Source: Camelus ferus
Lineage: Eukaryota
DNA: 64,000 nt
Direction of reading: 5' to 3'
NCBI RefSeq assembly: GCF_009834535.1
Contig: NC_045696.1
Location: 83,516,001 to 83,580,000 of the forward strand
Shown here: positions 1-64,000 of the stretch, one piece after another
Layout of the letters: the number at the start of each line of letters is the position of its first letter
Numbering within the stretch: position 1 is the first letter of the stretch
Program-made: the position numbers and the translations under genes
The notes under the pieces: generated by a model
The model's database searches: none
Told to the model about the DNA's origin: nothing
What the model saw: the letters and a program-made list of their open reading frames with translations, nothing else

Positions 1-1379
1 GCCAGAAGACATAATGAGAAAGAGGCACATCTAGACTATGAAACCACAACATCAAAGCAAATTTTTACTAAGAAGATTAGATAGGCAGATTTGCATCCAA
101 CTAGTTTCAGTCTGAAATAAGCCAATGTGGAAAAAGATTTCATTTTCAAATGCCCATTACAATTTCATCTAAGTACCAAGATCACCTCTAGAGAGATACA
201 AAAGAAGCGTAAGCCATAAACGCATATTCTCTTCCTTTAACCCAACAATTTCTCTCTAAAATCAGGAAAGAGAAATATGGCAAGCATCTGAGATTCTCAC
301 TCTCATTTATTCAATAATAAATATATACTGAGTTCCTGCAATGGGAAGGAATCATACTGAATTATTGTTTAGCAATCCCCTAGATCCACATTTTAAAACT
401 CAGTTCTATTCTGCTTAAATGTTTTCAGGTACAAGGAAGGTCAGATTGGTTTTCTTTAAAAGATTCTAGCTTAAAACTATCCATTATGACTGCTGTAATC
501 CTGCAAGAATTATTAAAATGGAATCTTAATTCAACACATAGTAACTTCACAACTGCTGGCTACAGGGTTAGGAATTAGGCAAGAGAAACAGGTCAGGGCA
601 GGTGGGAATGCCAACACAGGGAGTCAGTCATACTAGAGACGTAGGCAGGCTTCTGTAATTCTCTGAGTTACTAGAGCCAAGCACATAGTGTCAAAAAAGA
701 CTGTTTTTCCTTTTGTGGGGGGAAAAAGTTGCAGAGTAGACAAAGAAACAAGAGAATGAAATTGGAAGTCTTCCGATGGCAAATTATTAATGCCTTCTCT
801 TTCAGAAATTGCAAGCAGGCAGAAAAAGGTCTAACCTGAAGAGAAGGATCAAAGACTGAAATAAAAGCTTTGATGCCCAAGTTGCTCTGTAGCCCCAAAG
901 CACTGTAAAGCCATGAATGCAGCTGGGAAGATTGTTAACTCCAAAAAAATTGTAGAATGAATTGGTTACTTAATCCCTGGGAGGATACGAGAGTAGGATT
1001 AGGTAGTGATTAATCGCTTCTGAAATTTAATAATGGCATTTAATTTGAAGCTAGGTATTTATATTTCTTTTGATTTTGCCCCACAGTTTGTACATCTTTA
1101 AAAATACATGCCAATGTTGGTGACTGATTGATCGAAATGTTTTATTTGAATAAAAAGTTTATTTCTCAAAAGATAACTTTACTGAGACTAAGCTACCTTT
1201 CCCAGAGAAAGCCCAGCAGGGCTGATCAGACAGCCACAGCCTTGCAGGACTGTTCATCCTGAGACAAGGACCCAAACGGCTGACAAAATGACTCAAAGAA
1301 AAAGAAATCAACTTTTGAGCCTAATTTTGCAGCCTCAAACTTAAAGCTCCACAACAGGCTAAACAAAATTCTTACTAAT

Positions 1380-1540
1380 CTATTCATTCACTCATTCAAT
1401 AGGCACATTTAAAGCTCAATTTGTTTCAGGCACCTTGCTGGGGGCTAGATAAAAAGCCGCTAAGATTCAATCCTGGCCTCAAAGTCACTATGTAGAGACC
1501 ACAGAACTTTGGACTTTGAAGTGGACTTAAAGGTCATCTT
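1380..1540. mobile_element. L2 3' end followed by a MIR3-like fragment
   Basis: tattcattcactcattcaa...tgtttcaggcaccttgct is an L2 tail; ttgaagtggacttaaaggtcatct is MIR3-like. Confidence 0.45.
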
Positions 1541-3242
1541 TTCCTCTGACTTTGCAAGCTCCTTATGCTGATCCTACCACATGGTCATTCATAATCTAAA
1601 TGTACATCTTCAGCGAGAGGAAACTTACTACCTCCCTGGGCAGAAAGTTCCTTTTTCATTAAAAAAGAAAAAAAGTGTTTAAAAAAAAATAAAGTAGAGC
1701 TCAATATCATGCCCCAAAACAAATAAATAGACTGAAGTAGCCACTTTAAGCCTCTGAAGTTGGATTTCATGCATTTTCTTTTTGCTTAGCAAAAATGTTT
1801 GTGTAATTCAATAAGTGGCACACATACATTCTCTTTATTAATCATCAGGTATCCCAAAACTGTCTTTAACATAAAAGCCTGTTTAGAATCACAATATTGA
1901 GTCTCGACTACTGATTTCCATCTGGTTCCCACAAGTGGCATTTCACAACAAAGATAAATTGAAGCCAGAAGGACCATAATACAGTTTAAAGCCACTAGAA
2001 ATCTCCTGGAAGTCTGTTTTCTGTCCAACCTGATTACTTCTTCCAGGACTCAGGGCCAGGAGAGTGTATTCTATGTTTCTACACAACAGAGTAGGGAATA
2101 TCCCCTTTTTAAACAAAGAGGGAAGTTTCTGACAGTAACAGTGGATCTTTGGGTATGATGAGGACCATCTTCCTTCGTTTTTAAACGTTGTTTGGTTGTT
2201 GTTGTGCCATTATTTTTCTTGAACTGAATGAATATTTACTATTCCATGATAGTAAAATACAACTGATCCAGAATGGCTGAAGACTGTTCTTATTCTCCGA
2301 AAAATGTGATTACCTTAAGGTCATGTACATTTTAGAAGGATTTCAAAATATTTAAGAAGGCAATGAAATATTTACTACTAGCTTCGGCTTAAAGCTTCAG
2401 AAGACATTGAACCATTTCTCTTAACCATCAAGAAAATTCCCTTTCCTTGCTCCTAGGTTAAACCCTAAGAGCATTTAACCCTTACGGTCAAAAGATTTAG
2501 CTAAGTATCAGGCATAATGATCTGTTGAATGAATGAATAAATGAATATGTAACATCTCAACAGAGTTGCAGGATACCCTTTAAGTATCATGTCAGTGACT
2601 TCATTAGACTTATTCATTCTTTTTCAGTACAAAAAGGACTTTGAATCACGCAAAACGTCATCTGTCATTTCCTGTTTATAAAACTATTAGGTTTGTTCAG
2701 CTTTAATTTCCTTATTACCTAACTTTTCTTATTTATTAATAGGCTATGAAAAAGCCTTCTTCATCCTCAAGGATTTTATTTTCCCTGATGTATTTATAAA
2801 ATTTTAATCACTGCTTGTCATGAAAAAAATTTTCAGAGGACACATAGAAAACACATTTTTCCTTCTTTAATTGTGCCACTGTCATAAAGTAGGACTATCT
2901 AAATAAGGAAAAAACTCGAAAAAGAAAGGACTTTGAATCACATTTTTCAAGATATGTCTAATATATTATTTTGTATATTTCTTACATTAGCGTATGAGTC
3001 AATTCCCATTTCCTCCAGTATAAGTCCTTTGTTTGATCTGCTTCCGTTCAATTTTAATTTCCATCTTGCTCACTCTTCTTCTTGTAGTCCTTTGCCATGT
3101 GGCTTCCTCTATTGGTGCCATCAGCATTATCCATAATTCTCTAAGTTAACAATGAAGTTACCATTGAGGTACCTGATGTGCAGACCTTCTCTAACTCATT
3201 GTCAACTACACATTTATATAGTCAAGGTATGTGAGTTTCTCA

Positions 3243-3268
3243 GTGTGTGTGTGTGTGTGTGTGTGTAT
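3243..3268. repeat. (TG)n microsatellite
   Basis: Direct read of a gtgtgt... tract. Confidence 0.95.
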
Positions 3269-4269
3269 GTCTTCTGGGTGAGTGGAAATCATCACAGCTG
3301 AGGCCTATCTGAGACTGTCCTCCTTTGCACATGTGAGTAACCCAAGGCCAGCAACCACGTGCTTTCTCTATTTCATGAGAGTGCTCTACTCACAATGGAC
3401 ATTTCTCACATTAGGACCAAAAGGAAGAACAGTATTTCTCTATTAACTCCAAATAGGTGGAAAAGGAGTCCCATCAACTTGTACACAGACTGTAGGGAAA
3501 AGTAGCTTTAGTTTTCTGTTCAGGTATTCCTGACACATTCTTCAGCCAGCTGTAATGTATTCTTGCTTAATTCACAGATTTATTTTGACCCTTTGCCAAG
3601 GTTAGATGTAATATAAGCAACTCAACAATGCAGCAATTGCAGTATCCTGGAGAAGATGATTTGTGATAAATGAAAGCTAAGCAGGGGTCATGAGAACTCA
3701 CAACAGAACAAAACATATCATCTCCTCTGTCAGAATGAAAAAAATTGCCTTTATTTAAGTGACATAACTAAATCTCCAGTCAAATGTTCTGAAGCAGTCC
3801 CTAAAACCATTTTATTTTATTTTATTTTTCTAAAACAATTTTAAACCATTACAACGACTTCAACAAATGTTCATTAAAAATGCAGGCAGGTTCTTAAAAT
3901 CTCAGGTCTCATGTACTTTACTCTCCCCTCCCCCACACCCCTCAGTCTCAGGCGTTGTTCAGAATTAACAGACTATAAACATGTTATTTTTACACTTGTC
4001 TTCTGTGGTTTGCCAATTGATTCAAAAACAGATGGGTTAAACCATTACTTCCAACCCACTTAGGCAGTCCAGATACTACCATTCTCATCAGTGATGAGGA
4101 AAGCCTTCATCCAATATCATTCTACCCACCTAAAGCAGCTGCAGAATGCTACTTAATTTCCTTCGTGCCCCACACTCACTAGAAAGAACAGAGACCCAAA
4201 GCACTTTATTCTTGAAGGAGAAGAGACGCAAGAAGAGAGTCCCCTTCTGAGAGAGTTTAATCCAGCTGA

Positions 4270-4918
4270 CAATTTAGAGGGAACTGTCCCCACAAGAACC
4301 ACTCTCATTTCTGACACTAACTCCAAGGTCAAAGGTTCCCAAAATCACCCTCATGTCCAATAATTTATTAGAAGGACTCACAAAAAGTACTAAAAGCTAC
4401 TGTATTAAAATCAGCCAAGGAAAGACGTGCATAGGGTGGAGTCAGGAAGTATCAAAAAGGGACCTTCCATCCTCCTCTCCTTGTAGAACCAGAACATGTT
4501 ACTTTGCTGACATCAGTGTGTGACAATATGCATGGACTGCTGCCAATCAGGGAAGCTCAGCGGAGCCCTATGTTCAGAGTTTTTATGGAAACTCCATTAC
4601 ATGGGCATGATTGATTGACTGACTGATTGCCCACTTAGTTGATTTCAGTCTCCAATCTCCAGTTCCTCTGATAGTGACCCGAAGCCCCTACCATAAGTCA
4701 CATTGTTGGTCTTTCAGATGTGGCAAGACCTCAACCTAAGACTATCCAGGTGTGCCCAGTCCCCACCCTATGTCATATTGTTAGACTATCCAGTGACCCA
4801 AGACCCCTAGGTAAATATTCCTATCATATAATTATATTCCAAGGGTCTAGAGATTACCTCCCTAAAGCTGAGGTCAAAGGACAGAGTCTTTTTGCATAAG
4901 GTTGTGTTCTTTACCGTA
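4270..4918 (-). mobile_element. MER21-family LTR (ERVL group)
   Basis: tgtccccacaag...ttctgacac...tagaaggactcaca...aaaatcagccaagg...ttccaagggtctagagattacctcc match the recalled MER21 consensus in reverse orientation. Confidence 0.75.
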
Positions 4919-5399
4919 TCTCTTCCTTTTCTCATAAACTTTTGATTTGGGGCATTCATCTCAATGGTAAATATATTCATTATGATTGTAACTATCCTCT
5001 TGGGCATTATGAAGGTCAGCAAAGATGTATTTAATAAAATAGAGATTTAAAAAGTTAGTTTATAGTAGAATATGTACGGCAGCAAGGGACAGGAGGGTGG
5101 TAGGTGGAAAAGGCAGTATGATGCCTAGTCAGAAACTCAGACCTTGGCATTATGGGCTTGGAACAAATTTGACAAGAGCTTTTTCACTTGATGGCAGTAG
5201 TGAAGAAGTGAATAGCCACCAACCTCTACTATTTGTCCAGGAGGGGACAGACGAAGCTAGCTCTGCACCTCTGGATGGAAAGAGCATGAACAGTAGGATA
5301 CACAGTACACTCAGAGCATTCTTCAAAGCTCCCCTGGATGACAAGACCGCACTACCTGCTGACTTCCAGAACTCAGTCACCACTTCGGTTAAGCTACTC

Positions 5400-5549
5400 C
5401 AGCCATCCCTCCATGGGGTACTGGTTCCAGGACCCCACCAAGGGCACCAAAATCCACAGGTACTCAAGTCCCTTAAATGAAATGGCTTGGTCCAGTTGGC
5501 CCTCCGTGTCCGTGGATGCAGAACCCAAAGATATGGAGGGTGGACTGTA
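5400..5549 (+). mobile_element. MER2/MER8-like TcMar-Tigger MITE, internally deleted
   Basis: ctggttccaggacccc...ccaaaatccacagg.actcaagtccctta and the terminal gtggatgcagaaccc...atatggagggtggactgta. Confidence 0.7.
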
Positions 5550-5839
5550 TGTTAGATCAGTAGTTTCCAACTTTAGCTTGAAGTTGTTTACTAGTACAAG
5601 CAATGGAGCTAAGTTCTGATGGATGAAGGAGAGAAAAGAGAAAAATATAAATTATGAAAACTGCATGAGGGCCTGAATGGAGAAAGAGGAGAGAGAATTC
5701 CCCAACCCCACTCTGCCCCTTCCACTTAATTATCCCAGGACAATTCATATTATAGCCGAAAAACAAAAAGTGTTTATTGGGGCCCACGGCAAGTCCCGCT
5801 TATCCCCAGGCAGCTGTGGGACAATACAAATCAGTGCCA

Positions 5840-6050
5840 TAAAACACTGGAGTTAAAGATCTGAGTTAAAGCCTTGGCTCAGCTGCTAACAAGCTGTGAC
5901 TCAGGCACATCAGTTACGCTTTCTGAGTTTCTATCACTTCAATTCTAATTTATGAATAATATGAAGAGTGGTTGTGAGGCTGAGCTGAGATAACATATGG
6001 GAAAGCATCCTGTTAAATGTATGTTTTTTTTTAACTATTATATAAATATA
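5840..6050 (+). mobile_element. MIR SINE
   Basis: MIR core: agctgtgactcaggca...ttctgagtttct...gttgtgaggctgagctgagataac. Confidence 0.7.
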
Positions 6051-8174
6051 ACATTATTAGTTGAACAGATTAGAAAAAGGTTTTAGCTTTTTTATTTTCA
6101 ATTTTGCCAATGTAGATACATATATACATATATATATCTATGCATACACACATATATATCCCCCAGAGCAATTGGGTCCTACAAAATGATAATATTTGAA
6201 GAATATTAATCAAAAAATTGTATCAAAAATAATAATATTTCAAGATACCCTCATAAAAGGGATATTCAGTCACGGGTTTGGAATGCACAGGAGTCTAGAT
6301 ACACTTCTGAGAGTCACAATACACCTTAGCACACTGAAGGCTCTGGAAAATCCTACAAGAATGAACAGAGTGTAAGGCTATTTGACAAAGAATTTTCCAA
6401 ACTTATTTGAACAGAGAAACTTCATTTCCTGCAACACTCCTTAAAATCCAATGGAAACAGTGATCTAGAGAATACATTTTGAGAAATATAGTAAAGCGGA
6501 TTATTCATGTTTAAAAAATATAATAATAAGGCATTATTTCCCACACATCCAGCTTTATACTAGCTTGACAGTAAGGAAGAGGGCGCCCTACACAGATGCT
6601 CCTGGTGAGAAAAGACTCGAATCTGCAGTGAAGTTTGCACCTTCAGTATCGTCTAGTCTCTCAATTCTCTTCCCATCAATACTCTCCACCCTTTATCTTC
6701 CCTGGAATTTGACTTCTGGCTTTATCTCCTCCAGTCTCCTACTTTGCCTTTTTCAGGAAATGGACCTTTAAATAACCCTCAAAAATTCCATGACCAGGTT
6801 GACTGGGTCCCCAGGACCCCCTTGTTGGGAGGACATCACCGAGGTAGCAGACCCACCAGGAGCTTCCTCCTCCTCCTCCCTGCACTCCCCAAATGCAGCC
6901 TCACTGGACTGCCCTGAAAGCAGAGACTCCTGAAGAGAAGTTTCATTTTTCTCTACCCAGCACCCTGATCACTATAGGGAATTTTAATGAGTGTTTATCA
7001 TACTGATAGTTTCTAACACTAACCAGCCTAAACGCTAATGGAGAAATGTGGACACTCCATTCCATCTACAGCTGGTATTAGTCGGCTTTTACAATAGACT
7101 AAGGAATTTATGGTTTCAAAAATGTCTAAGAAATGAAGTTGCACCATCCAAATTAAGTGACACATCCCAATTACTGACGGTCATGCTGTTAATTCTTGCC
7201 TAGTTCACTATGCCCAGATATAAATAACCCTAAATAAAATCTAACCTTCCACCCCAGCCCCCACCCCCGACACACAAATTCAAATTCAAATGGCATGCAA
7301 AAACTCAGTTATGCTATTCCCCCCAAAAAATGAACAGTATTGATTTTTGCAAAATAGCATGTTAACTTTTTTATCCAAATTTCTTCCTTCAAACTACGCT
7401 TATCAAGTTTCTTAAGAGAAAATGGGACTTACAATAGTCAAAAAACCAAAAAGGGCATTTTTAAGTTTTATTGTGTACCTGATAGAATAACAGAAGTCTG
7501 ATATTTAAAGAAACTATAACAGCAACAAAAACAACAAAAACCTTTTGGCAGCAAGCAATGAAAAAGAAGAAATGACAAATGACTACATGCAAGAATTGGC
7601 CATTTCAATGACATAACATTTTCCTTTCCTTTGGATTTTCAATCTCTTTCCATTGTATTACAGCTATATGTTTTAAATACATTTTTACATAAAGATGCTC
7701 ATCTTAGTATCTTCAGTGGCATTATATAGCTGAGGAGTTGAGATCCAAACTATCAGCTTGGCAATAATGAGCAGCACAGTATTAATATGCATCTTATTTG
7801 CATAACTCCTCAAGTCCAGCTCCCCACCATGACTTGGTTCCTGGGTCTCTTTTAGTGTATTTCTAAGAACACCATTCATCACATGATAATGATCTGTTTT
7901 CCCATCTCTGTAACAAGAATGTAGCCTTTTCAACAGCAGAGCTGTATATTTCTCACACAGGTTCCAAGAGTCCCTCATACGTATGTATATAACGAGTAAA
8001 GCTTTAAAGAAAATCATTTAGCCCATACCTTTTGCAGGAAGATTGTTTTCTCAGCATACTGACCAGGTTTAAGTGCTAAAAATAAACTATAAATCCCTTA
8101 TGTCCCTTTCAGGGAAATGATATCAACTATATTTTTCATATCAGGGGCGCTATTACATTTTAAAGAAACAGCAT

Positions 8175-8430
8175 CACATCATGACTGAAAGGACGAACTC
8201 GGGAGCCAGGCTGCCCGAGTCCACACCCCAGGTCTATCATTGACTATATGTACGACCTCACGTAAGTTACTTAGCGTCTCTTTACGTCAGATGTGTCACT
8301 GTAAAAGGGAACAATCAATGGCACTTACCTTATGGGACTGTCATGAGTAGCAAATGAACTGACATGTATAAACATTTAGGACGGCACTTAACACACAGAA
8401 AACATTATTTACGAGTTAGCTATTATTGTC
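8175..8430 (+). mobile_element. MIR SINE, near full length
   Basis: ggagccaggctgcc...gacctcacgtaagttacttagcgtctc...acttaccttatggg...gttagctattatt. Confidence 0.8.
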
Positions 8431-9059
8431 ACTACTATCCATCTTCAACGTTTTCTAGCCCATCACTAATTACACCCCGCAGAATCAAATGACCTGGATG
8501 GTGCTAGGTCATCCTCTCCTAAGGTTGTCATACTTGCAATATCAGGCAATTCTCATGCTCTCTTTTTTAAACTGCATCTTATGGTTGCTAACACCAGCCA
8601 TGCAGAGCATACCTAGAAGGGTATGTTAGTAAAAGCATTGCCAAGGCTTCTATTTTCAAATCAGTGTCAGGGTAGTAAACCTTCTGTATGGATTCCAAAT
8701 AAGATGGCCCTTTACTAGGCCCACAGGAAGATGTCCAAAAGTAATTTCTTTACTTTCCTCATCAATGGTCTATCTGTCCCTTTACTGTACTTGTCTCAAT
8801 TCCAGCCAATACTGCCAAAACCTTCTGTCAAGTTATAGAAAGCACAATGCAGTCGCCTTACTATGGACTTGCTAGAACCCTGCTGAGGGCTTAAGTCTCT
8901 AAGGCAATGCATCTCTATGATGAACAAAGTAATTCTGAATTTTACCCTATCAGCTCATGCTAAGAACGCATATCAATTTATCTCCACAATATAACCTGCA
9001 TTTCATCTCATACTCTCTCCTAGTAATGCTCATTTAGTATCGCAGATTAATAAGCATGT

Positions 9060-9190
9060 TCAATTAGTGACTTTGCATTTTTTCCAAATTATATCTTCTT
9101 CCCACACTAATTTTATAACTCAATTAAAATAAGCCATTAAGTTTTCTTAGCATGATTTGCTCTTTATAAACCCCCTGCCACTTTCTCCCC
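9060..9190 (-). mobile_element. CR1/L3 LINE reverse-transcriptase remnant
   Basis: The minus strand reads GFIKSKSC*ENLMAYFN*VIKLV..DII, resembling the CR1 RT motif GFxKxKSCLTNLIxFYDxVTxLVD...D.IY. Confidence 0.5.
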
Positions 9191-9264
9191 ATTTTCCTCA
9201 TTTCAATAGGCCTACTGACGAAATGAAGCTGTGGATAAAGAGAAAATGTCTTCTAAACTTCCTA

Positions 9265-9728
9265 GATTAGTTTTCCAGGACTGCTGTAACTAACTAACAC
9301 AAACTGAGCAGCTTAAACAACAGAAACCTACTGTCTCACAGTTCTAGGGACTGGACGTCTAAAAGCACAGTGTCAGCAGGTGACCTCCCTGTGTGTACTG
9401 TCAGGGAACACCCTTCCCATGCCTCTCTTCCAGCTTCGGGTGCTTTGCTGGCAATCCTTGACACTCTTTGGCTTATAAATGCATCACCCTGATCTCTGCC
9501 CGCATCTTCCCATAGTATTCTCCCTGTGTGCATGCCTCTACGTCCAAATCCCCCTTTTCATAAGGACACCAGTCATACTGGATTAGGGTCCCACCTTACT
9601 TCAGTATGATAGCACCTGAACTAATTATATCTGCAAAATCGTATTTCTAAATGAGGTCACATTCTGAACTACTATGGGGTTAGGATTTCAAAATACAAAT
9701 CTGGGGTGATACAATTCAATCTATACCA
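9265..9728 (-). mobile_element. MLT1C/MLT1D MaLR solo LTR
   Basis: attagtttt...ctgctgtaac...gcttaaacaacagaaa...ctcacagttct...taaggacaccagtcatactggattaggg...acaattcaa. Confidence 0.85.
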
Positions 9729-10129
9729 TTTCTCCAATTCAAAATGTTCTTGGAGACACGGCGTCTTAAGAAAATACTTTGGTCCAATCTCCTATTCTAC
9801 CTGCTCATAGAACAGATGAGATCTATCATGGTGAGAGCTCATTGGACTCCTTGACTGGAACCTACTGGCTGCTTGAAAACCACTGGTGACCCAACACCCA
9901 AGGTTTGCTCAGATTTCCCACAGGATGGGAACCGAAGAAACAGCAGAAGCCTTTCCCACGTCACTGTGTGCACTTCCCTTAAAGATCCTCCAGGAATTTA
10001 CAGTCAACAAAAAGAAGTAATGGTTGGATAACGCTTTCTACCTTACAGATCACCTCATATGACTCTCACAGATAACAACACGACTAACAGATAATTATGT
10101 CAAGGATTATTACAAAGAGGCCATGGCTT

Positions 10130-10470
10130 AAAGCTTAAGCTTGCAGACGCTGAGCCAGAGCACTTGGACATGGATGCCAGATCCCCTACTTCCCAGTTGT
10201 CTGATCTTTGGATAGGTTGGGATGCTTCAGCTGGATACAAAAATGGGACAAATAAAGAGTATTAACCTCATAGACTTGTTGTAAGGATTAATAATTTCAT
10301 CCATGTAAATATAGAATAGTGCCTGGTTCATGGAAGGTGGTCAGGAAAATTAGAGGCATTATTATTTTACAAATGGTGACATCAAAGCTCAGGGATATAA
10401 AATGACTTCTCCAATACAGTGCAAGTGGTCACTGGTGTGACCTAACTTCAACCCCAGAACTTGTGAGGGT
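10130..10470. mobile_element. Two adjacent MIR fragments in opposite orientation
   Basis: A plus-strand MIR (aacctcatagacttgttgtaaggatta) is followed by a minus-strand core (attttacaaatggtgacatcaaagctcagg). Confidence 0.6.
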
Positions 10471-11019
10471 TTTTCATGTCACTGGATAGCATTCCAGCAA
10501 CACTCCATTTTTGAGGTGCATAAATATCACTCTTTGAAGTAATGGAGACAGCTGGGGACTCTGGCCTAGGGATAGAGTACCAACCAGCAGTGTTCTATGT
10601 TCAAGAAACTCTGTCTGCTAAACTGTCTGTTCAGTGAACCTGATTTAAGGAAGACACAGTCCTTGAAGATCCAGTAACCACCTCTGCATAAGGTTCTGGA
10701 AGAGCCAGTTTGGCTGGACGAAGAAAAATTAAGAAACTGCTGCCCTGGACATAAGCGAAGCCACGTTTTTTTGCCATGTCCCATGTGCATCTCTTACTGT
10801 AGCCAAGAGAACTACTTGTATTATTATTGTTCCTTGAACTTGCTTTGCTTTTAATGTCTCTGGGAAACAGTTTATTTCCTATGCCCCATTTCATATTATT
10901 GTTCTGTTTATCTTAAGACTAAGTTGTATTTTTTATTTTCAAATCTTCTCATAAAACTTCATTTATCTCCTTGCATCACACAGAGCAACGCTCTCCTGTT
11001 CTCCTGTGTTCTCTGGGAC

Positions 11020-11215
11020 AGAACCATCCTCCAGCATAGCACTTGCGAGAGATGTTACAATCACTGATTTCCTGGTCTCTATTTCCCACCACACTAAGGA
11101 TGCTGTATTTGTTTTGGTGTCTGCAGTACCTAGCACATAGCCTGATGTATTAATAGCTACTGACTAACTGGAAGACTGACTAGAAGAATGAATGAATAAA
11201 TGAATGAATGAATAT
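11020..11215 (+). mobile_element. L2 3' end
   Basis: cagtacctagcacatagcctga...gaatgaatgaataaatgaatgaatgaa tail. Confidence 0.75.
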
Positions 11216-11899
11216 ATAGATTAAAGAAATAAGAAGAGCTCAGAGTCTTAGCATCCAACCATTAGGCACATTATAACTCAACTTCTTACCAGGGAAAGGG
11301 AAGACGGAGTAAGTGCTGAGGAGAAAAGGAGTCACTTTGCATGTGATACAAATCAGTTAATGAAGCTCCAAGTTGTTCTGCCTCGATCCACAGAATTAAA
11401 AAGGAGACTGTTTCACCACCAGCTATCTAGCTTGATTTGCATGTGTTCAGATCTTCAAAGTATTCCCTTTGATTCCTTTAATCAATAGTTATTTTAGAAA
11501 GCTCTTCATTACTTCCTAATTGTCCAAATTCATTTTCTTCATTTTTCTTTATTAGAGGCAGATTTTTCACATGGGTTAAGTAGATCAGCAATTTTATAAT
11601 CATTATCAACTTCAAGCGTTTCTCTCATTTATTAGCATGTCCTTTCTCTCTCTGGGATTGGATTCTTTTCTCCATTTCTGAAATGTCATCTGGTTCATTT
11701 TCTAAACTTCCTTTTCTCCCCATACATGTCAAATAAGGTAAACTTTAGCCTATAATAAAAGCAACCCATGTCTACTCTGACTCTAGATATTTTAATTTAT
11801 CAGATCTCCAGTTTTAGATGAAGATGCAAGTAATTCCCTATTACATTAACTTGTCAAAAAAATAAGTAAATAATTTGCATTCATCTAGATTTTTAGTCT

Positions 11900-12140
11900 G
11901 CCAAAACCAGTAAACTGGCAAAGTCATTACCGTGGCCCAAAAATCACTTCACAAGTAATTGAACCTAACAGTCCCACTGCTGGGAATCTGTATCATGGAA
12001 GTAAAAGCAGCATGTTATTACAGCACTGATCTTTGTGCCAAAAAAACTGGAAAAAAATGAATGTCCATCAAAAAATGAGTAGTTTAAAATGTATGGCACA
12101 TCACTACCATGAAATCTTATGCAACTGTTTGTATATGATC
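11900..12140 (+). mobile_element. Old L1 (L1M) fragment
   Basis: acagtcccactgctgggaatct...aaaaaactggaaa...aatgtccatcaa...atggcacatc. Confidence 0.65.
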
Positions 12141-12503
12141 CTATGAGACCAGAGGAATATACAAAAGAGTATTCAGAAGATTGTAATCTAGGGCGGGAAG
12201 AGAAAGTTGGATGGGAAGAGAAGAAAAAGTAACGTAAGAAAAACAGAGGGACATTCATGTCAAAACAGTATATATGATCTCATTTAATTAAAATTGCATA
12301 TATTGTCTAATTATCATATATTGTATGACTATGACTAAATATACATTAAAAAGTGACCACATGTTTTTCTAAGGGCACAAGAACCATACATTTTTACTTT
12401 TTTATATTGTATATACTGTTAATTTTTAATAATTTAAATTTTTTAGGATTTGAATTATTTTTATCATTTGAATCGTTGTTTATATAATTTGAAAAACAGT
12501 GAA

Positions 12504-12543
12504 TATATATATGTATATATACACACACACACACACACACACC
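12504..12543. repeat. (TA)n(CA)n microsatellite
   Basis: Direct read. Confidence 0.9.
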
Positions 12544-14487
12544 ATATTTAGAGAGAGTAATGTCAATCAGACCAAGGATTATACACTCATAATTCAGAAC
12601 TCAAATCCAGCCATTGGATAAGAGACAGGTTATAGGCAGTACCTCCAGACTATAATCCACCTGCTTGATAGAGTATGTATATGCCCTTTCAATTACATTC
12701 TTTTTAAAAACAGTCTTTTCTAATTTTCATTTTTGATCCACTGTCAAGACTCAGTTCATGTCATTCATTCTTAACTGTCTTGTAAACACATTTGGACAAC
12801 AACACTAAAAAAGGCAATGCAGACTCCTAATGGTATTCTGTAAGGTTGGTCTCCCCCAGTGACTTATGGAAATTTTTGGTATACAAACAAACTTGTGGAA
12901 AACACACACTGATTCTGCCTATGTTTAAAATAATCCAGTATTTTCACCAACACAAAACTAAAAACTACAAAATCTAGCTACTTAATTACTTTGGTAAATA
13001 AAAATTGTTAAGAAATTGAAATAATCAAAATATTCAAGTACTGATGTAGAAAAATAAAGAATAAATTAATCCAGGTGTAATTTCTAGGTCATTATCATTA
13101 CCATATGTCTCTTAATTACCTCTCCCCTCAGGGACTTGATGTTTTGCAAGATTTATTCTACTAAAACAAATGAATTAATAAAGTAATAATTAATTACTTT
13201 TTAAATTCTTAATGAATTAATGACATGTGTTGAGCTACTGATCAAGACGAAGAAACCAGTGTTGCCCACATAGTTGAAACAATTACTTAAGGGCAAATAA
13301 TTCAATCTCATGGATCAACATACAGGTCTGTCAATGTCTTAAAAATAATGGGAACAGTTGAAGATACACCTCAGATCTCAAGGTATACACTGCCCTCTAT
13401 TTCAGAATCAGTGTTCCATTGTCAAAGAATAAATTGGTATTGAAAATTGGCTTTATTTTAATTCACAATTTTTTTTTAAAAAAAGCAAACAACCTAGAAA
13501 AAGTATCAAGATTAATTTACAAGAAAAATAGCTTTTAAGGTGACCCATGAAAAACGTGAGCCTGAACCTTACGCCAAGGGCAGAGGAGGCAAATGGACAT
13601 GAGTGATGAGCTCTCAGCAACCTTCCAATTCCACTGACAAAGATTCAGGTAGGGATAAGAGAAGGCAAACACATCAGCAGAAGGTAATTCATACGATAGT
13701 TTTGTTAGTTTTTTACACCTATTTCTTTAACTTCTATACAATAGGTTTTGTTTTGTTTTTTCTGCCTTGCAAAGATAAATGCAGACGCATTCACATTCTC
13801 TGGAGACCAGAATCAGATGATCAAGTCAAAACAACTCCTTTTGAAACCACCCAATCTCAGAGCAGATACAGTAAAAGATAAATCATTGGCCATTTTGAAG
13901 ATTTCCTGTACAAGAAACATCTTAAAGGTACATGTCCAAAGCTGACAGTTGATTAAGCTCCATCCTTGAAAACTAGGTTACCAGGTTTTGAAACTTTGAG
14001 AATCATGCAAGTGTCAGGTTTTTCTGCGCTTTTTTCTTTTTTAAACAAAGGACACTAAAGTAGTAAATATCACATCACACTGCATTTGTCTTAATACCCA
14101 CTTTGTTTATTCACAAACCACATAAATCTCACAAAAGAATACTATACCAGCGCTTCCAAACCATGGCTCCGTTAAAGATTTAACATCTGAGGTCAGAAAG
14201 AGGTTTTCTTATTAAGCTGCCATTTCCTTTACAAAATAAGAGTATTCTGTACTTACCGCTACCCTTTGAACTCTGATAGTGAATAATTAAAACTAAACTG
14301 CAAAGCATAATTTGTGAGGCTAAGTACTCTGTAGGTTGTAGGTTTTTGCTTAGTGGCTCATTTTAAATGCTCACCAGTCCCCGGAGGGATAACTCTGCCA
14401 TTAGTCAGAATCGACAAACATGACCTGTCCCCAAAAGCAAGGCAGACAGCATCAAATCACAATAAAATGGCCTTGTTGGCGACTCAC

Positions 14488-14592
14488 CATATTGACATCG
14501 GGGTCCCTGAAAACCCTTGGAACACTGGCACCGCTGGGCTTCACCCTCTGAGTATCTCCTTCCATTGAAACAAGTCCCCATTGCAGAGACAG
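14488..14592 (-). CDS. EGFEM1: EGFEM1 coding-derived exon, first EGF-like module; 105 bp
   Basis: The acceptor is ccttttAG (14593-14594) and the donor is G|GTGAGT (14486-14487), phase 1-1 as is typical of EGF exons. It reads VSAMGTCFNGRRYSEGEAQRCQCSKGFQGPRCQY, containing the CxCxxGFxGxxC signature. Confidence 0.88.
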
Positions 14593-14789
14593 CTAAAAGG
14601 AAGGTGGACAAGGAGGTGGGGGAGAATGGACTTGAGGGAAAGAAAGAAAATCCCCAAGGCAAGCACCATGTTGCTAATATAGATGTAATCTAGAAACCTG
14701 TACCAGTTCCTCCATAGCCCCTCCGTGGAAAACAGTGTTTTCATCACAAAGTAATGCTGTCTGAATAAAGCCTTGTAGAACTCTGTACA

Positions 14790-14912
14790 TGGTAACTTCT
14801 ACATCACTTGAAGCTTTGTAGAAATGCCCCATTCCAGAGCTACTGAATCAGAATCCACATCTTAACAAGGTACTAGGTGATCTGTATTCATATTCAAGTT
14901 TGAGTAGCACTC
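14790..14912. mobile_element. MER5A-like hAT-Charlie MITE fragment
   Basis: tagaaatgc...ctactgaatcagaatc...ttaacaag...aggtgatc...aagtttgag. Confidence 0.7.
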
Positions 14913-15993
14913 ATCTAAAGAAAATCCATGGAGCATGTGATGGTGTAGCCAAAACAATATAAAAAACCAGCAAGAAATACTAATACCAGAGGCAAAAGAC
15001 TGTGCTAGATGCCATACAACAAGATAAAACTTTCATCTCACAGTCATTAATTTCCCAGACTGTGTAATACAGTTGAGATGATATCGCGGACAGATGGATG
15101 CGCTGAGCTTAAATCAGCCAGCTGCAGTGGCCCAGCCCTGCGTGCAAATACAGTGACCCTTGTGCATCCCTTCACATTAAGCCTGCTTAACATGGGAAGC
15201 CTGAGGCCACTTCACTAAGCTATTTCAAGAGCAGAAAGCACAGTGGGGAAGGAACCAGGATGCCGACAAAGTCCCGAAGATGCAGGATAACAGAAAAGAT
15301 GAATTGTTGTGCTGGGGCGCTGCACTGATTGCAACACACCGAAGCATTTTAAGTGACTTCGCAGTTACGGTAAACACACAGGTAAAGGAGTCTCTAACTG
15401 GAGCCGTTTCTCCTGGCATGGATGAACTATACAATGCCACTATTTCTGCTGCTGGAGTGCTGTCAAACATACTCCATAGGTTCTGGAATATCCTCACCAG
15501 AGGTTTAGAAAAGGACCGCACACCTCATCTTAAAAAGTAAACTGCTTCCAGAGTTCTGCAATTAATCATGACAAGCACAAGTCGAGAAATCCCATTTAGA
15601 TTTAGTACGGTGATTTCCCTCCGGACTTTTGAATCAACTGTGGATTACAAATGTGATGATATGGGAAAGGGGCAAACAGAAAAGGGAGATGGACATCAAG
15701 GTGTAACCTGTCTGGCTTTAAATAAACTGTCTTTTACATAAGGAGACAGAATATAAAGCAGCCGTTCTACGGGTTCTGATTTCAGACCTATCATTGGAAA
15801 CACTTCACAGAAAGGCTTTTTGTGCATTTTTGCACATGTTGTGTGTGCATTTTCAGTCCAAAGAGATGCTCTGAATCTGTGGTGATTCTAAAGATACCTA
15901 AAACTTGACAGGCATGATATGATTGAAGCCCAAAACAGAGTAAAACTGTTACTCCTAGTGACAGAGAGTCAGACAGGAAGAATTACAACTTAC

Positions 15994-16103
15994 AGCGGAG
16001 GCAGCCAGGTTCACTGTCCCGCCAGCTCCAACCAGGGCAGCGCCTGTAGATGGTCTGCTGCTCCATGCTGTATCCTTGTCTGTAGACAGTGTAAGACCAG
16101 GTC
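15994..16103 (-). CDS. EGFEM1: EGFEM1 coding-derived exon, C-terminal half of the EMI domain; 110 bp
   Basis: The acceptor is ttcttAG (16104-16105) and the donor is T|GTAAGT (15992-15993). It reads TWSYTVYRQGYSMEQQTIYRRCPGWSWRDSEPGCLR, matching the EMI pattern YRxxY...CCPGW...GC with one Cys changed to Arg. Confidence 0.88.
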
Positions 16104-16483
16104 CTAAGAAATACAGAACCTAGATTAGTCTTGCTTCCTCTAAAGGCCAAAGCTGTCATCTTAAACCCACTAAAAACTTCTCCCTTCAACCTAAATCCTC
16201 CCATTTATACACAAACACACAAATATATTATCTGTATATGTTATACATGCACGCATGCACTCACACACACCCCTCACTAAATATGTAACCAAGATTCAAT
16301 ATAGGTATAGTTATTGAAAATTAACAGGGACCTCCAGACCTATAGCAGAAACTATCCTAAGAGTTACTCAGGCTATCCAAAATGAAACCCCAAATTATGA
16401 AGAGAATAATGAAACCCTGCAGGATAACAAGGCACATGCTTTTCAACTCGACAGTGAAGGCCCCTCATATATTGGTCCCACGA

Positions 16484-16750
16484 CAGCACGCATTCTCAAC
16501 AGTGGTGACATCCCCCACAAGGGGGAGGCAATTAGTTCTTGGGTAGGAAGGGTGAAAAAACAATCTTAGCTAATACAAGAGTCAGTGGTCCTACAAACCT
16601 GCACAGTACATAAACAGAAATAAAACGCATCAGTGTTATTAAAACTTCATGGGGAAAGGGGATGATTACTAAAATTTTTTTAAAGTTTACAAAGGCTCTT
16701 TTGTAGGGGGGAAATGACCAAAAAAGGCTGAAAAGGTTGAAAACACTACA
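16484..16750. mobile_element. hAT-Charlie non-autonomous DNA transposon
   Basis: Ends read cag..ttctcaac and ggttgaaaacacta; the interior has cacagtacataaacag...attaaaacttcatgggg. Confidence 0.55.
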
Positions 16751-17419
16751 CTATAGCTATTTGTGCTGACCTCTTAACAGAAAAAAATACCAAACATCTC
16801 TAAACTGGCTAAACTTCCTTTCTATCAAATTAATGTCATATTTATTCTTCATCCCCAAAGCAGTATATTCACTCCCCCTCACATACCTATTCCCATATCC
16901 CCAGCCCAAACCTCCTCATTCAAAGTCAAGGTCAAGTTTCACTTTCTCCAACTTTTCTTTCCCCATCATGTATATCACTCTTTCTCTCCTCTCAAAAGTA
17001 AGGCTTAATGGCTATACCATTTTTTATGGCACTTAATTTTTCACCATCTTGAAGTGTCTCCTAGTATTTCTGGATGTGTATCTCTCCAACAGGGATATAA
17101 GTCTAGGTGAGCATACTTACATACAAACCAAAGGGATACAAGTTTGGGAAAAAGGCCAAAGATCTTTTAACACAGCCTCAACTCCAAACTCAGTGTCATA
17201 AATATCTGCTGAATAAAGGAATGTATAAAACTACAAAGCTCTTGAAAATAAAAATATAAAACACGTTTTCCTCATTCATGTTTGCTTTCTCAAGTCTGAA
17301 TGTCTACAGGTAGTGAACTTACTTTGGTTCAGTCTAATATCAACAATGGTTAAACCTCTGGGAGGAGGACCAAAAAATCTACGTGAAAAGCCATTTTCAA
17401 AAGCAGGTTCTCTAATGAA

Positions 17420-17610
17420 CAAACGTATTGAGTACCTACTATGTACCAGGCATGATGCCACATGTGTGAAATACGTTTTCAGTGAGTCCTCATAATACCC
17501 ATGTGTGGTGGTATTTTTCTAACTTTACAGACTGAGGCACAGAGAAATAGAGGAACTTTCCCAGTGCTATACAGCTGGGAAAAGTCAGGAGAGGCTTTCC
17601 AATTTAAACT
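17420..17610 (-). mobile_element. MIR SINE
   Basis: tattgagtacctactatgtaccaggca...tttacagactgaggcacagaga. Confidence 0.8.
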
Positions 17611-17811
17611 TCATTTAAAGATCCAGAGTTTAGACTAACAACAAGAAGAACAACAAAACTATTCATCTGATAAGAATACAAAATGTATATGTAAATATTC
17701 ACAATTATACATGATGCAGTCTTATTTTATTTAGTCCTATATTATCAGTGTTCTGCCATTTCTATACAATGGCAAACCCAGTTATCTACAAATGTCCTCA
17801 ACTTTCTTTTA

Positions 17812-17892
17812 GCAGTAGTAGTAGTAGGAAGAAGGAGAAGGAGGGGGAGGGGGGAGGGAAAGGGAGGGGGGAAGAGGAGGAGGAGGAGAAGA
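17812..17892. repeat. Purine-rich low-complexity tract with G-runs
   Basis: agtagtagtagtaggaagaaggagaaggagggggagggggagggaaagggaggggggaagaggaggaggaggagaag. Confidence 0.9.
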
Positions 17893-18562
17893 ATTCATTA
17901 ATCTAAAGCCATGCTTTTTTTAACTTTAAGTATCCTGAATTCAGACCAAATTGATTCATTTATATAAAACTTGAACCCATTAGCGACTATTTGTATTAAG
18001 AGGTACTTAGATGTTTCATAAAACTATTTTAAGACTTTTTTTTTTAAATCCTTATGAAGCCTTAACATAGAAGCATGTACTTGCTTTGTCTCTCCTCCCC
18101 CAGCCAGCTGAGTGAACCCTAACTCAAAGGCCATAATACAGGTAAGAATCTCTAGGTTTCAAGGTATTACAAGAGAACCAAGGGCAAGTCAGATGGTGGT
18201 TCACAACCGTAGATGCCCTGGATCCAAGTCATGGTAAATTTAGCAAACCAACACAATATTCCTTGTTTCTGTCAGCCTGCTGACTTTCAGCTTTCAGTAG
18301 CCTATCTTGTCATGAGGTAAAATTAGAGGCATCTAATCCACTATAGCTCACATATAAATGAGGCCTCAAGTAAAGTAAGAATATATCCTGTTCCTAAAGG
18401 AAAATATATAACTCAGAAAAGTTCCTGGTGGGTGTATCTTGTGCATGTTTATTTAATTATGTAATTATTTTCTAAAATGTCTTGGGGTGAAATCTTCAGA
18501 TGCAGCTGAGGCTTTGGTTTTGATTTTGAGGAATTAAGAGGAAATAGCAGAAGCACTCTTAC

Positions 18563-18695
18563 CTTCCTTCATAACCCACACACCATCTTGGGCCCGTGCA
18601 GCCGTTTCCAGGTCTTGACGGTGTGTGTGGATGCTTGGACACATGGGTGTGCAAGTCCCACCACCATCAGTTTCTGTTCTTCACAAACATTTGGC
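18563..18695 (-). CDS. EGFEM1: EGFEM1 coding-derived exon, N-terminal half of the EMI domain; 133 bp, frameshifted
   Basis: The acceptor is a T-rich tract plus AG at 18696-18697 and the donor is AAG|GTAAG at 18561-18562. One frame gives PNVCEEQKLMVVGLAHPCVQASTHTVKTWK. After a single C the homologous GCTGPRWCVGYEGR continues in another frame. The unshifted frame hits TGA at 18569-18571. Confidence 0.85.
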
Positions 18696-20189
18696 CTTAA
18701 AAAAAAAAAAAAGAATAGTAATGCAATAAAAATAGATGGCTTTATGTTTTATTCATGAATCATTTGTTCCTTCATTTTCCACAAAAAGCTTGTGGTGACT
18801 TACATAGAGAAGGAGAGAAAAACACAGGCAATGAAAAAAAAAAAAATCAGGCCCAGGGGAAAAAAAAAATCAGAATAGATTTTTAAAACAAGGGAAAATT
18901 TAGAAAGACAAATATAAAAGTCATACGTTCCCATGTGCTTGAGCAAATCGAGGTGCAAATGATGTTCTGAGCTCTTTGGTAGCCAAAATGTAAAAAGACA
19001 CACAATTGCAAGATTCTCAATATCCATAAAGAAAAAGCAGGCTGATTCATCAAAAGAAGTTAAATTTTTCCTGGAAAATGTTTCTGAACAATATTTTCCA
19101 TTAGCATGTTTAGTTAGTTCAGCTTTACACATAATGCTTGTTTAAACACAAATATTTTTCAACCAGCACCATTCTATCAGTGTTTCCTTATAGGAAATTT
19201 ATACAAATTTAGAAGATTTTAGACATATTAAGCTTTAATTTTTAAATGCATTGGGCTAGATAGCACCTATCACCTGGGGCATCAGAATTAAATTCTATTG
19301 TAATTCGAAGAATGCTTTCCTTAGGGAGGAATGATTTACTAGTCCATACCAATTGTCTCGCGTTAGAAAACAATACTAATTATAATTAAACTTTTCATAC
19401 ATTCAAAGTCACCTGCATGCCGTACACTGACCTTCCTAAGGTCAGACTTTGATGTTCTTTTGTGCCATCAGGAAACTCCCAGTCTAGCTTAGTCTCCATA
19501 GGCACAATCTGCTGAAAACAGAAACGAGTTCCTGATTCAGGATTCTAGTCTGTCCCTAAGCAACTCTGAACTTGTCCAGTGATGACACAGGACAAAAGCG
19601 TCTGACAGTGCTTCCCGCACTAAAACCCGTTACCTCATCCTCCACAGCCACCGTCCCTTTCTGTGATCACTTCTTTCTGTGGTGCTAAATCTCACCATCT
19701 GATTTCACTTATAGTCCAATTCTCACTTTCAGATATATTTCTGAAAGGTGAATTTTTGGACTGTTAACTTCACCTAAACTGAATAAAATTCGTGTTGAAC
19801 GTTATTTATGAGTTTGCACAGCACACTAATGCTTTAGGTAAATACTGTAATAAAACAATAAAGGTATAAGTTCACATAAGTCAGGCATCCAGCAAATCAT
19901 CAAGAATTGGGCAGGGAGCCTAAAGAAACCCTATCTTTTAAATGCCATATTAGACTGTAAACTGCCTATACCTAAACTGTTATGTAGGCTTACCTGTTTT
20001 TTGAGAGCCAACTAATTCCAATTAGAACGAGCTCACCACACATTTGCTTTTTCGGTCAATAGTTTGAAAGCTTACACCTCATGAATCCTTGAACTCTATT
20101 TTGTAACCTACTTTTTATCTATTATTCTATTTAACCATTCATCCAGTCATTTATCCATTCAACAAATACTTACTGTCACCCACACATAC

Positions 20190-20580
20190 CAGAAGCTTCC
20201 CCTCACACTGAGGTTTGAGTATAAGTAGTTTACTTGGAAAGCGCAGAAAACACTAGTAAGGAAATGGTGAAATGAGACAGAGAAAGAGAGTCAGCCAATA
20301 AAAACATTCATTAGTAAGCCAGCTAACAATTCTAGTGACAAGCTCCCTAAATGAGTGAGGGAGCCGGGGCATTTATACACGAATTCTTATCAGTGATTGG
20401 TCGAGGCTACATCTTCTCCAGCATTTCAGGCAGAAGCACAGGTAGGCAGAGTGAGCGTCCAGAAGCCAAAGTTTAAGTTTTCAGGCACGGAAATGCAAAT
20501 GCTGGCAGCTGGAAATCTGACAGGTGTGCAGTGATGAAGGAGAGGGACATGGGTGCTGCACTGACGGTTTCAGCAGCAGA
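20190..20580 (-). mobile_element. LTR33/LTR16-like ERVL LTR
   Basis: tttgagtataagtagtttacttggaaag...gaaatgagacagagaaag...cagccaataaaa resemble the recalled LTR33 consensus. Confidence 0.6.
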
Positions 20581-20600
20581 GTGTACCAAGGAAAGGAAGT

Positions 20601-20710
20601 CCACGGTCACTTGGCACTATAACTGAATCATTTTGCTGTACACTTGAAACTAACACTGTAAATCAACTACACTTCAATAAAAAAAAAAATTCTTTAATTT
20701 AAATAAATAA
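20601..20710 (+). mobile_element. 5'-truncated L1 3' end with poly(A) and target-site duplication
   Basis: aactgaatcattttgctgtacacttgaaactaacactgtaaatcaactacacttcaataaaaa. It is flanked by aaggaaaggaagt (20588-20600) and aaggaaagtaagt (20711-20723). Confidence 0.85.
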
Positions 20711-20729
20711 AAGGAAAGTAAGTAAAAGC

Positions 20730-21090
20730 ACCTAAATAAATACAAATTGTGAAGTGCTAAGATGGAAGCAATCAGGGGCTGAAACAGAGATAAAGGAAGC
20801 TTACTAAGATTCACTAATTAGGAAAGCCTCACTGGGAAAGCTGACACTGTGACCTGAAAGGGTGAAATGAAAGAAGTCAGCCACAGGAGAGCCAGGGGAT
20901 GCCATTCAGGTGGAAAGAAACACAATGAGCAGAGGCTCTGAAAGGAGAAGACGCTTGGCCTCCAGAGATCTGAAAGAAGGCCAATTTGGCCCAAGTGATG
21001 AGAGCTTGGTAGGGCAAATAGGGTTTTTTCAGCCTGAGGAGTTTTGATGTTATTCTCAGGACACTGGAAACCACAGAGAGTTTATAGAAT
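20730..21090 (-). mobile_element. L2 fragment
   Basis: ggaaagcctcactggg...gacctgaaag...gaagtcagcca...gccattcaggtggaaagaaacac...gaggagttttgatgttattct. Confidence 0.7.
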
Positions 21091-21789
21091 TTTTATTTCT
21101 GGTCTCATTTGCTACAGATGGGACCTGGAGATGGACCTGTAATCCTCTCTGACACCAACTGTAGCTCTCCTCCTTGACAATGACTTAGGCTGTATCTGTT
21201 CCTGGGCCCTACAAGCTAACCACCCAGCCCAAACCAGCAATTGGCCTCCAAATCCCAGGAATCTCTCAAGCCTTTCTTAGGGTTTTCCTGATTCCTACAA
21301 AGAAAGAAGCCCCCAGGGGAAAGTTGTACCTTCAGGAGATCCAAAACCAGCAGCACCAGTTAACAAGGAAAGACACAGCACAAATTTTATGCATCGTAAG
21401 GAAAATGTATTAGATTAAAGTTTCTAGAAAATCACATGTAATCCAGATTGTCACCAAGTAAATTCTCTGATAACATCATAAGAAGCGTTACTGTGACTTC
21501 AGAACTTCACATATTATACAACTGAACCATAGTTAACAAGCAACATAGTTTTGGTTGAGATGAGTTTATTTTAGGTTAACTCATGTTGGGAATGTTTTGG
21601 TAAAGCAGTATCATCCTTGACTCCCAAGCAGATATGGCTAAATAAAGTCAGTCACTCGGTTATTCTGCAGGTGTCCTGAGTGTGTTTCAGTTAAAAAAAA
21701 TTAATATTCTTCCTTAACTACAAAAGCCAAAATTTCTAGCATTTAAAAGAGCCTGAACAAGGAATAAATATAGGGAGTCAAGTTTGCCA

Positions 21790-22150
21790 CTAAGATCCTC
21801 CCAGATATAATCACTGCTAATGATCTGATATATTAATATCCAATTCTTTCTGGGGACACACAAACATATTTTTTGCATGCATGGGTTCACAGTCTACTGT
21901 TTTTTTATACTGTGTAAAAAGTATTTTCTTAACTTAGCAAACAAAATGGTATGAATATTTTTCCATTTTGAAATTTGTAGAATTATTTTAACCCTTTTGA
22001 TTTTTTTCCAGAGTATGGGCTTATCAGAATAATACAGCAGAATTCATTTAGCCAGCAACCTACTGATACACATTTAGTTGTTTCTAAGTTTGTGACTATA
22101 AGCAACTGATGTCAGTCTCCTTACATAAACAACTGAATTACGGATCAACT
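21790..22150 (-). mobile_element. Old L1 3' UTR fragment
   Basis: cccagatataatcactgctaa...ctactgatacacatttagttgtttct. Confidence 0.55.
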
Positions 22151-22169
22151 TTTTTTCTTATATTTTCTT

Positions 22170-22858
22170 ATGAAATATTTGTTTCCTCCAAGTCTTTTTC
22201 AGTTCAAGATTTCTTTTAGTCTCTTCCTTTTATGCTTTAGGCTTTCTCAAGGATCAGATTATTGCCGCCTGTCTGTATTTAAGCACGAGGCACGGAAGCT
22301 GACTAGGAGTTCTGTATGATAGAAAGGGCTTATAACTGGTGGGCTCACTGTTAGGTGATTAGGGGTGAACTTTGTTTTTGAGAAGCTCCTGGATGCCCAT
22401 GTATGGAAATCTGATTTTTAGGGTCATTCAGTTTTTCCAGAAAAGTAGCCCCAATTTCCTGCCTGTGGAAGCAGACAGCTTGTGGCTGGTGCTTGGGGAC
22501 CAAACAGTGGAAGGGAGTCCTGCTGTTTTTAGCCCATATTCACCCCTGGGCAGTGCCAGTCTGCACCCTCCTGAAGCTTCTCTGGTTCTCATTCTCCAGA
22601 GAAAAGAACCAATCCCATTTCCCATTTTCTCTTTCTCTGTCGCTCTCTCTCTCTCTCTTTCACCACCCCACCTCCCCAAGTGGGAGTAGGGCACAGCTAT
22701 TTGTCCAGCTCTGCAGTTTGGAGAAAGGGACCTGGGATTCTACCAACTTTACATACAGCCTTTCAAACAACTCTCAGCCTCCAGCCCCACGCATCTCCCC
22801 TGTGTGTCACTTGCCTCCACTCTAAATGCTTAATGCTGAGCCTCTCCAGGGTTCCCTG
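22170..22858 (-). mobile_element. HAL1 (half-L1) fragment
   Basis: tatttaagcacgaggcac..aagctgact...actggtgggctcactgttaggtgat...ttcagtttttccaga...tcctgcctg match the recalled HAL1 consensus. Confidence 0.6.
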
Positions 22859-23294
22859 TGAAGGGACCAACGACGTGCCAGAATGCTATAAAGATTGCAT
22901 CAAAGTGAAACTATTTGAGCTACAGGTGCAGCAAGAAATCTTTTCTGAACTTCTCCTTTCTGACTGAAGTAGAGATTTACCAGAGTCGTCTGCCACAAGT
23001 GCCTCCCCACCCAGCACCCTGGGGAAGTCTCCCCTCACAGGGGCAACTGACCTGGGGAAGTGGGACATTTCAAAGCTAATCTGTATAAACAAACCTCATC
23101 AGAACCTTGCATCCTTTGAAGTTCTAAACCCTCCCCCCCCCCTTATTAAGCCAGTATATAAACCTTTATCCCTAGCTGTTCAGAGAGCTACTCCCTATAG
23201 AGTTTCTCCTATTAATCTTTCTGTTGTCAGTTAATTCACGGGCCCCTAAACACTTGAACCTAAGCTGGTAGAGAAAAAGATTTTCCTCCCAACA
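22859..23294 (+). mobile_element. 5' LTR of an ERV1 (MER34/MER39-like)
   Basis: It starts TGAAGGG and ends ttttcctcccaaCA, with a TATA-like agtatataaac. The end structure resembles the solo LTR at 44455-44970. Confidence 0.65.
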
Positions 23295-26200
23295 GTTTCA
23301 ACAACAAGGGCTGGATGGTCGGAAATCCTCGCTCACTCTGGAGACGGCAGCTGAGCTCTTGGGATCTCTGACCAAGCTGGCAAAAGTAACCTTTCTTACT
23401 CTCAGACTCTCAGATCTCTGCTTGGGGTCCGGTTGAGCCAAAGTGCTAAGAGCCTCTTGTCTTTTCAAAAAGAAATTTTCCAAAATTTAGATTTACAGGA
23501 GAAAACTTTCCGGTTAGAAGTAGCCTTGTCCTTTAGGTATTGTGACTCTCACTTTGGATCTTCCAAAGATAGCCACTGTGTTCTGTCTTTTTGTCACTGT
23601 CTTTTGTGCTGGTGCTGGTGTTTTGCGCTGTGATGTCTAAAAGTGTGTCTTGTCATAAGAAGGACAGACATAGCACAGAACACAGGCACAGACTCTGTAA
23701 GCCTATGCAAGCCACCATCATATACTGGTGAGTCTGCGATTCTCACTGGACCAGTGTCTGGTTGGACAAATTTGCTCTGGGTCACCAATAAAACCAGATG
23801 AGTTTTCCCTTCTGTCTCAATTTTGTGTCCTGAGAGCTCGGCTTGGAAACAGAAGTCCTTGCCTGCAAGGACACTGAGATTGTCAGGTCTGTGCTCGGAG
23901 GTAGCCAACCATGAGGCTGGGGGCCCGAGACATGAGGTGCACAAACAGAACTTCCTGCCAATCACTGCCAGTTCTCAGAGAGGTTGTCTAAGCCTACGTG
24001 CTAAAGGGTCTCAACCCATAAGGACCCTTGTCAGCTCCTTCCCCACTGCCTTCGTAGTGCTGAGACTTCTCATCTCCCTATCGCCCAGCTGGTGTCATGA
24101 TTAGCAGGTCTGTGATTAGAGGTGCCTCACTTTTGTGGGAGACTGGAACGAAGCATTCTCAATACCCATGGCAACTTGGTTTCCCTCATTTCAGCTACAG
24201 TGGGTGTGATTTTTTTGAATTACGTAGGCTGAATCTTCTGAGCTCTCTTCAGAGAAACCTACTGTGTTCATGACTAAGCCACAAAAAGGCTTACTGGCTT
24301 GAGTCACATTTGGAATGGGTATACCTATGCGGATCCTAACAGTCAATGGTCACATGGATTCCTTTAGAAAAACTTTTCTATTTAAAGGATTTTTAAGAGC
24401 TTTCATGCTAAACAAATGTCCTGTTAGTACCTATAGGAAATAAAATGAAAAGAACAGAAAAAGTATCAAAGTTGCCTAAAATACTTGCTTAAAACAATTG
24501 AAGAGCAGAAGTCATTCCAACTTTAGGCCCCTGGCTCCCTTTAGGGATTCTCAAGGGACTCAGTGACCCCCAAAAGCAACTCCCTGAGGCTAAAAGGGAA
24601 AAGGGGGCCAATTAGAAACAGACTGGATGTTTCATCCACTCGGACAACTTTGGAGACACCCAGATGGCTACTTGTTGTCTCTCCAATCTCTTGCCTAAAT
24701 TTTATTCTACAGCCTCCATAAGATTATACATCAGGGCAAAAGGAAAAATCTTAAAAATCTTCTTTGTAAATATTGGCAGAAAGATTTTGCTCTCATACTG
24801 AGCAGGCAACAACTTGTTCCATCTGTCAGAAAAGCAATTAAGATAAAATATAAAGTGGGGCAAAGTCTAGAACCAACTCTTATTAAACTAGTGTATTTTG
24901 CATTACCGTGCAATGCCTGACTCACAGCTAAAATCTTAGAATGAAATCCATAATATCTCTATTTGCATCTGTTTGTCTGTTTATATTTGCTGTATGTTAC
25001 GTACATGTGGTATTTTCCTACGTCTGGATGGCATTATCAAATTAATTCATAAAATCCCTTAAAAGAGTTCTATTATAATTGACTTAGAGAAAAATAAGCT
25101 CTTTTATAAACTAAACATTTCTAAGCCTCTGGGAAGTATAGGAACTATCCCAAATATTTTTCAAATCCATGTGATTTGGGTAATCTTTGGTAAATAAGAC
25201 TGGTGCAATATTGTTATTGGTTTAATAAAAATGGGTTTGTCTTCTGAGATATCAGCATTGAGTATAATACAAGCATAAATTTCATTTTACCAGGTTTACT
25301 AGTCAAATAAGCCAATATTATATCTACTAGACATTTAAAATTATAAATATAATAAATTCGATTTTAATCATATTGGGTCATTATTTTGAAAACTTTATTT
25401 TAAGAAAAATAATGTTTTATGATATGTCTGCCCCAAAATCTTTTTGGTAACTTGTAGCCTCAAAGTGATGGTAAGTTAAGTAATAGATATTCATTAAGTA
25501 GCTAAATCATTTCTAAATAGGATCAAATGCTGACACATTCATTATTCAGCTTAAGTTAAATTGTATTGTACTTTGGACTTCTTATTTGTATTCAATGTAA
25601 AGAGGCCAAAGATATGAGTCTGTAAATAAACATAATCTTTTGCCACATTGAGATATTGTACTATAAAGAAGCATGTATCTTTAAAATTGTGAGATGGTAT
25701 ATTCGTAAATTTTGCTAACCTGCTACAATATGCTGATACATGACAGACAAGTCACAGCTCTCTACTTCCTAGCTTTATCTGTAACAGGAAGTTTTCTGTA
25801 TTAGTGTCCTCAGGCTGTCATAACAAGATTCCACAGACCAGCTGGCTTAAACAACAGACATTTATTTCTCCGTAGTTCTGGAGGTTGGAAGTCCAAGATC
25901 CAGGTGCCAACAAGGTTAGCTTTGGCTAAGAACTCTCTTCCTGGCTTAACCACAGCTGCCTCTCACAGCGTCCTCACAGAGCCTTTCCTCCGTGCGCACA
26001 CACAGACAGGTCTCCGGGGTCTCTTCCTCTTCTTCTAAGGACACTAGTTCTATCAGATTAGCATCTCTCCCTTATAACCTCATTTAACCTCAATAACCTC
26101 CTTAAAGATCCTTCCTCAAATATGCTCACACTAGGAATTAGAAACACATAAATTTGAGGGGGGGGTCTCTAACAGTTACTAATTAAGTACTTAACAGTTA

Positions 26201-27830
26201 CTAATGACAAAAATAAATCATAATAAAAACGTGAATAAAAATACTAGAAATAACAGAGCGAAGGAAAACCACTTGGTATGAAAATTATACAAGGAATGAA
26301 GGATGTGTTACTGCTAAAAGAAAAAGGAGAGTAATTATGTCCTAAAGTCAGATGACTGGTTGTCCCACAATGAGAAAGAAGAAAAGAACAGGACAAAACC
26401 TGAATGGTACAGAAAGATGTACAAGATTTGCAGAAAGGGAATTTTATGTTGAATGGTCAAAGCTGGCTAAGGTTGAATGGGTTGATTTTTTTATACTGTT
26501 TTTAAAAATGAGGTTTTTTATTAATAGTACCTGAATGCAAAACTAGGGCTTTGGTTTTCTCTCTCTATTTAAACAACAAAATTTTCTTGGGCTATTGGTC
26601 TGCTCTTAATAAGGGATTGTAAAAACTTTCTGTTCAACCTTTAAGTAATCTGCCTAGAAAACAAAGATTCTGGGTCTTTTCAGAAAAATTTCCTGTGTTG
26701 TCATTATCATGTTCTTGGCTGCTTAAGAGAACCAAGTCTTCTCACTATTGAAAGAGCTAAGTTTTATCTCATTATCTCGCAACTTCCAAGAATTGCTTTT
26801 ATAGTCTTTCATTGTCATTTTGTTGAATAGATAACCAAGTTTTGTTTCAGAGCGACTTACGATCCTATTTAATCAAGTGTTCAGACTTGTTGGCATTTTG
26901 CAACTTTGCTATTTTTGCCTTCTCAAAGTCAAATCCAAAATAAAATCTTGGTCTTGAACTGACTTTGAAATATCCCAGAAGGGCCCAGAAAATCTCAAAG
27001 GATTTGTTCTTTCACCTTGTGAAAAGAGAGATATTAAAAATTAATTAGGTAAGTTGAATTGCATGAAAATTATTATCAACTAAGAAAAGATGCTTACCCT
27101 TTCCTGGCTTATATTTGTATGGGTAAATAGTATTAATATAAGTATTCAGAAATTGTATGAAGTTCCTAGAGATTCTCACTATCCATGGTATGTCCTGGTA
27201 CCGTTTTGCCAGCTAACAGAAAACAACAGGAAATGGTATCAGTCATAGCTCCAGTTTTCATTTTAAAATACTGCATGTCTCAGAAAGAACCAGATGTCTT
27301 TGCCAACTGCATTATTTTTATAATGAACTCTCATGAGATCTTTAACCACAGGTATTTTAAGTCCTTTCTCAGCGACGGATAGTTACTATTTTACTCTGAT
27401 GCTTTCCTGAAAGCTCCAGCAATCAGCTACAGGCCAGGGTGTTTAACTTAACAAAAAGGAACTTTCCTAAAAACCCAGGAGAAAGGACTATGCCAGGTAC
27501 TCTGGGGTAGAGGCTGCTGGTGGCATTGCTTAAATAACTTTGAGATCACACCACTGAACTAAGTCACGATTTCTACAACTCTAATGGAGAAGCTGATCGG
27601 TTCCTGAAACTGCTAATCCAGGATCAAGCAGAACGAGAATTACATGGGACTGAATGAACTATGTCATAAAGGATGAGTGTGGCTTTTGTTTGAAATATTG
27701 CTGCTGGCTTTAAAAACCCCTTCTCTTTTCTCTTAAGCTATCTGTAGCTTACAATTTTGTACATTATACTTTTGTACACAAACGAAGCATTTAAACATTT
27801 ATCTTTTTCTCTCTGCCTGATCCCTCTCTC
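23295..27830 (+). mobile_element. Non-coding internal region of a MER34/MER4-group ERV1, 3'-truncated
   Basis: It directly follows the LTR and has AT-rich MER4-int-type motifs (gggtaatctttggtaaataagac, ggtttaataaaa, aagattctgggtctt, atcaagcagaacgagaattacatgggactgaatgaact). It has no long ORF and I found no second LTR. Confidence 0.7.
25797..26174 (-). mobile_element. MLT1A/MLT1B MaLR solo LTR nested in the ERV1 internal region
   Basis: tgtattagt...ggcttaaacaacagacatttatttctc..agttctggaggttggaagtccaagatc...ctctaaca, with TG...CA ends. Confidence 0.85.
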
Positions 27831-28099
27831 ACATTCTTACCTCTGTTGGATGGAAAATATTTTCTATATTCTCTGTCCTCAACATTCTACTTGATCTAGT
27901 TCTAAATTATATTTCTAGTATTTAATGGTACCTTTACATTGGTAGGTGCATTCTTAGAAGTACTTAGCATGAGTCTCCTAATGTTGTGGAGTCTTGTGGT
28001 CCATGGATGTGTGAATCAAAGTTGGGAGACCCTGTAGAAAAAGTTCATAAAGTAGGGCTTGCAGGTACCAAGTTGCAATAACGCCATTCAATCTCAGTT

Positions 28100-28800
28100 C
28101 AACACAAACTGGGAGGGTCACTTTGGTTTCGTGCAAATAAGACTGAGAGGAGAGAAGAGGAAGAAGCCCACGTAGCTACTGATCACACACCCAACCAGAG
28201 AAGCTGTTGGGCATGTGGACCATGGGCAGGACCCAAAGGGAAACTGTGCAGCTCCTCTCTGAGACGATCCTCAAACAGACTGGGCTGAAGATGACTAGTT
28301 CCCCCAAGAACACAGGGCACCTAAAATAGAGGCCACCAACTTCAGACAGAACCAAGCCAAATCCAAGTAATATCAGGCACCGCCTCCACGACTAGCAGGA
28401 AGTCAGCCTCCTTCACCTCTTGCCCTGACCCTTCCCAAGCCAGGAGAGCTGGGACTGTCAGAGGAAACAGGAGGAAAAGAAGATGCCTCAGAGCCAGACT
28501 ACAATCAGCCTTGGCCCCAGCTGATCACGTCAAGCCACCAGGGCTACAGTTGTAGCTTGGGATGGCAGAAAGGAGGAGCCAGATTTTGGAGATTTAAATC
28601 TGAAATTGAGCTAGAATAAGTTAAAAAAAAAAATGAAAGTGACTGGAAAACTTGGGAATCAGCTAGTGACTTGTAAGGATGGGAAAGAGGGAGGCAGTTT
28701 AACATAACTGAAAGTAACAACTAGGAAAAAATAATGAGAAAAAAATAAAAACAGTCCCATGTTATACCCAGCACACTGAGATGTCTTCCATATCAGTGAC
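28100..28800 (+). mobile_element. Probable ancient MamGypLTR-type LTR
   Basis: The 3' part gtgactggaaaacttgggaatc...aaaaaataaaaacagtcccatgttatacccca resembles recalled MamGypLTR ends. Confidence 0.4.
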
Positions 28801-31464
28801 TCTGGCTGATCGGTAGTTCCTTCCACCTGTCTTCCTGGACACTCAGTCCAGAGCCAGTTAGCTCCGAGCTACTGCCCCTAAGAGATGGTCGGGCCCTCTA
28901 GGGACCTGTAAGCCAAGGTAGCAGGTGACTTGGTTCAGGTCCTGGTCACAGGCTGATTCTGTTCCTCCCAGTGCTAAGCGCACAGCTTTCTGGAAATCAC
29001 TGTCCCAGGCAGCAGCTGGTGGAAGGAGGAACGGCCACGAAGGGATGGCTCCTAATTCTTTTCTCCTCCTGCCCCTCAAGCCCCTGAGCTACTCTGTCTG
29101 CTTCTAGTCCTGGAGCCCAGCAAGCCCACACTGGACCTCAGCTCACCGCAGCCTGGCATTTCTGCCCCCTCTCAGGTCTGCCTAGAGGTCTAATTTTAAA
29201 TGTTCACAATATTATTATATTATGTTTTTAAAATATTTTATCTAGCTTTGCTGAATAGTTTGAGCAGAGGGGCCTCAAAATATGAATATATTATACAGCA
29301 TAGACCAGAAGTCAGAGAAGTCAGAGTTATTTTTTATAAACTCTTAAATATGATCTTTGTCCTCCACTTTCCCCTAAAACACTAGGGCTTCCAACCTAGT
29401 TCAGTAAGCAGTACCTAAACAAGGAGCTGCACGGCTTCGCCTAAAAAGGGCTCCAGGACTCAAGATAACACAAATGAGTTAACACATATGAAACATTTCA
29501 AATAGAGTCTGAAACACGGTAAATGCTTAGGAAATATTAGCTATATATCTGTTTAAGCTTATAATTAAGTCTGAGGCTAGATTTCTCAAAAAAAAAAAAA
29601 ATTATAGACTTGAACTCCAACTTCACTGCCGATTTGTAGTGCAGTGAAACAAACAAAAGTAGACACGGTGTCATTTTTTTTAAAAAATCCGAATCTACTG
29701 TGACACTCCCTAATGAAAACACTAATTAAAATTAATAAAAGGCACCATCCTGCCGCTGCTGCCATCTGACCCTCTATCCCCCCAGGTAGGGTTAGGCGTA
29801 TGTTCTCCAGTGTTATGACATGATTTGAGAACACGTACCAACTTTCCTGTTCCTTAAGCTATTAGTATAATGTTCTGAAGTCAACAAACAAAAGTGTGGT
29901 GACCTGAAGGGTACCATAAGGTTGAGAAGCCAGAGAGAAATCAAAAGGAGAGGTTAAAAGTGAATTCCACCCTTACGTTCCAAAACTTTATTACTATATG
30001 CCACTTCCCTCTTTGTTTTTAATGTGCTGGATCCCACCACAGCTGCAAATTAATTTTCTCTGCTCCCTAAACGAATTACACGTAACTGTTTCTAAAAATG
30101 ACTACAGACATGAAAGTCATTTTCACTTAATAACTATTAATCTCATATTTCTTGGTGTCACTTTAGTATGAAATGCAAACGAAAATTATGCTAAACATTG
30201 CAAATTTATGGCATACATCAGCCCTTGATTTATATTATTATAGATGGTTTATCACCAGAAGCAATCTAAACAAAACTCCATCAGATAGATGTTACAATTT
30301 GTATTTATTTCTCCCAGCACTAAATGGTTCTTCAATTTCAGAACTATCATTAATTTCTTATAAATGCAAATCTTCATTTCTTATTTTAATCTACAATGAG
30401 TTCTCTGAGTCTTCGGAAGATTAACTTTTACATAAAATATTCAAATAGCAATTATAAATGAGACTTTGTTTTCCCTGGGCAATCTATTAGCTATTACGCA
30501 TAAACTAGTTTAAAGGAATGGGTGGTCTATATTGATCAGGGATATAATGGACTAATAATGTGATCCTCCTTCCTTTTAAATGATCCCCTCACAACTCCAA
30601 ATCCAATCATTAAGAAAAACCTTTTCAATGTTTGTGACTATCTTTAAATTGTCTTGCGTACCTCCTTAATCCTCCACTGTTACGATATTTTCTTTCAGAA
30701 CCTCTGGAAAGACCTGAACCACCACATTGATCTTAATCAAGAGAAAGCTGCAACTATTTTTCCTTTACTTTTCTTTGACTGCCATCTCAAAGCAGAAACA
30801 CTTGTGAATCTTTACCTGAAGACACAAACTGGAAGGCAAAGGAGGCAAACCGCCCTGAGCACACCCCAGGGTCAGACTGCGTGCGCTCTCCTGCGGCGGG
30901 TCCATCCTCGCCTGAGCCTGGCCCCCAGCCCAGGGCTCTGCGTAGCCAAAGCTCCACTACACTCATCCAGAGTTTGAGGACTTCCCTGGAGCAAATTCTC
31001 CACCGTTCAAACCTCCCAGCCCTCTCTCCTCTAAAACTTAGAAGACAGAACAACAGAATCGTCAGGATTCCAAGCCAACCAGCTTTGAATTCTATTTGTC
31101 GGGTCTGACATCCTTCCTGGCCTAAGTCATTCATCACTGTTTTGTCTTCACTCCTCATCTCTTTAGCTTATGATGGGAGGCCCCTTGTGAATATGCTATT
31201 GATTCTACATAGAAAAACAATAGTTGATTTAGAGCCTGTGTTATCTTTCTCTTAAAAAAAAAAGAAAAAACCTAGTACTAATACATGTTCAACATCAAGT
31301 TACAGAGAGTGACATCAATAGCTCAAAAATAATGGAAATCACACTGCTTTGAAGATACGTCAATGAAGAATTCACAATTCGCTCCACAAAATTTCCGTAA
31401 GTATCTACCCTGTATCAGCGGTTGTGTCAGGGCCCTGTAATACAGTCGGAAGTGAACTGTCCTT

Positions 31465-31657
31465 GAAGCCAACAAAACTTAACCTTCAGGCCCCTCACTA
31501 GCCTGGGCCACTTCCAGCCCTGGAAGAAGTTAAAAAGTATTTTTGCATTGACATGAGTTTTTGTAAGATTTGCAAACATGAGGGATATATGTATTCTTTA
31601 AGAGGGCCTCCCAGATTTCCTAAGTCTCAGGCTACATAAAAACTAGAATTTACCCCA
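31465..31657. mobile_element. hAT-Tip100 family (Zaphod/MER115-like) deletion derivative
   Basis: cttaaccttcaggcccctcact...tttttgtaagatttgcaaa...ttctttaagagggcctccca...aagtctcaggc. Confidence 0.55.
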
Positions 31658-32343
31658 ATGTCAAGGGAAACATCACACAACTATTTTCTAGGCCAGGGGT
31701 TACGCAGGGCATTAACTTGCTAACTGGGAAACACAAATGGTACCAAAATGCATCCAAATAAATCTGACAGAAAGCCTTACTTGAAAGAGGCAGGCTAAAT
31801 TAAAGTCACTTCTGCCTGTCATGTCTGGGTCAGATAAATTTCCTTTCAGGAACTTGGATGTCTTCTGTTAAATCTTTCTTGTACAGGTTAAAAGAGTTCA
31901 TCCTTCTCATCAAAGATAATTGGCCTTACTATTCAACATCCTTTTGTTTATCAAAATTAAATTAAGGTCAGGATCAGGGTCCTAAAGCAATATAATGCTG
32001 AGACTGAGGATATGGGATGGGAGGAAGTAGAGAATACAGATAATAATCTTCAATTATCAGATGATGCCACCTTCCTAAGGTCAAAAAGTCTAAGACAAAG
32101 ATGAGGTAAGTTTCAGATAAAAGTTTTATAACAGATATTCTCTCATTGAAAAACTATTTGAGTAAGTTAGGAAAGCTATCATCTGTCTCCCCGAAAACAC
32201 TTAAATACAGCAGATGCTCTAATCTTCCACAGAATCATGGCTACTGCAAAGGAGGATCCATCCTCCAATAGGTTTTTTTTCCCCTTCAAATTTACATTCA
32301 AAAAAGTAATGGCAGTTTTACACGGTGAGGGAATCTCCTAGAT

Positions 32344-32367
32344 GAGTGGTTCTCAGAGGGTGGTCCT

Positions 32368-32448
<81 letters not shown>

Positions 32449-32592
32449 TACCTGGGACTTGCAAGAAACGCACATTCTTGGGCCCCACCTAGATGTACTG
32501 AATCAGAAATTCTTCAGGCGCAGCCCTGCAGCCTGTGTTTTAACTAGCCCTCCAGGTGATTCCTACACACCCTACAGTTTGAGAATCGCAGC
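32344..32592 (+). mobile_element. MER5A hAT-Charlie MITE containing an expanded AGC repeat
   Basis: agtggttctca...tggtcc [AGC]n ..acctggga...ggccccacc...tactgaatcagaaa...ccctccaggtgattc...agtttgagaa. Confidence 0.9.
32369..32446. repeat. Pure (AGC)26 trinucleotide repeat (CAG/CTG class)
   Basis: 78 bp, uninterrupted; it gives the 26-Ser run in ORF 32342..32707. Confidence 0.98.
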
Positions 32593-33704
32593 CCTAGAGA
32601 TCTGCCGAAGATCAACCCCGTCAGCAGCACACACACCCTTTCCCTATGGTCATAGGGCAACTAACCAATTTCAGTTCTATAAATTAAAACCTTTTATTTT
32701 ACTCTAAAGAGGTCAAAAGTCAGATCCAGTTTTGTCCATTGTGTCCGACTCACACGCTGTACAATTTGCAACCATGAAATATACACTACTGACACATCTA
32801 GAAATCATCTCAGCTCAGTGTTCCCAATGATTCTCCAGCTGTGACAAGGATCTGACCATCTTAGGAGCCTGACAAATACTAAAGGTAGAGAACCACCGCT
32901 CACTGAATATATCCCATCTCTGAGTCTCAGGAACTGCTGCTCCAGTGCTGAAATGAAGAGACACCACACTCAAAGGCCAATTTCAAAGTGCAATCTACAA
33001 TTCCTGGCCACCACTTGTTTATGGAGCAACCGCCAAACAGAAAAATACTGGTCCTATCATTTATTTCCTTATGAAACCCTCTTCTACAATTCTTTCCTGC
33101 AGGGATCACCCCCTTTTCTAAATTCTTATTTCACTTAAGGCCTAACTTATATTATGTACCAGTCAATTACATATAATTCTTGGCTTTTCTTGCTCTTTAT
33201 TATTTTCCCATGTTCTCTTTCTTACAACATTACATAGTCTTTGCGGACTAGGGGCCCCATCCTAGCATCTTCCATCATGCCCAGCTCCTAGACATCTCCC
33301 TAGGTACCCAATAAATTGTTACGTGAGCCCTAGCCTTACAACTGTCCCATCCTGAATGCCCCACATGCGTCATTTCTCCCGCTGTCACCGTACGTGTAAC
33401 TCTAGGCTTTGTCTTGCAGCTCTTTGGGCGTGAGTCTGTCTGTCCAGGATGCCTTAAACACCTTACGGGCACAGTCGGTGCCTTAAGCATTTCTGCAGCT
33501 CCTCTGGGCTTCACAGTGCCACTGGGGCATCACAGGTACTCAGTACATATTGATTGGCTTGAATAGACTAAGGATGGCATTCTGATCCATCCCCAAATCA
33601 GCTCTGTATAAGCAGGATTTTCTGAGGACCAAAGAGAGGTCAGGAGATCCATCATCCCCTTTCAAGGGATTTTTTTTTAAACCTTAATCACACATTTTAA
33701 AAAG

Positions 33705-34390
33705 CCACAAGGTTTAGTAGAAGCAGCACAAATGTTGGACATTCAGTAGCCCTAGTTGAAATCAGAGCTGCCACCACTTTGTTTTTTAATATTCCCATTT
33801 TAAAATGTTCAATTTGGCAGAAGTCCTTTCTGGATCTTTAAGTTTGTAAAAACCCAAGCCACACCTGAATGAACAATTATAACAATGTAAGCAATTAATT
33901 TTTTAAAAACTTGAAGAAATGGTTCTACTTGTTCTTCCCCCTGCTCAGTCACCTCAGATAACCACTGTCAGCCATCTAGTGTGTTCAGTTCTGGTTCTTT
34001 TTATGCCCATTTGTAGACACGTGTCTGTGTGTGTGTGTATATACATAAGCATAAATATACATCCACACATCCTTTTTTTTGTATTTTTTATATAAATAGG
34101 TCCATATTAAATATACATTATTGTGTTACATTTTTGCACTTAGTTTTCATCTCTTTCAATATCTAACGCCAATTTATATAGTTTATCTCCTGTTTTAACA
34201 GAACTAACACTTCGTCACTATGTGCCTTCAGGAAGGATGATGGATGCTCTGGCCTCAGTTTCCACATCAGTAAACTGAAAATAGTATCTTCTTCAAAGAG
34301 AAGCGATAAAGATGAAATAAAATAATGTCTGCAAATCACCTAAGCGACTGGTGCTGAATAAAACATAGCTATTGTGGGTGTTACTGTTAT
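33705..34390. mobile_element. MIR split by an inserted antisense L1 fragment (~33780-34200)
   Basis: The MIR 5' part ends at ccaccactt and resumes at cacttcgtcactatgtgccttca...ggcctcagtttccacatc. The middle has L1 3' UTR motifs (cagataaccactgtca). Confidence 0.55.
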
Positions 34391-37300
34391 TACCTTTGAA
34401 CGACAGCAATCAGACTGGGAAATTCCTGTCTTGCTTTCAGGGCTGACCCTTAGTGGGATTTTGGGGAATCAACAGAAGAACAAAACCTGTGATGTCCTCA
34501 ATGTCATAATTCACTGTTTGCAGGAGGACTTGTTTCCTTACTGATGAAACAGGAAGTCAGCGGGACTCAGTGGGAACTTGGATTTGATCCTGGTGCCTCA
34601 TCCCCTCAGGGCTACAGAAGTGTAAGGGTGAGGAGAATTAATCTGCCTCCTAATCGCCCTCCAGGGAATCAGCCAAGCCAGTTCACCTTTTCATTAACCA
34701 GAACCTAATATAGAAAGACCTGCTCACAGCAGCAGCGACCTGACACTAAATGGTGACAAAAACAATACCCACTGGCCACTGCAGTCTACAGCTGTTCCCC
34801 CTTCTGCCTTTGCCTTCCTGCTACGACAAGTTGAGCCCTGCACGTCTATCAGGTCTGTATTTAAGAGAGCATCTCAATACGTACATTTTAAATCAGATCT
34901 GAATTGCTGATCAAAACTGTTTGAAGTTTTCCAGATGCAAGTACATTTATTCTACAGCACTTCTGAAAAAAAGGGGGAGAAAAGCCCAGAGCCTGTCAAA
35001 GTTAATTAGATTCATACAAAAGGCTTAACAGTCCCATGCAATGTTTTCACTCTATTACATATAAATGTACAATAATTCCGTGAACACTGGGTTTAATTGC
35101 TCATAATATTTTAATTAAGGTTATGCTTTGTATAAATATCAATTCATCCTTTGCTGTGACTACAGTCTTATTTAAATGACGAAGTCAATTTGACAGTACA
35201 TTCATGAAAAAGAGAGCCTTTTAAGAGTTTTGCTCTTATGTGGTCTAGAATACTAATGGAGGTTAATTGTCAAAACAAGTCCAGCACAGACTTCAGAATT
35301 ATCTCTGCATTTTAGTGATAGAACAATGTAACCACATTTTTATGTGACCTGCTGACCTAATACCATGAATAACATAATGGCTATTATACATCTCCGTGTC
35401 TGCTTCCTGAAAACCAGAGAGCTCTCCTTTTTAATATTTACATTTTGCGGCTGCCCTTTAAACAGACACCCTTTAACTACTGTATTTGCGATTCAGATGA
35501 TCAGATAATTAGATGTAAGATTAGATGCGCCAGAAGAGATGGCTGCCTCAATTAATCTTACAGTCTGTGCCTCTGCAAATCACTACTTGGTGTGTAACAG
35601 AAAATACCAAATTAAGTTTTCAGAGGCAGGGAAATTTCAAGTCTGCAGTCATTTTAATTCCATCTGAGGCAAGGATAAAATTTATTACTGTATTCAGAAT
35701 TCATGTTCTCTTTTTCCAAAACACCAATTTTAATTAGAGAACATAGACCCAAAAGAGTAGCAATAGGGGGGAAAAAATGCCTTTTAGTGGCCCACACTAA
35801 ATCACTATCTTCTCCTTCTAGGGACAGTAGGTACCCTGTTATGAAGTAGGCAATTGCCCTGAGTGAATATCAAAAGATTATATTCAGTGAGCCTTTTCCC
35901 ATCAAGTGGCCCTCACTGGCCTTGAAAGAGCAGTGAGGTATCTTCCATCTGGCAAATATCCCGACTGCTTTTCTTCCCTTTGCTCCTGGTTTTTCATGTT
36001 CAAATCTCACAAATCACAATGTCTTCCAAAACGATCTCATAGTTTGTCTCATCAAATACAAGAAGATGCAAAAAACCTCATATTGCCAACTATATGTACT
36101 TTTTATAAATAGAGTAGGATTTTTAACAGAATAGAAACAGGACATAAAAACAGACCTAGAAGCTAGAAAACAGATGGCAACAAAAGATACCGGTATTTAT
36201 CCCTGGGTGCTGTTAAGAGGAGAGTGCAAAATAATCAGCCCATTTTGGATTCTTTTAAGATTTTTGAATAAAATAAATTCTCATAGCTTCTACTGAAGTC
36301 ACAGGTCCTTTAAAGACAGGGAACAGGTGTGTGGTGTTTCAGATTTCTAGTTCATGGCTGCCCGATGAGAAATCCAAAGCTGGAATCCTTTGCTAAGACA
36401 TTACCATGATAAATCCAACCCTGAAATCATTCGAAGGCTTCACCTAAGAAAGCTGTATTTGAAAGTTGGGGTTAAATTAATTTAAAAAGTCACTCTATTC
36501 ATTCATTCAACAAATATTTTTGAAATACAGGAAAGCTTTCAAAATAAAGCATCTGCAAAGTAATTCCGAGGGGAAAGAAATCTCCATAAATAACAAGAGG
36601 GCAGGAAGAGCTTGTCATAAACTTATTTAATATTCCTGTGATCTCCTGAATATGTGGGTGACAACACACGGAGACACACCAACATCTTCAAGGATACCTG
36701 AAAGAGAAATCTGTTCACAGCAAACTGGAACCAGCACCGATGAGCCTGACCTCATTTATTACCTGATGCAAAACTAAAATGGAGTACACTTTGCATATTT
36801 GCTTCTAAGTTTAGCTTCTGCAGGACAGAGACCTCAACCCACCATTTTTCTCTTCTGCACTCACACAGTAGCTGTATTATCTTTAAATGTGTGCTACTTA
36901 CTTCCTCAGTATGCAGAGAGGCTATTCCCCAACCTAGACGGTGAGCAATTAAAAGGCAGGGGGATGTCTTTTGCATGATTTTACTTCCCTTCATTACTTT
37001 CCATTGAGCAGAGCCAGGCACAAAGCAGAGGCTTCAGGCAAGGGATGGAAGGAGGGATGGGAAAAAAAGAGAGGCAGCCAAAAGAGAAGCAAGTTTCGAT
37101 TCCAAGGACTTGCTTATCAATATCCTTTCCTTCTCCCTAGTTTTTATCAATGGCCTCAATATTCTACCAGCCAGTCTTTGGTTCTCTCTGCCTTCCCCCT
37201 TTCACCTGCCCGGAGCTGTCTCACAGCTTCTCCCTCACGACTCCATCATGTTCATTTCCTAGGTCTCTTACATAGGATGAGCCATCATTCCTTTGCTTCA

Positions 37301-38289
37301 ACTAACTCAGCAGCTGCCTAACTGGTCCTCTCTTCCCCCAAGGTCACGGTGCTCTTTCCTCCTCAGGAGACACCACACATTACACAGACAGCTCCTGTAT
37401 ACTGCCCCCCACCATTCTCTGCTCTGAGGACACCTGCCTCCTTATGCCTACACATCTCCATCAGTCAAAGACTCCATCTCCCCTTCAGGGCCCAGCCCAA
37501 GGGCCAGCCCTCCAGGGAAGCCTTGTATGTCCTCACGTAGGCTCTCAGCTCTTGTGGACACGCACCTCTCAGGGGTCCTTAAGGTGTCTGCTACTGTCAA
37601 ATCTCCCTGAGGAGCTCGCAAGCTCCTTTTGAAAGATGCATTATGTTTTTGTATCCCGTGCCTTTTTCCTCGGTAGCTACTCAGTCAACATTTGTTTAAT
37701 GACACCCACATGCACTCAGAACCTCACAGCACACACTCAGCACCAACAATCACAAAAATGATAGAGGAATCATGATTTAAGAACTGATTCCAGGAGACCA
37801 GTGATTTCACCCTTCTCTTTGAAGGCACACAAATATTTCAGCCAATTAAGAGTCTATTTGATATTCTTCTAAGATAGTAATTCAAAATGTTTAAAATAAA
37901 GAGATATTTACATTTTTTACATATCTTCCAGCCACCAAACCCAAACATTTCTACAAGCACATATCTGTTTCCTATAAACACAGAAAGCTAATATTTTCAT
38001 TCCTCCTCCTTTGTCTTGATCCTTTTTTCACAGTGTGTTTTGCTTGTCTAGACAGTTCCTTCTGTGCCTCTTCTATATTTTGATGTGCATTAGCACCCCA
38101 CTCTTCCGCTGTCCCTGAGATAATGTTTTTTCAGCCTAGGAGCAATTCTTTGCTGTTCCTCTTGCTGACAAGTCCTACGAATTCTTTTTAGCCGGGGGGT
38201 GTCTACTTTCACATGTTTGCCAAGTGCTCTCTGAAGAACTTTTACTGTAATACATTCAAAGGTCAGGCATACCTGTAACTCCTCTGCCC

Positions 38290-38460
38290 CACTTTTAAGC
38301 CTGCAGTGTCTCCTGTGTAACCCTTTCCGATGCTTAACCATCCCACCAGAATATAATTCCTTCTATCCAGTCTGAATCTTTCACACTGTAGTTTGCAGTT
38401 TAAAGTCTTCTCCTTTTCTATCCTTAGTGGATGTGGAGCACAGTCATTTTCCTCTGTCTA
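38290..38460 (-). mobile_element. L3/CR1 fragment
   Basis: ccctttccgatgcttaacc...ttccttctatccagtctgaatc...gcagtttaaag...tccttagtggatgtggagcacag match the recalled L3 3' region. Confidence 0.6.
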
Positions 38461-39929
38461 ATTAGCCAGGGCAGGAGGGTAGTTCAGTTATTTCCCAAGA
38501 AAGTCTTTTCTATTATATTGGCTTTCTCTTGGACAATATTGCCTTTTATATTTTTTATCTGCTAGAAAGAGAATGTCAAATTGTATCTCTGCCAATGATG
38601 TCCTATTTCTTTTGTCCTGCCTGCACAGTTATCTTGTCTACGCTGATGGCTCCTGTTTTAGAAATCTATGAAGGATTCAAAGATTCAGCTTTAAGCTTGG
38701 TGAACTGTGGTTGCTAATTCAATCTCCACACATGGTAGTGTGGCCACCTCCCCTCAAGATATGCGTGATCTTAATGGAGAAATGGAGAAATCCAGAAGGG
38801 CTTATTAGCTTAGAGGATTTACATGTATTAGCAGCACACTGGAAGTATCTTATTAATACGTGTGCTCATATTATATGCCAACCAAGCCCTGATAGACAGT
38901 TCACTCACCGGAGTCTAGAGATTCTGTCCTAGACAACCTTGGACACTGTACAGGCCTCAGGAAATGTCCTCATGACAAGGGGAGAAGGTTAGAGGATGCA
39001 CTCAGAGAAGTCCCCAAAGAGTACAATGGAGGATCTATAACCAGGTCTAGAAGTTTTCTTGCCTTAACTCCTTGAACATGGCATGGCTACATAAGGATCC
39101 CTTGGGAACAATGGATCATTCAACTCTCTTCCCTCAGTTTGAAGAACAAGGAAAAGCGAGCCAGAGCTGGAATTTTTCCCAACAGATTATTTAGAATAGA
39201 GTGAGAAGGGACTTTGTGGATAACAACCATAAATTTTAAAAGCAGACAAACAAAAATCCTTGAGGAGCAGTCAAAGTTCTGCCTACAGCTCCTGAGATCC
39301 ATTAGAATGGACTCTATGTTTTATTCGCTTTCTGTGTCTTGATCACAATTGATCAAGGATGAGCCCCTGTCACCGTCTAGCCATCTCCTCCATGAAGAAC
39401 AAGGCCAAGCTGATAGACTTAAGTTTCTGAAAAATAACTTGACTTACTTTCTGCTATTAAGCAAAGAGATCACTCCCCAACTTAATGTTGCTCTCATCCA
39501 TCAAACTGCCCACTGACCGCGTTTGGAATGTCCACTCAAGGGAGAAGCCCTGATCTTCACACCACCGTGGTATTTACTCCACCTGATTTGCACTTAGTCT
39601 AAAGCACTAACTGAACACTTACTTAGAAGCCAAATTCCCTTCCATTTTTCAATCCACCTGGACATGTAAGAAACTTCCGTACATTTTTTGTATTTTCATA
39701 ACCAAATGCAGACATCCTGCTTGTCATTTTGAAAAAACACTGAGATAAAAATTAAAAATTTCATGATTTCTCCAAAGTTAAAGCAAAGAGAGTCTCAATG
39801 AAGCAGTTATTTTCTACTTCCTTGCTGCATAGCAATTTATGAGATGCCTGGGTACAGACACACAACACACACACACACCTTTTTTCCATTTTAGTTACTG
39901 GATTTTTTCCATTTTAGGTACTGGTTTTA

Positions 39930-40640
39930 AAAACATTAAATAAGGAAAAAGTCAACTATTTGGGGCAACTTAATATACACATTGCTGGTGATATTTTAAG
40001 GTGGTGTATTTTTGCAGAAGGACAATATAAATTATATATATGTACATGTATACATATATGTGCATGATATAACATATATGTGTGCATATATATACATTTA
40101 TATACATATATGTGTGCATATACATATATAATGATGTATATACATACATATGTGTGTACACATATCAAGAGCCCCAAAAATTTGACTCAGTAATTCAACC
40201 TCCAGGAATTTATTCTCAAGAAGTTATGAGATTTCTACTTGAAGATGAGGTACCAAGATGGTCATCATATTTTATAATTACAAAAAAACAAGTAACTCAA
40301 AATGCCAATGATAGGGAGAGATTAATACATTATAGTACAAATACAAGATAAAATAGTTTTCAGCCCTTAAAAAAGTATCATAAAAATAATATTCGACTTG
40401 GGGAAATGCTTATGGTTAAAGTTAAGTAAAAACAACATATACAAAGCAGTGGTTAAATAGGATTCTGATTTTTAAAAAATAAAGAATGACGTATGTTCTT
40501 TACAATGCACGAAGATTCTGGTGGAAAGTCACTCACCCAAATACTAACAACTGAATCTCCAAGGAGCAGGGTCACAGGTGACTTATATTTCCTTATTTAT
40601 ATTTTTACATATTCCAGCTGGTAAATAGTGAATGTGTTTT
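39930..40640 (+). mobile_element. Old L1 (L1ME-type) fragment with an embedded TA/TG/CA low-complexity tract at 40030-40165
   Basis: acacattgctggtg...tttgactcagtaattcaacctccaggaatttattct...aaatgccaatgataggg. Confidence 0.7.
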
Positions 40641-40717
40641 ATTAATTTTAATCAAACATTTCTCCATCTCTTTAACCCTTAGCACACCAGGATTCCTGCG
40701 CCTGTTTATATCTAGAT

Positions 40718-40832
40718 TTGGGGACACTATACATGAAGTTTGTCCAGGAGAGAGTCTCTTCCATTTTTGCTTATTAACCACTTCCATATTCAAAGGTGTC
40801 CCAGTTTACATAACAAATTAATGGTGACCCTA
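40718..40832. mobile_element. MER94-like hAT-Blackjack MITE
   Basis: The terminus reads caaaggtgtcccagttt...aaattaatggtgacccta. Confidence 0.55.
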
Positions 40833-42949
40833 TTCTAACGGAATTTCTAGGACTAGGGATATAAAAGTTTGAAGAAGGGTAAAAGACTCTAATATACGAC
40901 CAGTCTTCTGTCTAAAGACAGGATAAAGTACAGAGGAGGGGCTGAGAGATAGACAGGCCTCACCTGTATTTATCTGCATTTTTCCATTTCGGAACACATT
41001 AAAGATAGCTTTTTATTCACCTTGAATTATCCTTAACTCTAAAGACAGGAACCAGGTGTAACCCAAGCTGCATTGTATCAGTATGGACACCCAGTTACTG
41101 ATACTTGTGCAGAACTTGCATTTTTTTTTTTTACATTGGAGGAATGAGGGTTTTCAAAGCAAAACAAGTAATCTCCACTGGTGTGTGGAGTATGGCTGCT
41201 GTGTTTTAGAGTCCTGTTTGTTGTAAATAATCGAATAAACTACAGGCATTTTCCATTTTAGAAATTAGAAATTGGAAAAGTAATTATTCTCCTGTATGTT
41301 GATATATGGTTTTATTTTCATTATCCTAGTTTGGTCTAGGAACCTAGAATCCTAGGTTGATCTAGAAATACATCACTTGTTCTGCTTTCTAGCCAAAGTC
41401 AAAATTAATAAGTTATAGATTAGTATTAATTACTCTAAAATTAAAATCAGTATCTTTAGAAACTTTTCATCATAAGACAATTTGAATTTATTTATTTGTT
41501 TCCCCTTTTGCACACTCCTTCCAGGAGGTACTCTATGCAATGAATCATTTGGCTAGATCTTCAGAAGTTCTCGTTAAAATCCAAGAGAGTTTATTTTGGA
41601 TTTTTTTACTGTCAGGATGAGTAACTAGACCAGTATCACTACAGCCATGCCACATGATAGTAGTTTTCTCAATTTTTAAACAAAATAATTTCTTTTATTG
41701 TTTTCCACGGTCTTTTGCAGAAACCCAATGTACAAAAATAAGTAAAGCTAACACTAACTGCTTCGTCTTACCCCTCAAGCCTTTTTCTTCGCTCACCCCC
41801 TCACCCAGCCAAGTGCCCCGGAACCTCTATTGAACTCAGAGCTTCAAGACTTGGTGTAGAAATAAATTACGGTTGTCTTCATAGGGGACTGACTTAACTA
41901 GCTTCCTAGTTGATTTCTAAAGCATATTGGTCTTGCTAAAACTCCTAACCAAAAATATTCCTACTCCTGTCCCTTTCTGAACTAGATCATGTTATCAGGC
42001 TCCTCTCAAACTCTGGCCAAGAGATGTGGCTTGAAAACACTGTTGAAACAGATACAGTCAATCTCTAAACTACACATTGAATCAAGTCAAACCACATGAA
42101 GTTCACATACATAGACCAAATTAACTCAGCCTTTCATAACAGTGCCTTTGCTGAACTAACACTTAAGTAATAACCTTTAGACATTTTTCCTAAGGTTATT
42201 TTACAAAGGAGCATTTGCTTCAAAACATATCACTGAAAAAAATGCCTATTAAACCAGTGCTCAGTATTTATGGTCCCATGTGATAAATCTCTTTTAAAAA
42301 TCAGCATTAGGGAGAATTCCCCTGAGGAACCTATCTACTTTCTAGTTTGGGATAATAACAGTGATACAACTGACCGTATCTCTGTTGTCATCTTGGCTGC
42401 CAAGAACCTCAGAGCTAAAGCTGAAGGTCAGTGGTCACATATAATTAGAACGTGGGTCCCCTGCTTCAGTTCTGCTGCGCTACAGTGCTGATTTTCTACT
42501 TGTATTTACATTTTATTCCTCTCATTATTGGTATTCTAACTGTAAATGCCTTCAAATTTCTGAAGGGACAAAAAATGTTTATGAGCCATTAATTAACACT
42601 GTAATTGTATGAGTACAAATCTGCAAATCCAGTTAACAGTATTATAATCAAGCCCATCATGTCCACAACATTATCATTAGGTTTCATTGGGTGCTTTTTG
42701 AAAATATCGTTTATTTCTTGCCTGTCTACAGACATATCTCCAAGCTTCCAGGAAGATTACCAAAAATGGTCCCATTATAACCTATACACATTATGTTAAC
42801 AATCTGAAATGAAATTACTGTAGTTTGAAAATCTCATACTGGGGCTTTCTTACTATCTTCCTGACATCTTGAGATTCCATTCCCTTCAACTACTGTTCTA
42901 CCCTTTCTAGTCTGAAAACCACTCCCCTCTTTTAATGGTAAGTCTAATC

Positions 42950-43173
42950 TAATAACAATCATTTAGTGCTTACTATGTACCAGGCACTGTTATAAGTATC
43001 TTATATGTAATATCTCACTAAATTCTTATAAGTAGTATTACCCAAATTTAGAGAAGAGAATACCACAGCCAAGTGAGGTAAAGTATATTGCCCAGGGTCA
43101 CACAGGACTCAGTGGCCAAGACACGGTTTGAACCCAGGAGGTCTAATGCCGGAATTCATGCTCTTAACCACTA
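42950..43173 (-). mobile_element. MIR SINE
   Basis: gcttactatgtaccaggcactgtt...ttgcccagggtcacacag...tttgaacccagg...gctcttaaccacta. Confidence 0.85.
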
Positions 43174-44454
43174 TTCCGTATTGCTTCTCTTGAATAGGAT
43201 GTAAAATAACAAGTTTGAATTCTGCTGCAAGAGATTAAGTAAAATATTAATATGAAAGTTCCAATAGCTTGACTTATTATACTTTGGAAAATGGATACCA
43301 GGAAAAGTTTTGAAAATAATTTTAATGGCTTCCAAAATGGGACAGCATTTCATTTTCTTGAGCTGTCCAAAGTGTGAGGCTGCCTGAAGATAAGACTGGG
43401 GAAGACATTCTAAAGGTTCCTTCTTACTCTGTCACTCTAATTTTTACACTTTTAGATGAAAAGTTTTATGCAAATCATGGACAATTCCCAAAGCTGTGTT
43501 TCTTCAACTTTAGTCTTGTGTAATTTTTTAAAATAAGTAAGTATGGTGACTATGGCGGATTATAAAATATTACTACCATTCAGATGATATTTTTGTGCCA
43601 GGGTAGGACTGGCAATAAAAGGCAATAAAATGGGGGAGAAACATTCTCAAGAGATAAAACTCTTCTGAACATATTTTCTGCAGCCAGGGAAAATGCACCA
43701 ACACCCAAAGGAATATGGGAAACTTTACACTACATTTAAGCACAAGCACATTCTCTACTTCTTAATTTAAAAAAGGAAAGGACAGCATTAAAATGCGCAT
43801 ACAAATAAACAAGCCATTTATTTACTCCAACTAATTAACATCTCTTGAGATCTCCAGGGTCTCTTAACATCTCTCGGGCCTCTCTCAGAGGATATTCTCA
43901 TGGCAGGAGAACCAAAGATTCAAAAACTTGCTGAGTCCAGGGGGAGAAATGTCAGAGAAGAAAAGACACCCTAAAAACAAACATGTTAATTAAAAACACG
44001 AGATAAACACAAACATCTTCAACCTCTACCCACTACCCCCTGGGAGGTCAGGGAAAACAGTTTTCTGCTTAAAACTTTTAAAAGGCCAAATCAGTATAAA
44101 TTCTCTAGAAACAGTTAACATTTACTCCACACAGTCATTACCTCCAAGAAAGGCAGCTCCTAAAATGAGAACTAAAGAACAGGAGTAGAAATTTCCAATT
44201 GCTCAGATTTAAAATATATGAGACTAAATGAGTGTCACCCCCAAAGAGGGTCTGGAAATTTCCTTGGCCACTTCCAGTAGTCTCAACCAAAAAGAAATAA
44301 ACTAAGATAGGTACGAGTTATCCAAGAGGAAATGACCAAGGTTGGAAGAAGATCAGTTAGGAACAGAGGGGAGACTGGGTGACGCAGTGATTTGGTTATC
44401 CACCAAAACATGGTCTTAGTAGAAATGTGGTTCTTGCTGGTTGGGACCTGAAAG

Positions 44455-44970
44455 TGATGAAGTTCAGGACACACTGCCCAAAAATACAGCATCTTAACAT
44501 ATTGAATATTGAAAACTGAGGGATTTTGAGAAAACAGCAGAAGCAAGAACAGCTCTCTGACCTTACTCTCCACTTTCCCTTCTCTCCCCAGCAGATAACC
44601 CTCCCCTGAGAGGCACCCTCCCCAAAGCCAGAGGGAAGGAGCATCCAAGACGCCTAATGTGCTGAGTTGGAGAGAATCCAAGAAGAATCTGAAGGAATCA
44701 GCATCACTAAGTTTCCACAGTTCCCTACACTTACCTCTTACTCTTTATCCTATCATATCTTTCCACAACTGTGTACTCTTCACCAAACTGAGCATAAAAA
44801 CACTCAGGTATACACTTCTTTGGGTCTTCATTTCCTTATGAAGGATCCAGTATCACGTAAAACTGATAAATAAATGTGTATGCTTTACTCCTGTAAATCT
44901 TTGTTGATCTAATTTTTAGACCCAGCCAAGGATCCTAAGAGAGTTGAGAAAAACTTTTTCCTCTTCTACA
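44455..44970 (+). mobile_element. MER34-family ERV1 solo LTR with 4-bp TSD (AAAG)
   Basis: TGatgaagttcaggacacactgcccaaaaatac...ttttcctcttctaCA. AAAG lies at 44451-44454 and 44971-44974, and there is an internal aataaa. Confidence 0.85.
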
Positions 44971-45179
44971 AAAGTATGAGGAAGGAGAAAGAATAGGAAA
45001 GGAAAGGGGAGAATGAATGAAGAGGTATAGGGGAAAATGAAGGTGGAAAGAAAATTAAAGTTGAACAAATGACGTCAAAGAAAAACACTTCTATGGCACC
45101 ATTCTGGATTTCTCATTAATCTTCCTTATAATAGATGTGTATATTTTAAATGTTCAAGAAGCAATATTACAAGTTTACT

Positions 45180-45300
45180 ATAACATTAAGGTATGGTCTT
45201 GGGAGGCAGACAATCCTGGGATTAGGTCCAGCCTCTATCACTGAGTAGCTGTGTAAACTTGACAAGTTATTTAACTGTACTGATCTGCAAAATGTTGTTA
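45180..45300 (+). mobile_element. MIR fragment
   Basis: tagctgtgtaaacttgacaagttatttaac. Confidence 0.6.
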
Positions 45301-45691
45301 ACGAGAGTAGTCAAGTGACTACTACTTTCCATAAATCTATCTTCATATACATATTTGTGAAAAATACAATAGTAAGTTATCTACAATTTTACCTACATGA
45401 AACAATTTTTCACCTAGCATCATATCAAAGCAGTTTCCATGTTGCTAAGACCTCATAAACGTAACTCTCAATGCCTCCCAAATTCTGTCAAGTGGATGCA
45501 TCACGTCCTATAGGATGTCCTGCTTTCAGTTTCTCCTTTTTATAAACTAGGCAGTTATGAACATCTTCATGCTGATGCTGTTTCCCCACATTTTAGCTTA
45601 TTCTGTGAGATGAGAAGCACTTCCTTATGAAAGAGTACTGAGCCAACAAAGGGTATAAATGTTGCTTTTTAAACAACAAGAAAAGGAGGTA

Positions 45692-45762
45692 GAACTATAC
45701 TCAGTATCTTGTAATAACCTTGAATGAAAAAGATTATGAAAATGAATATATATATATATATA

Positions 45763-45828
<66 letters not shown>

Positions 45829-45898
45829 ACTGGGACATTATACTATACACCAGGAAATTGACACATTGTAACTGACTATACTTTAATTTAAAAAAAAA
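45692..45898 (+). mobile_element. Lineage-specific (camelid-type) L1 3' end with expanded (TA)n and poly(A)
   Basis: gaactatactcagtatcttgtaataacc...gactgggacattatactatacaccaggaaattgacacattgtaactgactatac...A-tail. The flanks agaaaaggaggtaga and agaaaggaattaga resemble a diverged TSD. Confidence 0.8.
45746..45822. repeat. (TA)n microsatellite with one interruption
   Basis: Direct read. Confidence 0.95.
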
Positions 45899-46344
45899 GA
45901 AAGGAATTAGAAATCTAGTTCTGCCCTTAGTAACCTACAGAGTATATGATTAACCAGTATTACTAATTATCATGATCTGTAACGAACATTTCAACTTATG
46001 TCATTTTGTCATCTCACAGAGGCTCCTATGTTCTCCAAAAATTATCTCAAGTGAGTTCCAGATTTCAGATCAATAGTTAATTCATGAACTTCTCCAGCAC
46101 TCTCACCCTAGCTTCACAGATAAACATACTTGCACATACACAGTACGGATGGAGTTTCTCTAGAGAGCTGCTTTCAGCCTCTCTGCAATCACGAGGCTAT
46201 CCAATCAATATGAAGTGAAAAATTGCAGCTCAGGGTATTCAGCCAAACTTCAACCATGAGATGTATATTGAGCTTGTATATTATTTAATTGAGATATTTA
46301 TGACAAGTTTTCCCATTGTGGCTTGTGATAAATGCAATCAATCG

Positions 46345-46418
46345 ATACATACACACAGTATATATGTGTGTGTGTGTGTGTGTGTATATACACACACATA
46401 TATATATGGTATATATAC
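46345..46418. repeat. Compound (TA)/(TG)/(CA) microsatellite
   Basis: Direct read. Confidence 0.9.
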
Positions 46419-47134
46419 TTGATCATCTAACTACTTCAAGTTGTCTGGAAACTTGGTTGAAGTGCAAAGAAAAATGAGAACTATAATGTAATTGATAACG
46501 CTGGAGGGAACTCAGACCTGGGATGGTTTGAGTATGCAGGTGTGAAACATGACTTCCCATCTATTCTTTACTGCCCCTGCAGGCCTGCTGTATTAACTTT
46601 AAGTAGAAAGTTCACTTGATATCTTTAAGGAAGCTGTCACTTCTATACTAATATCTGCTACTTCGCATTACTAGTATTTAGATTTAAAGATTACATCTAC
46701 CTCCCATCATATATAAATCTCATACTAATAGCTTCTTAGGCAAGTAACATTGGGAGGGTGTTACTCTAGGATTAACCACAAACCTTTGAAAGGTCATAAT
46801 ATGCAAGACAAATCAAAAAAAGAACATACAGCCAATTTCCAAATTTATAAAACAGTTGTATCCATCTGGATTCTGCAAAAGATGACCTATTTCAAAGCAC
46901 TTCAGGTTACTCAGTGAGGCAGAGATGGATAATCCCATGTTACAGACGAAAGAAGAACAGACTATAAAAGGTGATTAACATGCACTGAGTCATATTAAAC
47001 CATATATGAAAGCATTTTGGAATAGAAAAAAATGTGAGCTAAACAATACATAACTCATTTTTGCAGATACCATGAATAAAGATTCAGTGTCCTACAGATT
47101 CTTATTGACACCAAAGTCTCCTATTTTGGAAAGA

Positions 47135-47330
47135 ACATGGTAGCGTGGAAGATGCCCAGGATTTGGAATCTGAAGTTTCCATGTAGACTCTGCCGTTTAT
47201 CTGTGTGATCTGGTCAAGTTCACAGTTATCCTAAACTCTCTGAAGATTTCTTGTCTGTAAAATGGGATTATACCCATCTCACCGAATTCTGTGATAATTA
47301 ACAATCCTGGTGAAAGCACATAGTCAAGTA
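47135..47330 (+). mobile_element. MIR SINE
   Basis: tctgccgtttatctgtgtgatctgg...gtctgtaaaatgggattata. Confidence 0.7.
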
Positions 47331-48249
47331 TAAAGTAATGCCTGAATTTTATTTATGAACCTTGTTTCTTTGATTTTCTCCGGACGTCATTACCATTTAT
47401 TTGCACTTTAGAAATCAATGTTTCCTACGTCTTGTCACTGCCCAGCTCTGCATGAATGGTTCACAAATAGCACAAAATTTCCCTTTGTCCCCAATTCCTG
47501 CTGTATTAGATGGAGATTGAGAGACACCAGTTTTATCCATGCAATGGATGCTCTGTATGGATTTATAGGTTGAATTGTGGATTCTTTCTATGGATTTGTT
47601 TTCCTCAAACATTTTCAAAGGCAATAGGCTCAGAGAGATAAGATAAAAACTCCACCTTTAAGGCATTCCACCATCTGATGAAGAAGATATTTAAACAAAC
47701 ATGCATTTACCCAAAAACCTGATAACGACTAAATATGCAAGTGGGTACTATGGGTGCATAGAAAACAAAGCATCTGAACTTTGCCTAGAGGTCTCAGAGA
47801 CTTCACAAAGAACACCCTTAAAGAGTGAGTCCCTAATGAATGTCCTCAGTTATGATGGTCTGGTGACACTATTTCAGAACATTTAATCATTAGAAATAAT
47901 TATGTGAATTCAAAAATCTCCTTCCCTCCTAAAGGCCAAAGGCCTTTAAGCTTAAGTGTCTTAAAAGCACACATTGCCTCCTGCATCTAGGGCTACCAGG
48001 AAAGAAGCAACAGGCATGTGTACAGAGTTAAACACTCCTCCCCACAAGGAAGCAAAGTGGCGTATCTGCTGTAGCCTGGGATCTAGGACTAGACAGAGGA
48101 GACTTTTTGCTCTCTCTCTTCACAGGTTTTAAATTTTGACCTCAGAGTTTCAGTGCTGCCTTTTCTCATACAGTCAGACCTCACACCTGCAGTCCTCCCT
48201 CACTTCATTTCTTCTTAAAGACAAAATGGTGAAGTATGAAATGGTATGT

Positions 48250-48545
48250 TATTTTGTGATGAACAATGACACAGAGAAAAGTAAGGGCAAAGTACGTGCA
48301 CAGCAGATCAAATCCTCATAAACCAAACCTGTGTACTCACCACCCAGGCCACTGACATCACCCCAGAACCACCCCCAGTTCCCTTCCACACTCCCTCCTC
48401 TTCCCCCTAGAGCAACAGCGATCCCACCTGACTCTATGGTAATTACTTCCTTGCGTATCTTTAAAGTTTGATCAGCCTGTTATGTGTCCCAAAATACCAG
48501 TAGTTCGTTTTGCTTGTTTTTAAACTGCCTATAAATGTAAATCAG
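48250..48545 (-). mobile_element. Old L1 3' UTR fragment
   Basis: gtgtactcaccacccagg...cctgactctatggtaattacttccttgc...ttttgcttgtttttaaact..tataaatg. Confidence 0.6.
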
Positions 48546-49169
48546 GAGAAAAATGAACAGCTAAGTTCCATATTGAGATGCTTTTGCGAAGCTAAAGAGG
48601 GACAGTTTCCTTCCGTCTCAGCCCGTCATGTTCTCCGAGCAGACCGACGTCACGACTTACTGTTCGGGGCACCACAACTTGGGGAGTTTTAAAACATTAA
48701 GAGAGAATGATTTTAGGGGGAAAAAAGACTAGACAGAGCCAGTCTTAACTTCTAACCTGCAGGTTGTATTACCTTAGAAAATTTATGTCACCTCCCTGAA
48801 GCTGAGTTTCACCATCAGAAAACCAGGAGACTAATGGTGAGGGACTTAGCAAGGTGCCTGGCATATCCCAGACTCTGGCTAAACATGTGTACCTTTCCCC
48901 AAAAGCCACCGGAGCTTGCCTCTACTGTACCAGCTCCTGTAACTACCTCCCTCCTTCTTCAACTCTGAGCCCCCTGTGCACAGCACCTGCTTCTTCCTCA
49001 TCTTTGTGTTCTAGAGGCTCATGTTAGGGGTGATGCCCCACTGTTTAGGGATGAGTATGTCATCAACACTTGAACAGGGACAGAACAGCTATTTCCAAAA
49101 GAAATGGATACTTCACAAAGCAATACAGCAATATGATGACTATTAATATGACAGTATTAATTTTTTGTT

Positions 49170-49990
49170 TTTGTTAAACAAGTATTTGTTAGCAACTACT
49201 GCATGCTGGGTACTTTTCCAAGTGCTGGGGATACAGCAGTGAACAAAACAGACAGAATGCCCTGCCCTCATGAAGCTTACATCCTACAGCAGGAAATGGA
49301 CAATAAACAAGATAAGCAAAATACACAGTTTATGGATTGTTCTAAGTGCTATGGAAAACATGGAATAAGGAAGGGAGGAGGAGGAGGGTTAAGTTCTGGG
49401 GAAGCTGGAAGCTTTACTGAGGAAGTGACATTCGAGCAAAGACCTGAACAAGGTGAGGAAGTGAGCAGTGTGTGTCTCCATCTTGGGGAAAAGCATTCTA
49501 GGCAGAAAGAACAGCAAGTTCCAAAGCCCTGAGGCAAAATCTCTTGCAAGGTCCCGAGAGCGTGCCTAGAATCAGGGGAACACAAAAGAGATGAGTTCAG
49601 AGAGCCAGGCTGTGGGAACAGATGTTGCTGGATCACACAGGACCTCGTGGGCCACAGAGAAGACAATGGTTCTACTCTTAGAAAGGCGGAGCCTGTGGAG
49701 GGGTTTGAGTAGAGGACTGACATGATCTGACTTATATTTTAAAAGAATCACTCCCCAGACAGAGCGGAGAAAAGGGGCAAGGACTTAGAGGCAGCGGCCG
49801 GCTGGGAGACAGAATCAGTAACCCAGCCGGGATACGATAACCAGGATGACTACAGTGAAGGTGCAGGCGTGAGGAGTGGTCAAAGCGTGGATTTATTTTA
49901 AAGGTGAAGTTCCCAGGTTTGAGTACGAGGTGTAAATTAAACAGGAGTCAAGAACTTATGTCTAAGCACTTGGAAGGACAAAGAACTAAC
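49170..49990 (-). mobile_element. L2 (L2a-like) ~800-bp fragment
   Basis: aacaagtatttgtt...tgctggggatacagcagtgaacaaaacagac...gaggaagtgacattcgagcaaagacctgaa...gacatgatctgacttatattttaaaagaatcactc. Confidence 0.85.
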
Positions 49991-50589
49991 TTAAATGAAA
50001 CATGAGTTATGCAAGGTTCTAAAAATTAAAGTGTAGGTGGCAACTTCTGAAGAATAAAGGATGACTACTGGCCAGGATCTAAATGGGTAAAACACAGCAG
50101 TCACTATGGAGAAATGACCCTCTGACTGCAGCCTAAAAAGCATAAAAGATACAAAATGGAGTGTGTATTCAGTATAGTTTGAAGCCTCCACCTCCCTAAG
50201 AGAGTATGTAAGAAGATACTCAAGCTCAGTCGAGGACCAGAATCAAGGATGAGAGGAGGGCAACACAAGCAGTGGAGGCGTGAAGGGGTCGACTCCCAAT
50301 CAAAGAAATGGAAGCCCAGAGTTCCAGCCCTGTGGCTGCTGGATCCCCTTGTCCCTAGGGAGTAAGGGCAGAAAGAAGCAAAAAGGAAATGCAAAATGTT
50401 TTCATCCTTGGAAAGGTGACCAGTGAGTGACTCTAGATTTTAGAAGCAAAAAGGGTCTCGACTTGCTTTGATAAGATTCTCAGGGAATATGGTACCCCGC
50501 AATCCCCTCCAATCTCATATACCAACATACAGCATTCCAGAGGGAAGTAAAACTGGATATAATCAAATCATCAAAAGTCTCCATGAAGT

Positions 50590-50612
50590 GGTGTGTGTGT
50601 GTGTGTGTGTGT
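50590..50612. repeat. (TG)n microsatellite
   Basis: Direct read. Confidence 0.9.
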
Positions 50613-50882
50613 GCAGTTAATGTTTATTATAAGAAGTGAAAAAGGAAACTTTGAAAAGAGCTGTAATCACATAAAAAGTAACCTCCCCCTTCCTCAGCAT
50701 TTGTTTCTTTGACTCCATAGGAATGAGATAGTGGAGACACGCAGTAAATGTGAATGAATGAGTGAATGAAATGTTACACTCCACACTCCACAATTCATCC
50801 AACAAAGGTGTATGTTTCACTTTATTTAGAAACAATAGATGAAAACGATTCTATTCCTTCTTTCCCTACATGAAAGATACAT

Positions 50883-50884
<2 letters not shown>

Positions 50885-50913
<29 letters not shown>
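50885..50913. repeat. (CA)n microsatellite
   Basis: Direct read. Confidence 0.9.
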
Positions 50914-50915
<2 letters not shown>

Positions 50916-51154
50916 GTTGCAGTGTCTAGGGCCCTAAAATATACTAATTTTCAAAATATGATAATCCGGTTCCCATAGCAACCATAAACCAGTCTTTTGA
51001 AGGACACATAGTAATGATATTCTGGCTGGAAACAACCTCCACTGACCACTGAGAAAAATGAAACGATAGCCAAATCGTAACAAGCCAAGATGGCATTGTT
51101 TTAAAGATTCCAAGTTTCCTCTCTTTGACATCCTCAATGCTAAAGCAGGCAGGT

Positions 51155-51385
51155 GTCTGGCCGCACGCTAAGGCAATCTTGAATTCCGCGGAGCGCGCGG
51201 CGCGGAGGGGTGCAGCCCGGCCGCCCCCAGAGAGCCCCCCGCCACGCCGTGATTGCCTATCGACCCGCGTGAGCCCGCCCCCTGTCGGCACGGGGTGGGG
51301 GGGGGGGTCAGCGGTGAGTTTGCACCAGGCATTGGCCATATTCCTCGGGGCAATCCCATTTCCTAACAAACGCAGCGCGGTGCAT
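51155..51385. promoter_or_regulatory. Small CpG-island-like GC-rich element; candidate promoter or enhancer
   Basis: Roughly 25 CpGs (counted by eye) in ~230 bp in an otherwise CpG-depleted window. It has a GC box cccgcccc (~51274), a reverse CCAAT attgg (51331-51335) and GCGCGC runs. Confidence 0.6.
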
Positions 51386-52329
51386 TTTCACAGCATCCTT
51401 CATCTCTTTCACAATTTAAACGCACATCGGCAGAGCTATATTTCCACACAGTCTACTGCAAATAATTGCTAGAAAATCCTCGCACAAGGTTCAAGTCTCC
51501 CCTGATTTGCCCAGGAACAACTCTACGATGGAACGTGAGTGTCTTCCACTATGCTACCCCAAACAGAATATTGGAAACTTCAAACGTTTGTTAGTCTTCA
51601 CCAACTGGCAATAAGAATGAAATAGAGCATCTAGGGTTTGCTTTGGCCAGTCACAGACAATACTTCAGAATTCTTTATTGTTTGTTAAGCCTAGAATTTA
51701 CCCAGTTCACTGGGCTTAAAAGAGCATTCATCAAAGGAAAGTTAGAATTCAATCTAATTTTTTAAACACTCCCTTCTAAAATCCCTTGACACAAATTCAT
51801 TGAGTTCTCTCCGGTGATGCATCGTCTGTATCGCTCCATTGGCTTTCCAGCTGCTGTCCTCTGGCTCTGTCCTCTAAAATACATCCCTCTGAAATCAGTA
51901 CATTTCCATTACACCAAATGAGTCATCTTTCCAGGAATTTCCAAGGAATTGTTCAGCCGAGCATCTCGTGTCTTTTAGCAAAAAGTCTTTTTCCAGCACT
52001 CCTTTCTCCATCCACATTTCCACCATAATGGTCTCATCAGCAGGTAACCTCCCACAGACCATCCTGATTCTAGTTTCTCCCTTGCTCTCCCTGCACCCTA
52101 ATCCAACCTCCTTATGATTCTCAGTCATTTCCCTCAAATCCCATTTTCATGTCCACACTCTGAGGATGCAGCCTCCCAGGGCATCCTCCTCCCACTTCTG
52201 CCCTTGGTCAGCAGGAGATGGAAGATCAGAGTTATTGCTGCCCAACCGCACTCAACTAGTCGGAGAAAGAGAATTTTCATATGTTGCCTAACCCAACTTC
52301 TCTCAGGTCCTGGAAAGTGCCAGACCCTC

Positions 52330-52685
52330 TCCTAACTCCACAGTGTCCACACAAGCTGCTTCCTCTACCTAGAAAGCTCTTCCCCCTGCTCCCTCCACCT
52401 GCCTAATACCAACCTAGCTTCCAGCTCAGTCTTGCCATCACTTCCTCAGGAAGATGCCCTGACCTCTCTGCACAGAGCTGTGGCCTTTACTCTCCCTGCG
52501 GGTGCCTGATTGCTTGTTTAATTGCTGGTCTCCCTCACTGGAATGCAAGCCAGCTCTTTGGGCCAGGCACTCCATCTCTCGTGAGCCGACTGTAATTCCA
52601 GCCCATAGCATATTGTCTGAACACAGTAGGTGCTCAATGAATAGTTCTGAAGGAATAAATGAATGAATGAATGAATGAGTGAAAC
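52330..52685 (+). mobile_element. L2 3' end
   Basis: catcacttcctcaggaagatgccctgacc...cacagtaggtgctcaatgaata...gaatgaatgaatgaatga. Confidence 0.8.
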
Positions 52686-52989
52686 AAATAAGTTTTCTAT
52701 TTCTAGCTTCACATTCTTTCCAATACACTGTTCTGCCTTTGAAAACAAAAGTACTCAAATGAAAGGTGTTACTGGTGGTCACATAGGGAGTAGCTTGGTC
52801 AGCATGACTACAGAGTAGCCAAGCCAACGTGGAGGGGGTTTCTCACATTCAGGAGGCTCCCTGCACGGTGCTCTGATTTACCGCAGAAACTACTACAGTG
52901 ATCTCATATACTGCAGGTCAACACCATGCCTTACCACTCACACAGGGCTCCTCCCACCCCCAAGCAGAGTAAAAGTAAAATCTAAGTAG

Positions 52990-53215
52990 AGTAAAGCTAA
53001 ATCTATTGAACTTTACTACAAGCCGGCTCTACTACATATACTTTAATAGATTAACTCATTTTATGGTTCACAACAATCTCATGACTGAAATATGTGTCAT
53101 CTTCTTATTATGGATTAGGAAATTGAAGGAAAGAATAGGGAACCTGCCCTAGTAACTGGTGGAACTAGAATTTGAACCCAGACAGCAGAGCTCAGGCCCT
53201 TAACTTCTATTCTAT
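52990..53215 (-). mobile_element. MIR SINE
   Basis: tattgaactttactacaagcc...ttaactcattt...gaatttgaacccagacag. Confidence 0.7.
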
Positions 53216-53339
53216 GTTGATCCTCTCAAGGAAGGTGGTCCTCAAAAAGCCCTCTGAATCGACAGATACTTCCTGGAGTGATCCTACCCCCTTGCCTAGT
53301 TTCATACTTGTATTCCCAGACAACCTCAAATCTATTGCT

Positions 53340-54190
53340 TCTAGTCCACTGCTTTCTCTTATGTCAAGGTGCACACATCCACCTGCCTGCTGGACAAATA
53401 CCAAACAAACTCACCATCTTTGACCTGGCCTCTCAATCTTCTCCCTTCTGTGCATTCTTCACTTGCAGGAGACACCCACCGTGTACCCACTCACTTAACC
53501 TGGAGATGATGGCATCATCCCTTTTTCCACCCACTCCCCTGCCTCCCACATCCAACAGCCAGCAAGTTCATCAGTTCAACTACTTTCTCCCCAGCAACTC
53601 TGCTCTGATCCTGATCATTTCTTATCACAACTGAGAGCCTCTTCATACAGCTCCCAGAGTGATTTCCCAGAACCACAGCTGTTCTCCTCAAGACTCCACT
53701 GACAACATTTCCTACAACTTCTCATTGCTTCAGGATAAAATTCCAACTCCTCAGCATGGCACACGATGCCTCCTTGAGAGGCCTTGGGCGTTTCTCAAGC
53801 CTTGTTCCACCTTATATCCTAAATTCCCTGACCCTAAACACAGCATGCTTGCTCTCTCATCTCCCAAATCTTTTAGACATGCGGTCCCTCTACTTGAACA
53901 TACTTCATCACCCTCCTTCCTTCACCCCAGTAACCAACCTTCTCACTCTCAATCCACTTCTCCATGCAGGTATCTCTGTGCCCAAAGAACCTTTCCCAAG
54001 TGCTCCAGTAGCCCCGTATGCTCACCTCTCTCCCTGTACCTATCACACTGAATGGTAATCATCTTTTTATTTGTTTTTTTCATTATTAGACTGGACTTCT
54101 CTGGGTACAAGGAGCACATCCTGTGCCTCTCTGCATTAAATAAGCATCTAACATGGGACCCACACCAAGTAGGTGCTCAGTAAGTCTCTG
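53340..54190 (+). mobile_element. L2 fragment
   Basis: ctcattgcttcaggataaaattccaactcctcagcatggcacac...gtaggtgctcagtaag. Confidence 0.7.
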
Positions 54191-55304
54191 TCAAGCGAAA
54201 TAGCCAATGGAAACACAGCTTTTGAAAGCGGTGCTGCCCCTCCCCCTGAATTAAGTAGGCTGATGGATACAAAGCTAACTGCATTTCAAGTGAAAGAAGC
54301 AGATGGCTTTAAATCACATCAGCTCCAGCCAGGGAATATATGCTCTTCCTTTCAAAACACTCTTAAATTATCACCCTCATTATTGATCCTTTTTTCTTTA
54401 CCCCACCCCACAAAAAAAAAGGTTACTTTCAAAGGTTTAATCTAAACATAGAGAACAATGAGAGCTCTGCGGCATGAAGATAACGACAGTACATCAGTGC
54501 CTCACTGATACAGCATAATTAGGAAATGAATTGATTCATATGAAATAATTTTCTGGATTAATATGCATTTTCCTTAAAGCATCAAATAAATATTTCAGGG
54601 TTTTTTTTTTTATCCTTTCTGGAAGAAAAATCCATATTTTGATTTTATAATCAAAGGGCATTTAAAAATATGCTCAAAGGACAGAAAGGGAAGACAATTT
54701 TAAAAAGTAAGGCATGGTCCCATTTTTTAAAACATAAACATACATATTTACATTTAGATTTAGATTTGTATTTATATCGTGTAACTCCTCCAAAATGTTA
54801 ACCGGGAATATCTCTGGTTGTGAGATTAGGCGAGGCATTTATTTTGTTATCTTATCTCTATATTCTAATCTTTCCACAATAAAATGTATAAATTACATAA
54901 TAAAATTATAAGATTTGTGAAAAGGAAAAAAATTAGGACTATATTGAAATTAACATTTTATTGACAAGACAAATCTACCATCATCGAGTTCCATATTTAC
55001 TCATTGATAAACTTAATAAAGTGAACAAGATACCTTATCTAACTCACCCAGAATAGAATACTTTCAGAGATCTTGGGAATATATTCTAGTTTTTTTTCAG
55101 CTCCTCTCACTATTAGTCTACAGTCTTTTTTGGCTATCAACTTCTGCTTCTAGAAGTCTCCTTTTCCTTTTTCCAAATACATTATTTGCAAATCTGCCAA
55201 AGTCATTTAAAAAATAAAGTGATCCTTTCTTGGGAACTTGAAGTGTAAAATCTAGCATTTTCTGAACAGAGGCGTTGTAACATCTGTTTGCACTTTTTAT
55301 TTAC

Positions 55305-55530
55305 TGTAATAGTTAAGCGTATGTTTAAGCTTTGGAATGCAGTTTAGCTTCTAGCTCCAGAGTGACCAGTGTGACTTGGACAAGCCACTCAACTTTTCTG
55401 AGCCTCAGCATTCTCATCTGTAGCTAGGGAGAGCAACACAACTGCATATGTTTGTTGTGAAGATTAAATGAGATAATGAGGGTTTAAAACAATAACAAGT
55501 ACCCAATAAGGATTAGCTGTTGTTATTTAC
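55305..55530 (+). mobile_element. MIR SINE
   Basis: gtgtgacttggacaagccactcaacttttctgagcctcag...gttgtgaagattaaatgagataatg. Confidence 0.85.
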
Positions 55531-56169
55531 GTTACTACCAGTATTTACTTTCTGATTCTCAGTTGTTTCCCAGGTAGACAGGCTGCCAGAAAATTGAGTT
55601 CTAGGTAAGCAAAATATTTCTACATGTAATCAGCTGGTTACAGTAGCAAGAGTCACCTAAAAACTAAGTCAGGTTAATCTCATCTTTTGCAGAGGAAAAA
55701 AAGGTGATAAATTTGTTAAAGTATTTAGTAATTCACAGCACAAATAACATCTAGTAAATTAAATGCAAGACTGCAACGCTGAGTCACTATTGGTCCCAAG
55801 AAGCAATGTTTAGGCCTACTTGTTCCTGAATGTGCCTATGTCAGTTCACTGGAAGCCAGACCACAAGACTGAAGCCCATGTGGTAAAGCTATCTTCTCCC
55901 CTGCTCTGGGAGGCTCCCAGAGCCTTTAAATAGAGGACACTGCCTGTACCTTTTTTTTTTTTTTTTTTAACCATCACTGGAATAACTAATAGCAACCCAG
56001 ATAGAGCGTACACAATGACATGTTCCTAATGAAATACAAATGAACCATAACAGTTCTTATCAGAAAAAGTTTGGGGGGCACTGGTGGCCTCTACAGTAGA
56101 CTTACAAAGTTGCCTTCAATGGCTCTGGTCAGTAATATATGTCAAGTCACTAAATTATTTCAGAAGCAA

Positions 56170-56562
56170 ATAGAATTTTTCAAGTATCTTTCCTAAGAAA
56201 AAAGTAATAGATGTTCATTACAGAAAAGTTGGCAAAAACTGAGAACTGTAGACGAGAGGATAAAAATTATCCATAATTCACCCCCAAGAGATAAACACTA
56301 TTAAACCATTCTGATGCATTGCCCTCCTTTTGTGCTTATTGTCTTTACATTTGTACATTTATATATAAAATCATGCTGTTACAGACATTTGTATCCTGCT
56401 TCTTTTTTGACATATTATAATATAAGCATTTTATAGAGCATTAAAATTCTTTGTAAACATCGTTTTTAATAGCTGCATAAATGTTCCATCGTAAGGAAAT
56501 ACCATAATTTACCTTACTATTTCCTCACTGTTGGACATTTAGGCTGTTTCCCATTTTTCTGC
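56170..56562 (-). mobile_element. Old L1 (L1ME-type) 3' fragment
   Basis: ccataattcacccccaagagataaacacta...ctgttggacatttaggctgtttcccatttt. Confidence 0.75.
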
Positions 56563-58376
56563 TAACACACAGAAATTTTAAAGATGGTTTTCAAGAGAAA
56601 ACAAGTTTTATTTCGTAGGCAAATAAAGTACACAGTGAAACAGACAGTGATGATATGTTCATGTAATAGATTCACTGCTAGCCTCAGGTTCAATCAGAAG
56701 AGGCATTTATCTTTCCTTCAAGCAATAATTCATTTTAATTCAGACCTTCCATTCCAAGCTGCTTCCTCACAAACATGTTTGCCATCTCACACAACTGCAA
56801 AGAATCAGCCGTAAAGCTCACTTCTTTGACAGGTGGCATTTAATTTGTCTGTAGGTCAAAAGCCCTACTATCTCTGGTTGCCACACTGAACAGAGGCAGG
56901 AAACCTCACTTACAATCCTGCCCATGTGTAACCCTCCTCCTTTGTGAGGCTATTTACCTCTTCTTCACGTTCAATTTTTGGCTAGTCTGTCAGATGTAAA
57001 AGTGCCTTCCTTGGGCTTCTAGGGTCCCTTAGAATTAACTTTACTTCCAGGAACTTAGGCTCTCCTGAAGTACCTATCTCCATGGGGACCAGAACTCGCT
57101 ACCAAGGGACTCCACCCCACCTTAAGAGGACCCCTGTTTTCTTCCCAACGGGCCTCTCTCCTGCCTATGCTTGAAAGTCACGCCAGAAACACAACTGCCC
57201 CACCTACGCTACCAGATGAAGAGCTGAGACCCCGAGATAATTAAAGTAGTCACAGCAAGAAGCAAAGCCTTGGGGGGGGGGCATTAATAATGCAACACGT
57301 GGCCATGCAGATGCCATGTACAAAAGAGAGTATCATAAGCATATTTAACAGGAAATGCCAGGACTACAGCAAAGTGAGTTAGGCTTTTCGGTTGACTCTC
57401 CTTGGAAACTAATAGCCAGAGTCTATCACAAATGCACTCTAAAAAATAAAACAGCTTGTTGGAGTCAAAATAAGGACTTCACAAAACAAAATACATTTCA
57501 GAAAAAGTGAAATAGGCAAGTCTATGAGACAGAGGAGAGTGAAAGACTTCAAAGTCTACTTCTATTAATATTGAATCTGGTACGAGGGCGTCCAGCAGAC
57601 TGAGCCTAACCAGACCACCTTAGCCTTCAAAAGACCAGTTTACCCCCTGGAATTAGACATCATAAAAAGCAACCAAGAGTGGGACCAAAGAGGTTTTACC
57701 CTTACTGCACAGAGAATGAAACTGGAATGAATACAATACCTAAATTGTAGAAATGGGTAATTTTTTCTGCCTTATCGCTAACCTGAAATAATGATTTCTC
57801 AATATTAGAGGCATAGTATAATTGCACAGTGTTTGTTGTGCAGATGAAATAAAATGAAATGGTATAAAAAGCCCTTGCTACGTTGTCTGGCATGGAGATC
57901 CTGTTCGGTGGGTATCACTGACTCTGTTTCTTTCATAGAGAAGCAACAGGCTTAAAAGAAAGACAACAGAACTTCTTCTCATGCATTCCCCTTAAGGAAT
58001 TATCTAATCTCTATTTTCTGATTACTAAAATGGGAATTTTTTTCAATGACAAAACCTAACTTTTTTTTCCCACTTTGGACAAGGTATGTTATAAAATGTG
58101 TTATAAAATGTTGGGATTTCAGGTAAAAAAAAAAAATCCATTAATATTACGATAAAGCCCTCTTTTAATTTTGGAGAACACAAGAAGCTGAACCTTGGCT
58201 GCTTTACACCAACCAACATCCAGAATGTAAACAAACAAAATAGGTGGGCTTGCTTAAACATCTTTGCTTAAAAGCAACTCCTCATTTTATAAAAGAATTG
58301 TCCAAATAAGCAAACTTCTAAAAATTTAAATTACCCTGTGAAAATCGGTGTGTTCTTCAAATATCATATTTACAAA

Positions 58377-58700
58377 TACAGGTTAGAAGTATTTAAATTG
58401 TTTGGGGCCAAACTGCTTCGGAGTTCAAAATTCTTCAGACCTAGAAAGGCAATATGGTACATATGTGCCTAAAAGCATCTGGAAGTCACACCCTAACCAA
58501 ACACATTAATATTTCTTCAAAGAAACTTATAGATTTTCATACTGAATTAAAATATCTCTAATTAGACTCACATCAGCTCAGTGTAGGTTTTGCCACAAAA
58601 TTAGTTTTTGACAAATAACAACAACAACAAAAAAGTACCTGCTGGCATTTAGAGCTTTTCTGGATTTCAAAATTACGTGTAAGAAATTATGAAACTATTT
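58377..58700. mobile_element. MER46C-like TcMar-Tigger element
   Basis: ttggggccaaa...tagaaaggcaatatggtacatat...aaacacattaatattt...aggttttgccac...agagcttttctggatttc. Confidence 0.65.
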
Positions 58701-61700
58701 TTGACTTGAACACACACTGTCAGGTAAACCAGTCTACTATGCAAATTTAAGATGGGTCAATAATTAAAGGCACAAAAAGGGCAGCTCGTGTGCTGATACC
58801 ATGTAGACAAAATGCTATTGGAAATAGAAATAACATTTATGAAAATTACAAGACAAAAGAGAGTTGGTGAATCTGAGTATACACACCTCCTAAAACAGAA
58901 GGATTTCAAGAAGGTCTAGTGCAGATTTGGCCTTTAAAGACACCGTTTTGGCATAAGATTCCTTAAAATCTACTCTGATCATTATTGACTACCACTGACC
59001 AAAATCTTCTGGCAGTGAGTCCAAAACCATTTTTCAAAAGCAAAATAGAAAACTGAACATACAGTGTGGGCAAAGTCCATAGGAGACACTTCCAGAAACT
59101 GACAACCACACAGTTCACCTCATTCTTCAGGTTTATAAACACACACAAGTCACATGGTAGAAAGGATAAGTGAACACATGCTTCCAGTTATCACTGTTGT
59201 TGAATAATGTGTATCCTAATATCACTACCAAATCCCAGGATGAAGAATAGATCCTTAGCACCCCAAGGAGCAATTTACAGTGAGATGATCTTGGATCTTC
59301 ATGGTTTTTAATGCACCTTGATGGTGTAGGGGATCATTTTGGTGTCCGTCTTTATATGTCTCCATCTCAGTTTCCCTTAGAAAATCAAATATTTTATCTC
59401 TAAAAGCAAATGAGAGTATTTCATTATTATCAACCAGAAACATTCTTCAGGGAAAAATGATCTTTAACTATATCTTATCAGGGAGGACTTAACACTGACT
59501 AAAGTCAAACAGAAAAAACGTCTTGGGCAGACATTTCCCTACATTTAAATTGCCAATGTTAAATAATTATATATAACAAGTCACATTAGGGACGTATTTT
59601 AAAGCTGGTTAATCCTTGAAGCACATGCATCTCTTGAAACATTTGTCTTAACAGACAAATGAGAAACTAGAGACCAGAGAGGTGACAGTCTTATCCAGCT
59701 AATGTGTAGCACAGCCAGGACAAGAAGTCCCAGTGCTTATAAATAACATGTTTGGGGTACATTCTTTTATCTGTGGGGGCAATAGGGGGCTGCAGAAACA
59801 TGGGTTGAAGGTAGATTATCAGTGACTAGTTTAAATTCGACGAACAATTATTGGGCGTATGCTTTGCCCTCAATGAAATGAAAATCTAGCTGTAGAATTA
59901 ATGTGGACACTTAATTAAAAATGGACAGAAAATGTTCAACAGGACTTCAGGAGACCCTAGGATTCAGATGAGGGAGAAACGGGGAGAGTTTTCTGGTGGG
60001 GTGGAAATGTGGCAACGCAAGAACCTACAGGGAGCACACAGCCACTGCAAAGAACCTTTCAGTTGTCCAGTGAGCCACAAATATATTTAGAGCCTGTACA
60101 ACCATCACTAGGGTCATTAGAATATAAACTCCCCGATCGCTTAAATTTTAACGAACCTGAGCCCTTTTAAAGGTGGCACTGAAAGCAACTTCAGCAGTGC
60201 AACAATTAAAATGTTAACGGGGTTTCTACTGCAAATAGATTTATGGAAGGAGAATGCTGACTGAGTTGTTTCCTGGTCCCAACTTGTTACTGTCAGTTGA
60301 ATTCAAGCAAGATGTGCTTTACAAGAGATGCGAGGCATACCTTCTAATGGCCGCTGCCTATTGTGTTTCTTATTTCAAAATTCATTTCAGTATTGCATAT
60401 CACATGCCTAAAGCGCAATACAAATTCTATTCTGTTATCACATAATTGGCCAGTGTGTATTGCTGTGTCTTGAGTTTCTACTTGTTTTATTTTACATGGG
60501 GTATTTCAGTCCACTGAAAGGAAACCCTGTTCATTTTTGCTCATCCCAATACAGAGAGAGTTCAAAAGTTCAGAAGATAAGAAGTGGTTCTCAGCATGAG
60601 AAAACCGTGAAAGGCATTAGAAAATAAATTTTTGATGTCAAGATACATTCCCAGTTTATTCATGCTAAGAACAGTTTCCTTATCTTTGGGACTCTGTAAG
60701 CTGGAATAGTCAAAATTTGTTTAAACTCCACGATAAATAAAGAATCAATTGAATTGGACTATTCTTCTATTATCACATAATTCTGTCTGTAAATCAAACT
60801 CTTTATAGTGTAACAAAAATCTAAAAGTACTGCAAATGAAGATTAGTACTTTGAGATCCAGAAAAGAAAAATTCAAAATCAGGTTGCCTTTCTCCTGATC
60901 CTTATCCACTAGACTAGACTCTGAAAATAGTTTTCTTAGTAATTCAGAGAAACCAAGCCTCAAGTCTCCTGGGATTACCTCCTCCCTCAAGAGTAAAAAC
61001 CACTAAAGCTCAGAATTACTGTCAATTCTTAATTAACCATATCAGTGAGGAAGAACACTTAACATCACTGAAAACTGTCCACTGAAGAGTGACAGAAAAC
61101 ATTTCCCAGATCACGAGTCGACAAGCCACATAATTTATATACCAGGAGCTGACTTTTCAAACAGTTGGCTGGAAAAGCCTTTACTTATTCCAGACATGTC
61201 CTCATCATTATCACATGGTTATCAAACAGATTTGTTTAAAGAAACTAGAGATCTTCACATACCTATGACAAATGCAAATGTCACTTCAGGTTGCTGAGAC
61301 AGACATACATTCAATTCATCCTATCTGAGGGACCTGGGACTATCTGTGAAATAGATGACTTTTGTGCTGGGTCATTGAGATTAGCCTGGAAGAGATGAAG
61401 GAGGCAGGAAGTTCACTGAGAGTAAAGGAAAATATAGCGTGCATCTGGGGGTCCCTGGGGTACCCTGGTGAGGACAGAGCAGCAAGTGCATGGGGGCACT
61501 GATGGCAATACCATCCACCCACAGTGTGTATCACCCCCGGAAGATACTCTGCCCTTCCAACAACCTCTAAGGCCTTACCGTGCTCTGTTCCCTCCCTGGA
61601 ATGAACGCTCTTCTGCTCCGAATCCTACCTCACCTTCCTATGCCACCACTTCCATGAAGCTTTCCAAGATTTCCTCTCGTGAATTTGGTTTCCCCTTCCT

Positions 61701-62079
61701 TACAGTAATATTTTGGTCTAAGTCCTTTCTGGCACTTAACTATCCTACAACAAAGAACACAGTTTTAGAAGTTCCTTAGGGGTGAAGACTTTATCTGACC
61801 CATCTTTACAATCTCTGCAGAATCAAGGAAACTGCCTTGGGTGTTATGAGTTGATCTTAAATTGTGTCCCATTTGTAATTAGCTCTGCTGGAGTAGGACA
61901 GCAGGAAGTCCTTTCTCCTGTCATTTCCCGCAATGGGAATAATGAGACTGAGAATGATGGTGGATACAGAGTAAATGTTTCGTCAGGCAAGAACGCAGAC
62001 TCTCCAGGAGTTTCCACTTCTTGTCACCATGACCAAAGTGATGGCTGCCAGAGTTAAGTGCTTGACTGAAACACAGTTC

Positions 62080-63290
62080 TTCCCATCGGGTTTGTTTGGG
62101 TAACTCCAAGTCAATTACTTTTCAGTAGCGACACCCTCCATTTTCCTCTTTTATTTTACATCCCTGAGACCTTCCCTGGCACATACACCCTCTCCTTCCT
62201 TCTCAGTTTCTTAATCTCCTTGGTTCCTTTTTCATCTGTCCTCCTCTCCTATATTAAAATTCCCCGAGTTTTCTTCCTCAGTAAGTCTTTTCTTCTCACT
62301 TTTTATACGTGCTTGTCACCTGTCACTTCATTGCCCACATACAGCCCTAGCGCAGACCACTCTCCCAGGCCTCAGACCCCTCTGTGGAGCATCCCCAGAA
62401 CATTGCCACCTGAGGTCCCACAGACACCTAAGTGCCCTACATGGTCACCGCTGAACCTGCCCTCCTCTCCCTTCAAAGCTCCTCCCTCTCCTAAGTTTCT
62501 GATTTTCTCCATTACCCAGAGGCCGCCTCAAGCCTTTCTCTCTCACACCCTCGCTTCCACACATTCATCAACTCTTCCTGGTTGTAATCTTCGGAATCTG
62601 TTCCTCCGTTTCATCACTACCACCATTTCGTTTGTTTGTAAGACTCGTGTCACTGCTCCTCTGCTACTGAAGGAACCTCCTGATTGGGCTCCTCACTGCT
62701 GGCTTCTTCCCTCTCCAGCCCACTCTTCAGTCAATAAACACAGATCTGATTAGGTCCCTCCCCTGCTTTTAGTCAGTCACTTCCTGACTCCTCCTTGGTC
62801 CCCTGTAAAGTCAATGGTTCTCAACTTGATATGTAAGACCCTTCCTGAACTATCCCCTCACGGCTGCCCTAAACTCATCCTCCACTGCAACTCCTTTCAT
62901 ATTCTTCCCTCCAGACATACCATTAAGAAAATGATTTATGGGTTTTCTTTTTTTAAAGGAGAGATCTCACCTCCTTCTACTTGTACATGCTCTTCTCACA
63001 AACCAGAACACACCATCACCAACACCACCTTTACCATCCACCCAATCTCTACTCAGTGAATCAGCTAAGAAAAATTAACTTAAAAACCTACATTGAGCCC
63101 TTGGTTTCTTTCTTCCCTCCAGCCAGGTGACACCTCTGCCAACTTTTGCTTGACTAGGCTCTGGTCTGTTCTTTGATCTCCCCCTAAGTCTTTGAGTTGC
63201 TCAAGGACAGGGGATCACCCTTTCCTGTCTGTATCCCCAAAGCCCAGCAAAGTACTTGACGTTGAATAAATATTTGTCAAATGGAAGTAA
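62080..63290 (+). mobile_element. L2 fragment(s), pyrimidine-rich
   Basis: cagaccactctccc...cctcctgattgggctcc...ctcaaggacagggg...tgtatcccc...gttgaataaatatttgt. Confidence 0.55.
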
Positions 63291-63599
63291 CAAGAAAAGA
63301 AATCAGCTACATATGAAGCAACTAGGTTAGTGATCTGACTTTAGCTTCAGTGGAGAAAAGACAGATACTTGGGATTTGAACAGAGCCCCATGAGTCAGCT
63401 CATTAAACCTCTGTGTTCATCTAGTTCCAGAGTCTTCCCATCTATTGAAAAAGAACTGGAAAATCAAGTGCTGGATTTAACAAAAGAGAACAAAACTAGA
63501 TTTACGCTTTTGCAAAGTTCATGCTGCTGAAATGGGGAAGGAAAATGTTAGGAGTACTGGGGGACAATTCTTCAAGGCCTCTTTCATTTCTGCATATCT

Positions 63600-64000
63600 T
63601 GTGAAGAAGCTTTGATGGCTTTTGTTTTAGAAGGATGTTTGTATAGAAAACAGCCTTGGAAGATTTGGAGAGTATGTCCTGCCAGGGCTGAGGTCAGACT
63701 TGTTTCCTGAGCAGGGTAATAAAGATGATATCTCCCTTTAAGGGCAAAAGCTGGGCAAGTTTGCCAGCAGCCCTTTTATAATATTAGAAGTTTTTTAAAG
63801 CCTGGGTTCCTCAGCTGTGACACAGATGCACTGTGTGCACAGTCTACATTTGGGCCCCTCCTGATTGCCACATGGAATATGGGGAGGGGAGGGGAGTCAA
63901 TGCAAACCCGAACTCATGCTACCTGTTTTGACGTGACTAAGAAAGTCCTTTGTCTCTGATCCAGGAGTCTCATGTCTTCCAAAAGCAGCTATGAACTGTG
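63600..64000 (+). mobile_element. MER76/MER70-like ERVL LTR, running off the window end
   Basis: TGtgaag...aaacagccttggaagat...taataaagatgatatctccc...gggttcctcagctgtgac...aaagtcctttgtctctgatccaggagtctc. Confidence 0.7.

Follow-up and report, generated by a model that had tools for sequence, protein, structure and literature searches.

Has EGFEM1 been lost in camelids, separately from its loss in humans, and is a two-base frameshift in the first half of its EMI domain the lesion that silenced it? The question arises from 64 kb of Camelus ferus DNA (64,000 nucleotides, hereafter the window, always taken at its full length), in which a first-pass annotation had described an exon whose homologous peptide changes frame, and had read it as an inactivation independent of the human one. 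In mouse, Egfem1 (Q8C088, 590 aa) shares with the camel locus the layout of signal peptide, EMI domain, EGF repeats and acidic linker but, unlike it, has an open frame and an intact exon 2; it is shorter than a 1321-aa killifish model and lacks several exons that can still be made out in camel. We take RIKEN 6130401L20 to be an older name of this mouse gene. Under that designation, the human locus (chr3+:169450424-170021809) figures among unitary pseudogenes, beside GULO and UOX, in an excerpt of the supplement of Zhang et al. (PMC2864566); no match to the human locus was obtained in the main text of that paper, nor any in the main text or supplement of Zhu et al. (PMC2134963).

The camel locus and its second exon

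A buffalo protein, used in a stricter genome search whose tallies are lower bounds, maps exon by exon to the minus strand of contig C1 (G000:C1, 83.587 to 83.088 Mb), with further exons reaching 83.068 Mb. Altogether, 25 exons align in order over G000:C1:83.586-83.068 Mb, and they encode in succession a signal peptide, the EMI domain, EGF_CA repeats, an acidic linker and laminin-type EGF repeats. The best protein matches all fall on C1, the next being MEGF6 on C13 at 42-63%. In a tree of 38 rows, camel joins alpaca (100/95) within the placental EGFEM1 clade (100/100), and three MEGF6 rows form a clade of their own (100/100); this separation, together with the position of MEGF6 on C13, rejects MEGF6 as the identity of the camel locus. 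Furthermore, the exon 2 peptide is 100% identical over 24 aa to a dromedary EGFEM1 model, so that the tree and this match uphold the gene name proposed at first pass. The neighbourhood comprises a PR-domain exon at C1:82.886 Mb (+), 180 kb beyond the 3′ end of the gene, which we take to be MECOM-like, and a PDCD10 domain at C1:84.02 Mb (+), 440 kb before the 5′ end, an arrangement with which the human gene order around PDCD10 presumably agrees. Human EGFEM1P itself stands tail to tail with MECOM, according to a passage of PMC4396373. Exon 2 has a single DNA match in the camel genome, and DNA and protein searches of that genome found no working EGFEM1 copy elsewhere, the next best hit being MEGF6. 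With good confidence, we describe camel EGFEM1 as a single-copy paralogue of MEGF6, roughly 520 kb long with about 27 exons, that has become a unitary pseudogene.

Exon 2, which encodes the first half of the EMI domain, occupies 133 bp of the minus strand (window 18695-18563), its AG acceptor preceded by a run of pyrimidines and its donor reading GTAAG. The last codon of exon 1 is cut after its second base, and exon 3 opens with a third codon base; thus both ends of exon 2 are in phase 2 and a length of 135 bp is expected, which leaves the exon 2 bp short. The frame that matches intact homologues runs as far as TGG AAA C and then goes out of register until it meets a TGA at 18571-18569 (minus strand), 6 bases upstream of the donor, and the homologous peptide is picked up again one frame over, at 18603. 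In the one camel assembly, a frameshift-aware alignment with the yak protein as reference places a 2-base deletion at window 18604, the homologous frame jumping between bases 18603 and 18604 (minus strand). As a control, the paralogous MEGF6 exon of the same genome is 135 bp long, in phase 2-2 and open. The structural details given at first pass are all borne out: the 133-bp length with phase 2 on both sides by the splice sites, the flanking phases and the MEGF6 counterpart, the frame jump at 18603/18604 by the yak alignment, and the TGA at 18569-18571 by reading of the frame.

There is no homopolymer run at the break; two other 2-base deletions of camel EGFEM1 sit in dinucleotide repeats, and the exon 2 site has no obvious slippage motif. 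Programmed frameshifting at this place is ruled out by stops on both sides and by the lack of a slippery run. Since the two ends of exon 2 share one phase, its skipping would preserve the frame. A homologue search with the 41-aa exon 2 frame found nothing (2 candidates), Pfam did not recognise the exon, the leads of an ESM Atlas search were all below 0.9, and the exon 2 of any mammal, sought in metagenome contigs, gave 77 pattern matches and 0 confirmed relatives.

Exon 3 (15994..16103, minus strand, 110 bp, phase 2-1) encodes the second half of the EMI domain and exon 4 (14488..14592, minus strand, 105 bp, phase 1-1) the first EGF-like domain; their Pfam matches (EMI, E 0.002; EGF_2, E 0.0011), like all EMI and EGF matches on single exons, lie below the curated cut-offs. 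Most of intron 1 fills the window from 18696 to 64000 on the same strand, exon 1 and its CpG island lying about 6 kb past the window end (G000:C1:83586260-83586170), and positions 1..14487 (minus strand) hold the start of a 266-kb intron 4. The window contains 23 stop-to-stop frames of at least 110 aa, and an Rfam search within its 64 kb gave no match. As separate observations, a CpG-rich patch at 51050-51450 in intron 1 (observed/expected 0.84 over 51001-51500) is a possible conserved enhancer or internal promoter, and a stretch of intron 2 at about 16540-16430, on the minus strand, matches a cryptic exon of the pig model P0030, which shifts the frame of that model's exons 3 and 4.

Decay of the protein gene and its timing

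Camel EGFEM1 is a unitary pseudogene whatever the exon 2 site does, because over the 25 aligned exons (1033 codons) it carries four in-frame stops (TAG at codon 6 of exon 1, TAA in exon 5, TAG in exon 11 and TGA in exon 23) and frameshifting indels in six exons (2, 10, 14, 15, 17 and 24, in our own exon numbering). The latter represent eight events; both exon 15 events cancel, and the exon 17 indel, which lies in an A-run, could be an assembly slip. Among the 162 reference cysteines, 14 are changed, and a Cys-to-Tyr change is found in exon 4 (14554-14552, minus strand). The codon 6 stop ends translation inside the signal peptide and, being upstream of the exon 2 deletion, prevents the latter from being named as the first hit. 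The first-pass proposal that the frameshift inactivated the gene is therefore right about the lesion but need not hold for its role as the inactivating one, since it is one of many.

Apart from these lesions, exon 10 (L006:7340-7220) stands out: besides a 2-base deletion, 14 of its 38 residues carry camel-derived changes, far above the 6% of exons 5-9 (12 of 203 residues). An earlier loss of this exon is one possible cause, a hotspot of mutation or conversion another. Two short exon-like stretches, L007:3857-3786 and L014:646-554, possibly left over from lost exons, recur in models of distant mammals (hare, yak and one further mammal), where the frames used have no cysteine repeats.

All seven camelid RefSeq models (two of C. 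ferus, four of dromedary from two annotation releases, and one of alpaca), which are still named as proteins, begin at a Met of exon 3 (16064..16066, minus strand), the first Met in the post-break frame; an open 135-bp exon 2 would offer an earlier one at the exon 1/2 junction, about 58 codons upstream. The two C. ferus models were probably built on the same sequence, hence they are not independent, and the dromedary and alpaca models could be without exon 2 for other reasons. Long-read assemblies do contain small indel errors, and the exon 2 deletion might be counted among them; we hold this to be very improbable, since the site is not a homopolymer, the dromedary models (in both releases) and the alpaca model start at the very Met that the shift predicts, a base-for-base match to a whale peptide, discussed below, is hard to expect from an error, and the base-substitution stops elsewhere in the gene represent real decay.

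It is also improbable, if not quite to the same degree, that a useful short EGF-repeat protein is still made from the exon 3 Met, as the RefSeq entries have it. Exons 6-9 are indeed open, with 85-95% identity to ruminants, and models of 201-440 aa exist in three species, but without a signal peptide the disulfide-rich repeats would be expected to miss the secretory path; moreover, the models skip a stop-bearing exon, end at differing places and run in part in shifted frames, and cysteines have been lost in exons 3, 4 and 7. The continued listing of a protein would rather be due to gene finders, which would rescue the longest leftover frame from the exon 3 Met, without signal peptide, in a gene that is dead.

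With regard to the human loss, 33 of the 41 therian models tallied cover the deletion site, two of them shifted and 31 intact (pig, six ruminants, four bats, shrew, hare, one further mammal, 11 rodents, armadillo, manatee and four marsupials), bearing in mind that an intact exon 2 is not proof of a working gene, as the models of pig, ruminants, bats and rodents are in many cases short or out of frame in later exons. A lesion shared with human by descent would mark all boreoeutherians, so this intact bracket makes the camelid event a separate one, whatever the human lesion is. The camelid lineage guessed at first pass is correct, and the independence put forward there is supported, at the level of sequence comparison, by the intact exon 2 of pig, ruminants, bats, shrew, hare and rodents. 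Human EGFEM1P (3q26), the host of miR-551b, resembles the camel gene in being a unitary pseudogene at the orthologous locus, beside the 3′ end of MECOM, and probably in its host role as well; it differs in representing a separate loss and in being annotated as a pseudogene, whereas the camelid genes are still annotated as protein-coding.

The lesions also carry information on time. Under a simple mutation model (transitions 4 times as frequent as transversions, CpG sites 10 times as mutable), the four stops and the 14 altered cysteines are accounted for by 0.042 neutral changes per site (0.026-0.065); a value of 0.10 is rejected by the stops (P 0.011) and by the cysteines (P 0.0006). The camelid branch since the artiodactyl root amounts to about 0.10-0.11 changes per site, which implies that constraint lasted past the first third of that branch. 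In turn, the alpaca model also starts in exon 3, omits exon 5 and has the same cysteines missing from exons 3, 4 and 7; decay thus began before the camel-alpaca split. Over 772 sites in 20 of the 25 exons, derived residues number 85 in camel vs 41 in the ruminant consensus, a comparison that is tilted, since the consensus omits terminal branches. From these data we infer that selection on the secreted EMI/EGF protein would have lapsed on the camelid stem, well after the split from the line of pigs, ruminants and whales and before camel and alpaca parted, with lesions then piling up neutrally; the human loss and that of monodontid whales would be separate events.

The match with beluga and narwhal

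The predicted proteins of two sister species, beluga (XP_022428554.1) and narwhal (TKC36627.1), agree without a gap with camel in its shifted frame up to the break and in the true frame from there on, a match that the first pass had not foreseen; for gene models to read through in this way, a 2-base deletion at the same place is required. Identity to camel across the break is 21/28 residues for beluga and 18/23 for narwhal, and beluga and camel differ there by at least 9 base changes over 29 codons. No whale model turned up among the models of at least 276 aa. Ahead of the break, still within exon 2, both whale models (P0028, P0002) also imply a net gain of 13 bases, accompanied by a His-Thr-His repeat.

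The reliance on two predicted proteins from sister species, and the fact that the additional bases of the beluga exon are not resolvable at base level, give some room to a different origin of the same whale peptide, namely a deletion close by combined with a substitution, or an artefact of the gene models. On the other hand, two separate annotations agree, neither of them flagged as corrected, and by our reasoning only one single 2-base deletion gives Gly-Asn-Gly at that place. We therefore regard such a look-alike as quite unlikely. Provided that the whale models are informative, we think it fairly probable that the deletion of beluga and narwhal is a second hit at the same two bases, and recurrence is likelier as an explanation of the camel-whale match than a shared old allele. 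There is some precedent for recurrence: among about 104 inactivating mutations of toothed whales, nine are homoplastic, as reported in the part of PMC13299492 available to us, where homoplasy is weighed against hemiplasy. The genes described there, CNGA2, CNGA4 and OMP, resemble EGFEM1 in showing independent losses with occasional identical lesions; unlike it, they do so within toothed whales and on short branches, while the EGFEM1 match links camels to whales across the intervening pigs and ruminants.

Nevertheless, several features fit shared ancestry better than chance: the matching whale deletion at a site without an obvious slippage motif, the common loss of a cysteine and a change confined to the lineages in between. 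Indeed, the first Cys of the Cys-Cys pair of exon 3 is lost, among 40 models, only in camelids and both whales (camel Arg, 16040..16042, minus strand; beluga Arg; narwhal Leu; Cys in 31 other models), and pig and ruminants have in common a Gly-to-Ser change three codons after the break. Shared descent would mean a single origin of the deletion and the cysteine loss among early artiodactyls, a polymorphism that outlasted the splits of pigs and ruminants, and fixation in camelids and whales; as exon 2 can be skipped in frame, only the EMI domain may have gone at first, the rest of the protein dying much later. We consider this hemiplasy unlikely, if somewhat less so than the look-alike. Besides the gapless reading of both whale models across the break, it is favoured by the tree of the exon 2 tail and exon 3, which groups whales with camelids (SH-aLRT 83), and by the larger share of camel-derived changes in the EMI exons (10/78 residues vs 16/237 in exons 4-9), an excess that is not significant (P 0.10) and whose ratio is the same in ruminants. 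Against it, exon 4, 1.4 kb from exon 3, places whales beside ruminants (SH-aLRT 90); neither alternative topology is rejected (p-AU 0.36 and 0.28), the 50 and 35 protein columns having no power. The allele would also have to outlive two speciations, and a null allele of such age agrees poorly with the late date of the loss, except if exon 2 was skipped. A Trp after the third Cys of exon 3, which camel and beluga seemed to share, was dropped as a common change: it is CpG decay, and alpaca keeps Arg.

The succession of camels, pigs, ruminants and then hippos with whales is supported by SINE insertions (in the part of PMC9223172 at hand), and the portion of 10.1101/139147 that we drew on gives the same order and judges lineage sorting negligible in one phylogenomic set. 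If real, the shared allele would give a loss-of-function indel whose inheritance, over a tract of a few kilobases, runs counter to the accepted artiodactyl tree. The camel-whale match offers a clean test of how often identical frameshifts recur, in a class of characters for which homoplasy is commonly taken to be almost absent.

A proposed conversion of the protein gene into a microRNA host

What remains of the gene is not without order. The CpG island of exon 1 keeps an observed/expected ratio of 0.83-0.88, vs 0.23 in the window, and the splice sites of exons 1-4 are canonical. The camel genome has two mir-551 hairpins, one in intron 4 of EGFEM1 (C1:83331154-83331081, that is L022:1501-1574, thus outside the window; same strand as the gene, 89.4 bits, full length, fold z -4.4) and one in intron 4 of MEGF6 (G000:C13:1877308-1877381, L023:1501-1574), which implies that gene and microRNA were duplicated together. 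MEGF6, with its intronic mir-551a, is like camel EGFEM1 in the phases of exons 2-4 and in the place of the hairpin, and unlike it in its location on C13, its open exons 2-4 in this genome and its separate clade. It is a likely source of redundancy, and the EGFEM1 protein was perhaps dispensable through overlap with it.

The survival of the CpG-island promoter, the early splice sites and the intact hairpin suggests, as far as sequence can tell, a non-coding microRNA host. On balance, we lean towards the view that the EGFEM1 transcription unit would persist because its intron 4 hosts a mir-551b-type hairpin, which would be processed out of the primary transcript regardless of the coding capacity of the spliced RNA, the latter presumably going to nonsense-mediated decay. 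At 255 kb from exon 1, the hairpin might also be served by a promoter of its own. Human leukaemia samples show a correlation of miR-551b with its host EGFEM1P, according to an excerpt of PMC7391693. As a separate observation, exons 2-4 (window 14488-18695) form a tight 4-kb cluster between introns of 52 kb and 266 kb, a layout favouring circular RNA; circular RNAs from the EGFEM1 locus are on record for mouse, human and rat in portions of PMC12211884 and PMC8701796.

The model of the Damaraland mole-rat (Fukomys damarensis, P0052) goes out of frame later in exon 2 and is without exons 3-4, which makes a further loss among rodents likely, as judged from the gene model. The manatee model is flagged as low quality, and the models of white-tailed deer, Molossus, yak, vole, armadillo and pig have shifted frames in some exons; as such shifts can stem from skipped or cryptic exons, all these cases, the mole-rat included, are leads and not counted losses. 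A copy-number region of the pig overlaps EGFEM1 in the section of PMC11344843 consulted, and the parts retrieved of PMC9650597, PMC6246933, PMC8897452 and PMC10097643 have no bearing on EGFEM1 evolution. None of the titles and excerpts on EGFEM1 that were retrieved reports a camelid or whale loss; loss tables built on the mouse reference, in supplements and subscription journals outside this search, may already flag it. The camelid loss is real, independent, of a known kind and apparently unreported.

With the camelid loss, and probably one in toothed whales too, EGFEM1, so far recognised as a pseudogene in humans alone, appears as a repeatedly discarded partner of MEGF6. Screens that start from human coding genes are blind to losses of this sort. 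Should the transcript persist as a source of miR-551b, several lineages would have gone through the same conversion of a protein gene into a microRNA host, and such a switch bears on how results on the human EGFEM1P "lncRNA" are to be read.
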